From the NCBI RefSeq assembly GCF_006345805.1, contig NC_043000.1:20522001-20586000 (forward strand): DNA of 64,000 bases, read 5' to 3'. This document shows, in pieces, positions 1 to 64,000 of the stretch (positions are counted from its first letter, which is position 1; each line of letters starts with the position of its first letter). The notes below the pieces were generated by a model that saw only the letters and a list, made by a program, of their open reading frames with translations, ran no database searches and was not told where the DNA came from. The stretch comes from Octopus sinensis. Taxonomy: Eukaryota. Position numbers and translations under genes: made by a program.

Positions 1-93
1 CCAGACCTCTGTCAAATCGTCCAACCCATGCCAGCATGGAAAGCAGACGTTAAACGATGATGATGATAATTGTCCTCATCTTGTTTGTTGTTA

Positions 94-137
94 ACACAAT
101 GTTTTGGCTGATATACCCTCCAGCCTTCATCAGGTGT
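94..137 (-). ncRNA. Minimal hammerhead-like motif, inverted copy (decayed)
   Basis: ACAC-CUGAUGA-A-GGCUG..CAGCC-AAAAC-AUU-GUGU. The G12 to A change is at a CpG. Confidence 0.5.
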
Positions 138-312
138 CTTGGGGAAATTTTAAACTTGGGTTCTCATTCCTAGTGGTTAAGAGTGCAGGCTACTAACCCC
201 AAGATTCCAAGTTTGTTTCCAGACAGTGACCTCAATAATAATAATAATAATAACAACAACAACATCGAAAAATACCTTAGAAATGAGAACCCAGGTTCCA
301 AATTTCCCCAAG

Positions 313-356
313 GCACCTGATGAAGGCTGGAGGATATATCAGCCGAAACATTGTGT
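313..356 (+). ncRNA. Minimal hammerhead-like motif (decayed)
   Basis: GCAC-CUGAUGA-A-GGCUG(10 nt)CAGCC-GAAAC-AUU-GUGU. The sister copy at 7141-7184 has GUU at the triplet. Confidence 0.6.
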
Positions 357-521
357 TAACAACAAACAAGATGATGACAAATATCCATCAAAGGTAAATA
401 ATGTATATAATTCCTCATATCTTAAATATAGAACTGTAATATTATAGATACTTATTTCAAAATTTTTATTTTGCTTATCAAACTATGTAAAACATCAAAT
501 ACATTTAAAGCAAAATTTTTT

Positions 522-614
522 CATGGACCCATAAAATACTATTGTGGACCCTATTTACTATTTTGCTTGTGTGGACCCCCAAAATCTTATATGGACCCTG
601 GTTGAGAACCACTG
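522..614. mobile_element. hAT-like terminal fragment
   Basis: Repeated TGGACCC subterminal motif, ending GGTTGAGAACCACTG. Confidence 0.5.
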
Positions 615-969
615 ACCCACATCATCACTTAATATGTTAGAAATAGCAGTCAAATCTCCCTCAAACAACACCCTTTACCATCTTAAAACAGAAAGAACAT
701 ATTGGATAATGTAGTGCTAGACACAGTTATACTTTGGCTGGGAAAACACAGAACGATTATACCTATTTCTTAACTACCCACAAGGGGCTAAACACAGAGA
801 GGACAAACAAGGACAGACAAACAGATAAAGTCGATTATATATCGACCCCAGTGTGTAAGTGGTACTTATTTAATCGACCCCAAAAGGATGAAAGGCAAAG
901 TCGACCTCGGCAGAATTTGAACTCAGAACGTAGCGACAGACGAAATACTGCTAAGCATTTCACCCGGTG

Positions 970-1290
970 TGTGGCTCAGAGATCAGCATATTCAACTCAC
1001 AATTGTAAAGTTGTGAGTTCAATTCACAGTGGTAAACTGTGTCCTTGAGCCAGACACTTTATTTCATCACATAACTCCCGTCCACTCAGCTGGCAAAAAT
1101 ATGTTGTACTTGTAATTCAAAGGGCCCAGCCTTGTCACATTCTGTGTCATGTTGCATCTCCCTGAGAACTACATTAAACGCAAGCATTTCTGTGGAGTGC
1201 TCAGTCACTTGCACATTAATTTCATGAGCAAGCTGTTCAGTTAATCAAATTAACTGAAATGCTCATTATTGTAACCAATGGAAATCCAGG
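970..1290 (+). mobile_element. tRNA-derived SINE (head Q plus tail X)
   Basis: Head matches 22906-23040; tail matches the reverse complement of 14890-15065. Confidence 0.7.
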
Positions 1291-2170
1291 CCACCTTTGA
1301 CCTAGGCCTAGTCTGTCAAGAATCACCTAGGTCTAAACAATATCATCAAGGATAGACTGGATATTTAATCATAGCCAACATATCTGCTCATTATATCAGA
1401 TATACATAACCCTTTATTTTTTTCTTCATTTCATTAATAACTAACTCTTAAAGCTATTAAATTCATTGCATCACAGTTGTCAGAATATTTTATGATTATT
1501 CCTTTCTCGACCCACTCTATCCTTTACAGCACCAGGAACATGCATAAATATCAATTAATAAAAACAGGCCTCCATAAAATCATTAGCTTCTTTGTTTATA
1601 ATTGTTGTTGGTGTTGTTGTTGTTTTAAAATAATTCTCTAAAAATGGGGAATAAAATTTTCCAAATCATCAGATTTGAATTATATCTCTTTTTTTTAATT
1701 TGCATAATGAACTCAAATTTCAGTATTGGTAAATTGAATGGTAGAATTCTCTTGAGGCTAGTGTTTGAATGTTGTCAAAAAAAAAATCTCTTGTTGTATT
1801 AAAACAAACACTAAAAAGCACAAAAATATGGTAAAATGGAATGATCAAATGCTGCTGATTTATGAAAATAAAAGGAATCAAAGAGAAATTCGCATATTGA
1901 AATATTTGTAAATTATCTGTGAAACTGTTGCAAAAGTTAGAAATAAAAAGAAAAAAACACTGATGATAGGCGCAAGTATGGCTGTGTGGTTAAGATGCTT
2001 ACTTGGCAACCTTGTGGTGTCAGGTTCAGTCCCACCAGTGAGCACTTGATAGAACAAATGCCAGTATTTAAAAAATAATTCCTGGGGGTCAATTTGTTTA
2101 ACTAAACCCTTGAAGTTAGTATCCCAGCTTGGCCACCATCCATTGACTGAAACAAGTAAGATGATGATAA

Positions 2171-2540
2171 CATCATCATCATCATCATCATCATCATTCG
2201 CTTTCCATGCTAGCATGGGTTGGACGATTTGACTGAGGGCTGGCGAACCAGATGGCTGCACCAGGCTCCAATCTTGATCTGGCAGAGTTTCTACAGCTGG
2301 ATGCCCTTCCTAACGCCAACCACTTCAAGAGTGTAGCGCTTTTATGTGCCACCGGCATGGGAGTCAGTCAGGTGGTACTGGCAATGACCTCGCTCGAATC
2401 TTTTTACACATGCCACCGGCACAGGTGCCAGTAAGGTGATGCTGGTAACGATCACGCTCGAATGATGCCTTTTATGTGCCATGGGCACGGAAGCCAGTTA
2501 GCCGCTCTGGCAATGATCACGCTCAGATGGTGCTCTTAGC
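2171..2540 (-). mobile_element. RTE-type 3' end with ~60-bp internal repeats
   Basis: GGTTGGCGTTAGGAAGGGCATCCAGCTGTAG ... (GAT)n on the minus strand. Confidence 0.75.
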
Positions 2541-3034
2541 ACAATGATAGTAATTCTTTCTACTATAGACACAAGGCCTGAAAGCTGAGGTGAGGGGGAT
2601 ATTCGATTACTTAAACCTCCGTGCTCCTTGAGTACTTACTCTATTGACCCCAGGAAGGATGAAAGGCAAAGTCCACCTCAGCAGAATTTGAACTCTGAAC
2701 ATTAAGACTGACAAAGTGCCGCAAAGCTATTTGCACACCATGCTAATGGTTCTGCAAGCTTGCCACCTTTAATAACAACAACAACAATAATAATAATAAT
2801 TCTTTCTACTAAAGGCAAAAGGCCTGAAACTTTTGGGTAGAACATTAGTCAATTACATCGACCCCAGTGTTTCACTGGTACTTATTTTATCGACCACAAA
2901 AGGATGAAAGGAAAAGTCAACCCTGGCAGAATTTGAACTCAGAATGTAAAGATGGATGGACGAAATGCTGAAGATGGACGTAAGCATTCTGCTAGCTCAC
3001 TGCCTTTAATAATAATAATGATAATAATAATCGT

Positions 3035-4095
3035 CATCATCTCATCATTTAACATCCATTGTCCATGTTGGCATGGGTTGGACAGTTTGACTGGGCTGGC
3101 ATGCCAGAAGGCTGCGCCAGGATCCAGTCTGATTTGGTATGGTTTTCTATGGCTGGCATGATTTTCTAATGCCAAACACTGCAAGACTGGTTGGTGCTTT
3201 TAGTGAATGCTTTTACGTGCCACTAGCACGGGTGCCATTTGCATAACACTGGTATCTGCCATGACTGCGATTTTGTTTGGCTTGATAGGTCTTCTTCTCA
3301 AGCACAACATAATGCCAAAGGTCTTGGTCATTGCCTCCATGAAGCCCATCATTCGAAGGTGCTTGGCCACTTTGCCTCGTGAGGCCTGCTTGAAAGGAAC
3401 TCAGCCACTTTGCCTCCATGAGGCCCAACACTCAAAAGGTACTGAGCCACTTTGCCTCCATGAGGCCCAACACTCAAAAGGTACTCAGCCACTTTGCCTC
3501 CATGAAGCCCAACATTCAAAGGTTAATTTTTTTTTACATGCCACCAGCACAGGTGCACTTGGCTTGATGGGTCCTCTTAAGCAGAGTACATCGCCAAATG
3601 TCTCAGTCATTAGTCATTGTTTCTATGAGGTTCAAAGTTTGAAGGTCGTTTCACCACCTCATCCCATGTCTTCCTGGCTCTACCTCTACCACAGGTTCCT
3701 TCCGCAGTTAAAGACCGGCACTTTTTTACACAACTGTCCTCATCCATACACATCACGTGACAATACCAGCACAGTTGTCTCTCTTGCACATCACATCTGA
3801 TTCCTTTATACCTAACTTTTCTCTCAAGATGCTTACACTCTATTGAACATGCATACTGACATTGCACATCCAGCAAAGAACACTGGCTTCATTTCTCTCA
3901 AGTCTACTTGCCCATGTTTCACTGCCATGCAGCATAGCTGTTCACACACGGGCATCAAACAATCTGCCCTTCACTCTGAGAAAGAGGCCCTTTGTTGCCA
4001 GCTGGGGTAGAAGCTCTCTGAACTTTGCCCAGCCTTATCTTATTCTCACTGCTACACTCTTGGAACAACCACCTCCACTACTAACCTGATCACCT
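3035..4095 (-). mobile_element. RTE-like LINE 3' fragment
   Basis: C-terminal motifs CWYCHVMCMDEDSCVKK and GRGRARKTWDEVVK, then the 3' UTR and GAT tail. Confidence 0.8.
3399..3522. repeat. Three copies of a 42-bp tandem repeat within an RTE 3' UTR
   Basis: Unit ACTCAGCCACTTTGCCTCCATGAGGCCCAACACTCAAAAGGT. Confidence 0.85.
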
Positions 4096-4307
4096 GACAC
4101 AAGGCCAGCAATTTCAGAGGAGGAATTAAATTGATTACATCAACCCCAGTGTTCAGCTGGTACTTATTTTATCAACTCTGAAAGGATGAAAGGCAAAGTC
4201 AACCATTTGAACTTAGACCATGAAGACAGACAAAATGTCACTAAGCAATTTGCCCGGCATGCTAATGATTCTGCCAGGTTACTGCCTTAATAATAATAAT
4301 ATTAATA

Positions 4308-4826
4308 ACAACAGGAGCACTCAAAGAGCACAAGCCTCTGCCAAGGCAACACCAACATCCTCTCAACAATTAGCCAGAGATGATTTTTAAAATGAGAATA
4401 TCTGAAATAAACTCGATTGCTCTCACGAACAAGAATAGTAAAAATGAACCCAACTATTCTCAATAATTAAGTAATAAAAATGGGAAAATTATCCAGAACC
4501 CTGGATCGATTTTAAAATCTAATCAGTTCATACCAGTTGCATGGCCAAACCTCCCTGAAAGTTTCATCCAAATCCAACCAGCAATTCTTGAGATATTTTG
4601 TCCCCAGAAAAAACAAACATGACTGAAAACAATACCTCTGCCTTGAGATATTTTGTCCCCAGAAAAAACAAACATGACTGAAAACAATACCTCTGCCTTG
4701 AGATATTTTGTCCCCAGAAAAAACAAACATGACTGAAAACAATACCTCTGCCTTGAGATATTTTGTCCCCAGAAAAAACAAACATGACTGAAAACAATAC
4801 CTCTGCCTTTGCTAAGGTGGAGGTAA
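4308..4826 (+). mobile_element. Helentron-associated (HINE/DINE-like) non-autonomous element
   Basis: CCTCTGCCAAGGC near the 5' end; terminal hairpin ACCTCTGCCTT-TGCT-AAGGTGGAGGT; flanked by AAT runs. Confidence 0.55.
4587..4809 (+). repeat. Four identical copies of a 55-bp tandem repeat
   Basis: Units start at 4587, 4642, 4697 and 4752. Confidence 0.95.
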
Positions 4827-5842
4827 TAATAATAATAATAATAATTAACAAAACAACATTGATAAAATGTAAGGGACTAAAAAGAAGCAATGAATTAAGA
4901 GAAGAAAAGTTGTATGGAAGTGAAAAATAGATTGAACAGGAGATTCTTGGATGAAAAGGAATAAACAGGTAAAACACACACACACACATTCATATACATA
5001 CACACACATGCTCACACAGAAATGCATTCATTTATGTCTCTGTTTGTCTATATAGTCATTTATTTATTTACACACACAAACATAAATATGAATTTTCAAA
5101 ATAAATCTAATTTGGTTAACAAGATATTAGATTATGATAAATGAAAGAACAAGATTCAAAATTGATGACAGAAAAATGCTGAACTAAAGTTGGCAAATAT
5201 TTCATTTAATAAAACAGAAGTCAATTGTTGTTAAAAACGAGATAATTCTTCCTGAAATTTAGAATTGCAATTATTTTACAAATTTCATTAAAATAATTTT
5301 ACATTTTAAAGTAGGCAATATATATGCCAACAGTAACCAGAATTCTTTGCATAGAAAATTTATTGAAACATGGAAAGTATGAATGGCTGACATGTCTTTA
5401 AAAAGGACATTACAATGGTAAGATGAAAATTGGCGGTAGACCTCATGGGTATCCACAACTTCATTTTCATGACCATCTCAAGTGGTCTCTCATTTTATGC
5501 AGTGTCCCTCCCAATTGATTAGAGGCCCTGGCTGTTAACCAGAAGGCATGGAAGTCTGTGTATGATGCTGAAGTTGTGAGCCCTTTGAAACTGAATGCAG
5601 GGAAAAAAATTCTGTTGGCTAGCTTTCCTCGATTTCAGCACAACGTGTATTTATAATGAATGTATAATGAAATGTGGAAATTGACGATTTAAAGTCTGTT
5701 CTCAGCATATTGGCATAGAAATAATTTTTCTTTTGCTCTTGTTTATAAGTTGTTTATAAAATTTTAACCTTTAAAGGTATTTTAATATGCTGCCACTTTT
5801 GATGAAATTTTTTTCTGAAAAAAATGTTATCCTATATTAGTA

Positions 5843-5891
<49 letters not shown>

Positions 5892-5897
<6 letters not shown>

Positions 5898-6434
5898 GAA
5901 ATGCAATAAGAGGCTTCCAAATAGGAAAGCCTTGTGCTAGAAAGAGCAGTAGAAAACTCAAAACCACCAAATAAGGATAAATTTTCGAAAGGAATGAAAA
6001 TTAAAAACGTTTACCATCTCAGTTATTTCCCACACCATGGTTTCTAACTATTTCCAGCAAAAAAATATTTGCTGAAGGCTAGTTTCATCAGTGGGACAGC
6101 CTTTCGATTTCAAATACACAACACAGCCAGATCCACATGTAAAACTAACTGCTTGTATATTCTAACTTTTCAGACCACTGCACCGATGCAGATTATACCC
6201 GGCGACAGAGAGGATGCCGGTAAAAATTTCGAACAAATTTATCAGAGAATATTTAAACATAATAAATAACAATAGGGTAATAAGAAATTATTATTACCAG
6301 TGGCCTAACACAAAAACGAATTAGTCATTAGACTATATATTATTTACATAGAAATACAATAAGAGGCTTCCAAATAGGAAAGCCTTGTGCTAGAAAGAGC
6401 AGTAGAAAACTCAAAACCACCAAATAAGGATAAA
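5892..6434. repeat. 90-bp terminal direct repeats bounding a 543-bp unit
   Basis: 5892-5981 vs 6345-6434, one mismatch. Confidence 0.9.
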
Positions 6435-6701
6435 AACATAAACTTGTATAAATGTGTGCATGGATGGGTGTGTGGGTGTATGTGTATGTGTGTCGCTTGT
6501 TTTGACATCATATGATGGTTGTAGAGGAGTGTCATCATTAAACAAGGTCTTTTCCAGTCTTTGATGTAAAACCTGTCTCGCCATGGAGAAATATTACCTT
6601 GCTAAGAAACAGGTAAGGACTGGCCACAAAAAGAACAAACCCACCACAACAAATTCTGTCTGACCCATATTAAAACGATGATGATGATAAGTTTTTCTAC
6701 A

Positions 6702-7080
6702 CAAGCATGACTGTGTGGTAAGAAGCTTGCATGCTAATCACATGGGTCTGGGTTCAGTCCTACTGTGTGGCACCATGGGCAAGTATCTTCTACTGTAACT
6801 TTAGGCCAATCAAAGCCTTGTGAGTGGATTTGGTAAATGGAAACTAAAAGAAGCCCATCATGTGTGTGTCTTTGTGCCTGTGTTTGTCCCTTACCACTAC
6901 TTGACAACTGGTGTTGGTGTGTTTTACATCCTTGTAACTTAGGGGTTTGGCAAAAGAGACTGATAGAATAAATACCAGGTTTTAAAAAACATAAGTATTG
7001 GGGTTGATTCATTCAACTAAAGTTTCTTCATGGCAGTGCTCCAGCAGGGCCACAGTCTAATGACTGAAACAAGTAAAAGA
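6702..7080 (+). mobile_element. SINE family A, diverged copy
   Basis: Colinear with 7812-8212. Confidence 0.75.
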
Positions 7081-7091
7081 AAGAAAAAAGA

Positions 7092-7344
7092 TATATTATT
7101 CATATTTGATGGATATTTGTCCTCATCTTCTTTGTTGTTAAAACAACGTTTTGGCTGATATACCCTCCAGCCTTCGTCAGGTATCTTGAGGAAATTTCGA
7201 TCCTGGATTCTCATTCCTAAGGTATTTCTCAATGTTATTATTATTACTATTATTATTATTGTTCAGGTCACTGCTTGGAATTGAACTCAGAATCTTGGAG
7301 TTAGTAGCCCTCGCTTTTAACCACTACGCCATATGCCCATGGGC
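7092..7344 (-). mobile_element. tRNA-head plus (AAT)n plus hammerhead-tail element
   Basis: A box TGGCGTAGTGG and B box GAGTTCAATTCC, then an AAT run, then the hammerhead motif. Confidence 0.7.
7141..7184 (-). ncRNA. Minimal hammerhead-like motif (decayed)
   Basis: AUAC-CUGACGA-A-GGCUG..CAGCC-AAAAC-GUU-GUUU; same family as 313-356. Confidence 0.5.
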
Positions 7345-7811
7345 CTATTATTTTTTAAATAATCATAAAGTAGTAGTAGTAGTATCGAAGCATGAGCTGT
7401 AATGGTATGTCACTGCATCAATCATTTGTCAGTGATCCCCTATTCCCAATGGATTACACTTTTGCACCACAAAGGCAACAATCCTCCAACCCATGGGTCT
7501 GTTTCGAGTAGTCATCACTGGTGAGGGTTTTATGAAGTCAGAGTACAAATCCTATGTCAGCCCCTTTTACAACTCGCAAAGGAATCATTAGATATATTTT
7601 TTTTTTTATATACCAGTCCCCACACAGCACTTGATTGACATGAAATAAAGTGTTTTGTTCAAGAGCACAACATACCACCCAGTCCAGGAATTGAACCCAT
7701 TGTCTAGTGATCATGAGTGCCACTCCTTAACCATTAGGACATGTGTCTTCATGGTCAAAGAATAAAAATATGTTTGGCTGTGAGTGTTCATACTTATTTA
7801 TTTAATAATAT

Positions 7812-8212
7812 AGGCGCAGGAGTGGCTGTGTGGAAAGTAGCTTGCTTACCAACCACATGGTTCCGGGTTCAGTCCCACTGCGTGACACCTTGGGCAAGTG
7901 TCTTCTACTATAGCTTCAGGCTGACCAAACCTTTGTGAGTGGATTTGGTAGACAGAAACTGAAAGAAGCCCATCGTATATATGTATATATATATATATGT
8001 GTGTGTGTCTGTGTTTGTCCCCCCAACATCACTTGGCAACCGATGTTGGTATGTTTACATCCCCGTAACTTAGTGGTTCGGCAAAAGAGACTGATAGAAT
8101 AAGTACTAGGCGTACAAAGAATAAGTCCTGGGGTTGATTTGTTCGACAAAAGGCGGTGCTCCAGCATGGCCGCAGTCCAATGACTGATACAAGTAAAAGA
8201 GTAAAGAGTAAT
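7812..8212 (+). mobile_element. SINE family A (tRNA-like head, CORE-like segment, internal TA/TG microsatellite)
   Basis: GGCGCAGGAGTGGCTGTGTGG..GGGTTCAGTCCC..CCTTGGGCAAGTG; tail ..GAAACAAGTAAAAGAG. About 20 copies in the window. Confidence 0.85.
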
Positions 8213-8965
8213 AAAAGTAAATGAATTGGAAATGAATTAATCAAATCTTCAAATCATGACAAATAACTTCCAGCCTAATCTTTTTTTTTATTATTTTAAT
8301 AGTAAATTCATTATGGTTGACATTGTTGATATTAATCTGTCTGAGACAATCTTTCTGGTGAAAACGTGGTTTTGATTTCTGGCTTAGGTAGCACATCGTT
8401 TCCTTGAGCAAGGCATTTCATTTCACATTGCTCTAGTCCACTTCGCTGATAATGCATTATTGCTTCAGAGTGGCACCGCACTGACTATTCACCTAAAGCC
8501 TAGCAAATGCATAATGTCAACTTGATGGCTACTATGCACGAGATGATGACGTCGATGGTGATGATGATGGTGATGGTACTTCCAATATCAACTTAATAAC
8601 TGAAATGTTATTTTACTAAATCTCACAAAATTTTTGGTTATTTTCAAAATTAATTGCTACACAAAGAGACAGTATTTCATCATAGAATTATAGTCACAAA
8701 ATGGTTAATGTGTTAAACAGATTTGTATTATGACTGCTGACATATAATAACAATATCTTTATATCATATATTTTATTGATTCACACTAAAGCCAGTGCTT
8801 TGGTTTCATTAAATTCCTTGAACTTAACTGAAACGTGCTATATTATGAGAAACATCTCAGTTCTAATGAAATTGTCATACAAAACCAGACAGAAGAAAAA
8901 AATATTGATCCCATTAAGCATGTAAAACATTATTGATTAATATTAAAATTAGAATGATGAGTTTA

Positions 8966-9466
8966 AGAAATATAGAGGAACAAAACTGCTTGGTAACTAA
9001 AATATCTGACAAACCAACAGATGTTTGTCAGATGAAGAGATCTTGTAAAGCTTATATTTACTATTGTATTCTCAATAATTAATACAGAGAAATTTAAAAA
9101 ATAATAAAGTGATATAAAAGAATGGTCAATTTAAAATTCTTTAAACTTGGACAATAACTTTCTCAGGAATAAAAGAGATAAATGCTCTATCCAGTAAATG
9201 GTAAAATATATATAATTAAAAGTGGTTGTAATGAAATATCTTTGGAAAGCACTCTCTTTTATTCCTGAGAAAGTTTTTGTCCAAGTTTAAAGAATTTTAA
9301 ATTGACCATTCTTTTGTATCACTTTACTTTTTGTGGAATTTCTCTGTATTCATTATTGAAAATACAATTGTAAATATAAGCTTTACAATATCTCTTCATC
9401 TGGCAAACATTTGTTGGTTTGTCAGATATTTTAGTTACCTAGCAGTTTTTATTCATCTATATTTCT
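8966..9466. repeat. ~213-bp diverged inverted repeat with 74-nt spacer
   Basis: Arms 8966-9178 and 9253-9466. Confidence 0.9.
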
Positions 9467-9791
9467 ACCAATGATACATTTTACCATAAAATAAACAATT
9501 TTAGGTTTGGGTTAATGAAACTTTACAGGTTAATCGTTATATTTATCAGCAATATTTTACATATATTTGCAATTCGAAATGGTCACCCTTTGGTTTCATC
9601 ATAGTCTTTGATCTTTCCTCAACTGTTTTATCACCTCACAGTTCTTTTATACCAGTGATTTTCAATGATTGAGAACTTCTGTTCTACAAAATCTTCCTTG
9701 AATTAATTGCTTTTGATGAATTCAAGTTCTCACCAATTTCCTTACCATTTTTCTTTATCACTTATATACAGAAAGTAGCAAAAAAATAATA

Positions 9792-10345
9792 ACTAGCAGT
9801 ATCGCCCAGTGTTGCTTGGGTTTGTTTCAACCCTTTAGAATTAAAATTTTTGAAAAGTAAAAATTTTGCATTGTGTAGCTTGTTATTCTCTTTAAGTGAA
9901 TATCTTTCTGGTTGAAATACACCAAAAAATGGCAACACAGCAGTCAAAACATTGTAAAAAGTAGGAATTTTCATAGAAAAAAAAGCACCTTTTTTATGTA
10001 AATAAATTTTGGTGTTAACATGGTCCAATTTGAATTTTAGAATTGAATTTTTAAAAAGTAAAAATTTTGCATTAAGTGAAAATTTTTCTGGTTGAAATAC
10101 ACTGAAAAATGGCGACACAGCAGTTAAAAAAAATCGTAAAAAATAGAGATTTTCATAGAAAAAAACCCACTTGTTTTATGTAAATAATTTTTGGTGTTAA
10201 CATGGTCCGATTTGAATTTTATCTTCTACGGAAGATCATACTCTCAATTTTGGTCAACTTGCGCCGTAGGGTCTCAGAGGAGATAGTGTTAGTTGAAGGC
10301 TACCAAACCTGCCATACACAGACAACTTCAGCTTTATATATAGAG
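9792..10345. mobile_element. Helitron-like non-autonomous element with ~200-bp internal duplication
   Basis: ACTAG plus hairpin CCCAGTGTTGCTTGGG at one end; ACACAGAC..CTTTATATATAGA at the other. Confidence 0.55.
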
Positions 10346-10747
10346 AGATAACCTCCCAGATTCTATATGCTAGACTCAACAGCTAGCATGTAGAGTGTGC
10401 AAGTTCAAACCATACTGGTAACTGAAAACATTAGTTACATGAAGACACTGCTACTACCAGCTCAAGTTCACCAGTGACAGGATGCAGTAGAAAAACTGTG
10501 GGAGGTTTTTCCACCACATCGTGGCAGAAATATTTTTCATGTTCCAATCATTGTGTTGTTACCATACTGGGGCACTGCTTTGTAGGGTTTAAGTCAAGTA
10601 CATATTTTTTAAAGCCAGGTTCTTATTCTATTGATCGCTTTTGCCAAACCGCTAATTTACCTGGAGATAAACAAAGCAACACTAGTTGTCAATTGGTAGT
10701 GAATGAAACTCAAAGACATGCACATTATACATATATATATATATATT

Positions 10748-11009
10748 ATTATAAATTAGGGTATCTACGAGATACCACCATGCTGAAAATAGCAGCCATG
10801 ATCTGACTCTAAAACCACCTTAAGTGTCCATATAGCAACATGGAGAGAAGACAAAGAGACAAGATGAAACACGGAAAAAATTACAGGTTTCATCTTGTCT
10901 CTTTGTCTTCTCTCCATGTTGCTATATGAACACTTAAGGTGGTTTTAGAGTCAGATCATCGCTGCTATTTTCAGCATGGTGGTATCTCGTAGATACCCTA
11001 ATTTATAAT
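10748..11009. repeat. Near-perfect 123-bp inverted repeat with 16-nt loop
   Basis: Arms 10748-10870 and 10887-11009; two mismatches seen. Confidence 0.95.
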
Positions 11010-11123
11010 TTTAATAATTATTACCTTTGAAGGTTATTTTTTCCATGCTGGCCACTTGATAGGTTTGTTATTTTATTTTAAATTAACGATCTTATCCTTA
11101 TTTATATAAATTTAGACACACAC

Positions 11124-11166
<43 letters not shown>

Positions 11167-11434
11167 GCTTCCATATAGTTTCCATCAGCCAAATTCTCTC
11201 ACAAAGCATTGGTCTGTCTGGGGCTATAGTAGAAGACATTTGCCCAAAGTACCACACAGTCGAATTGAACCCAAAACACCATATGTTTGCAAAGTGAGTG
11301 TCTAAACCACATAGCCATTCTTGCACATATGTATGTAAATATTCAAATATTTTTTTTTTTCAGATGTTATGTTGACAATTTTCTCTAATAACAAATTCTT
11401 ATTATTCTTTTATTCTTTTTTTTTATTTTACAGA

Positions 11435-12822
11435 ATGTCACAAGAAAAGTTTGAAAAGATACACCTGAGTGTGGTTCTTGAAGAAGCAGCTAACCACCAA
11501 ATAAGCTTCTTGAACAATGTTAACCAATATCCTGAACTTTACGAACCTGCTTTTCTAAAACGAACTCTTTACAGATATGAAATACTTTGGTTGCCTCTAG
11601 CTTCCAAACATGATTTCATTCCAGCTCCATTGGATATTGAATGGGTATGGCACTGTCATATGCTGGCACCACTAGCATATGCAGAAGACTGTGACAGAAT
11701 AGTTGGTAAATTAGTTAATCATGCTCTCTACTCAGAACAAGTTCGGCAAAACAAACTACAAAAAAGTAGAGAACTGTGGACAAAAGCTTACCCTAATGAA
11801 CCATTTGATATTCCGCCCAATTCTGATGATCCATGCCCTGAATATAAATCCCAACTAAGTTATGATATTGTAGCTGCTGCTGCACGTCAAAGAGTTTTCC
11901 TTTACCAAGTTTCTCTACCTCACTATACAGACTACAGGTTCCTCAAACAAGCTATTATACGATACAAAAAATACTTGCATTTGAAACAGAAGAATCCAGC
12001 CACCTTTCTGGTACCATGCTACGATATTGACCTTATTTGGCACAGTCACCAGCTCCACCCGATCAGTTATCAAAAAGACACAAAGAAATTATTCAACAGG
12101 GTCTTCAATCATGACGACACTGTCAATGATCGCAGTCCAAATTCAAAATTAAGCCTCTCAGATATTGAAACTAGAAATCTTTGGATCAAAACCTACAATG
12201 AAACATTTTCTATGTACGGAGCAATGTATCGTGGGGAACCACCAGAGAGAAAACTTTATAAAATCACTAAGGAAAATTTATCTAGAATAAGTGCAAAGCA
12301 TGCAATGTTTGTTGTTGAAAAGGTGTCTATACAGAATATTCCAGAAGAAGTAAGGAAATTTAATTTGGCTTTGAAACTTTTCCAGGGTTCAGATTATTTA
12401 TGTACTAAACATCTCAATGGACCTAATATTGAATGGGAAGGAAAAGCCTTAATGAAACATGACATTAGCACCCACAAAAATTGCTATCTAACTATAACAC
12501 TCTACAAAAAAGTTGGTTTGACCTGCTGTGGAAACAACGTTTCTCTTGGTACAACCATGTTTGACTTTTGGAAGACAATTCATTTTGCCTCTGAAGGTCA
12601 GTCATTTTCAGAAACATTATTACTTGATGAAGCACCACAAATTTCTGTTCAAATAAAAGGATACTTTACGAATCCAGTCAGTACTGCCTGCAATTTTACT
12701 GTTGAAGTTAGACCTTACAAAAAGTTTACACTGCCAACGCAGATTGAACAGATGTGGGGACCAGTTCCATTACCTCACTTACCAAATGATGTCCAAAATG
12801 TGTCTTTTGTTGGTGAACATTT
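11435..12822 (+). CDS. Glycine-rich domain-containing protein (GRDP/DUF1399-like), coding exon 1
   Basis: Long complex ORF. Polypyrimidine tract plus CAG acceptor at 11431-11433, then ATG at 11435; donor GTAAGA at 12823 (phase 2). Two DUF1399-type motifs: PLDIEWVWHCHMLAPLAY and VPCYDIDLIWHSHQLHPISY, followed by HDDT. Confidence 0.9.
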
Positions 12823-13298
12823 GTAAGAATTTTATTTACATTTTTTTGTAATCTAATATCACAACTCTTATCTAACATCTCCTTTCTGCTTTCAACACAC
12901 CTCTGTGTATAAGACTTCACAACTGCTTAATACTTCACATCTACTTATCATTTCATATCTATGTAATATTACACCTCTATATAACATTTCACTTCGGTAT
13001 CACTTCACAGCTCTTTATATAACACCTTAACCAAGTATAGCATCCTACATCTGTATAATGTCTTGTCTCTGTACATCTTGTCACTCCTATATAACATCTT
13101 TCCTCCATATAACACCTCACTTGTACATATTGATATCTTAACTCTGTATATAATATTTCACCTGTATAAATATATATATATATATATATGTATACTGGAG
13201 TAAGCACATAAATGTGAAAAAAGGTGGAAAAAAGAGTACTCAAATACCAGAGGTAGAGTAATATGCTTTATTTAAAAGCAGCAGAAATATAACAAAAG

Positions 13299-13336
13299 CT
13301 GTTACTCAGAGTTTCACGTTCCCGTTCGTCAGACAG
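13299..13336 (-). ncRNA. Minimal type I hammerhead ribozyme with intact core
   Basis: Minus strand reads CUGU-CUGACGA-ACG(GGAA)CGU-GAAA-CUC(U)GAG-UA-ACAG. Full CUGANGA and GAAA core, stems I-III, GUA cleavage triplet. Confidence 0.8.
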
Positions 13337-13390
13337 TTATATATATATGTCACACTTCTATGTGCCATCTCACCCCCCTCTCTCGCTCTC

Positions 13391-13435
<45 letters not shown>

Positions 13436-13672
13436 TTATTTATGTGTGTACATGTGTAAGTTGTCTAAGAGTCTATAAGTTATTAAAAAATGTACTCCTA
13501 TATCTGTCAATAGAGTGGGTGTATTAATCAAAGTGTACAATATTATACAGCCATTACAACCAGTCTTACCAATTGGTTTTGTGTTAGGGATTCAACAAAG
13601 CGTTAGGTAACAGTCGTGTCTATCCACCTCCAACAGCATAGAGCAGTCACCATATTTCATTCTATAACGACT

Positions 13673-13734
13673 TCTTCTGATGAGTGCAAGGTTACATAAT
13701 TGTTGAATCCCTAGCACAAAACCAATTGGTAAGA
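13673..13734 (+). ncRNA. Hammerhead-like motif with long stem II (decayed)
   Basis: CUGAUGA-GUGC..GCAC-AAAA-CCAAUUGG-UA-AGA. Palindromic stem III; G12 lost at a CpG; weak stem I. Confidence 0.5.
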
Positions 13735-13752
13735 CTGGCTGTAATGGATATA

Positions 13753-14642
13753 CAGCATGTCCCAAAAGTCACTGATGAGTTTCAATTTTTAATAACTTCC
13801 TTAACTTTGCAAATAAATGCATGAAATTTTGGTACAATATAAAGGACATAATGGAAATTATTGTGCATAAGTCAAATTTTACAACACTACTACATCACAT
13901 ATGAAAAATGATATCGTATAAATGGCAGCCATTTTCGGCTTCACATGCCCATGCTCTTTCCAAAACTTGTACCATAACACCCTCAAGAGTTTCAGACCCT
14001 GCTTCTCTGATTTCTCAATTGATGTTCTCCTTCAGTTGCACCAGGGTTTCCAGTTTGTTGATGTAAGCCCTCTCTTTCAGGTATTCCCATAAGAAAAAAA
14101 TCTGGGCTAGTCAAGGCCGGGGAACATGAAGGCCACTCAAAGCATATCTTGCACAGATTCCAGCAAGATGGGTTAACTGCTCATACTACAAGGGAAACAA
14201 TGCAATTGCTACAGCTGTGCTTTGGAGAGAGAATAGTCTCCCGCTATGGCAATGTCAGCTGGCCTTCATGTTTCCCATACTTGACTAGCCCAGATTTTTT
14301 CTTTTGGGGGATACCAGAAAGAGAGGATTTATGTCAACAAACCAGAGACTCTGGTGCAACTGAAGGAGAACATCAAAAGAGAAATCAGCGAAGTGGGGTC
14401 TGAATTTCTCGAGGGGGTTATGGTACAAGTTTTGAAAAGAGCATGGGTGTGCGAAGCAGAAAATGGCCGCCATTTAAGCGATGTCATTTTTCATATGTGA
14501 TGTAGTGGCGTTGTAAAATTTGACTTATGCATATTAATTTCCATTATGTCCTTTATATTATTTCAAAAATTCATGCATTTATTTGTAAAGTTAAGGAAGT
14601 TATTAAAAATTGAAACCCATCAGTGACTTTTGGGACACCCAG
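13753..14642. mobile_element. Fold-back Tc1/mariner (DD41D, rosa-like) non-autonomous element
   Basis: TA on both flanks. Inverted arms of ~385 bp, starting CAGCATGTCCCAAAAG and ending CTTTTGGGACACCCAG. Transposase remnant FQQDG...WPS.FPYLTSPDFFFWG has 41 residues between the two Asp. Confidence 0.85.
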
Positions 14643-14880
14643 TATAATAGGTATATAAGTGTGTATATGTGTGTGTATATACACACATACACACACCATC
14701 TCACCTCTATATATAACATCTCACTTTTGCATATATCATCTCACCTTTATATATTATAACAGCTCACATCTATACAGAACACCTCATATTGTATGCTTCT
14801 CACTTTTATGTAACATCTTATTCCTACATAATCCCTCCCCTCTGTGTAAACACCTCACCCCAAAATTAGCATTTAATTTC

Positions 14881-15263
14881 TGGAAGCACTCCGTCGGTTA
14901 CGACGACGAGGGTTCCGGTTGATCCGAATCAACGGAACAGCCTGCCCGTGAAATTAACGTGTAAGTGGCTGAGCACTCCACAGACACGTGTACCCTTAAC
15001 GTAGTTCTCGGGGATATTCAGCGTGACACAGAGAGTGACAAGGCCGGCCCTTTGAAATACAGGTACAACAGAAACAGGAAGTAAGAGTGAGAGAAAGTTG
15101 TGGTGAAAGAGTACAGCAGGGATCACCGCCATCCCCTGCCGGAGCCTCGTGGAGCTTTAGGTGTTTTCGCTCAATAAACACTCACAACGCCCGGTCTTGG
15201 AATCGAAACCACGATCCTATGACCGCGAGTCCACTGCCCTAACCACTGGGCCATTGCGCCTCC
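14881..15263 (-). mobile_element. Young tRNA-derived SINE (head P plus tail X)
   Basis: GGAGGCGCAATGGCCCAGTGGTTAG..GGTTTCGATTCC; CpGs retained. Confidence 0.85.
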
Positions 15264-16305
15264 ATGATTTAACTTCTATATATAGCACCTCTTATACAAG
15301 GTTGTCTCTACATCATCGCTCAAGCTCTTAATGAACGCTTTCAAATATACCTGAAAATGCTCCCTAGTATCTTGAAATAAAAAGGAGATCATTTTTATAA
15401 TAGTCCTGATGTATTGTCTGAAAATAAGATAGTGATCAAGTCTTGGTTACGTCTGTCCCCTGGGTTAAACACCAATACTATTTATATCTCCTTTTATCAC
15501 TTCTATCTCTTCAACTCTTACCTTATATGCTTCTCTGTTGAGTCTACTCAAAATATAATTTGAACTCCACCAATCATTCGCTCATTATCCATCTTTTTAT
15601 TAAATGTTTTATATATATATATATATATAATATAGGATAAAATTTTCAAAAACATTTTATCTGTGGCCAGCATATTTAAAATATACCTTTTAAGGTGAAA
15701 ATTATAAACAACTTATAAATAAGGGCAAAAGAAAAAAATTCTTACGCCAAATATGCCAAGAAATAAACTTTAAATTATAATTTATAAGTTGTTTTTAATT
15801 TTCACCTTAAAAGGTATTTTTTAAATATGCCGGCCACTGATAAAATTTTTTTTGAAAATTAAATTTACATGTAATATAGGATAAAATTATTTTTGAAAAT
15901 TTTATCCTATATTAGATGTAAATTTAATAACATTTACTTCCGGACTGTCTCTAACTCTTGTAGGACTTTCAGTCTGATCACATATGTCTCAAGGTACACT
16001 GCAAAATTTCTATTTTGGATATATTTGGGGTACTTAAGTGTACTTATGGCTTTGCGTATGCTTGATCTATGTGTGCAGTTAAGTATTTCATTTATTTATT
16101 AATGTATTTACCACTGATGTTGAGAGAATTCTTTATTGAATTAACTTAAAAATCAGAACTCTTTGGGAATTTTTGTCAGCGTGCTTTGAGACCTGTACTT
16201 TTAGTGATGAATTATGTGTGGTTATATAACGATTTAAAGTCTATTTCTTGGCATATTTGGCATAAGAATTTTTTCTTTTGCCCTTATTTATAATTTGTTT
16301 TATAT

Positions 16306-16738
16306 AGGAGTGGCTGTGTGGTAAGTAGCTTGCTTACCAACCACATGGTTCTGGGTTCAGTCCCACTGCATGGTACCTTGGGCAAGTGTCTTCTACTATA
16401 GCCTCGGACCAACAAAAGCCTTGTAAGTGGATTTGGTAGATGGAAACTGAAAGAAGCCCATCGTATATATGTATATGTATGTATATATATGTATATATAT
16501 ATATATATAATGTGTGTGTGTATGTATGTTTGTGTGTCTGTGTTTATCCCTGTAACATCGCTTGACAACTGATGCTGGTGTGTTTACTTCCCCGTAACTT
16601 AGCAGTTCGGCAAAAGAGACCAATAGAATAAGTACTAGGCTTACAAAGAATAAGTACTGGGGGTTGATTTTCTTGACTAAAGGCAGTGCTCCAGTATGGT
16701 CACAGTCAAATGACTGAAACAGGTAAAAGAGTAAAGAG
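16306..16738 (+). mobile_element. SINE family A
   Basis: Colinear with 7812-8212. Confidence 0.85.
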
Positions 16739-17294
16739 AGAATATTGCTTTTTTTTTTTTCATGCTTGCATATGTGGGAAGAGTTTAGGGAAATGAGTAC
16801 ATTTATTTTAGATCAGTTTAAATGTTTGGGACATATTTGATCAGTAAAAAGGCCATTCTTACTTCAGTATACCATGGTGAAAATGTTTCCCTTTATGCAA
16901 AAGAGTAAAACACCAAAGCCATTTCAGAGTGGACCCTATGGAGTAATATATGTACTTCAAGCTCTTTATGCGCTCATCAGTATTAGACACCAGGCAGGAT
17001 AACTCCAAAATGACTAGAAGTTTTTGCTTCCTTATAAGAAATAAGTAAAAATTATCTACCAACAGCATGCTGTGACAATTGGAGCAAAATACATAGATGG
17101 CTCACAAAGCAGTATGGTGAAATAAACAAACATTCTATCAGCTCAAATATGTTTGGGATATATTTGATCTGTAAAAAGACCATTTTTATTTCACTGCTTT
17201 GCATGAAAACTATGTATTATATTATTTTGTGTCTAAATTAAATCTTTACATGTTTTATAGTCTTATGCATCCATTGTGATATTTTGCAAATTAT

Positions 17295-17460
17295 AGGCGC
17301 AGGAGTGGCTGTGTGGTAAGTAGCTTGCTAACCAACCACATGGTTCCAGGTTCAGTACCACTGCATGGCACCTTGGGCAAGTGTCCTCTGCTATAGCCCC
17401 GGGCCGACCAATGCCTTGTGAGTGGATTTGGTAGACAGAAACTGAAAGAAGCCTGTCGTA

Positions 17461-17522
<62 letters not shown>

Positions 17523-17729
17523 CGCGTTTGTGTGTCTGTGTTTGTCTCCCTAGCATTGCTTGACAACCGATGCTGGTGTGTTTACGTCCCCGTCACTTAG
17601 CGGTTCGGCAAAAGAGACCGATATAATAAGTACTGGACTTACAAAGAATAAGTCCCGGGTTCGATTTCCTCGACTAAAGGCGGTGCTCCAGCATGGCCAT
17701 AGTCAAATGACTGAAACAAGTAAAAGAGT
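17295..17729 (+). mobile_element. SINE family A
   Basis: Colinear with 7812-8212. Confidence 0.85.
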
Positions 17730-18032
17730 ATACAAACAGCAAAGGAATTCAGCATTGGCAAACCAGCAAGTGATTTATGATTTGGACTGTTACAGTCACA
17801 GAAACCGAATTCCACATTATATCTCCCTTTCCCTTTGGTGATTTGGTTGACCCAGATCCAATGGGAGTTGATTAAGATATTTCCACTTGTTCCATGTTGA
17901 CTCCAAGCTGGTTGTCAAATTGTCTGCTGGCTTCATTTTCATATGTCACATAATCTTCACTGTTCCTGTAGACATTCCCAAAGAATCTACCCATTACAAG
18001 TATAGCAGGAAAGACTGGTAAATATTCCAACC

Positions 18033-18399
18033 ATCTGAGCGTGAGCATTGCCAGAGCGGCTAACTGGCTTCCATACCGGTGGCACGTAAAAGGCACCATT
18101 CGAGCAGGATCATTACCAGCATCACCTTACTGGCACCTGTGCTGGTGGAATGTGTAAAAAGATTCGAGTGAGGTTGTTGCCAGTACTGCCTGACTGGCCC
18201 CCATGCTGGAGGAAAGGTAAAAGCACCCACTACACTCTCGGAGTGGTTGGCGTTAGAAAGGGCATCCAGCTGTAGAAACTCTGCCAGATCAAGACTGGAG
18301 CCTGGTGCAGCCATCTGGTTCGCCAGCCCTCACTCAAAATCGTCCAACCCATGCTAGCATGGCAAGCGGACGTTAAACGATAATGATGATGATGATGAT
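18033..18399 (+). mobile_element. RTE-type 3' end
   Basis: Same family as 2171-2540; GAT tail. Confidence 0.75.
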
Positions 18400-18706
18400 G
18401 TATATAGTTGTATCAAGGATACACATCTGGATGATTTACCTATCAGTAACCAATGACTCAATGAACTGAAAAGTAAGATCAGAACCTACAATTGACCAGG
18501 CACCTCAAGAAAAATAGAGCCATATACATTTCATAGACACCTACCCTTATATAATGCAGGGTAGTCGTATATCTTTTTATGCTTGTCCCAGGCATAAAGC
18601 CACCACTCTTTCTCTTAAATACTCTCCCTACCACTTATACAAAGGGGCTTTTTCCCTCTCCTTGTTCTTTTTCTGTCTTTCTTGTTTTTTTCTTCTTCAG
18701 TATATA

Positions 18707-18904
18707 GGCGCAGGAGTGACTTTGTAGTAAGTAGCTTGCTTACCAACTACATGGTTCCAGGTTCAGTCCCACTGCATGGCACCTTGGGCAAGTATCTTCT
18801 ACTATAGCTTCGGGCCGGCCAAAACCTTGTGAGTGGATTTGGTAGACAGAAACTGAAAGAAGCCCTCATATATATGTGTGTGTATGTGTGTGTGTGTATA
18901 TATA

Positions 18905-18955
<51 letters not shown>

Positions 18956-19158
18956 CTGTGTTTGTCCCACCAATATCACTTAACAACCGATGCTGGTGTG
19001 CTTACGTACCCGTAACTTAGTGGTTTGGCAAAAGAGACCGATAGAATAAGTACTAGGCTTACAAAGGATAAGTCCTGGGGTCGATTTTCTTGACTAAAGG
19101 CGGTGCTCCAGCATGGCCACAGTCATATGACTGAAGCAAGAGAAAGAGTAAAAGAGTA
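18707..19158 (+). mobile_element. SINE family A
   Basis: Colinear with 7812-8212. Confidence 0.85.
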
Positions 19159-20101
19159 ACTAGATCAATATTAGATTTCTCTTGCTCGTATAACTGTTGA
19201 GGCCATCTTCTTAACACATCATTGCAGCAAACATACAGATTCATAGCTTGCTTGAGCCAGATGCCTCAACAAGTCAACGTCACAGCAGCCACAAATGGAA
19301 CACTTTTCAATGAAACCAGAGTTTCATGACTTCCTACTAGTTATATCTTTAGTTGAAACAGTGTCAGTTAAGATCATCTTAACTGTATCGTATACAAACA
19401 TGATGATGAGTGGCATCAGTCAGTTTAACAGAACCAACTTTTGGCTCCTAGATATTGTTAGAGTTAAAGCCTGCAAGCAAAACTAATCCAGATTTAGAAC
19501 ACCATCCAAATAAAGATTACCACATTGATAAGCTATGCTGAAAGTTAAACAGTCTTTTATGTGGTGAAAACCACAAAAGAGGAGGCCTTATCACATGGAG
19601 TATTTCCTTTAAAACATCACTTCATCATTTTTCCAGCAGATTTATACAACAAATGGCAAGTGTTGTTGTTGTTAAGCAACAATACGGGTAAGGGTGATTA
19701 GGTGATGGTCTAGGGCTTAGGGACAGGAGACCCCTAACTTTGGAAAAAAAAGAAACTTTGGTCGTCTTGTTGTAGTCGAGGACTCTTCATTGACGCCCAA
19801 CACCACTGGGAAGTGGCCCTTGAAGTCGCTGGAAATGGAGATCTCCATTGAACAGCAATGGCAAGTGTTGTGGCTCGAGAGAAAGCTAAGACACACATGT
19901 TTAATTGTAGTCAAGTCTTGTAGTTGTTTAGAATAGCTAGGTATTGTGTAATCTATGAGGGGTTTCTATCTTTCAGGACCGAGTTGAAAAATAAATTTCT
20001 ATTTAGTATCTGTTATGAGAGAATCCTGAACACCCCCACATGACTGAAGGTGGACTGATCAATTACAATAGATAAGAACTGAGTGAACTGTCAGTGGGAT
20101 A

Positions 20102-20706
20102 TATTTCTTTATTGCCCACAAGGGGCTGAACATAGAGAAGACAAACAAGGACAGACAAAGGGATTAAGTCGATTATGTCGACCCCAGTGTGTAACTGGTA
20201 CTTAATTTATCAACCCCGAAAGGATGAAAGGCAAAGTTGACCTCAGCGAAATTTGAACTCAGAACATAGCGGCAGACGAAATACCTATTTCTTTACTACC
20301 CACAAGGAGCTAAACACAGAGAGGACAAACAAGGACAGACAAATGGATTAAGTCGATTATATCAACCCCAGTGCATAACTGGTACTTATTTAATCAACCC
20401 CGAAAGGACGAAAGGCAAAGTCGACCTCGGCGAAATTTGAACTCAGAACATAGCGGCAGACGAAATACCTATTTCTTTACTACCCACAAGGAGCTAATCA
20501 CAGAGAGGACAAACAAGGATGGACAGACAAATGGAGTAAGTCGATTATATCAACCCCAGTGCATAACTGGTACTTATTTAATCAACCCCGAAAGGACGAA
20601 AGGCAAAGTCGACCTCGGCGAAACTTGAACTCAGAACATAGCGGCAGATGAAATACCGCTAAGCATTTCGCCCGGCGTGCTAACGTTTCTGCCAGCTCGC
20701 TGCCTT
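20102..20706 (-). mobile_element. SINE family B tandem trimer with 16-bp target duplication
   Basis: Three ~180-bp units. AACTGTCAGTGGGATA at 20086-20101 and 20707-20722. Central GCCTTTCATCCTTTCGGGGTCGATAAA resembles conserved Meta/MESC-type SINE domains. Confidence 0.85.
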
Positions 20707-20921
20707 AACTGTCAGTGGGATAGTTGATGGTATTAGTTCGATGTGTGTTGGTTTAATGGTCAGTAGTTGAACAGGAAATACTGAGTATCATACCTACGTT
20801 CATGTAGTGTGGAGTGCGTTCTGTGTTTTAACATATATTTCTGCGATGGGTTATTTTTAGATAACCACTATCAACTATTTATTTGTGTAATATCATTTTA
20901 CACCAGATGTGTATACCCACG

Positions 20922-21396
20922 TCATAACAGTATCCATGGTAATAAATGGATGTTTTGGCAGAGAACACATTTATCATTGTTCCAAGTAATGTTGAGTCTC
21001 TTAGTAACTGAAATAAATTGAGCTAAGTTCCCATCATGCTCTTCAATAGGTTTGTTAACGATAATATCATTGTTGAGATAAACATGAAATCCTTTGATAT
21101 CATTGTCAATAATTATATCATCCATCAAACTTTGAAAAGCACTTATGGCATTAGTTACACCAAACAGTAACCTTATAGATTTGATTAAACAGCTTGTCAG
21201 CTTAAAATTTTGTGTATCGCTTATGTTCTTTGTGGAGTTGAATCTGATGGTATACTGTTTTAAAATCTAGTTTGTTGTAGGAAATAGACACTATGAGGTA
21301 TTCGATATTAGGATGCGGACAGTCCTTCAGAAAGCAGTAGTGACTTAAAGATTGTGGATATTTCGTAACAAGGTGATAATTGTCTCGGCTTCCCAC
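20922..21396 (-). pseudogene. Ty3/Gypsy reverse transcriptase relic
   Basis: Disrupted RT motifs: LDFKTVYHQIQL..EHKRYTKF, FGVTNAISAFQ, decayed YLDD (YLNND), EEHDGNL, KC. Confidence 0.75.
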
Positions 21397-22065
21397 TACT
21401 ACTGCTTGTACTCATCATCATCATCATCATCATCGTTTAACATCCGTTCTCCATGCTAGCATGGGTTGGAGGGTTCGACCGGTGATCTGGGAAGCCAGAA
21501 GGCTGCACCAGGCTCCAGTCTTATCTGGCAATGTTTCTACAGCTGAATGCCCTTCCTAACGCCAACCACTCCGTGAGTGTAGTAGGTGCTTTTTACGTGC
21601 TCAATAATACCTATTTCTTTATTACCCACAAGGGGCTAAACACAGAGGGGACAAATGTATTAAGTCGATTATATCAACCCCAGTGTGTAACTGGTACTTA
21701 TTTAATCGACCCTGAAAGGATGAAAGGCAAAGTCGGCCTCGGCGGAATTTGAACTCAGAACGTTGCGGCAGACGAAATACCGCTAGGCATTTCGCCCGGC
21801 GAGCTAATGTTTCTGCCAGCTCGCCGCCTTACAGCTCAAAAATACCATCATCAAGAAGCTATTGAGTCTCTTTCTCATGTATTCAGGGATGTGTGGTTAA
21901 GAAGCTTGCTTTTCAATGATGTGGTCTTAGGTTCAGTCCCACTGTACAGCACCTTGGGTAAATACCATTCTTCAACTATAGACCCAGGCTGATCAAAGCT
22001 TTGTGTGTGGATTTTGTAAACTGAAATTCAAAGAATATATATATATATCTCATGTATGTATAGAA

Positions 22066-22575
22066 CAGGGTTAGGGAAACTTTTTAGTGCGGCAGGCAAA
22101 AATTTCCAAAGAAAAAGGTCTGCAGACAGATCACAAGTTCTAACTCTTATATCTGTGTAAATCTTGTATATGTCTATGTATGATTCAAGACACATTAATA
22201 AAGATAAATTTAAGACATTAAATTAATGTGTAACATCATCATTAATGCCACCACTGAATTTAGGACATTTATACTACCTATGAGGTATCCTATATTTTTT
22301 CAGCTAGAGTGTAGCTGGGTATCAAGGGGGTGGTACAAGCATAGCAATATGTGTTTTATAGTGAAAACAAAATTTCTATTCAAATGGTAATTACCAGGCG
22401 ATTTACTGTTCGAGTCTAACCGTTTTAAGTCATAGGAGAAATGAGACCTATATCACAAATAGGCAGATGAATATTGTATAACTTATATAATTGAAAAATT
22501 TACTATATTTTGTACATACAAGTATACCAGCCCGTGGGTGCAAGTGTGCCTGCAGGCAGGGGTTTCCCACCCCTA
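22066..22575. mobile_element. hAT-like MITE
   Basis: Termini CAGGGTTAGGGAAAC / GTTTCCCACCCCTA; 8-bp flanks GTATAGAA / GTATAGAG. Confidence 0.7.
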
Positions 22576-22862
22576 GTATAGAGGTAGATAGATACTATCA
22601 TCATCATCATTGTCATCAATTCGCATTTGTATTCCATAGTGGCATGGGTTGGGCATTTGTGTGTGTGTGTGTTCCCTTACTTTAACATCGCATGATGGTT
22701 GTAGTTGATATTATTCATTTCAAATCCACCAGGAGAAACATATTGGCCATTGGTAAATTTTATGTTGCTAGGAAACAGGTGAGGGTTGGCAACAGGAAAG
22801 GCATCTAGTCTGTAAGAAGTCTGACAAATTCCATCTGAAAAGCAAGCATTAAAGCAATGGTG

Positions 22863-22905
<43 letters not shown>

Positions 22906-22910
<5 letters not shown>

Positions 22911-23135
22911 TTAGTGGTTAGGGTGTTGAACTCATGATCATATGGTTGTGGTTTCGATTCCTGGACCGGGTGATGCATTGTGCTCTTGAGCAAAACACTT
23001 CATTTCACATTGCTCCAGTCCTCTCAGCTGGCAAAAATTAGTAACACTGCGATGGACTGGTGTCCCATCCAGCTGGGGAACACATACGCCATTGAAACTG
23101 GGAAACCAGGCCCATGAGCCTGGCTAGCTTTTAAA
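22906..23135 (+). mobile_element. tRNA-derived SINE (head Q plus tail Y)
   Basis: A and B boxes, TTGAGCAAAACACTT segment, V-domain-like CTGCGATGGACTGG. Confidence 0.75.
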
Positions 23136-23404
23136 AGGGTGCATTTATTTATATATATATATATTCAATGAGAATACAATATACCAAATTTCTAATAAGT
23201 GCTCTTGGTAGGGAAATGTCTAAAGCATTAAAAGTATTTAGACATTTAATAAGAACGATTATATATTATAAAATAAGCGCAGGAAAATTACATCGAAAAA
23301 TCATCACAGAAGATGTAAGTCCAAAGTAATATTGTATTAATAGATAGATGTATAAATATATAAAGTATGATTATTCAAAAAGTTTAAAAGCTTATTTATA
23401 TTTG

Positions 23405-23435
<31 letters not shown>

Positions 23436-24160
23436 CAGGTATAGATCTTGGTGATAGTAGTTTAAAAGCTTATTTAAAAGCTTCCAGCTGTAAACGAATG
23501 GTTTACACCTGGTAGCTTATTGGTAAAGCACAGTCACTTTCACAGTGATCGTTAGGTATATATATATTCCATCCTCTGTCTTTCTTTTGCCATATATATG
23601 CATAACTGTGTTTGTATATATGTGTGTGTATTTGTGTCTGCATGTTTGTTTATATTTGTACTTCCCTAAAATCATGAGCAGCAAAGTGGTGATATCACTT
23701 CCCCTGACAACAAATCACTCACTGCTTATTAAGTCCTGTTTAGTCTCTTACTAACTGCAGTTTAAATTTTAATCAATTTTACCTAATCAGAAAACAGGAT
23801 TTGAAAGCTGGCATTTTCTGCATGATAGCTGTCTATCACAAAATGAAAGCAAAATCATTACAAGGAGGAATTTTTATTAAACTAATGAAAGCAAAGCATT
23901 ACGATGACCAAAGTTGTAAGAACTTCTGAAGTTTTGATAAGTTTTAATGAAAAAAAGTCATGTGCAACAGTCAAACAAACATGTAAATAATTTAAAAACA
24001 AAAAACATCGTCAACAAAGTTTTTTTTGTGAAAAATTGCACAAATCTGTCCTGATCAAGAGGCCTATCTGTTTGGGAAGGCATGGTCTGACATGGAATAA
24101 ACAAAAGTTTATATAAGACATTCTATTGTAAAAATTGCCCAACAAAGGGCTATTCAGCTA

Positions 24161-24206
<46 letters not shown>

Positions 24207-24273
24207 GATGGCCATGATAGATAACTAACCACTACACATTCTTTATTTTCTCTCCTTGTTTCTTTCTGTGTTC

Positions 24274-24309
24274 CTTTCTGTGGAAGAGTGTAGGCTCGAA
24301 ACATTAAAG
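24274..24309 (+). ncRNA. Hammerhead-like motif with variant core
   Basis: CUUU-CUGUGGA-A-GAGU(GUAG)GCUC-GAAAC-AUU-AAAG. Confidence 0.45.
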
Positions 24310-26374
24310 ACTTTTTCACTTCCCAAGTGTTAAACTAATATATATTTGTTGTCTACAACACCTGTCTTCATCTTTTATTATTTTTTTTTTTGGTGAATTC
24401 TCCCTGAGCCTGGTGCAGCCATCTGGTTCAACAGCCCTCAGTCAAATCGTCCAACCCATACTAGCATGGAAAGCGGACGTTAAATGAGGATGATGATGAT
24501 ATATATATATGTGTGTGTATATATATATATATATGTATGCATATTGTCCAACCCATGCTAGCATGGAAAGCAGACATTAAACGATGATGATGATGTATGT
24601 ATGTATTGTAGTAGTAGCATCCCATGGGAAATTCTATGGTTATTTTGAAAATTGAAAGATGGAATTGAATATTTTTCTGAACAATTAGAATCTTGAGATG
24701 ATTTAAAATTCCATGTCAGTAGTATTGAAGGTGCAATGTAAAGAAAAAAACTCCTCTGAATGTTTTCAATATCCATATGTCTTCTAGTTTGAGTTGTGTG
24801 TTACTTTTCAATTTATGTTAAGAATGAAACGGTTTTAGCTATGGAACAAAAGAAAGACATTTATCTATAGTTTTATTGTTTCAGTACATTGGTAAAGTTC
24901 TGATAAATTGGTTAATGGTTACTTTAACACCTGGCTACCAAAATAAAAAACAAAAGTAAGTGTAATAGATGTCAAAAAATGTGTATTAAACGAATATGAG
25001 AACAAAAGTTTGCACCAACGAACCGATTATAAAGGACTTTGTCGGGAAAATTTTTTCTGAGGTTGTGGGGGGAGGACTTTCGAAGAGAAAGAAACTCATA
25101 AATCATTTTTTTTTTGCTTGAGTGTAATGGAGAAAAGTTTGAAAAGAGAATTTTTAGAATCATTTTTTTTTTTGTTCTGTTTGAGTAATAGAAAATGGTT
25201 TTAAAAAAGATCCCTTGTATCATGATGTTATTCACCAATCACTTAATGTTGTTCACCAATAACACCTTTAACGATGTGTTGGCACCTTTTTTTTCGGTTG
25301 ATGCTTATGATAGATATAGATCATAATATGGTGATTTGAAAACAAATATAAAAACTCTTTACCTTTCACTTGTTAGTTTTACATCTGTTGTTGGACATAT
25401 TGTAAAAGTTTTGACTGAGCATACAATATTTAATTCACTAAAGCACATTCCTTCACTGACAGGTAAAAATTAAAGAACAAATTATTAAAATTTACTGTTC
25501 CCTTCAGTAAACACATTCTCTCTCTCCTGCTCTGTCCCTGTCTCTCATTCTCTCTTTTTTTTTCTCTCTCTGTCTCACACACACACACACACATATTTCC
25601 TGTCTCTCTGTCTCTTCCTGTCTCCACCCCTTCCCTGATATCAACCACCCTCATTATGCCACCACATTTCCCTCAACCTAACACTCTTTCCACTCTTCTC
25701 ATTTTATCCTATAATAACCCAACCCCTATAGGGGGCCCATTATCGATTTTTATTGCAATCCATTTAGCCTATAACTGAACTGGATGTTAGTTTAACATGT
25801 ATGCAAAGTTTCATGAAGATTGATTTGCTGGTTAGGCAGCAATATGGTTACAGACAGACAAAAATTCCCATTTATATATGATATATATATTGGTGCAGGA
25901 GTGGCTGTGTGGTAAGTAGCTTGCTTACTAACCACATGGTTCTGGGTTCAGTCCCACTGCATGGTACCTTGGGCAAGTGTCTTCTATAGCCTTGGGCCAA
26001 CATATATACATATACACGTGTGCCTTTGTGCTTGTTTAGATCTGCAATTGGTTGTAATGAAAGCTACCACAAGCAGTGCTGTTGTTGTCAGTTCTCCCAT
26101 CAAGAAATCATCCACTCATGTTACACCTTCAAAAAACTACATGGAATAAGAGATCCCTCACTTGCACACAGCTGAGAGTTAATAAATAACAGGAAGGGCA
26201 TTTGGTTGCAAAACCATGCCTCTATAACAGATTTGTCAAACCGATACAAGCAGTGAAAAATCACTCGTACAAACAAACAAAACAAACTCTGTGTGTGTGT
26301 GTGTGTGCACGCACATATATTTGAGTAATTATGTATTTGTGAGAATTTGAAGTTGATGAAAGATTTTATTGAGC

Positions 26375-26748
26375 TGACATAAAATGCACCATCCGAACGT
26401 GGCCGATACCAGCACTGCCTTGACTGGTTTCTGTGCCAGTGGCACGTAAAAAGCACCATCCAAACGTGGCCGATACCAGCGCCGCGTTGACTGGCTTCTG
26501 TGCCGGTGGCACATAAAAAGCATCAACCGATTGTGGCCGCTGCCAGCCTCCCCTGGCACCTGTGCTGGTGGCACATAAAAAGCACCCACTACACTCTCAG
26601 AGTGGTTGGCGTTAGGAAGGGCATCCAGCTGTAGAAACACTGCCAGATCAGACTAGAGCCTGGTGCAGCCTCCTGGCTTCCCAGACCCCAGTCAAACCAT
26701 CCAACCCGTGCTAGCACGGAAAACTGACGTTAAACGATGATGATGATG
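26375..26748 (+). mobile_element. RTE-type 3' end
   Basis: Repeated GGCACGTAAAAAGCACC units and GAT tail. Confidence 0.75.
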
Positions 26749-26849
26749 AGGTAAAATTGGGATAAGAAAGCAACAGATTTATTACACTGTGAGAGGACGA
26801 AAATTTATAGTTTCAGAAACATTGTTCTTAACAAGTAATGTTACTTTAA

Positions 26850-27043
26850 CCCTTTTGTTACTAACCGGCTAAAACCGGCTCTGTGGTAAAATGTCTTGTT
26901 TTCATAAGTTTTGAATTAAAATATTCCACCAAGCCTTATTTACAATTTACGTTCCTAACACTAGCTGAATGATAACTAAGTTAGTTTACTAAATTCTTTG
27001 TCATATTTAAGAGCATCTCAAAATAAATACAGTAATGAAAGGG
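26850..27043. mobile_element. piggyBac-like MITE (same family)
   Basis: TTAA-CCCTTTTGTTAC ... GTAATGAAAGGG-TCAA. Confidence 0.8.
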
Positions 27044-27832
27044 TCAAAAAAAATAATTGAGACAGAGAGAGAGGAATTGAAATGTTGGGTAGATGGATCA
27101 CATGGTGTCTTTTTTGCACAGGGAAAGTAGTATTTAATAGGGGTTGAATTGGTTCCAAGATAGGAACTTTCTAGCATTGATCCAGTTGTTGAAGAGGAAA
27201 TCTCAGCTCCACTGGTTGAATTTATTTGTTTTTCAACAAGGATCTGGAAAGGTCCAGAGATCTAATCGTTAAAACACCAATGAATATCATGAAATCATTA
27301 TTGTTGCTTCAGTTCCAGGTATTTTATGTGATATTTGGTTGAAGGTTAGCAGTTGCCATTTGCAATATAAAATTTCTTGAATACTGCCTTGAAAGCAGTT
27401 TAAACGTTTGAACTGAATATATTGTTGCAAATTAGAACCAATTGCCAAAAATCAATTCATTTTATTGAACTCACAAATATTTAAGATATCAGTACGAGTT
27501 CACTTTTATGGCAAATGATGGCTGCTAACTTTCAACCAAAGTAGATTGTGTGACATCATATCAACTTTGCCTTTCATCCTTCTAGTGTTGACACCAGGAT
27601 CACTTTGAAATTATATTTCCAATCATATAAATCACTTTGAATGTTATTTCAGCAAGTTTAAAATGATTTATACCATAAACTATTTACCATTTCTGTGGAA
27701 CCCCACCCCTTACCTTGATACCTTAAGCACATGCTTAGTTTGCTTAACGGTTAATCCAGTGCTGCATCTCATATGTAATTGATTACAAGGTTTGTATGGT
27801 ATTGTTCCATCGTAAGGTCTTTCAAAGTTAAT

Positions 27833-28069
27833 AATACCTATTTCTTTACTATCCACAAGGGGCTAAACACAGAGGGGTCAAACAAGGACAGGCACACGGA
27901 TTGAGTTGATTATATCGACCCCAGTGCATAACTGGTACTTATTTAATCGACCCCAAAAGGATGAACGGCAAAGTCGACCTCGGCAGAATTTGAACTCAGA
28001 ACGTAACAGCAGACGAAATACTGCTGAGCATTTCACCCGGCATGCTAATGTTTCTGCCAGCTCACCACC
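27833..28069 (-). mobile_element. SINE family B with 20-bp flanking repeat
   Basis: TTCAAAGTTAATAATACCTA at 27821-27840 and 28070-28089. Confidence 0.85.
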
Positions 28070-28464
28070 TTCAAAGTTAATAATACCTAAATACTGCAGC
28101 TCCACACAGAAATACTGTGACTTGTGAGGTTTAAACCTGCTCCCATATTTAAAGGGTTAAGAGCAACATTAAGTAGTTTTGTTCTCTATTCTCAACTATA
28201 GACTCTTGTTTAAAGAAATCTGGGTGACACCAATATTAATTGATTAAATTCCAATCCAACACCAGTATGGATGCAGTTCTTTATTTCATCTACTCCAGAA
28301 GGACGAAAGTCAAAGGTGATCTGAGCAGAGGTTGACTATTTAGTACTTAAACAAGCCATATCTAGCCCAAATAGTCAACTTGTTTTATGTTCAAACTTGT
28401 CAGATCCAGCCTCTCACACCTACCCTACTATGTCATTCTAAAAGTAAACAATATCTGAAAATAG

Positions 28465-29745
28465 TGATGCTTGAACAGAGATGTGTTTATTTGGGCTGCA
28501 TCCAAAAAGTAAGGTGGAGAGAAAGTTCTGCTAGGTTCCTTACAGGCAAAGAACATAGATATAAAATTTTCTGGGTAGGGAACACTGATGAAGTTGGAGG
28601 CATGGGTGTACTCCTTGCAGAGAAATAGGTTAAGGTAATCGAGGTTGTCAGAATCTATGATAGAATATTTAAGCTTAGACTAGTGCAACAACATGGATTA
28701 GCAACCATTATCTTGGCTTATGTCCCTCAGCGAGGGCTACCTGATGAACAGAAAGACTGATTTTATGACACCCTCTTGCAAACTGCCTCATCAACAAATG
28801 ACGGAGACCTTCTCTTTATGGCTGGTGACTTCAATGAGCATGATGGACAACATCCAAAGAACTTCCATGGTATACATGGAGGCAACGGATTTGGTTCCTG
28901 CAATGAGGAGGGAACCAGGCTGCTGGAGTTCTGTGATGCAAATGATCTTATGATCTGTAATACTAACTTCAGGAATCCTGCCAGTCACCAAAAGAGGAGG
29001 ATATAGCATCGCATAATGTGGAGGACAACTGGCGGTTCCTATGGGACAACCTGTTAAGGGCTACTGACTAGATCTGTGGCTCAGGGTGTGGTGGTGAAGC
29101 ATGACCTTCAAACATGAGGCCTCTCAGAGGCAATGACAAGTGACTAAAACCTTTGGAGATATGCTGTGCTTGAGAAGATCCGGCAAGCCAAGTGAGATCA
29201 TAGCCATGGTCTCTGCCAGTATCACATAACTAGCCCATTTAAAAGCACCCTTCAATCGTCAGGCAATATGCCATGCTTGTGAAGACCTGTTGAACCAAGT
29301 GGTATCATAGTTATGGCTGATGCCAGTGCCACTTGACTGGCACCCATGTTGGTGGCACATAAAAAGCACCACTCAAACATGGCCAATGCCAGTGCTGCCT
29401 GACTGGCACATAAAAAGCACCATTCGAGCAGGATCAATGCCAGTACCGCCTGACTGACACCCATGCCAGTGGCATGTAAAAAGCACCATTCAAGTGTGGT
29501 CGATGACAGTGCTGCCTGACTGGCTCCCATGCTGGTGGATGGTAAAAATCACCCACTACACTCTTAGAGTGGTTGGCAATAGGAAGGGCATCCAGCTGTA
29601 GAAACCTTGCCAGATCAGATTGGAACCTGGTGTAGCCTCCTGGCTTGCCAGTCCTCAATCAAACCGTCCAACCCATGCCAGTATCGAAAGCGGACATTAA
29701 GTGACGATGGTGGTGGTGATGATGATGATGATGATGATGATAATG
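28465..29745 (+). mobile_element. Internally deleted RTE-like LINE
   Basis: APE endonuclease remnants (CIQKVRWR, AGDFNEH, GFGSCNEEGTRLLEFC), then the repeat-rich 3' UTR and (GAT)n tail. Confidence 0.85.
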
Positions 29746-30297
29746 ACATCATTGAAATCTTGAGTTGCAAGATAATCATCCTCATCATTTAATGTCTCTT
29801 TTCCGTGCTGGCATGTGTTGGACAGTTTGACAGCAGCTGGCAACATGGAGAGCTGCACCAGGCTCCAATTGTCTGTTTTGGCATGGTTTCTATGGCTGAA
29901 TACCCTTTCTAATGCCAGCCATGCATGATTACTTCAAAAGAATGTGAGTAATAAGTATTACATTTCATAGATTAATCTGAATACTATAGGATTAAACTCA
30001 GAACACCTTAGGCTGGGATTAAATTCCTCACCCTGTTTTATCTGATGCTTCAATAATTTTGCTAATCTACTGCTGTAAAAATGAACTAATCTTCTAATTT
30101 ATGTCTTATAAATTCTGGCTAATATTTCTTTAATATTTTTTTCTTGTTTCAACTGTACCTGTTTATTATTTTTTTTTTACTTTAATTTTATCAGCATTTC
30201 ACATAATATTTTTCCCTTTTTTGCTTTTCTTAAAGAACTAAAATGTTTAACTGTTTTCCTTGTTTCTTCTTTTTTTCTTCTTCGTCTTCTTTTTCAG

Positions 30298-30448
30298 ACT
30301 GCATGATACAATGAAAATTAATCAGTTTACCTGCCGCATTATTCATTGCACTCAACTGTTGATGTCTGTCATACAGGTGTACTATCATGAAAAGTTAGCA
30401 GTTGTTGCCCATTTAATTGATCTTGATCAACTGCCAGCTTCAACACAG
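30298..30448 (+). CDS. GRDP-like gene, coding exon 2
   Basis: Strong pyrimidine tract plus CAG; donor CAG/GTAAAC. Phase 2 to 0 fits exon 1 (TT+A = Leu). Encodes LHDTMKINQFTCRIIHCTQLLMSVIQVYYHEKLAVVAHLIDLDQLPASTQ. Confidence 0.85.
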
Positions 30449-30825
30449 GTAAACAGAAAAAGAAACCACAGGTGTAATTAACAAATGATGGGCAGCATAT
30501 TTGATTATCTTTGATTATCGTTTTTGAAAATTTTACAGCATTCAATACATTCTTGATTATCTCAAATGAATTTATTAACTTTGGGAACAAAGTACAGACT
30601 ATGTAAGATGGGCCTCTATTATTTCAAAATGCAAATATAATTGAGGATAGATATTTATTTGCACAGTGAAGGTGTAAAAGCAAACAAATTTAGATTATTT
30701 TTTCCTTTAAGATAATCAATTCTGCCTCCCATGCTTTATTGATAAATATATATAACACCGAAGGATGGGTTGATTTATGAATGGCTGGATTTTTGCTTGT
30801 ATGAATTTGTATATCTATATAAATG

Positions 30826-30878
<53 letters not shown>

Positions 30879-31544
30879 GGATGTATTTGTAAGGAAGGAT
30901 GCTGTCATTCAGCTTTTGTGTATTCTCTGGCCACCATACAATACACTAATCAATAGCTCAAGAGTACAAAGAATTATATTTACATATACACACACATGTG
31001 GAAAAGGACACTAGCCATCATCATCATCATCCTCCCCCTATCATCATCCTAGCATTTCATTAAACACTTGTTTTGTTTAATTGTTTTTCTACTTGCATTA
31101 CCTCAAGTTTTTCTAAATCTTGAAGTGTAATAAGTAGTGTGGATACAGGCATGGTATAGTTGGGTGTTTAAACTGCTCCCCATCCAACTGCACAGTCCCG
31201 GGTTTGATTTCATTCTTTGTTGTTGATGCCATGTTTACCCTAAAAATACTTTTTAAAAAATAAAAAAATTCTTCCATAGTTTCACCGCTATTGTTTACAT
31301 TGGCAAGTTGTTTCTATGTAACCATAGCTATTCATGGATATGAAGAGTAAACACATGGGGTTCTAAGGATACATTGGCTGGTAGTCCTGTCTACTTATGA
31401 CTTTGATCTCTAGTTTAGTATATACAGTGTATTTATTTAAGGAAAAGTACTTTTTGAATATAAAAGTCCTTTATATTCAAGGTTTAAAGTTTTCCAAAAT
31501 TCTGATTGCATTGTTTAATTCAATTCAAATCTGATTTATGATTG

Positions 31545-31847
31545 TTGTTTGTTCCTTCTCAAGCCATGCCTGGCTCATAAGGGCCAGTTTCCCAGTTTCG
31601 TTGGCATATAGGCTCCCTGCTTGGATGGGATACCAGTCTGTCGCAGATGAGCTACTAGATGCAGGAGGAAAGGGTGAGAGAAGGTTGTGGTGAAAGAGTC
31701 AGCAGATGTTTGCTATTACCTTCTGCTGGGGCCACATGGAGCTTAGGTATTTCACTCATAAATACAGACAGCGCCTGGTCTGAAATTGAAACCCATGATC
31801 CTTCAACTGCGAGTCCTCTGCTCTAACCACTAGGCTATGTGCCTCCA
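31545..31847 (-). mobile_element. tRNA-derived SINE (head P plus tail Y)
   Basis: Head and body match 15070-15263; tail matches 23048-23130. Confidence 0.75.
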
Positions 31848-31892
31848 CTGATTTATGATTAGCGAAGATTAAATAATATATATATATATATA

Positions 31893-32258
31893 GGCACAGG
31901 AGTGGCTGTGTGGTAAGTACCTTGCTTACCAACCACATGGTCCCGGGTTCAGTTCCCACTGCATGACACCTTTGGGCAAGTGTCTTCTACTATAACCTCT
32001 GGGTAACCAAAGACTTGTGAGTGGAATTGGTAGACGGAAACTGAAAGATACTCATCGTATATATATGTATGTATATATGTATTTGTGTCTCTGTGTTTGT
32101 CTCCACCATCATCTCTTGACAACCGATGTTGATGTTTACGTTCCCGTAACGTAGCAGTTCGGTAAAAGAGTCTGATAGAATAAGTACAAGGCTTACAAAG
32201 AATAAATCCTTGGGTCGATTTGCTTGACTAAAGGTGGTGCTCAAGCATGGCTGCAGTC
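31893..32258 (+). mobile_element. SINE family A
   Basis: Colinear with 7812-8212. Confidence 0.8.
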
Positions 32259-32357
32259 ATACAATAGTTTTTTTTCTTCCTTTTTTTATATGATTTCAGT
32301 GAAATAAATTCAAATTTTATGATGTCTAATTATTCCTCTGTTATCGTTTTGTCATAG

Positions 32358-32496
32358 CTTGCTTATCCAGAATCATATCCCTGCTTCACTCCTTCATCTG
32401 GAGAAAGAGCACTGCTCGTAAAAAATCACACAGGTGATTGGGCTATTATTATTGGAAAATGGGCCGGTTTAAAGAAAGGTGTACCAGGTATTCCAG
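32358..32496 (+). CDS. GRDP-like gene, coding exon 3 (absent from the ORF track)
   Basis: TAG acceptor at 32355-32357; donor CAG/GTGAGT; phase 0 to 1. Encodes LAYPESYPCFTPSSGERALLVKNHTGDWAIIIGKWAGLKKGVPGIP. Confidence 0.85.
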
Positions 32497-32643
32497 GTGA
32501 GTGCATTTTTCATTTGTCCAATCTTGTTATTGTTGTTAATTATTGTCTAGATCAGGTCTGATTGAAAAACAGATCTATAACTAAAGGCCTTCCAACCATG
32601 ACCACTCTGGTTGGCTTTTTCATTTCCTTGTTTTTTTTTACAA

Positions 32644-32877
32644 GGTGCAGGCATGGCTGTGTGGTAAGGAGTTTGCTTCTTAACCCTATGGTTCTGGGTT
32701 CAGTCACACTGCATGACACCTTCGGCAAGTGTCTTCTACTAAAGCCTTGTAAGTGGATTTGGTTGACAGAAACTGGAAGAAGACCCTTGTGTGTGTGTCT
32801 GTCTGTCTGTCCACCTCCACTGCTTGAGAACCAGTGTCAGTGTGTTTACATCCTTGTCGTATATATGTGTGTGTATG

Positions 32878-32931
<54 letters not shown>

Positions 32932-33148
32932 CATATGTGTGTATGATTGTGTGTCTGTGTTTGTCCCCCTAACATTGCTTGACAACCGATGCTGGTGTGT
33001 TTACATCCCCTGTAACTTAGCGGTTTGGCAAAATAGACCAATAGAATAAGTACTAGGCTTACAAAGAATAAGTCCTGGGGTCGATTTGCTCGACTAAAGG
33101 TGGTGCTCCAGCATGACCACAGTCAAATGACTGAAACAAGTAAAAGAC
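32644..33148 (+). mobile_element. SINE family A with duplicated middle
   Basis: Colinear with 7812-8212; the post-microsatellite segment occurs twice. Confidence 0.75.
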
Positions 33149-33988
33149 TATGTTAGGGCACTGCCTTCAAAGGAAATTTCTAATTGATTCCCAGGACCCC
33201 CATCTGAAGGTTGTATGGCCTAGTAGTCAGGATATTTGACTCACAATCTTTAGGGCATTGTTCCAATTATTTCAATTCCAATTCCAGGATGCACATGTTC
33301 TTGAACAAAACATGTTCTTGAGCAAAACAGCTCATATTGTTTCAGCCCACTAAACTGTAAATATGTACCAGCATCATCTGGGAGTAAATCCTGCAAAATA
33401 CTGGCCCCTTTTTACAGTGGAAGTATTGTAATCCCAGTTATTTGTTCGCCAGGGAAACAAGGTGAAGTTCTAGCTTAACAAGGCTGTAGGATTGTGACTT
33501 TGATATGGACCACAATTTTTCACCTTTTATTTATTTTATTGATCTCTATTCACATGATGATATCACAATCCCTGTCAACTAATCCTCTTTGAAGATATGT
33601 GCAATGAGAGATCACTCACATGGAAAACAAGTAAGAGTTAGGCATCCATCCAGCTGTGAAACAAAGCCTCAGTTCAATAACGTATTCATCCGATTCATGC
33701 TAGCTTGGAAATACAGACTTAAAAACAAGTGAATATATACCACAAAGAAGTCAGTGAGCTGGTAGAATTGTTAGCAGACAGAGCAAAATGCTAAGCAGCA
33801 TTTCAGCCATCTGAGTTCATATTCTGCCATGGTCAACTTGGCCTTTCATCCTTTTGGGGTCCATAAAATAAGTTCCAGATGAGCATTGAGGTCAATGTAA
33901 TCAACTTAGCCCCTCTCGCTGAAATAGTTGACACTGATCCAAAATTTAAAACCAAAATATACCACCAAGAGTTCAATACACATACATA

Positions 33989-34420
33989 GGCGCAGGAGTG
34001 GCTGTGTGGTAAGTATAGGTGCAGGAGTGGCTGTGAGGTAAGTAGTTTGCTTACCAACCACATGGTTCCTGGTTCAGTCCCACTGCGTGGCACCTTGGGC
34101 AAGTGTGTTCTACTATAGCCCCAGGCCAACCAAAGACTTGTGAGTGTATTTGGTAGACGGAAATTGAAAGAAGCCCATCATATATATGTATATATATACA
34201 TGCGTGTATATGTTGGTGTGTCTGTGTTTGTCCCCCCAACATCGCTTGACAACTGACGCAGGTGTGCTTACATCTTGTAACTTAGCAGTTCAGCAAAAGA
34301 GACCAATAGAATTCGTACTAGGCTGACAAAGAATAAGTCCTGGAGTCAACTTGCTCGACTAAAGGCAGTTCTCCAGCATGGCAACAGTCAAATGACTGAA
34401 ACAAGTAAAAGAGTAAAAGA
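33989..34420 (+). mobile_element. SINE family A with duplicated 5' end
   Basis: The first ~29 nt are tandemly repeated. Confidence 0.85.
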
Positions 34421-34498
34421 ATATTTCTATCAGCAATCTTTCACATTATATTGTAAGCTAAAATACAGTTGACCATATTATAAGCTTTCATATTATAT

Positions 34499-35046
34499 AC
34501 TAGCACTATGACCCAGCGTTGCCAGGTCCAGTGCTAGTCAAGCATATTTGGGCTTTCATGAAAATCCCGCCCTCTTGTCATTCACTTGGTCTAACTCGTT
34601 AATTATTCCCTGCATTTCTGAAATCAAAAAAGCGTGCACGTTTGAAAACCAAAACACATGATAACGTGTCTTCGCAAAACACAAAAATGCACTGAGTCAT
34701 ACAGACTGTCTGCAAATGCACACGCGCATCCAACTGTCAAGGGTAGAATTATCTCCATTCAATCAAAAAACAGCTGGCAGTCTATTGGTGTATCTAGCTG
34801 TACGCATGCACCGTGTAGAAATTTCTATGTTTTAGCGATTTTGAATGGATATGCCTATAACTTATGGACATAAGGGATCGGTTTATCGATTTTTAATGGC
34901 TTTCTGGGTTGGCTGGGGAAATGAAAAGACCTTTACGTCCACTTTCAGACAGTTTTGAAAGCCCATAGAAAATGCGAGCCTTTTACGTGAAAAACTGGAT
35001 TTGTATAAAGGACACACAGACATTTTGCCGTTTATAGATATAGAGA
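34499..35046. mobile_element. Helitron-like non-autonomous element
   Basis: Terminal hairpin ACTAGCACT..AGTGCTAGT; other end ACACAGACATTTTGCCGTTTATAGATATAGA. Confidence 0.5.
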
Positions 35047-35874
35047 TTATAAACGTTGTTGCTTCCCCTCATTCCCTCCCCCTCTGTATACCCAGACTCT
35101 CACCAGTCACCATATTCCCCCAACTCCTGACACATGACTCTTTGGCGATACCCTGTCAGCACCTGCCACCATCTCTCTCTTCCTTACTCTACCATCCCAT
35201 CTATGTCCTGATCCCCATTCCTTGCAAGTATACTCTGGCACTTGCCACCATCCCTCTCCTGATCTTGCTGTCTCCTACTCTCTCTTTCTCTCTTTCCCTT
35301 GCTCTCCCCTCTAGCTGAGTAATCATGTATCTCCTCTGCAGCAACAAACCTATTTCTACCCTCCTTCTTGATCACTCTCTCTCCCTCCTTTCCTTGCCCA
35401 TACCTCTGGCTAAGTAATCATGAGTCTTCTTTACAGCAGCACACCTCTTTCTTATTTCTTTACTGCCCACAAGGGGTTACACACAGAAGGGACAAACAAG
35501 GACAGACAAACAAATTAAGTCGATTATTTCGACTCCAGTGCATAACTGGTACTTATTTAATTGACCCCAAAATAATGAAAGACAAAGTTGACCACGGTAG
35601 AATTTGAACTCAGAATGTAGCGGCAGACGAAATACCGTTAAGCAATTCGCCCGGTATGCAAACGTTTCTGCCACCTCTTTCTTGTTAACCCCCACTCTCT
35701 CTCTAGGTATCTATTTCTGCCCTCATTCTTATTAATTCTCACTCTCTTTCTCTTCCTTTCTCTCTAGTTGGGTAACCATGGACCTCCACTGCAGCAAAAT
35801 ATTTATTTCTGCCTTTCTGTCACACTCAAATATTTCATCATCTGACCCAAGATCACATCCCCCTCAATGACTCA

Positions 35875-36546
35875 TTGTCTTGTAAAGTCACTTGGTGACC
35901 CCTGCCAATGCAGGTGCCACTTAAAAAGCAGCATCCAGTCCACACTGTAAAGTGGTTGGCATTTGGAAGGGCATCCAGCTGTTAAAAACCATGCCAAAAC
36001 TGACCTTGCCTGTGCTGGTGCCACATAAAAAGCACTCAGCCCATGCTGTGGAGTGGTTGGTGTAAGGAAGGGCACCCTGCCATAAAACCATGCCAAAACA
36101 GACACATAAGCATAGTGCAGGCTCCAGCCTGGCCAGTTCCTGTCAATCCATCCAACCCATACCAGCATAGAAGGAGGACGTTAAATGATGATGATTGTAT
36201 GATGCATAAAGTTGTGCCGATGCCAGTGCCGCCTCGACTGGCTTCTGTGCCAATGGCACATAAAAAGCACCATCTGAGCGTGGCCGATGCCAGCGCCGCC
36301 TTAACTGGCTTCCGTGCCGGTGGCACGTTAAAAGCACCAGCTGATCGTGGCCGCTGCCAGACTCCCCTGGCACGTAAAAAGCACCCACTACACTCGCGGC
36401 ATGGTTGGTGTTAGGAAGGGCAACCAGCTGTAGAAACACTGCCAGATCAGACTGGAGCCTGGTGCAGACTCCTGGCTTCCCAGACCCCGGTCGAACCGTC
36501 CAACCCATGCTAGCGCAGAAAACGGATGTTAAACGATGATGATGAT
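35875..36546 (+). mobile_element. Two stacked RTE-type 3' ends
   Basis: Two AGGAAGGGCA...CCAACCCAT...(GAT)n ends in tandem. Confidence 0.7.
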
Positions 36547-36870
36547 TTTATATATTATATTATATAGCCAGTCAAACATTATATTACAAATTTATATATT
36601 ACATATTATATTACAACATTATACAATAAACTAAAGTACTGCCAAACATTATAGCATGAATTATTAATTTGATTAGCTTTGAAGATCAAATAGTTTCATC
36701 AGAACAGAATATTACTTGCTCTTTGGTGGCATATAATTACTAATATTTAACAGTTAATGGAAGAAATTTGTATCAAATTCTTTTTATCACTTATTTCTCT
36801 TTTCTTTTCAAGTGTTTATTAGTCTGGTGTTTCCTTTGCTTATATATATATATTCTTTTTTTCCTTTTAG

Positions 36871-37463
36871 GTACAAGGACGACCAAAGGAGTTAAAGGTG
36901 TCAAAGGAAGCCCTGGACATTTGGCAGTCAGCATTTTTTATCTTCATAAAAAGTCCATTAAAAAATTCAGCATACCTTACGAGAGAAAGAACTATGAACT
37001 GAACATTTATCCACTACTGGCCAATCTCTTTAGTGGACATATTAACATCAAGTTAGATGACAAGCTTGAGGTAGCCGAGCACATCGCTGTGGCCTTTGCA
37101 GTCGGATTGCTTCATGTCCTCTGTCAACCTCACCCGAAAGGATGGAACCCTCAACTTGCTGCAGTATCTTCACAAAACTCAGCGAAAATTTCACAGGAAT
37201 TCGTGCCTTCTGAAAACATGGTTTTGGTTCAAGCTGGTGGTTATCATGTAGACACACCTTCAAACTATTATTACTCTCAGAACAATGTGTCTTGTATGTC
37301 AGCTGGCTGTGGATGTGGAGATCTTGGAATTAGCGACCTTGGCTGCATTGATGGATCAGGCGGTTGTGGTGGGTGTGGTGGATGTGGCGGTTGTGGTGGG
37401 TGTGGGGGCTGTGGAGGCTGTGGTGGTGGTTGTGGTGGTGGCTGTGGAGGATGTGGGGGGTGA
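36871..37463 (+). CDS. GRDP-like gene, terminal coding exon with Gly/Cys tail
   Basis: TTCCTTTTAG acceptor; phase 1 matches exon 3 (G+GT = Gly). Contains HIAVAFAVGLLHVLCQP and the GGCGGC tail; TGA stop. Spliced CDS is 2271 nt = 756 aa. Confidence 0.88.
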
Positions 37464-40316
37464 ACGGTGTAAAGCATGCTTATCACTTACAATCAGAACA
37501 TCACATAAATATGTCAACACATATGTACACACACATACACACTTTCACGTATATAGAAGTATATACACAATATGTGTGAAGAGCATTATGTTATTTACAT
37601 TTTCCTATATGTACGTTTTGGTGAATGTACGCGTGATCTAGGAATCTCATATCTCTATGAATGGACTTATGTTTACATACGCACAACATGCACGCACACA
37701 CACACACACACATATGAGGATGAATGATCGATTTAGTTAACAATGAAGTTTGTAAATGCCAATAACAACATATTTCCAAAATTGCACTTAAGATTTATTC
37801 TGAGATCATGCAATCCTGAAATACTTATATTTTGTTAGTTTACCGTTTACCATCTTCTAGGTATTTATTTCCAAACAGCAGTAAAGTCTCTGCAATGTCT
37901 TTTCATTTTTACTGTAGTGATTCTACCTAAGAAATGAATGCAAAGAAACCATCCAACGTTTCTGCATAACACTTGTGACATTCACTCTAAAGTGCAATTA
38001 TGATAATTAGCATTAAAGAGCATAAAGGTTAAAAATAGAATTATTTTTGCTAAAGTTTTTCATGTTTGCTCACTGAGTCATTAAGGAGATGATATATTTG
38101 ATCGTTAAATTGTTGTTGTTGTTAAGGTCCATTTCAGCTCTGCTTGAGCAAACCTATGATCAAAGGCATTCCAACTATGACATCCTGTCTTTTTATATAT
38201 ACTGTATTGCACACTATGTATCCTTCTCTATGTAAAGCTGTGAGATAAGATGTGATTCAAGAGAGATTTCACTGCTATTTCTAAAATGTCAAGCAGCATT
38301 GTAGAGGCTCATTTACTTGTTAGGTTGTTATTGTTGTCATCATCATGAATATTGCAGCAACCACTGGCCTTATTTGTCATTTCCTTTCAATTATTAAAAT
38401 ATATATCAATGTTTCTAATTAGATGTTAGTGTAAGCAGACAAAAACAGGTATGATTTGATGTTTTATTGGGAATAACTTTTTCAATCATATAGGATGTCA
38501 CAGGATCTATAATGCTATTATTTTTGCGTAAGAAGATCATATTGCATTTGGAGTTACAGAAGGTCTTCATGGCCTTTGTAGTTATGTGCCTTGTGGGAAT
38601 GGATTAGCTTTAAATTGTCATTAAGACACTTTTTGTACCACCCTTAAAGTCTGCAATTCTCATCCAAACAGCTGATAGCTCCTCACTTATGCCTTATTCT
38701 TCCCAAAGTTTAAAACTAAGGCTGTTCATGGGGCCTATCTGTAAGTGACTTTGAATGAAAATTGGATTCTTTTTCTTCTTCTTTATAGTTTAGTCTCTTT
38801 TGAAGTAAGGATCATCATTGTTTAACTTCTACTTTCCATGCTAGCATGGGTTGGACTCCCATCTTTGGTGAAATTCATGGATGCATAGCTCTTAAGTGTT
38901 GAAGTTGATGTAGAGAAAAGATTATATGTAGGTAATGTAGATGCATTCATTTCTGGTAAGTTTTAACTACACTCATAAACCCTTCTCATTCAACAAAAAG
39001 ATAGGACTTAATCTATTTATTGAAATGTCAAAATGTTTTTCTGGTTGTCTGAGACAGCTTCATCCTTTTTGACTGAATAATTAACAACCAACTCATATCT
39101 GCTTCTGGCTGAGGCATCCATGGATGGTCTGTTGTTTGTTCTTTTTGTATTAAAAATGTACAAAATAAGGGCTTTGCTCACCACCTTTGCAGTCATCTTG
39201 TCCTCCATAAAAGTGAAACTGAAGCAGCCAGTCTCCAGTTTGAATAGTTGTTGGTAAATAGCTGCAGGGAAAATATGGGTGAGGAGGGAACCATAATTTA
39301 CATACTTTGCAGTGAGCTGGCAGAATCATTAGCTAATTGGATGAAATACTTAGAGGCATTTCTTTCAGCTCTTTACATTCTTAATTCAAATGAGGTCTGA
39401 TCTGCCTTTCATCCTTTTTGTGGGTTTGATTAAATAAGTACTAGAATTAATTACATTACGTGCCCTCTCCTCTGAAATAACTGGCCTTGTGCCATAATTA
39501 GAAAGAATTATTATTATTATTAATGTGGCAAGCTGGCAGAGTTGTTATACTTTAACGGCATTTCATCCATCTTTACATTCTGAATATAAATTCCACTGGG
39601 GTAGACTTTACCTTTCATCCTTTCAGAATCAATAGCACTAGAGTCGATGTATTCAACTTACCTCATACCCTAAAATTGCTGGCTTTGTGCCAAAATTTGA
39701 AACCATTATTATTATCATCATTATCATTATACTAGTGCATGCTAATTTAGTCAGTAGGTATTTTGTCTAAATCTCAAGAATCTTCCTTAGGTTTCTTGCA
39801 GAATATAGGATTATTATTATTATTAAAGAATAGCAGATTCAATAGAGTGTTGAACAAAATGCCTTGCAGTATTAGTTTATATCCTTTCATATTGTAAGTT
39901 CATCCCTCTAGTATCAATAAAATGTGTACCGGTAATATTCTGAGAGACTATTCAATCAAGTACTGATATATGTTAACACACGTTATAAACCATAAAAATA
40001 GCCTAACAGATCCACAATCCTTCATATATATATATATATATATTCTGAAATATATTTATAAATATATGTATAAATATTTATATATATAAATATATATAAA
40101 TATATGTATATATATTCATATATATAAATATATGAATAAATATTTATATATATATATATAAATATTTATATAATATATTTATATAAATATTTATATATAT
40201 ATAAATATTTCGTTTTGGGATTTGGTTTGCAAGATTCTTTATGTGAGTTCATGTGTTGAAGCATATTCTGTTGTGTCTGGGGAGAGACATTTTCTTTTTG
40301 TACCTTATAGTCAAGT

Positions 40317-40353
40317 CTATTGAAAAGGTTGCAAGACGCAACGAAAATTTTAG
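40317..40353 (+). ncRNA. Degenerate hammerhead-like motif
   Basis: CUA-UUGAAAA-G-GUUGC(AAGAC)GCAAC-GAAAA-UUU-UAG. Stems are retained but the core is mutated. Confidence 0.3.
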
Positions 40354-41129
40354 GAAAATAAAATTAAGAAATAAGTGGAAATTTTACCGGTGAGTGTGTT
40401 AAATTATAAGGCACAAAAAGAAAATGACTCTCCCCAGACACAACAGAATATATATAAATATATGTATAAATATTTATATATATATAAATATATGTATAAG
40501 TATTTATATATATAAAGATATATAAATCTATATATATATGTATTCTGAAATATATTTACAAATGTAAGCATATTTATATTTACAGGTTATTTATATATCA
40601 TATCTGTTATTAAGAATTTCATAGTTCCTTCTCAAATTACTCTCACATTTCAGGAGTAATTAGTAGTCAGGTTGTCTGTGAGAGATTTTATTCTTTTGCA
40701 CGTTCTTGTTTTCACTGTTCCTAAGGTGTTACAGTTCTTGAATTCATTGCTTTATACAATTTAATCTCTCCCTCTTTCTCCCCTCCTCCTCCTCCTGCTC
40801 CCCTTAATTGTTGTTCCTCTCTATTCCACATAACATTACCTGAAAGGTTCTTTATACTGCCTTTGCTATCACAACATCAAGCAAATTTACAACATTTTGT
40901 CCATGGCATCATTATCATTATGGCATTTCAAAGAAAGGCAACATTTTCTTCAAGACATTTAATGCCAGTGGAGAGCTTTGTGTGCTTTATAAGTTCAAGT
41001 ATAAATGTTCGGCTGCCTTGTTGCTGTTGCCATTATTGCTGTTCAGCCCTAGGACAGCTGTGATCAAATATAACAATGATCAAACACATTCTATCGTGAC
41101 CATATAGTATATATATTTTTTTTTTAGAT

Positions 41130-41500
41130 AAGCGTAGGAGTGGCTGTGTGATAAGTAGCTTGCTTACGAACCTCACGGTTCTGGGTTCAGTCCCACTGCG
41201 TCTTCTACTATAGCCTCGAGTCAACCAAAGCCTTGTGAGTGGATCTGGTAGACAGAAACTGAAAGAAACCCATTGTATATATGTGTGTGTGTGTGTATGT
41301 TTGTGTGTCTGTGTTTGTCCCCCCAACATCACTTGACAACCGATGCTAGTGTGCTTACATCCCCATAACTTAGTGGTTCGGTAAAAGAGACCGATAGAAT
41401 AAGTACTAGGCTTACAAAGAATAAGTCCTTGGATCAATTTGCTCGACTAAAGGCAGTGCTCCTGCATGGCCACAGTCAAATGCCTGAAACCAATAAAAGA
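41130..41500 (+). mobile_element. SINE family A
   Basis: Colinear with 7812-8212; small deletion. Confidence 0.8.
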
Positions 41501-42311
41501 GATATTCTATGTTATGGATAACACCTAGAAGAAGGTGTTTCTTTTCCACTCACCAAAGTGAATGGCGCTTTGACCAGATGGTATCCAATGACCAAGTGTT
41601 TTGACCCTGAAACATAACACTCCCCAATTAGTGGGTCAGCAGTTGGTGGCTTGCACCTTAACTCTTCTCTCTTGCTCCCTAACCAGCAAGAGGCTTTTCC
41701 TGTTGTCTCTCCCACCCTGCACACAACCACCCTTCACACGTTTCCTCTCATTTAAGCATCCATTTAAGCATCCTCCATTGCATATTTTTTTAATCAAATC
41801 TAGGGTATGATTTGAGGGACATTTAGTTGCCATGTCTAATGAGTTGAGCAACCATAGAGATGTCTCTCCTTTCCCATTGCCAGTTGTCCCCTTAGGCATT
41901 CAGTTCTAGTATGCACTGCACCTCCTGCAGCCCCATGATCTGTTGTCTCAATAAATTGCCTTTCCAAGTTACACTTAATCCATCACCTGGCTTGATTATC
42001 TAGTTCAGAGATGCCTTTATCAAGGTTTATTCTGTTGTGGCCATTCAAAATAGGTTTCATGCCTGAAGGTAACTTCCTCCTTTCCTTCCACCAGTGTCGT
42101 AGACCCTGAAAAATCCACAAGCACTGCCCTTCCCCCTCTTACTAAGCAATAAAACTACATAAATAAAAGAGTGTTGGGATTGACTTGAAGCATTGCAGGA
42201 TGTAAAAATAAAGATTTGTAAAATTTTTAAGAAATGTAGACAAAGCATTTATCAAAGCCTGTAAGATGATATCAATTTACAAAATAGTAAAAATATTGTA
42301 TAACCTTACAT

Positions 42312-42477
42312 AGGTGTAGGAGTGGCTGTGTGGTAAGTAGCTTGTTTACCAACCACATGGTTCCGAGTTCAGTCCCACTGCATGGCACCTTGGGTAAGTG
42401 TCTTCTACTATAGCCTCGGGCCAACCAAAGCCTTGTGAGTGGATTTGGTAGACGGAAACTGAAAAAAGCCCGTCGTA

Positions 42478-42521
<44 letters not shown>

Positions 42522-42710
42522 GGTGTGTGTGGGGGGGCATATGTTTGTGTGTTTGTCCCCCCAACATCGCTTGACAACCGATGCTGGTGTGTTTTACGTT
42601 GCCGTAACTTAGCGGTTTGGCAAAAGAGACCAATAGAATAAGTCCTGGGGTCAATTTGCTCGACTAAAGGCGGTGCTCCAGCATAGCCACAGTCAAATGA
42701 CTGTAACAAA
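42312..42710 (+). mobile_element. SINE family A
   Basis: Colinear with 7812-8212. Confidence 0.85.
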
Positions 42711-43456
42711 GAGTAGAATAGATTATTACATAATCCTGCAATATTTCAGGATAAATCTCCTTTTGAAATAAAAGAAAGGAAATAATCAAAGGATCTGGAC
42801 AAAAGGGGAATTATCTTGAAGTATGATGGAATTATTATTATTATTATTATACAACATATGAATGGTAATACAATAAGTACGGCATTTAGAGTCTCCTGGT
42901 GTTTGTTGGATTGTCTTCTTGTTCTGTTTGCTGTTCAGGTATTCACTTGCATGTGGTACCTGGTTTTCATTCTTGGCTTTAACCATTCCATTTCACTGAC
43001 GTTACTTATAATCTTGTAAGTAGTATATCCGCTGAAGCTTTCTTCCCCCTATGGAAATCAATATTCTCTGTAATTATCCTAACAAAGCTGGTATAAATAT
43101 TATAAGGTATTTTGTCTTGCACTCCAATGCTTCTACCAATCTGCTATTACTACTATTACTAATAATAAGTACTGCCCACATCCTTAGAAAAACCCTGTCC
43201 ATTTAAATGTCTGTGTTGTATTACATGAAGATATTTCACTACCCCCACTCCCAAAGCTTTCAGTCATATTGCAACATTTCTTATCCTTCGCTCACCCCAG
43301 GACGGTGGGTGTGTCTTGGCAAGTGACTGTAACAAAGATGCAGATTAAAAGTAAAAATAATAATAATAATGATAAGTGATGATGATGATGATATTCATAA
43401 CTTAAGTAGAAGGCCACAAATTTGTAAGAGGGATGGCAGAATAAGTTTGTTGAAAA

Positions 43457-43672
43457 AGGCGGCAAGCTGGCAGAAATGGCACACCGGGCAAAATGCTTAG
43501 CAGTATTTCGTCTGCCATTACATTCTGAGTTCAAATTCCACCAAGGTCGACTTTGCCTTTCATCCTTTCGGGGTCGATAAATTAATTACCAGTTACGCAC
43601 TGGGGTCAATGTAATCAACTTAACCCCTTTGTCTGTCCTTGTTTGTCCCCTTGTGGGCAATAAAGAAATAAG
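43457..43672 (+). mobile_element. SINE family B
   Basis: GGCGGCAAGCTGGCAGAA..GAGTTCAAATTCC; flanked by AGAATAAGTTTGTTGAA repeats. Further copies near 759, 2553, 2800, 4097, 21607, 33755, 35452, 39310, 39525 and 56195. Confidence 0.85.
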
Positions 43673-44247
43673 AATAAGTTTGTTGAATCAACTCTAGTAT
43701 AAAACTAGAACAACAAATATGAGCCAACAAAGGGAAACTCTACATGGTTACATGACCTGCTTGAAACAGCAGCCAAACCACCCTTAAATCACTTCTTCCT
43801 ACTGTCTCATAAGCAGAAAGTACACACTATTTAATGTAGACTGGGACACATTGAGAATTGAGAAACAAAATAGTTATAGCTGGAATGATTCCATTTGGGT
43901 TTGCTCAATCATACAGACCTGTTGACAACAACAACAACAACAACAAAACTAGCACTAATTATAATAGAAATAATTGTTTCTAACATTTAACAACTATTTT
44001 AGATAACGTAGTAGTAATTACAACTATTTCTGGCAAAACTCTCAGATTTTTAAATGGTATTTTTACATATCAAAAAATTGGCAAAATTCTTCACCTTCAA
44101 TGAAATTTAGCATGCAATATTTCCTAATTAGATACGAAACTAAAAACTAAATTACCTTTCCCAAAGGTACATTAGTATAACTTCAATAGGAAAACAAACC
44201 CTTGGCCTTATCCTATTCACTGTTTCATCAGTTGTTGACATAACATA

Positions 44248-44645
44248 GGTGCAGGAGTGGCTGTGTGGTAAGTAGCTTGCTTACCAACCACATGGTTCCT
44301 GGTTCAGTTCCACTATGTGACACCTTGGGCAAGTGTCTTCTACTATAGCCTCGAACCAACCAAAGCATTGTGAGTGGATTTGGTAGATGGAAACTGAAAG
44401 AAGCCTGTCATATATATATATATATATATATGTATATGTGTGTGTATGTTTGTGTGTCTGTGTTTGTCCCCTAACTTCGCTTGACAATGCTGGTGTGTTT
44501 ACGTCCCCCGTAACTTAGCAGTTCGGCAAAAGAGACTGATATAGTAAGTACTAGGCTTACAAAGAATAAGTCCTGGAATCGATTTGCTCGACTAAAGGCA
44601 GTGCTCCAGCATGACCACAATCAAATGACTGAAACAAGAAAAAGA
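44248..44645 (+). mobile_element. SINE family A
   Basis: Colinear with 7812-8212. Confidence 0.85.
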
Positions 44646-44900
44646 GAGATGTGATTTTAAATTCTGAACTATGGAGCAATATGTTAGTCTATAATTGATA
44701 TTTAGTGTCATTGCTTTAAGACTTTCAAACAAATACACTTTTAGCAAGAAAATATTTGAGAAAAATATTTAAATTTAGAGATATTAGTCATAAGGCAGAT
44801 GTATGTATGCATGTATTGCTGCTGCTACTGCTGCTGCTGGACTCTCCCTCATCACTTTGACAATGAGGGTTCAGTGTGACTCAGCATCAGTGTTCTTTAA

Positions 44901-45114
44901 GCCTTTCGTTACCAACCCAGCTGAAACCGGCTCTGAGTACAAATGTCTTGCTTTCATAAGTTTTGAATTAAAATCTTCGATCAAACCTTAGTCACAATTT
45001 ATGTTCCTATCACGAGCTTAATGATAACTAAGTATTTTTACTAAATTCTTTGTTATATTTAAAGTAATTAAAAGAAACACAGAGCATCTCAAAATAAATA
45101 CAGTAACAAAAGGG
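44901..45114. mobile_element. piggyBac-like MITE (same family)
   Basis: TTAA on both sides; near-identical to 59650-59857. Confidence 0.85.
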
Positions 45115-48100
45115 TTAATGTTTGTCCTATCTTTGAACTTATGAAGAACATGTGATGGTGTTGGTGCTGCAACCAGCACAATGATTATTATTATAGTGGG
45201 CAAGGTTTGTGCAGAGTCAGTCCCATTCTCTCGTCTTCCAAACTTGTATTGGTCTGGTACAAGTGCCACGAACCCAGTAGTTGTTAGGGTGCAGGATCTG
45301 TATTGAGTTACCTTCTCTTAGACAAGCGGCTAAAGAGCTGAAGAGCTTCTTCTTCCCTAGGTCTGTTGGGTGAGTGTGAGCGACCTTCTTATAGAGACAA
45401 TTCCATGACCACTGGGACCCCGTGAGGGGCTACTACCTGTGGTCACAATAGACCTAGGAACAATAATGGCTAAAAAAAAAACGGTTCCATATTCCTCAAA
45501 ACCCCAGACCTGAATCAGGTCTCCACTACTGGATGCAGTTTAAAGATATACACATGCACATACATGTATGTATGTATGCATATATAGAAAGAGAGGCAGG
45601 GCATTTTTTAGTAAAACAGCTCTTTGTTACACGTTTCTATTTTTTTTAAAGTTAAGGTTGGTTTGGAACTCTAGTGATTAATATAATACAGATAATTTGG
45701 TAGTAATGAGGGGTTTTTTTAGCAACTTTTTTTAAAAAGAAACGCCTTGCGAACAACCTACAAATTCAAAATAATAATAATATTGACTAATTTTTGTCAT
45801 TTATTCTGGAATATTAATAGCTCAAATTTTCATATAGTTTATCTGAGACAATGAATGGGGAAATCTTATGACTTTAAAGCACTACAATAAATGCAGATGA
45901 AACTGATATTGCAGGGATTCGTGCTGACTGATTTATTAGGATCTAAAATTAGATATTACAAGTTGAACTACAGAAAATGACAGAAAAGATTTTATAGAAG
46001 AAATATTGAGCAAAATACATTGTTAAAATAATGATAAAAATATTTTATAAAAAAGTAATAAACTTTAAACTTCTCAAGTTAAAAAGCAATATATTTCTTG
46101 GTATTTAAATACTTAACAGACGTTTTAGTAAATGTAAACTAAGAATGAATGGAAACACATTAATTACTGTTTTAACAACTCATTATAACAATAATTTGAT
46201 AATAGCCAATATGAATCTAATTATACATCTAATTATTTTCTTGAAAATTTAATTCATATTTCACATATTCACTTATATATATATGTACACACACATACAT
46301 ACATACATACACATATATGCATATTTAAATGTGTGTTGTGTGTATTACATCAACTCATACTTATGTGTATCATATTTACATATATATTATTGTGTTTTTA
46401 CATCTACATACATATATGTATTACACCATATATGTATTACATATATGTATTACCCCCAACAAATATATTATTATGTGCAAAATAACCTTTAAAATTTCAT
46501 GGCTGAAAAGCAAACCCACTGTTCATTTGTTGAAAACGACCCCCTTTGGCATATTTAAAAGCGGGTTTCAAATTTGATGTTCTTCCAAAATTTTTGTTAT
46601 TAGTTGGTTGTCTTTCATTTAACAACCTCTGTTGGTAACTAATTCCAGTTTTTATGTATTTTATTCAAAACTTGTTTGCTGCTTTGTAAGCTGGTTGCAT
46701 TGCTTCTACAATAACTTATGTAAACAACCTCTTAAGACTGGTGGAATTCTAAGATTCCTTGTTTGTTGAGGTTGGTTTTCCTGTTATCATTTTATAGTCA
46801 TTTATCTTCTGTCTGTGGAAAACTGAAAGCAACAAGCGCCTTAAGTCTGGCCTCATATGGCAGATGTAAATTAACTGTGTGAATATGCATTACATTTACA
46901 TGTGTGCTATATTTATAATATTTACACATTATGTTAACATGTATGTATATGATCTGTCTCTACTCATATATTTCCCTCTGTGTGTGTACTACATGCACCA
47001 CATCTTCATTAACCTTAATGTGTGTACATTAACCGTGATACATCAACAAATTTTAATCATCTACAATAGCATTAATCATTTGTTTACTGTGTGTATATAT
47101 ATATTATATATATATACATACATATATTATATATATACTTATATATGTATGTATATACATATATATATTATATATATACTTATATATGTATGTATATACA
47201 TATATTATATATATATATATGCAGTGGGTCATGGGTATGAAAACAACATTTTGGTTCTGAGAGTCTAAAAAGAAAATTATATAAGAATCCTCTAATATCA
47301 TATTAGCATATTAAAAATAAATTCCAATATATTTCCCAAATTTGAAGCTAATTCTCTTGAAATTCTATCTCACTTTTTTGTAAAGCTTCATGAATTTTAT
47401 TAATTAATTACTATTTTTTTTGTTTGCAGAAATTACTCATTTTGCTTTAAATATTTTCAAAAGAAATTTCATACATCTGAACTTATTTGTTTTTATTTTG
47501 TTTACTTTTTTTCTGTCATTCAAAATTTCAAAATATCCGAATATTCATAACAAAGGATTCTATAATTTTTTTCTACACTTTTTAAAGTTAGTTTTTTATT
47601 TTTCAAATTTTATTTCTTTCAATACGGTGAGTTTACTTTGAAATTAGGTGAAAGTAAATTTTATATTCACAAAGTAAAAGGATAAACTTCACCAAGATAA
47701 AATTTTGGCATTGGTTATCTCAGAGTTTCCGCAAGAAATGTATCTGTACCAATTGTTGCTGATTAAATAATTTTCTTTCTTTTTTTTTTTTTCCTTTCCC
47801 AAGTCAAACCATTTCGCTTCATTGAAAAATTATCTACATGAGCAGGTGATGATATGCAACAGCATGAAATGACATGCAGTGACATGCAATAATTTTGCCA
47901 CAATGTTTCAACATTTTGTGAGATTTAAAAACTGAAATATAACAACATGTATCTACAAACAGTCGATGAATAAAGACACATTTGGAGACTAAATGAGAAG
48001 GAACAAGACTATTTATTCAAAATTACAAATAAATCCCAAGTTGTTTATTGTGCACTGCTGTAAGTAGGTATGCAGCACTGTACACCGTGATATGTATATA

Positions 48101-48589
48101 TATATATATATATATATAAAAGAGTACAAAGCATATCTATATAAACATATATGATTATTATTATTATAACCCTGGAAAAACTCTTTGGCAATATATATTG
48201 AATTGTATTATAGCTGCAACATGCAAAAGCAATCAATACATTTTCCCACCTCTCAGGCTGGATATTAAGTTGGAATTCGGTTCCGGGAAATTTCACGGAG
48301 ATTTAGCAAAGAATTTGAGTTAAAATGAGATAAATATCAGGTTCTATGGCAGTTTTCAGTGGATGTTCATCATATTTAATTTGATATTGAAATTCTGAAA
48401 ATTCATGTATTTCAAAACACAAACTGAGAATAAATTATGCAACTGAATTAAATTAAAAGTTACTTTCATTTTAAAAAGAAACGATACGCAAAGAATAACC
48501 TGAAAAAAAAAATCACTTATTAAAATCACAAATATACTACATAAAATAATACTTACGCTTTTGCAAAATTTACTGCTGAAAAAATATGA

Positions 48590-49183
48590 ATATGTGTGTA
48601 TCTATATATATATTATATATATATATATATTTACATGTATATATCTATAATATATATGTGTATATCTATAATATATATGTATATATTTATATACATATAT
48701 ATTCATATATACATATGTAGTTATATATCTTTATATACATACATATATATGCGTGTATACATACATGCATGTGTGTGTGTATTCACATGCACACACACAT
48801 ATATATACATATAATATAGATATGTAGACATAATATTTATATATATATATATACATATCTGTATGTATGTGTGTATATATGTATGTATACACACATGCAT
48901 TATGTGATAAATTTTATATCTAACTGTTGTTATCAAAAACAACATTGGCAGCTTGGATGGCTTTACAATACTACAAAATATTAATTATGTAATACGAACC
49001 GTAACAAAACTTCTTAGCTTTTGTACATATATATGTGAATATACACACATACATGTATGTACATGTATATATATGTGTGTGTATGAGTGCATATGTAAAT
49101 ATATGTGTGCGTGTATGTACATATATATATTTACACATGTGTGTGTGTATATATATATATCTATATCTATATATATATATATC

Positions 49184-49223
<40 letters not shown>

Positions 49224-51290
49224 TGCAAGTACATATACATATGCATATATATGTGTGTATTTGCATGTGTGTATATACACAGACATCTCAAAAGTAAACA
49301 GGCATCATTATTTTTGATGCATACTTGAAGCTCTATGTAGTGTTTGCACAGATAAAACAGTATCACATTGGGTGTCTATTTACTCTTAAGATATATGTGT
49401 ATATAATTATGTGTGTTTATATATGTATATATATGCATGTGTGTGTATGTATATATATATATATGGGTGTGTGCATATGTATATATGTATGTAGATACAT
49501 ATATATATATATATGCATGTGTGTATGTATTTATGTATGTATCTATGTATTTATATATATGTATGTATATATGTATGTATATATATATATATCTATATGT
49601 ATATATGTATCTATATGTATGTATATATATATATATCTATATGTATGTATATATATATATATCTATATGTATATATGTATCTATATGTATGTATATATAT
49701 GTATCTATATGTATATATGTATCTATATGTATGTATATATATGTATCTATATGTATGTATATATATGTATCTATATGTATATATATATATCTATATGTAT
49801 ATATGTATCTATATGTATGTATATATATGTATCTATATGTATGTATATATATGTATCTATATGTATAATATATTATATGTATATATGTATCTATATATGT
49901 ATGTATATATATCTATATGTATATATGTATGTATATATATCTATATGTATATATGTATCTAATATATATATGTATGTACATATGTATCTATATATATATA
50001 TGTATGTACATATGTATCTATATATATATATGTATGTACATATGTATCTATATATATATATGTATGTACATATGTATCTAATATATATATGTATGTTATA
50101 TGTATCTAATATATATATGTATGTAATATGTATCTATATATATATGTGTATATAGTATCTATATATATATGTATGTATGTATATATGTATCTATATATAT
50201 ATGTATGTATGTATATATGTATATATGTATCTATATATATATGTATGTATGTATATATGTATCTATCTATCTATCTATATATATATATATATGTATGTAT
50301 ATATGTATCTATCTATCTATCTATATATATATATATATGTATGTATGTATATATGTATCTATATGTATGTATGTATATATGTATCTATATATATGTATGT
50401 ATATATGTATCTATATATATGTATGTATATATGTATCTATCTATATATATATATATATGTATGTATATATGTATGTATATATGTATCTATCTATATATAT
50501 ATATGTATATATGTATGTATATATGTATCTATCTATATATATATATGTATATATGTATGTATATATGTATCTATCTATATATATATATGTATATATGTAT
50601 GTATATATGTATCTATCTATATATATATATGTATGTATATATGTATCTATATATATATATATATGATGTATATATGTATCTATCTATATATTATATATGA
50701 TGTATATATGTATCTATATCTATATATATATTGTATGTATATATGTATGTGTATATATGTATGTGTATATATGTATGTATATATATGTATCTATATATGT
50801 ATCTATATATATGTATCTCTATATATGTAATGTATGTATATGTGTATATATGTATATGTATGTATATGTGTATATATGTATATGTATGTATATGTGTATA
50901 TATGTATATGTATGTATATGTGTGTATATGTATATGTATGTATATGTGTATATATGTATATGTATATGTATATGTATATAATAGTATATATATATGTGTA
51001 TGTATTGTATATATATGTATATGTGTATTATATGTGTATGTATATATTATGTGTATATATGTATGTATATAGTATGTGTATATATATATGTATGTGTATA
51101 TATATGTATTGTTATATATGTATGTGTATATATGTGTTATGTATATGTGTATATATATGTGTATGTATATATATATGTGTATATATGTAGTGTATATATA
51201 TATGTGTTATATATATGTATGTATATATGTATGTATGTATATATGTATGTATGTATATATTATGTATGTATATATATATGTAATTATATA

Positions 51291-51322
<32 letters not shown>

Positions 51323-51342
51323 GTATGTAGATATATGTATGT

Positions 51343-51378
<36 letters not shown>

Positions 51379-51462
51379 TGTATGTATGTAATATATATGT
51401 ATTATATATATGTATGTATGTGTATGTATGTATATATATATTATGTATGTAATATATATATG

Positions 51463-51494
<32 letters not shown>

Positions 51495-51500
51495 TGTATG

Positions 51501-51540
<40 letters not shown>

Positions 51541-51608
51541 TGTATGTATGTATATATGTATGTATGTATATATGTATGTATATATGTATGTATGTATATA
51601 TGTATGTA

Positions 51609-51644
<36 letters not shown>

Positions 51645-53565
51645 TGTATATATATATGTGTATGTATGTATGTATATATATATGTGTATGTATGTATGTA
51701 ATATATTGTGTATGTATGTATGTATATAATATGTGTATGTATGTATGTATATATATATGTGTATGTATGTATGTATATATATATATGTTATGTATGTATG
51801 TATATATATGTGTGTATGTATGTATTTATGTATGTATCTATGTATTATATATATGTATGTATATATGTATGTATATATATATATATCTATATGTATATAT
51901 GTATCTATATGTATGTATATATATATATATCTATATGTATGTATATATATATATATATCTATATGTATATATGTATCTATATGTATGTATATATATGTAT
52001 CTATATGTATATATGTATCTATATGTATGTATATATATGTATCTATATGTATGTATATATATGTATCTATATGTATATATATATATATCTATATGTATAT
52101 ATGTATCTATATGTATGTATATATATGTATCTATATGTATGTATATATATGTATCTATATGTATATATATATATATGTATATATGTATCTATATATATGT
52201 ATGTATATATATCTATATGTATATATGTATGTATATATATCTATATGTATATATGTATCTATATATATATATGTATGTACATATGTATCTATATATATAT
52301 ATGTATGTACATATGTATCTATATATATATATGTATGTACATATGTATCTATATATATATATGTATGTACATATGTATCTATATATATATATGTATGTAT
52401 ATATGTATCTATATATATATATGTATGTATATATGTATCTATATATATATGTATGTATATATGTATCTATATATATGTATGTATGTATATATGTATCTAT
52501 ATATATATGTATGTATGTATATATGTATATATGTATCTATATATATATATGTATGTATATATGTATCTATCTATCTATCTATATATATATATATATGTAT
52601 GTATATATGTATCTATCTATCTATCTATATATATATATATATGTATGTATGTATATATGTATATATGTATGTATGTATATATGTATCTATATATATGTAT
52701 GTATATATGTATCTATAATATATGTATGTATATATGTATCTATCTATATATATATATATATGTATGTATATATGTATGTATATATGTATCTATCTATATA
52801 TATATATGTATATATGTATGTATATATGTATCTATCTATATATATATATGTATATATGTATGTATATATGTATCTATCTATATATATATATGTATATATG
52901 TATGTATATATGTATCTATCTATATATATATATGTATGTATATATGTATCTATCTATATATATATATATGATGTATATATGTATCTATCTATATATATAT
53001 ATGATGTATATATGTATCTATCTATATATATATATGTATGTATATATGTATGTGTATATATGTATGTGTATATATGTATGTATATATATGTATCTATATA
53101 TATGTATCTATATATATGTATCTATATATATGTATATGTATGTATATGTGTATATATGTATATGTATGTATATGTGTATATATGTATATGTATGTATATG
53201 TGTATATATGTATATGTATGTATATGTGTATATATGTATATGTATGTATATGTGTATATATGTATATGTATATATGTATATGTATATTATATGTATAATA
53301 TATGTGTATGTATATGATCTATATGTATATGTGTATATAATGTGTATGTATATATATATATGTGTATTATGTATGTGTATATATATATGTGATATATATA
53401 TGTATGTGTATATATATGTATGTGTATATATATGTATGTGTATATATGTGTATGTATATGTGTATATATATGTGTATGTATATATATATGTGTATATATG
53501 TATGTGTATATATATAGTGTATATATATGTATGTATATATGTATGTATGTATATATGTATGTATG

Positions 53566-53615
<50 letters not shown>

Positions 53616-55005
53616 ATGTATGTATATATGTATATATATATGTATGTATGTATGTATATATATATGTATGTATGTATTATATATATATGTATGTATATTA
53701 TGTATATATGTATGTATGTATAATATATTATGTATGTATATATTATGTATGTATATATGTATGTATGTATATATGTATGTATGTATATATGTATGTATGT
53801 ATATATATAATGTATGTATATATATGGTATGTTGTATAATGTATATATATATATGTATATATATGTATGTATATATTGATATATATATATGTATATATAT
53901 GTATATGTATCTATATCTATATGTATGTATGTATGTATATATATATCTATATGTATTATATGTATATTATCTATGTATATATATCTATATGTATATATAG
54001 TATATATATTATGTATATATATGTTATCTATATGTGTATATATATCTATATGTTAATATATGTATGTTGTATATATATGTATGTATTATATATGTGTGTA
54101 TATATATGTATGTATATATATATGTATGTATAATATAGTATGTATATATATATGTATGTTATATATAGTATGTATATATATATGTATGTATATATATGTA
54201 TATGTATATGTATGTATAGTATATATATATGTATGTATGTATATATATATGTATGTATATATATATGTATGTATGTATATAGTATGTATATATATAGTGT
54301 ATGTATATATATCTATATGTATATGTATGTATGTATATATATCTATATATATGTATGTATGTATATATATCTATATGTATATGTATGTATGTATATATAT
54401 GTATATGTATGTATGTATATATATCTATATGTATATGTATGTATGTATATATATCTATATGTATATGTATGTATGTATATATATCTATATGTATATGTAT
54501 GTATGTATATATATCTATATGTATATGTATGTATGTATTATAATCTATATGTATATGTATGTATGTATAATATCTATATGTATATGTATGTATTATATAT
54601 ATTCTATATGTAGATGTATGTATTTATATATCTATATGTATATGTATGTAATGTATATATATCTATATGTATATGTATGTATGTATATTATCTATATATA
54701 TGTATGTATGTATATATATCTATATGTATATGTATGAGTATGTATATATATCTATATGTATATGTATGTATGTATATATATCTATATGTATATGTATGTA
54801 TGTATATATATCTATATGTATATGTATGTATGTATATATATCTATATGTATATGTATGTATGTATATATATCTATATGTATATGTATGTATGTATATATA
54901 TCTATATCTATATGTATGTATGTATATATATCTATATGTATATGTATGTATGTATATATATCTATATGTATATGTATGTATGTATATATATATATATATA
55001 TATAT
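48590..55005. repeat. ~6.4 kb compound TA/TATG/TATC simple-sequence array
   Basis: Directly visible; ends in a regular 30-bp unit at ~54720-54990. Confidence 0.97.
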
Positions 55006-55656
55006 GTGAATATACTCTGTAATTCTTTTTGCTCAAACATGATTTCATTGTTGTTTTTGTTTAATAAAACTACTATTCACTAATCAATGTTGTTTTCTCT
55101 TATTGATCTCCATCAATCATCCTGTATAAACATAGAACGGCAGCACCCTCGTTAGAAATGTTTTGTGATTTTTTTTTTCCTAACATTCTTTTTATACTTC
55201 TAATTTGTTTCTTGTTGTTTTTTTTTTGTGTGTGTGTGTTCTCTTGTAAACAACATTCCCAAATTCCTAAGCATCTTATTTAAATGATTTCAAAACTGAT
55301 GGAGAGATTTGAAAGTAATAACAATAATAATAACTGAATCAACAACATACTGTCCAAATTTATATTGTTGAATTCTTTGATAGTATCTTAACACTCTGAC
55401 ACCCTCATATATATTCTGTTTTGGAATGAACCATTTGTATGCAGCCATTTGGACGCTGACAAGCGAGCACGACTGATTGGACATTCAGCTTGTTTCAGTG
55501 ACAGTACTCTTTGGAGTTGGAGTAAACACATCCCACACAGCTGCGTGTACACACAATGCATGTACGTGCAATGATTATACACACACGTGTGTGCATGCAC
55601 AAGTGCAGAAATGTAAATGCAGAAAGATTGAGAGAGAGAGAGAGATTATTAAAATA

Positions 55657-56185
55657 GGCACAGGAGTGGCTGTATTGTAAATAGCTTGCTTACCAACCAC
55701 ATGATTTTGGGTTCTGTCCCACTGCGTGGCACCTTGGGCAAGTATCTTCTACTATAGCCTCAGGCTGACCAAAGCCTTGTGAGTGGATTTGGTAGACTGG
55801 CATCCATGCTAGTGGGGTGCAAAGAGCACCATACAAGTGTGATCATTGACAGAGTGGCTAACCGTCTTCCATGCCAGTGGCACTTAAAAGGCACTTTTGA
55901 GCATGATCATTACCAGCGTCACACTACTGGCACTCAAGCCCCGTGCTAGTAGGGTATTAAGAGCACCTGCCATGTGTTTGTGTATTTGTGTTTGTCCCCC
56001 TAACATCATCTGACAACCAATGCTGGTGTGTTTATGTCCCCATAACTTAATGATTCAGCAAAAAGAGACCGATAGAATTAGTACTAAGCTTACAAAGAAT
56101 AAGTCCTGGGGTCGATTTGCTAAACTAAAAAAAAAAGGCGGTGCTCTTTGGCCGCAGTCAAATGATTGAAACAAGTAAAAAAAAT
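55657..56185 (+). mobile_element. SINE family A interrupted by RTE-type internal repeats (~55796-55970)
   Basis: Family A head and tail are separated by sequence matching 62496-62640. Confidence 0.75.
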
Positions 56186-57519
56186 AAAAGGAAAACTTTG
56201 GCACAAGGCCAGCAACTTTGGAGGAGGGTATAAGTCTATAACATCGACCCTAGTCATCAACCGGTACTTATTTTATCAACCCCAAAAGGATAAAAGGCAA
56301 AGTCAACCTCAGTGAAATTTGAACTCAGAATGTAAAGACAAATGAAAGGTCACTAAGCATTTTTCCCAGTGTGCTAACAGTTCTGCCAGCAATTTATTAA
56401 TTGAGCATGATTGGTTTGAGCACTTACCTTCTCCTCATACATATAATGAGAAATATGCTCACATATATAAACAGAGAGAAGGACTGGGAGGAGGGAACAA
56501 ATAGGAGAAACATTAAAAACATAACAGCCATTGGACAGTGACCATGTTGGGGCCCCGCCTTGAAGGGTTTTAGTCAAATAAATTGACTCCAGTACTTGTG
56601 TTTTACGTTTGGTATTTTTGCCAGTGCCCTTTAACTGGCTCCCATACCAGTGGCACGTAAAAAGCACCATACGAATGTAGTTGATGCCAGCACCCCCTGA
56701 CTGGCTCCTGTGCCAGTGGGATGTAAAAAGCTAACGTTTCTGCCAGCTTGCTGCCCAAGATATATATATGTATGTATGTATGCATGCATCTGTGTGTGTT
56801 TGTGTGTGTGTGTCTTCGTGTCTATGTTTGTCTCTACCCCTGCTTGACAACCAATATTGGTGTGTTTATACCCAAGAAACTTAGCAGTTCAGCAAACAAG
56901 ACCAATAGAATAAGAACAAGGTTAAAAAAAGCACTGGTATCAATTCATTCAACTAAAAATTCCTCAAGGCAATGCTCCAGCATGGCTGCAGTCTAATGTC
57001 AGAAATAAGTAATAGATAAAAAGATAAAAGATTTGTTGCAATTAGTATGACTACATTTACCTTGTTATAAATCATGTAACTGAAATAAAAATAAATATAA
57101 AAACCAGTTTCATCTATAAAATAATAAAAAGAAATTGATACTTATCATAGTCAATATAAACAAAAGAGCCATTTCTAAGAGGTCTTCTTGCAAACTACCT
57201 TGGCATCAGATGACAGCATCTATATAAGAGGCCATAATGACTTGTCTTGAGACAGCATTCACCCGGGGTGGGTTGAGCTGGATTCATTCATCCTCAATGC
57301 TGCATCTCTCACAAACGCTGACTGGACCTGGCAATTTGAGGCTAATGACCACGTGATCTCCAACCACTCCTTATTCCAGTGGCGAAAGTCGTAGATATGG
57401 GGGCCTAGGTTGGGTTCCAGATCAGCCTTGACTGTCATCAGCCAGGTTTCTCATTGTCCACCACATCGCTTTCGCCAACCCTGGACGGGAGTTGAGGCAA
57501 TTGCTTCATAGATGAATTC

Positions 57520-59600
57520 TCCTGGTTGAGAAATGGACATGTTGGACAATATCAAGATGGCTTCTCAGATGTAGATGGAAGTTATGGCTATTGTACAAAG
57601 AATGAAGAAGGATTAAGGTTCTCAAAGTTCTGTGTTGCAAGGGATTTAATCATTTACAGCGCCAGTCCCAGAAAATTGGGTAACAACTTAATAACCTGCC
57701 ACTCAGGTGAATACATCTGATAGACTTCATATTCTTCAGGAAATTGGATTGCCAAATGGTTGTGAATGGTAGGTTTTTCTCAGTTGCTAGATGGGCTCAA
57801 AGAAACAAGAGAGATTGGAGAAGAAAAGCATGGAAGCTGATAGATGCTTCTACCACACTTAATAACAAGGCAATATGGAGGCGGTGGAGGTGGAGAATTA
57901 TGAAATAGAGAACAATTGGGAGTTTCTATAAGAGAATCTATTGTCAACTACAGAATAAACAGCTGGAGCGAGGTTTCAGTCAGGATAAGAGATAGGCATA
58001 GAAAGAGAAAGAGAAAAGGAGAGAGGGGTGAAAGAGAGAGAGAGAGAGAGCAAGAAGAGAAGCCAGATGCCAAGTTATATTGAACAAAAGAAGAAGCCAA
58101 TTTCAAGAGGTTCAATGATTTTCTACACTGTAAGAATCAGAGGTGTGAAGAGATGTTCTGAATGACAAAGCAGTGTGTCAGTTGAATCAAGACATGGTGA
58201 AGAGTGTGAATGTAATCTCCTCATTTATACTGAGAAGAAAGAGACAAGAAATGTTATGAAGAGTACTTGTTGAACCCAGAGTATGTGTGGGGAAAGAAAG
58301 GAGCATCCTAAGTAGCCCCAAAAGAGGGGTCAGCAGTTGAGGTTGACCACTATGCAGTTGAAAGAGCCATCGAGGATATGAATGTAAGGAGAGCAGCAGT
58401 GTATCAAAAATAGTTGTTTGGCAAAGTGAGGCAGACCAGTCCATGAAATAGTGCTGAGAAATGTTATCCCCAACAAATAACATAGTGACAGCCTCACCAA
58501 CAGATACAAAAACAGAGGAAATGTTTTTGAAAGGAACAAATACAAAGATATAAATAAATGTCCAAATATGAAAATGTCAGGAAGTTATAGTATTATAGCT
58601 AAGTAGACTGAGAATTAACTGAGATGCAGTTTGAGTTTCTGTCAGAACAAAGAATCACCAATGCCCATTTTTACTTTGACATCAACAGAAGTGCTTCGCT
58701 AATAGCAAACTACTTTATCTTGTAGTTGGTTCCGAGTTCAGTCCCACTGCATGGCACCTTGGGCAAGTGTCTTCTACTATAGCCACGGGCCGACCAAAGC
58801 CATGTGAGTGGATTTGGTAGACAGAAACTGAAAGAAGCGCATCATATTTATGCATATATGTGTGTATGTGGGGGGGGCATATGTTTGTGTGTTTGTCCCC
58901 CCAACATCGCTTGACAACTGATGCTGGTGTGTTTACGTCCCCGTAACTTAGCGGTTCAGCAAAAGAGACTGATAGAATAAGTGCTAGGCTTACAAAGAAT
59001 AAGTCCTGGGGTCAATTTGCTCAACTAAAGGTGGTGCTCCAGCATGGCCACAGTCACATGACTGAAACAAGTAAAAGAGTTGTATTTATTCATCTTGAGA
59101 AAGCCCTTTCACAGGATACCAAGCTTTTTGTTCTGATAGTCACAATGAAAACTGGGCATCAATAAATAGTTTGTGCAAACCACGTGCAGAAAAATTGTCA
59201 GCAAAGTGAGAGTTAGCAATAAGTTTAGTGAAGAATTTAGGTAGATGTCTATCAGCGCTCAGTGCTAAGTCCTCACTTGTTTATTCTAGTTCTGTCAATG
59301 ACAGGGGAGCTTGAGGTTGGCTATTCATGGGAATATCTGAATGCCAAGATCATAGTTGTCAAAGTCAAAAATGTTAAAAATCAAAAGAAAAGTTTTAAAC
59401 ATGGAAGCAAAATCTAGAATCTTGAGGATTAAAGATTGGCCTATCAAATATATTTTAGTTAAAAGGAATTAACTATCATCTGGCAAATGGTCATACTTGA
59501 TATGGGGAAAAGAAATAAATAGAAACTATATACTGAACACAGAATGGAAATATAGGTATACAAAATGTCTAAGAGATTCCAGGCAGGTTGACAAAGAACT
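57520..59600 (+). mobile_element. Highly degraded RTE-like LINE interrupted by a SINE
   Basis: NGHVG..GSYGYCTKNEEGLRF endonuclease remnant; downstream decayed RT-like stretches (MQFEF.., FIHLEKPFHRIP). Confidence 0.55.
58727..59078 (+). mobile_element. SINE family A, 5'-truncated
   Basis: Starts at the B box; nested in a decayed LINE. Confidence 0.8.
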
Positions 59601-59607
59601 CCAGATG

Positions 59608-60660
59608 TACGAGGTAGTATCTAAAGGTTCCTGGACAAGTTATGTTTAACCCTTTTGTTACCAACCCGGCTGAAACCGGCTCTGGCTCTGTTTTACAAAT
59701 GTCTTGTTTCCATAAGTTTATATTAAAATCTTAGTCACAATTTATGTTCCTAATACAAGCTAAATGGTAACTAAGTTATTTTACTAATTTCTTTGTTATA
59801 TTTAAAGTACTTGAAAGAAACACAGAAGATCTCAAAATAAATACAGTAACGAAAGGGTTAATAAAAAAAAAACTTATCTACCAAAGTTTTATCATCATCT
59901 CCTTTGAAATAGTTACCTTGTGCAGTAATGCACCAGTGCCAAGTTCCTGCCATTTTTGGAATCCTATTTGGAAGTTGTTTTCTGTAAGTCAGTCAAGGAC
60001 CTTCTACAGTTCACACTGGACCTCAACAACAGTGTTAAAATGACGACCTTTGAGCTGCAATTTCACATTGGGGAAGAGGTGGAAGTCTGCAGGTACTAAA
60101 TTCGGTGAATAGGATGGGTGCAGAAGTAATACCATGTTGCTTTTTGGCAAGAAACTCATGAGTGAGGAGAGTTCGGTAATAGGGTGAATTGTTGTCATGA
60201 AGAATCCAATTCTTCACACTCCACAGATTCGGTTGCTTTCACCAAATGTCCTCTCTCAAACACTTTAAAACATCACAGTAGAACTCTCAGGTGATGGTGT
60301 GGCCCTGGAAGATGTTGAAAAAAACAATGAGCACTCTCTTGAGTGAGCTACGTGCCTTTTGAAGCACTCATGCCACCTGAAACACTGCATACAACCCATT
60401 GCCATAAGTTTGCCAAAACATGCTCAATGTCTCTGTAGCAGACTGCCTAAGTTTAACACCAAATTTCATATTGACTCTGTTTCAACTTCCTATGACAAAA
60501 ATCACAGACTACAGCATACACATGATCACAAAAACACAAATTTCACAATTTGCGAGGTAAACACAATGATGTCACTCAGCACACTGCCTCATGAAGGTCA
60601 CTGCTAGCTCTCACCACACACGCAACTATGTGCTGCCACACCCACAGAAGTTGAATTTTC
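59608..60660 (-). mobile_element. Degraded mariner element interrupted by a TTAA MITE
   Basis: Frameshifted WILHDNNSP and LLHPSYSPNLVPADFHLFPNVKLQLKGRHF; terminus TACGAGG..TCTAAAGGTTCC. Confidence 0.8.
59650..59857. mobile_element. piggyBac-like MITE
   Basis: TTAA target duplication; terminal inverted repeats CCCTTTTGTTAC / GTAACGAAAGGG. Confidence 0.85.
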
Positions 60661-60700
60661 TGTTTTGACAGGGTGTTTTCATTTTTTTTTTTCAACCACA

Positions 60701-61080
60701 GGCGCAGGAGTGGCTGTGTAGTAAGTAGCTTGCTTGCCAACCACATGGTTCTGGGTTCAATCCCACTGCGTGGCACCTTGGACAAGTGTCTTCTACTATA
60801 GCCTCGGGCCGACCAAAGCCTTGTGAGTGGATTTGGTAGACGGAAACTGAAAGAAACCCGTCGTATATATGTATATATATAAGCATATGTGTATATGTTG
60901 TGTATGTGTTTGTCCCACCAACATTGCTTGACAACCGATGCTGGTGTGTGTAGGTCCCTATAACTTAGCAGTTCGGCAAAAGAGATCGATAGAATAAGCC
61001 CTGGGGTCGATTTGATTCGACTAAAGGTGGTGCTCCAGCATGGCCGCAGTTAAATGACTGAATGAAATAAGAGAATAAAA
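60701..61080 (+). mobile_element. SINE family A
   Basis: Colinear with 7812-8212. Confidence 0.85.
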
Positions 61081-61812
61081 GAACATTCTTGCAAATAATG
61101 AGGGAAGCTTTTAAAGAGTTTGGAAAATTTATGAATCCCACCCTGCTTCCAGACCAAGTTTGTCCAATTTATTTGTTTTTTGCATTACACACTTTATAAC
61201 AAAGAGGGATGTCTTTTCGGTAAAAAGAAAAAAATTTTGGTAAATTTATGAATCTTTTTCAAAAGCCTGTCCCACACTTTGACCAATTCTTTTTCCCCTA
61301 CACACTTAAAAACAATGGGAGAAGCCTTGAAGGTTAAGAAAAGAAATTTTGGGAATCGGCAATCACCATTACAATCCTCACTTCCTTTATTTTCAAACAG
61401 AAAGAGAAACATGATTTAAAAACAATAGTGAAACCTTGAATTTTTTCCTTAAGCCTGCCCCTCCATAAATCCTAAAATTCCAGCTTTTTCGAAATTTTTT
61501 GTCAGTCATAGTTTTAAAATATAGAGAGTCTGAATCTGCAATTTGTCTCTGTTTATAATTTCAAAATAATTTTCAGATTAAAAGGTGTGTGATTTAAGGG
61601 AAATTTAGCTGCTGTTTCTAGCACATCCCGCGACCACCTGGTACCTTCCTCATTTTTTTTTTGTCACTCTGGCATGTATTTGTGTTTTTCAATATTTTTC
61701 TCCCCATAAACACATTTTTGGAATGATGATGCAGTGGTCCATTGTTGGGATTTAAGCTGCAAAAGATTTGTATTTTAATTTTTTTTAACCCCGGCCTCAG
61801 ATCAAGTGGGTC

Positions 61813-61843
<31 letters not shown>

Positions 61844-62334
61844 AAGAAAAAGCATATTTACTAACAGACAAGTATGCTATTAAAATAGATTATCTTTTAC
61901 ACATGTCTTTTTAAAATCCCTCTATCACCTGAATGAAATTCCTTACACACATGCATATACACACGCTCAACATGAACAATATACTTTTGTAGAGAGAAAG
62001 AGTGTGGTAAATATATATGTAGAGAGAAGGAAAGTTTACCATCAGAAAAGCAAAATATGAAAGAGATAGATGAATAGCAAAACCTTTACTGTTGCTATCA
62101 CAGATTTTGAAATTTCATAATTAAGTAAAAATTTTCAAATTTGGTATATTGATGTACTTTTTGATGCTGAATCTGAGTTTGTCAAACATTTATTCCAGAA
62201 AAATTTTAGGAAAATGTTACAGAAATTTAAAGTTTGATCATTTTTACCTAATCAGAAAAGAGGATTTGTACATGATAGCAGCGAAAAATGAAAATAAACA
62301 TTGGAAGATGAGATTTTAAACAGAAGAGATTTTT

Positions 62335-62910
62335 GGAAATATGCTGTGCTTGAGAAGAGCCGGCAAGCCAAATAACCTCGTGGCCTATGCCAGGGGCATA
62401 ACCAGCCCACTTATGCATACCTTTTCCTTCTTTGGACACTAAACTCTGTTTGTGAAGACCTGTTGAGGCAAGTGAAATTGAAATCAAATTCAATGGCTGG
62501 CATCTGTGCTAGTGGGGTGCAAAGAGCACCATACAAGTGTGATCGTTGACAGAGTGGCTAACCGGCTTCCGTGCCAGTGGCACATAAAAGGCACCATTCA
62601 TGCATGATCGTTACCAGCATCGCCTTACTGGCACTTGTGCTAGTGTGCAGGTGACACGTAAAAAAAAAAAAACACCATTTGAGTGTGGCCGTTGCCAGTA
62701 CCACCTGACTGGCCCTCGTGCCGGTGGCACATAAAAGTACCCACTACACTCTCAGAGTGGTTGGCATTAGGAAGGGCATCCAGCTGTAGAAACTCTGCCA
62801 GATCAAGATTGGAGCCTGGTGTAGCCATCTGATTCACCAGTCCTCTGTCAAATCGTCCAACCCATGCTAGCATGGAAAGCGGACGTTAAACGATGATGAT
62901 GATGATGATG
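62335..62910 (+). mobile_element. RTE-type 3' end
   Basis: Same family; GAT tail. Confidence 0.75.
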
Positions 62911-62940
62911 AAAGCAATGCAAGAGAGATAATACATATAC

Positions 62941-62974
<34 letters not shown>

Positions 62975-63474
62975 AGAGAGTGACAAAGAGTATGGTAAAT
63001 ATATTGACATATTAATGGTGACAGATCAAGAGCAGAAGAGTTGTTAGTCTAAAAGTATAGTTATTTCTCATAGAAAATTAACTTTCTTCTTCTTTTTATT
63101 ATTTATGGACAACCTTCTCTTTGGAATGCAAATTTCAAAAATCAAAATTCTTTCTTCTCAAGGATGCACTCTTCCAGAGCTTTTTGGGGTTAAACATACA
63201 TACATAACCACATACACTCGCACTTATATAGCAGCAGATACACAGACACACTCTCACTATGTAATTCTTTCAGTTTGTGTCTACCAAATACACTCACAAG
63301 GTCTGGTCAACCCAAAGTTATAGCAGAAAACGTCCAAAGTACCACTCATTTGGACAATGTCCAAAACCAGGCAGTTGGGGAAGAAACTTAACCACATAGC
63401 CATGCCTATCTCCGGTGAAATTAATCAGATAATTTTTTTTTTTTAATTTCAGTTATTTTCAGAATTTCTTAAAT

Positions 63475-63732
63475 CATCATCATGATCGTTTAACGTTCGC
63501 TTTCCATGCTAGCATGGGTTGGACGGTTCAACTGGGGTCTGGGAAGCCCAAAGGCTGCACCAGGCCAGTCAGATCTGGCAGTGTTTCTACAGCTGGATGC
63601 CCTTCCTAACGCCAACCACTCCGAGAGTGTAGTGGGTGATTTTATGTGCCACCGACACAGGTGCCAGACGAGGCTGGCGAACGGCCACGCTCGGATGGTG
63701 TTTTTTACGTGCCACCAGCACGGAGGCCAGTC
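63475..63732 (-). mobile_element. RTE-type 3' end
   Basis: Same family, reverse orientation. Confidence 0.75.
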
Positions 63733-64000
63733 AATAAATTCTCAATATTGTTTAAATAACACTTCAGTTATATCTTTAATACCAAAGTTCACTAAAAATA
63801 GTTATGCTCTCTTACCCTTTTACTTGTTTCAGTCATTTGACTGTGGCCATGCGGGAGCACCACCTTTAGTCAAACAAATCGATCCCAGGACTTATTCTTT
63901 GTAAGCCTAGTACTTATTCTACCGGTCTTTTGCCGAACCGCTAAGTTACAGGGACGTAAACACAGACACACATGCATATATACATATCTCCCTCTCTCTC

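Follow-up and report, generated by a model that had tools for sequence, protein, structure and literature searches.

A Penelope-like element of Octopus sinensis whose pseudo-LTR opens with a decayed tRNA-Arg(ACG) sequence, a likely source of SINE-like short copies

Two insertions of one repeat family

The window, meaning the whole 64-kb stretch of Octopus sinensis DNA analysed here, holds two insertions of one family, locus A and locus B. The initial annotation had described a common order of tRNA-like head, (AAT)n linker and tail at both loci, and this was confirmed, as 171-406 on the plus strand and 7326-7091 on the minus strand align at 84% identity over 236 nt (E 3e-70). The inverted tail copy described at locus A was also recovered: 61-172 matches 278-390 at 91% in the alignment, and an inverted-repeat search returned arms at 65-172 and 278-385 (108 nt, 92%). 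The features are listed below, with the support for each in brackets; pLTR stands for the pseudo-LTR of a Penelope-like element (PLE) and TSD for target-site duplication.

Just upstream of the window, past the inserted repeat, minus strand: short 3' end of the inverted arm of insertion A (L061)
1-70, plus strand: 3' end of an unrelated abundant repeat with many copies in the window, splitting the inverted arm (matches of 1-70 across the window)
61-172, minus strand: inverted second arm of insertion A, pLTR tail with hammerhead G12 changed to A (alignment, inverted-repeat search, L061 matches)
171-436, plus strand: forward copy of insertion A (alignment)
171-232, plus strand: tRNA-Arg(ACG)-derived head of insertion A, tRNA positions 13-74 only, lacking 1-12, B box broken (nhmmer with a 70-head profile, E 6e-18)
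234-262, plus strand: (AAT)n/(AAC)n linker of insertion A, from head to start codon (sequence)
283-438, plus strand: 52-codon open frame of insertion A, N-terminus of the PLE protein, through ribozyme and tail (continuation in L099, same stretch coded by homolog P0004)
312-357, plus strand: minimal type I hammerhead of insertion A, core from 317, predicted cut after 352 (motif and pairing)
402-436, plus strand: Penelope 'tail' extension of insertion A, the long 3' end, about 30-35 nt past the short end (bimodal 3' ends)
437-446, plus strand: right copy of the 10-bp TSD of insertion A, the left copy lying upstream of the window (L061 860-960 against 1620-1690)
7338-7092, minus strand: insertion B, single copy (alignment)
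7339-7345, minus strand: short palindromic leader of insertion B (sequence)
7264-7338, minus strand: tRNA-Arg(ACG)-derived head of insertion B, full length, both boxes (A and B) intact (nhmmer, E 4.5e-24)
7235-7263, minus strand: (AAT)n linker of insertion B (sequence)
7092-7234, minus strand: pLTR tail of insertion B, short 3' end (alignment)
7214 and 7185-7140, minus strand: start codon and hammerhead of insertion B, G12 changed to A (alignment)

The inverted arm of locus A extends upstream beyond the window start and is interrupted by the other repeat (L061 895-928). The forward hammerhead consists of a stem I, a core followed by an additional A, a stem II of 5 bp and a stem III that has no loop and is palindromic, except that an A at 350 breaks the palindrome. 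The core is broken in all three window copies, which read GAAACATT and, twice, CAAAAC. Insertion B has a single arm, and comparison of its locus flanks gave no convincing TSD. Elsewhere in the window, 10800-10957 forms a near-perfect hairpin (~55-bp arms, 47-nt loop), possibly a small MITE-like element, and 48600-55000 is taken up for ~6 kb by a degenerate (TA/TG) satellite whose GC skew is strong, the source of most spurious Rfam miRNA matches.

The unit is the terminal repeat of a coding element

Directly upstream of the unit, a stretch coding for a GIY-YIG endonuclease (EN) was found in two of the 29 other full-length matches. A search with this stretch returned 30 loci with 5' ends about 50 to more than 1,200 nt upstream of the unit, and in 29 of the 30 the unit follows the endonuclease stop codon (27 with the head, two with the tail part only). 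The longest copy, L092, spans ~2.3 kb and carries PLE reverse transcriptase (RT) and EN motifs in broken frames. Searching with the 5' part of its ORF gave another set of 30 loci, with the 3' part of the unit contiguous upstream in 22, a count in which four loci are one insertion and L106 was scored as a miss through wrong orientation. The layout is head, (AAT)n, ATG, a hammerhead within the first codons, tail, ORF, stop and the next head. Partial tandems occur as well, with pLTR tandem junctions in L112, L118, L124 and L395.

The tail encodes the first ~52 residues of the protein straight through the ribozyme, as in the open frame at 283-438 of the window; the equivalent frame in L099 continues for 320 codons, and the intact homolog P0004 codes for the same residues across the ribozyme. 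A total of 266 homologs of the element protein were found, including an anole protein, P0033, at 39% identity and the intact P0003 and P0004. The RT domain matched RVT_1 at E 3e-6, below the Pfam cut-off; GIY-YIG was not reported by the Pfam scan, and the EN was seen through 29% identity to P0033 (E 1e-22). RT and EN stand in order in the decayed natural copies L091 and L092. Inspection by eye of L092, L093, P0003 and P0004 found CCHH in the C-terminal EN and no CX2-5CxxC Zn-finger linker, features that point at the sequence level to the Penelope/Poseidon clade. No ORF was intact among the fetched copies (the longest stop-free stretch was 320 aa in 12 loci scanned), and therefore no master was identified.

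By the features tested, the unit is the pLTR of an EN-containing (EN+) PLE. An autonomous RT and GIY-YIG Penelope element sharing the tail, for which the initial annotation had advised looking, is represented by the decayed copies L091 and L092, and the proposed mobilisation by a Penelope-like RT is supported by the RT and EN motifs of natural copies and by the Penelope-type ends of inverted pairs. The idea of a non-autonomous SINE with a borrowed tail is not supported, since head plus tail make up the terminal repeat belonging to the element with RT plus GIY-YIG, and the tail is coding. The same annotation had allowed that the unit might simply be the terminal repeat of an already catalogued Penelope family; the terminal-repeat part stands in substance, while catalogued status lies outside this comparison. 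The SINEBase definition (PMC3531059, partial text) asks for a head that stems from a Pol III RNA and carries internal boxes, which the unit has, and for independence, which it lacks, being its partner's terminal repeat, coding for the partner's N-terminus and showing no solo lineage in a comparison of low power. By this independence test the unit is not a SINE, although its short copies resemble one and probably come about in a similar way.

Six loci (L110, L112, L117, L119, L122, L399) leave the ORF ~400-450 nt past the tail and resume in the pLTR, which could reflect repeated jumping at one point or else amplification of a deletion derivative. In L120, at about 1185-1330, a ~150-nt GC-rich piece is inserted just before the start codon of the junction copy.

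A tRNA-Arg-derived head and the size of the family

A profile of 70 heads aligned best with host tRNA-Arg(ACG), over positions 2-67, gapless and in register, at E 1e-6 against E 0.01 for the next-best isoacceptor; the comparison set was an incomplete one of 27 distinct host tRNA sequences from eight isoacceptors, to which Arg(ACG) had been added as a deliberate choice. The suggested tRNA origin of the head was upheld in this way. The A and B boxes of the heads match the consensus, the B box being intact in 43 of 70, whereas the acceptor and T stems no longer pair. With default settings ARAGORN called no tRNA in the window or in 170 loci; its relaxed-score calls (14 and 67) were of mixed isotypes and were set aside for isotype assignment.

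Head and tail travel together, as the initial annotation had expected. The tail lies near the head in 60 of 70 head loci and, in four of the five followed further among the other ten, beyond an insertion in the (AAT)n, so a free head-only SINE was not found. The linker is expanded or holds other insertions in many family copies. One ~630-nt element occurs in the (AAT)n tracts of three independent family copies (L414 675-1304, L415 671-1366, L416 675-1969), twice in tandem in L416, and seems to target the (AAT)n microsatellite. As regards host genes, the interval G000:C2:3121912-3162240 (L375-L383) is a tandem array of ~90 tRNA-Arg(ACG) gene matches, mostly at ~206-bp spacing, so that the isoacceptor from which the head likely derives is itself strongly amplified; L360 holds a tRNA-Cys gene cluster, one member with an ACA anticodon. 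Among metagenome PLE relatives, many of them contigs without a pLTR, no convincing tRNA head was seen on the sense strand.

The full-length query gave 6,176 candidates in the 2.72-Gb genome; the best-scoring 40 of these all span head and tail, a bias expected from such a query. A 23-nt head motif has 3,632 exact genomic matches and a 35-nt hammerhead core pattern 1,999, each with none for the reversed control. In the first 73 Mb of contig 1, coincidence of 4 of 70 head loci and 38 ribozyme matches suggests a family of very roughly 2-4 x 10^4 loci. Exact pLTR-ORF junctions number 76 genome-wide against the 3,632 head matches, the two patterns differing in length.

The hammerhead does not appear to set the insert ends

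In the family hammerhead, stems I and II are each 5 bp long, stem I including one G-U pair; besides the core there is one extra A, stem III is a palindrome without a loop, and H17 is U. The core proposed from the three broken window copies is real family-wide: besides the exact matches given above, it is intact in 27 of 64 aligned arms of a head-anchored sample. The two CpGs are the most decayed columns of that alignment, in line with the earlier remark that most core defects are of CpG type. Scoring by Rfam did not bear the hammerhead out, as neither a tRNA nor a hammerhead family was matched on the two intact units tested or among the 150 of 214 window matches listed; the hammerhead in the pLTR is recognised by motif and pairing, apart from any Rfam model score. 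An unconstrained cofold did not produce the ribozyme dimer.

An origin of insert 5' ends at the hammerhead cut was not supported. Among 395 arms exactly four start at the predicted cut, no more than background, and seven start at 88-93 where about seven are expected, so there is no excess. The 3' ends cluster ~50-64 and 80-84 nt past the predicted cut. For the anole element it has been reported that hammerhead cleavage in vitro required protein and was dispensable for insertion (PMC11167929). The octopus hammerhead is likewise predicted to require a partner or protein.

Insertion ends and template starts

The 98 distinct head-to-head pairs comprise 83 with long/short 3' ends, five short/short, three long/long and seven others. 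A flanking repeat of at least 8 bases is present in 66 of the 98, against 2 controls, and TSDs are 8-15 bp long. In general the 3' ends are bimodal, at tail positions 140-154 and 170-174. The tail of anole Poseidon was explained in vitro by two internal RT start sites, one of them 111-118 nt into the ORF, and the RNA had to extend to +172 (PMC11167929). In the protein alignment the octopus long 3' end falls on the codon that aligns with this anole site, P0033 being equated with the anole PAc by inference from its start and cut spacing. If the anole mechanism is conserved, copies without a linked ORF (solos) would end ~55 nt short of a usable template.

Turning to 5' ends, 52 of the 70 copies in the head-anchored sample have theirs at -9..+3 relative to tRNA position 1, and 18 extend more than 40 nt upstream into the EN (15 by an ungapped test, three with indels); the sample was taken in genome order and is blind to starts past +3. 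Seventy ribozyme-anchored arms, classed by hand, complement it: 30 have their 5' end in the tail or (AAT)n, 11 at +16..+50 and 24 at -16..+13, and five pass. Accordingly, of the 29 arms reaching +13, 24 stop within -16..+13 and the other five drop out gradually across 570 nt; loss at the head start proceeds at roughly 10x the rate inside the head and 20x that upstream. A palindrome lies exactly at the 5' end, with fold-back products in 7 of 55 copies, and part of the pile-up could be an RT stop at this palindrome.

Thirty of the 76 exact pLTR-ORF junction loci were sampled. In seven, ORF sequence is joined to a head starting at -12..+7 (two share one junction), as would be left, judging from the sequences, by template jumps at an RNA 5' end. 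Moreover, L406, L407 and L409 begin at the head and run on into the ORF, and L421 and L107 begin at the head and end within the ORF with TSDs of 10 and 11 bp; flank comparison gave no clear TSD for L419 and L420. These loci indicate that head-started RNAs entering the ORF served as templates.

Polymerase

A and B boxes and starts just ahead of tRNA position 1 fit transcription by Pol III. On the sense strand, 61.6 kb contain 15 runs of at least four T (T4) versus 359 of exactly three, and no T4 is common to more than three of 28 copies. L092 has no T4 run where about three are expected (10 and 4 of 200 shuffles were as low), while control PLE loci (34 examined of 79 fetched) are mostly near expectation. 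T4 depletion is nevertheless weak as proof of Pol III, since a headless control family with a T-rich pLTR (L268, L271, L276) also has no T4 in its ORF against 2.2-3.1 expected. This family, known from metagenome contigs (L268, L271, L272, L276, L290), is young, 93-97% alike, and combines the T-rich pLTR with a minimal hammerhead, an inverted arm with tail and a nearly T4-free ORF. One raw RNA run of a related species gave equal strands with 79% of reads running into unlike flanks, which fits read-through, and contained no start pile-up.

It is tentatively conceivable, though doubtful, that Pol III makes the whole ~2.6-kb coding RNA, uncapped and translated from the AUG just upstream of the hammerhead, a Pol II promoter having been replaced by the captured tRNA-type promoter. 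If true, the element itself and, in tens of thousands, its SINE-like copies would stem from a single promoter, with SINE and partner in one unit.

Proposed origin of the short copies and alternative explanations

The reading we prefer, at a probability of about 0.7, is that the unit is the pLTR of an RT and GIY-YIG element of Penelope/Poseidon type with a decayed tRNA-Arg(ACG) start, and that the short copies likely derive from head-started RNAs, probably made by Pol III. A tRNA-Arg or tRNA-SINE piece would once have been captured between the stop and start codons and may now provide an internal A/B-box promoter. Transcripts of ORF-linked masters starting at the head would extend into the ORF, and the element protein would start cDNA synthesis from two internal sites close to the pLTR-ORF junction, the way anole Poseidon does in vitro (PMC11167929). 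Priming at the first junction would leave only ~250-280 nt to be copied back to the RNA 5' end, yielding a SINE-looking solo, and priming at a later junction would yield 5'-truncated ORF and pLTR copies; two cDNAs, one per target strand, joined head to head would yield the inverted pairs. The anole mechanism is here extrapolated to the octopus element across 39% identity.

A first alternative treats the head as a passenger or mere Pol II start region, with Pol II transcription as in D. virilis Penelope and an RT brought to a stall or a fold-back by the palindrome and the tRNA-like structure. The coincidence of palindrome and 5' pile-up speaks for it, as do fold-back products in many best-scoring copies besides the 7 of 55, the TATA-less, LINE-like internal promoter of D. 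virilis Penelope (PMC2377424, partial text), the view of Kojima that Pol III lacks the processivity an autonomous element would need (PMC10886601, partial text) and the T4-free ORF of the headless control family. Mere stalling would not readily account for ends spread over -9..+3, most of them without fold-back, or for jumps to ORF sequence at the same point; A and B boxes have been kept where the acceptor and T stems were lost, and the octopus pLTR has no shared T4 where control pLTRs (L265, L268 family) are T-rich. We consider this alternative unlikely.

Rather improbable, too, is a modified form of the original model, by which the solos are an independent Pol III SINE amplified from solo masters with the PLE protein borrowed in trans. 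The great excess of exact head matches over pLTR-ORF junctions, read with their differing pattern lengths, would suit it; many solos retain both boxes, and animal retrozymes have been proposed as pLTR derivatives (bioRxiv 10.64898/2026.07.22.740005, partial text). It would, however, predict a solo lineage, and none emerged: there is no solo-private variant in 281 arms, four non-CpG variant columns occur in solo and ORF-linked copies alike, and the shared variants preserve the reading frame. Median divergence is 4.4% for solo and 5.7% for ORF-linked copies. A tree built from 49 linked tails and from 60 of the 125 solo ones was star-like, with 38 label changes versus 36 after shuffling, although 174 columns and five starred branches give it little power. 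In addition, the RNA required by the anole RT reaches ~55 nt past the point where solos end (PMC11167929), and most pairs carry long ends, which a short-ended solo cannot give. The SINE-looking copies, in their thousands, are probably by-products of the element's own RNA and not a separate parasite. Lastly, retrozyme-type propagation through hammerhead-released tandem or circular RNA monomers is scarcely credible: a minimal hammerhead and a few tandem or permuted copies (L250, L390/L391) are present, but copies are dispersed solos or inverted pairs without arrays, their 5' ends show no excess at the cut and their 3' ends cluster past it, and anole insertion in vitro is independent of hammerhead cleavage (PMC11167929).

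Significance and comparison with known systems

Little is known of the PLE promoter and transcription cycle except in D. virilis. In the octopus element the template start can be placed at a captured tRNA head by thousands of insert 5' ends, and its long 3' end coincides with the site primed in vitro by the lizard element, so that both ends of a PLE template become readable from a genome. Should Pol III drive the coding RNA, this would go against the stated Pol II expectation for autonomous retroelements and raise the question of cap-independent translation. For repeat libraries, the family indicates that 'tRNA SINEs' can be misfiled PLE termini.

The closest relatives are the Penelope/Poseidon EN+ PLEs, such as PAc of Anolis carolinensis (PMC11167929; PMC8557442, partial text). 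The octopus element resembles them in its single ORF with RT and C-terminal GIY-YIG, in which no Zn-finger linker was seen, in pLTRs at either end, whose minimal hammerhead overlaps the start of the ORF, and in the 30-40-nt tail at one end and the inverted 5'-truncated arm. It differs in that the pLTR opens with a tRNA-Arg-derived A/B-box head and (AAT)n, and in that Lys replaces the usual Ile of YIG in the EN motif. With the metazoan PLE minimal hammerheads of Cervera and de la Pena (2014; PMC4209133, partial text) it shares a helix I of 4-5 bp, one additional unpaired base ahead of helix II, a loopless helix III and occurrence mostly as single copies or as opposite-strand pairs 100-700 bp apart, whereas a 5-bp helix II, U at H17 and a preceding tRNA head set it apart. 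What is new is that a captured tRNA-Arg head lies where the template starts; the rest fits an EN+ PLE. No description of a tRNA-headed pLTR was found in the literature searched, including PMC13282606, PMC3531059, PMC7229834 (partial texts) and the PLE passages compared; Repbase, Dfam, most subscription papers and supplements, which could include the family, lay outside that search.

Terminal repeats with a promoter of this kind have precedents among the TRIMp3 elements Cassandra, Helenus and Ajax (Kojima, 2024; PMC10886601, partial text), where a small-RNA-derived Pol III promoter, non-functional as tRNA and perhaps from a SINE insertion, lies in the terminal repeat. Those are non-autonomous LTR elements, whose autonomous partners are expected to use Pol II, whereas the octopus head belongs to the repeat of a PLE that codes for protein. 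The non-LTR retrozymes of animals (PMC7229834; bioRxiv 10.64898/2026.07.22.740005; both partial texts) are also short, hammerhead-bearing, pLTR-related sequences and often monomers; the octopus units differ from them in not being tandem, in ends that are not at the cut and in the tRNA head. Finally, the schistosome repeats Sm-alpha and Sj-alpha (PMC6765202, PMC2770079; partial texts) already unite a Pol III-type tRNA-related promoter and a hammerhead within a single short repeat, so that novelty does not lie in the pairing as such. Theirs are canonical hammerheads, tandem, released by cleavage and described, in the text available, without a coding partner, whereas in the octopus the unit forms the coding end of the RT element to which it belongs. 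A tRNA-headed pLTR is a plausible first step toward tRNA-hammerhead SINEs of the schistosome type.
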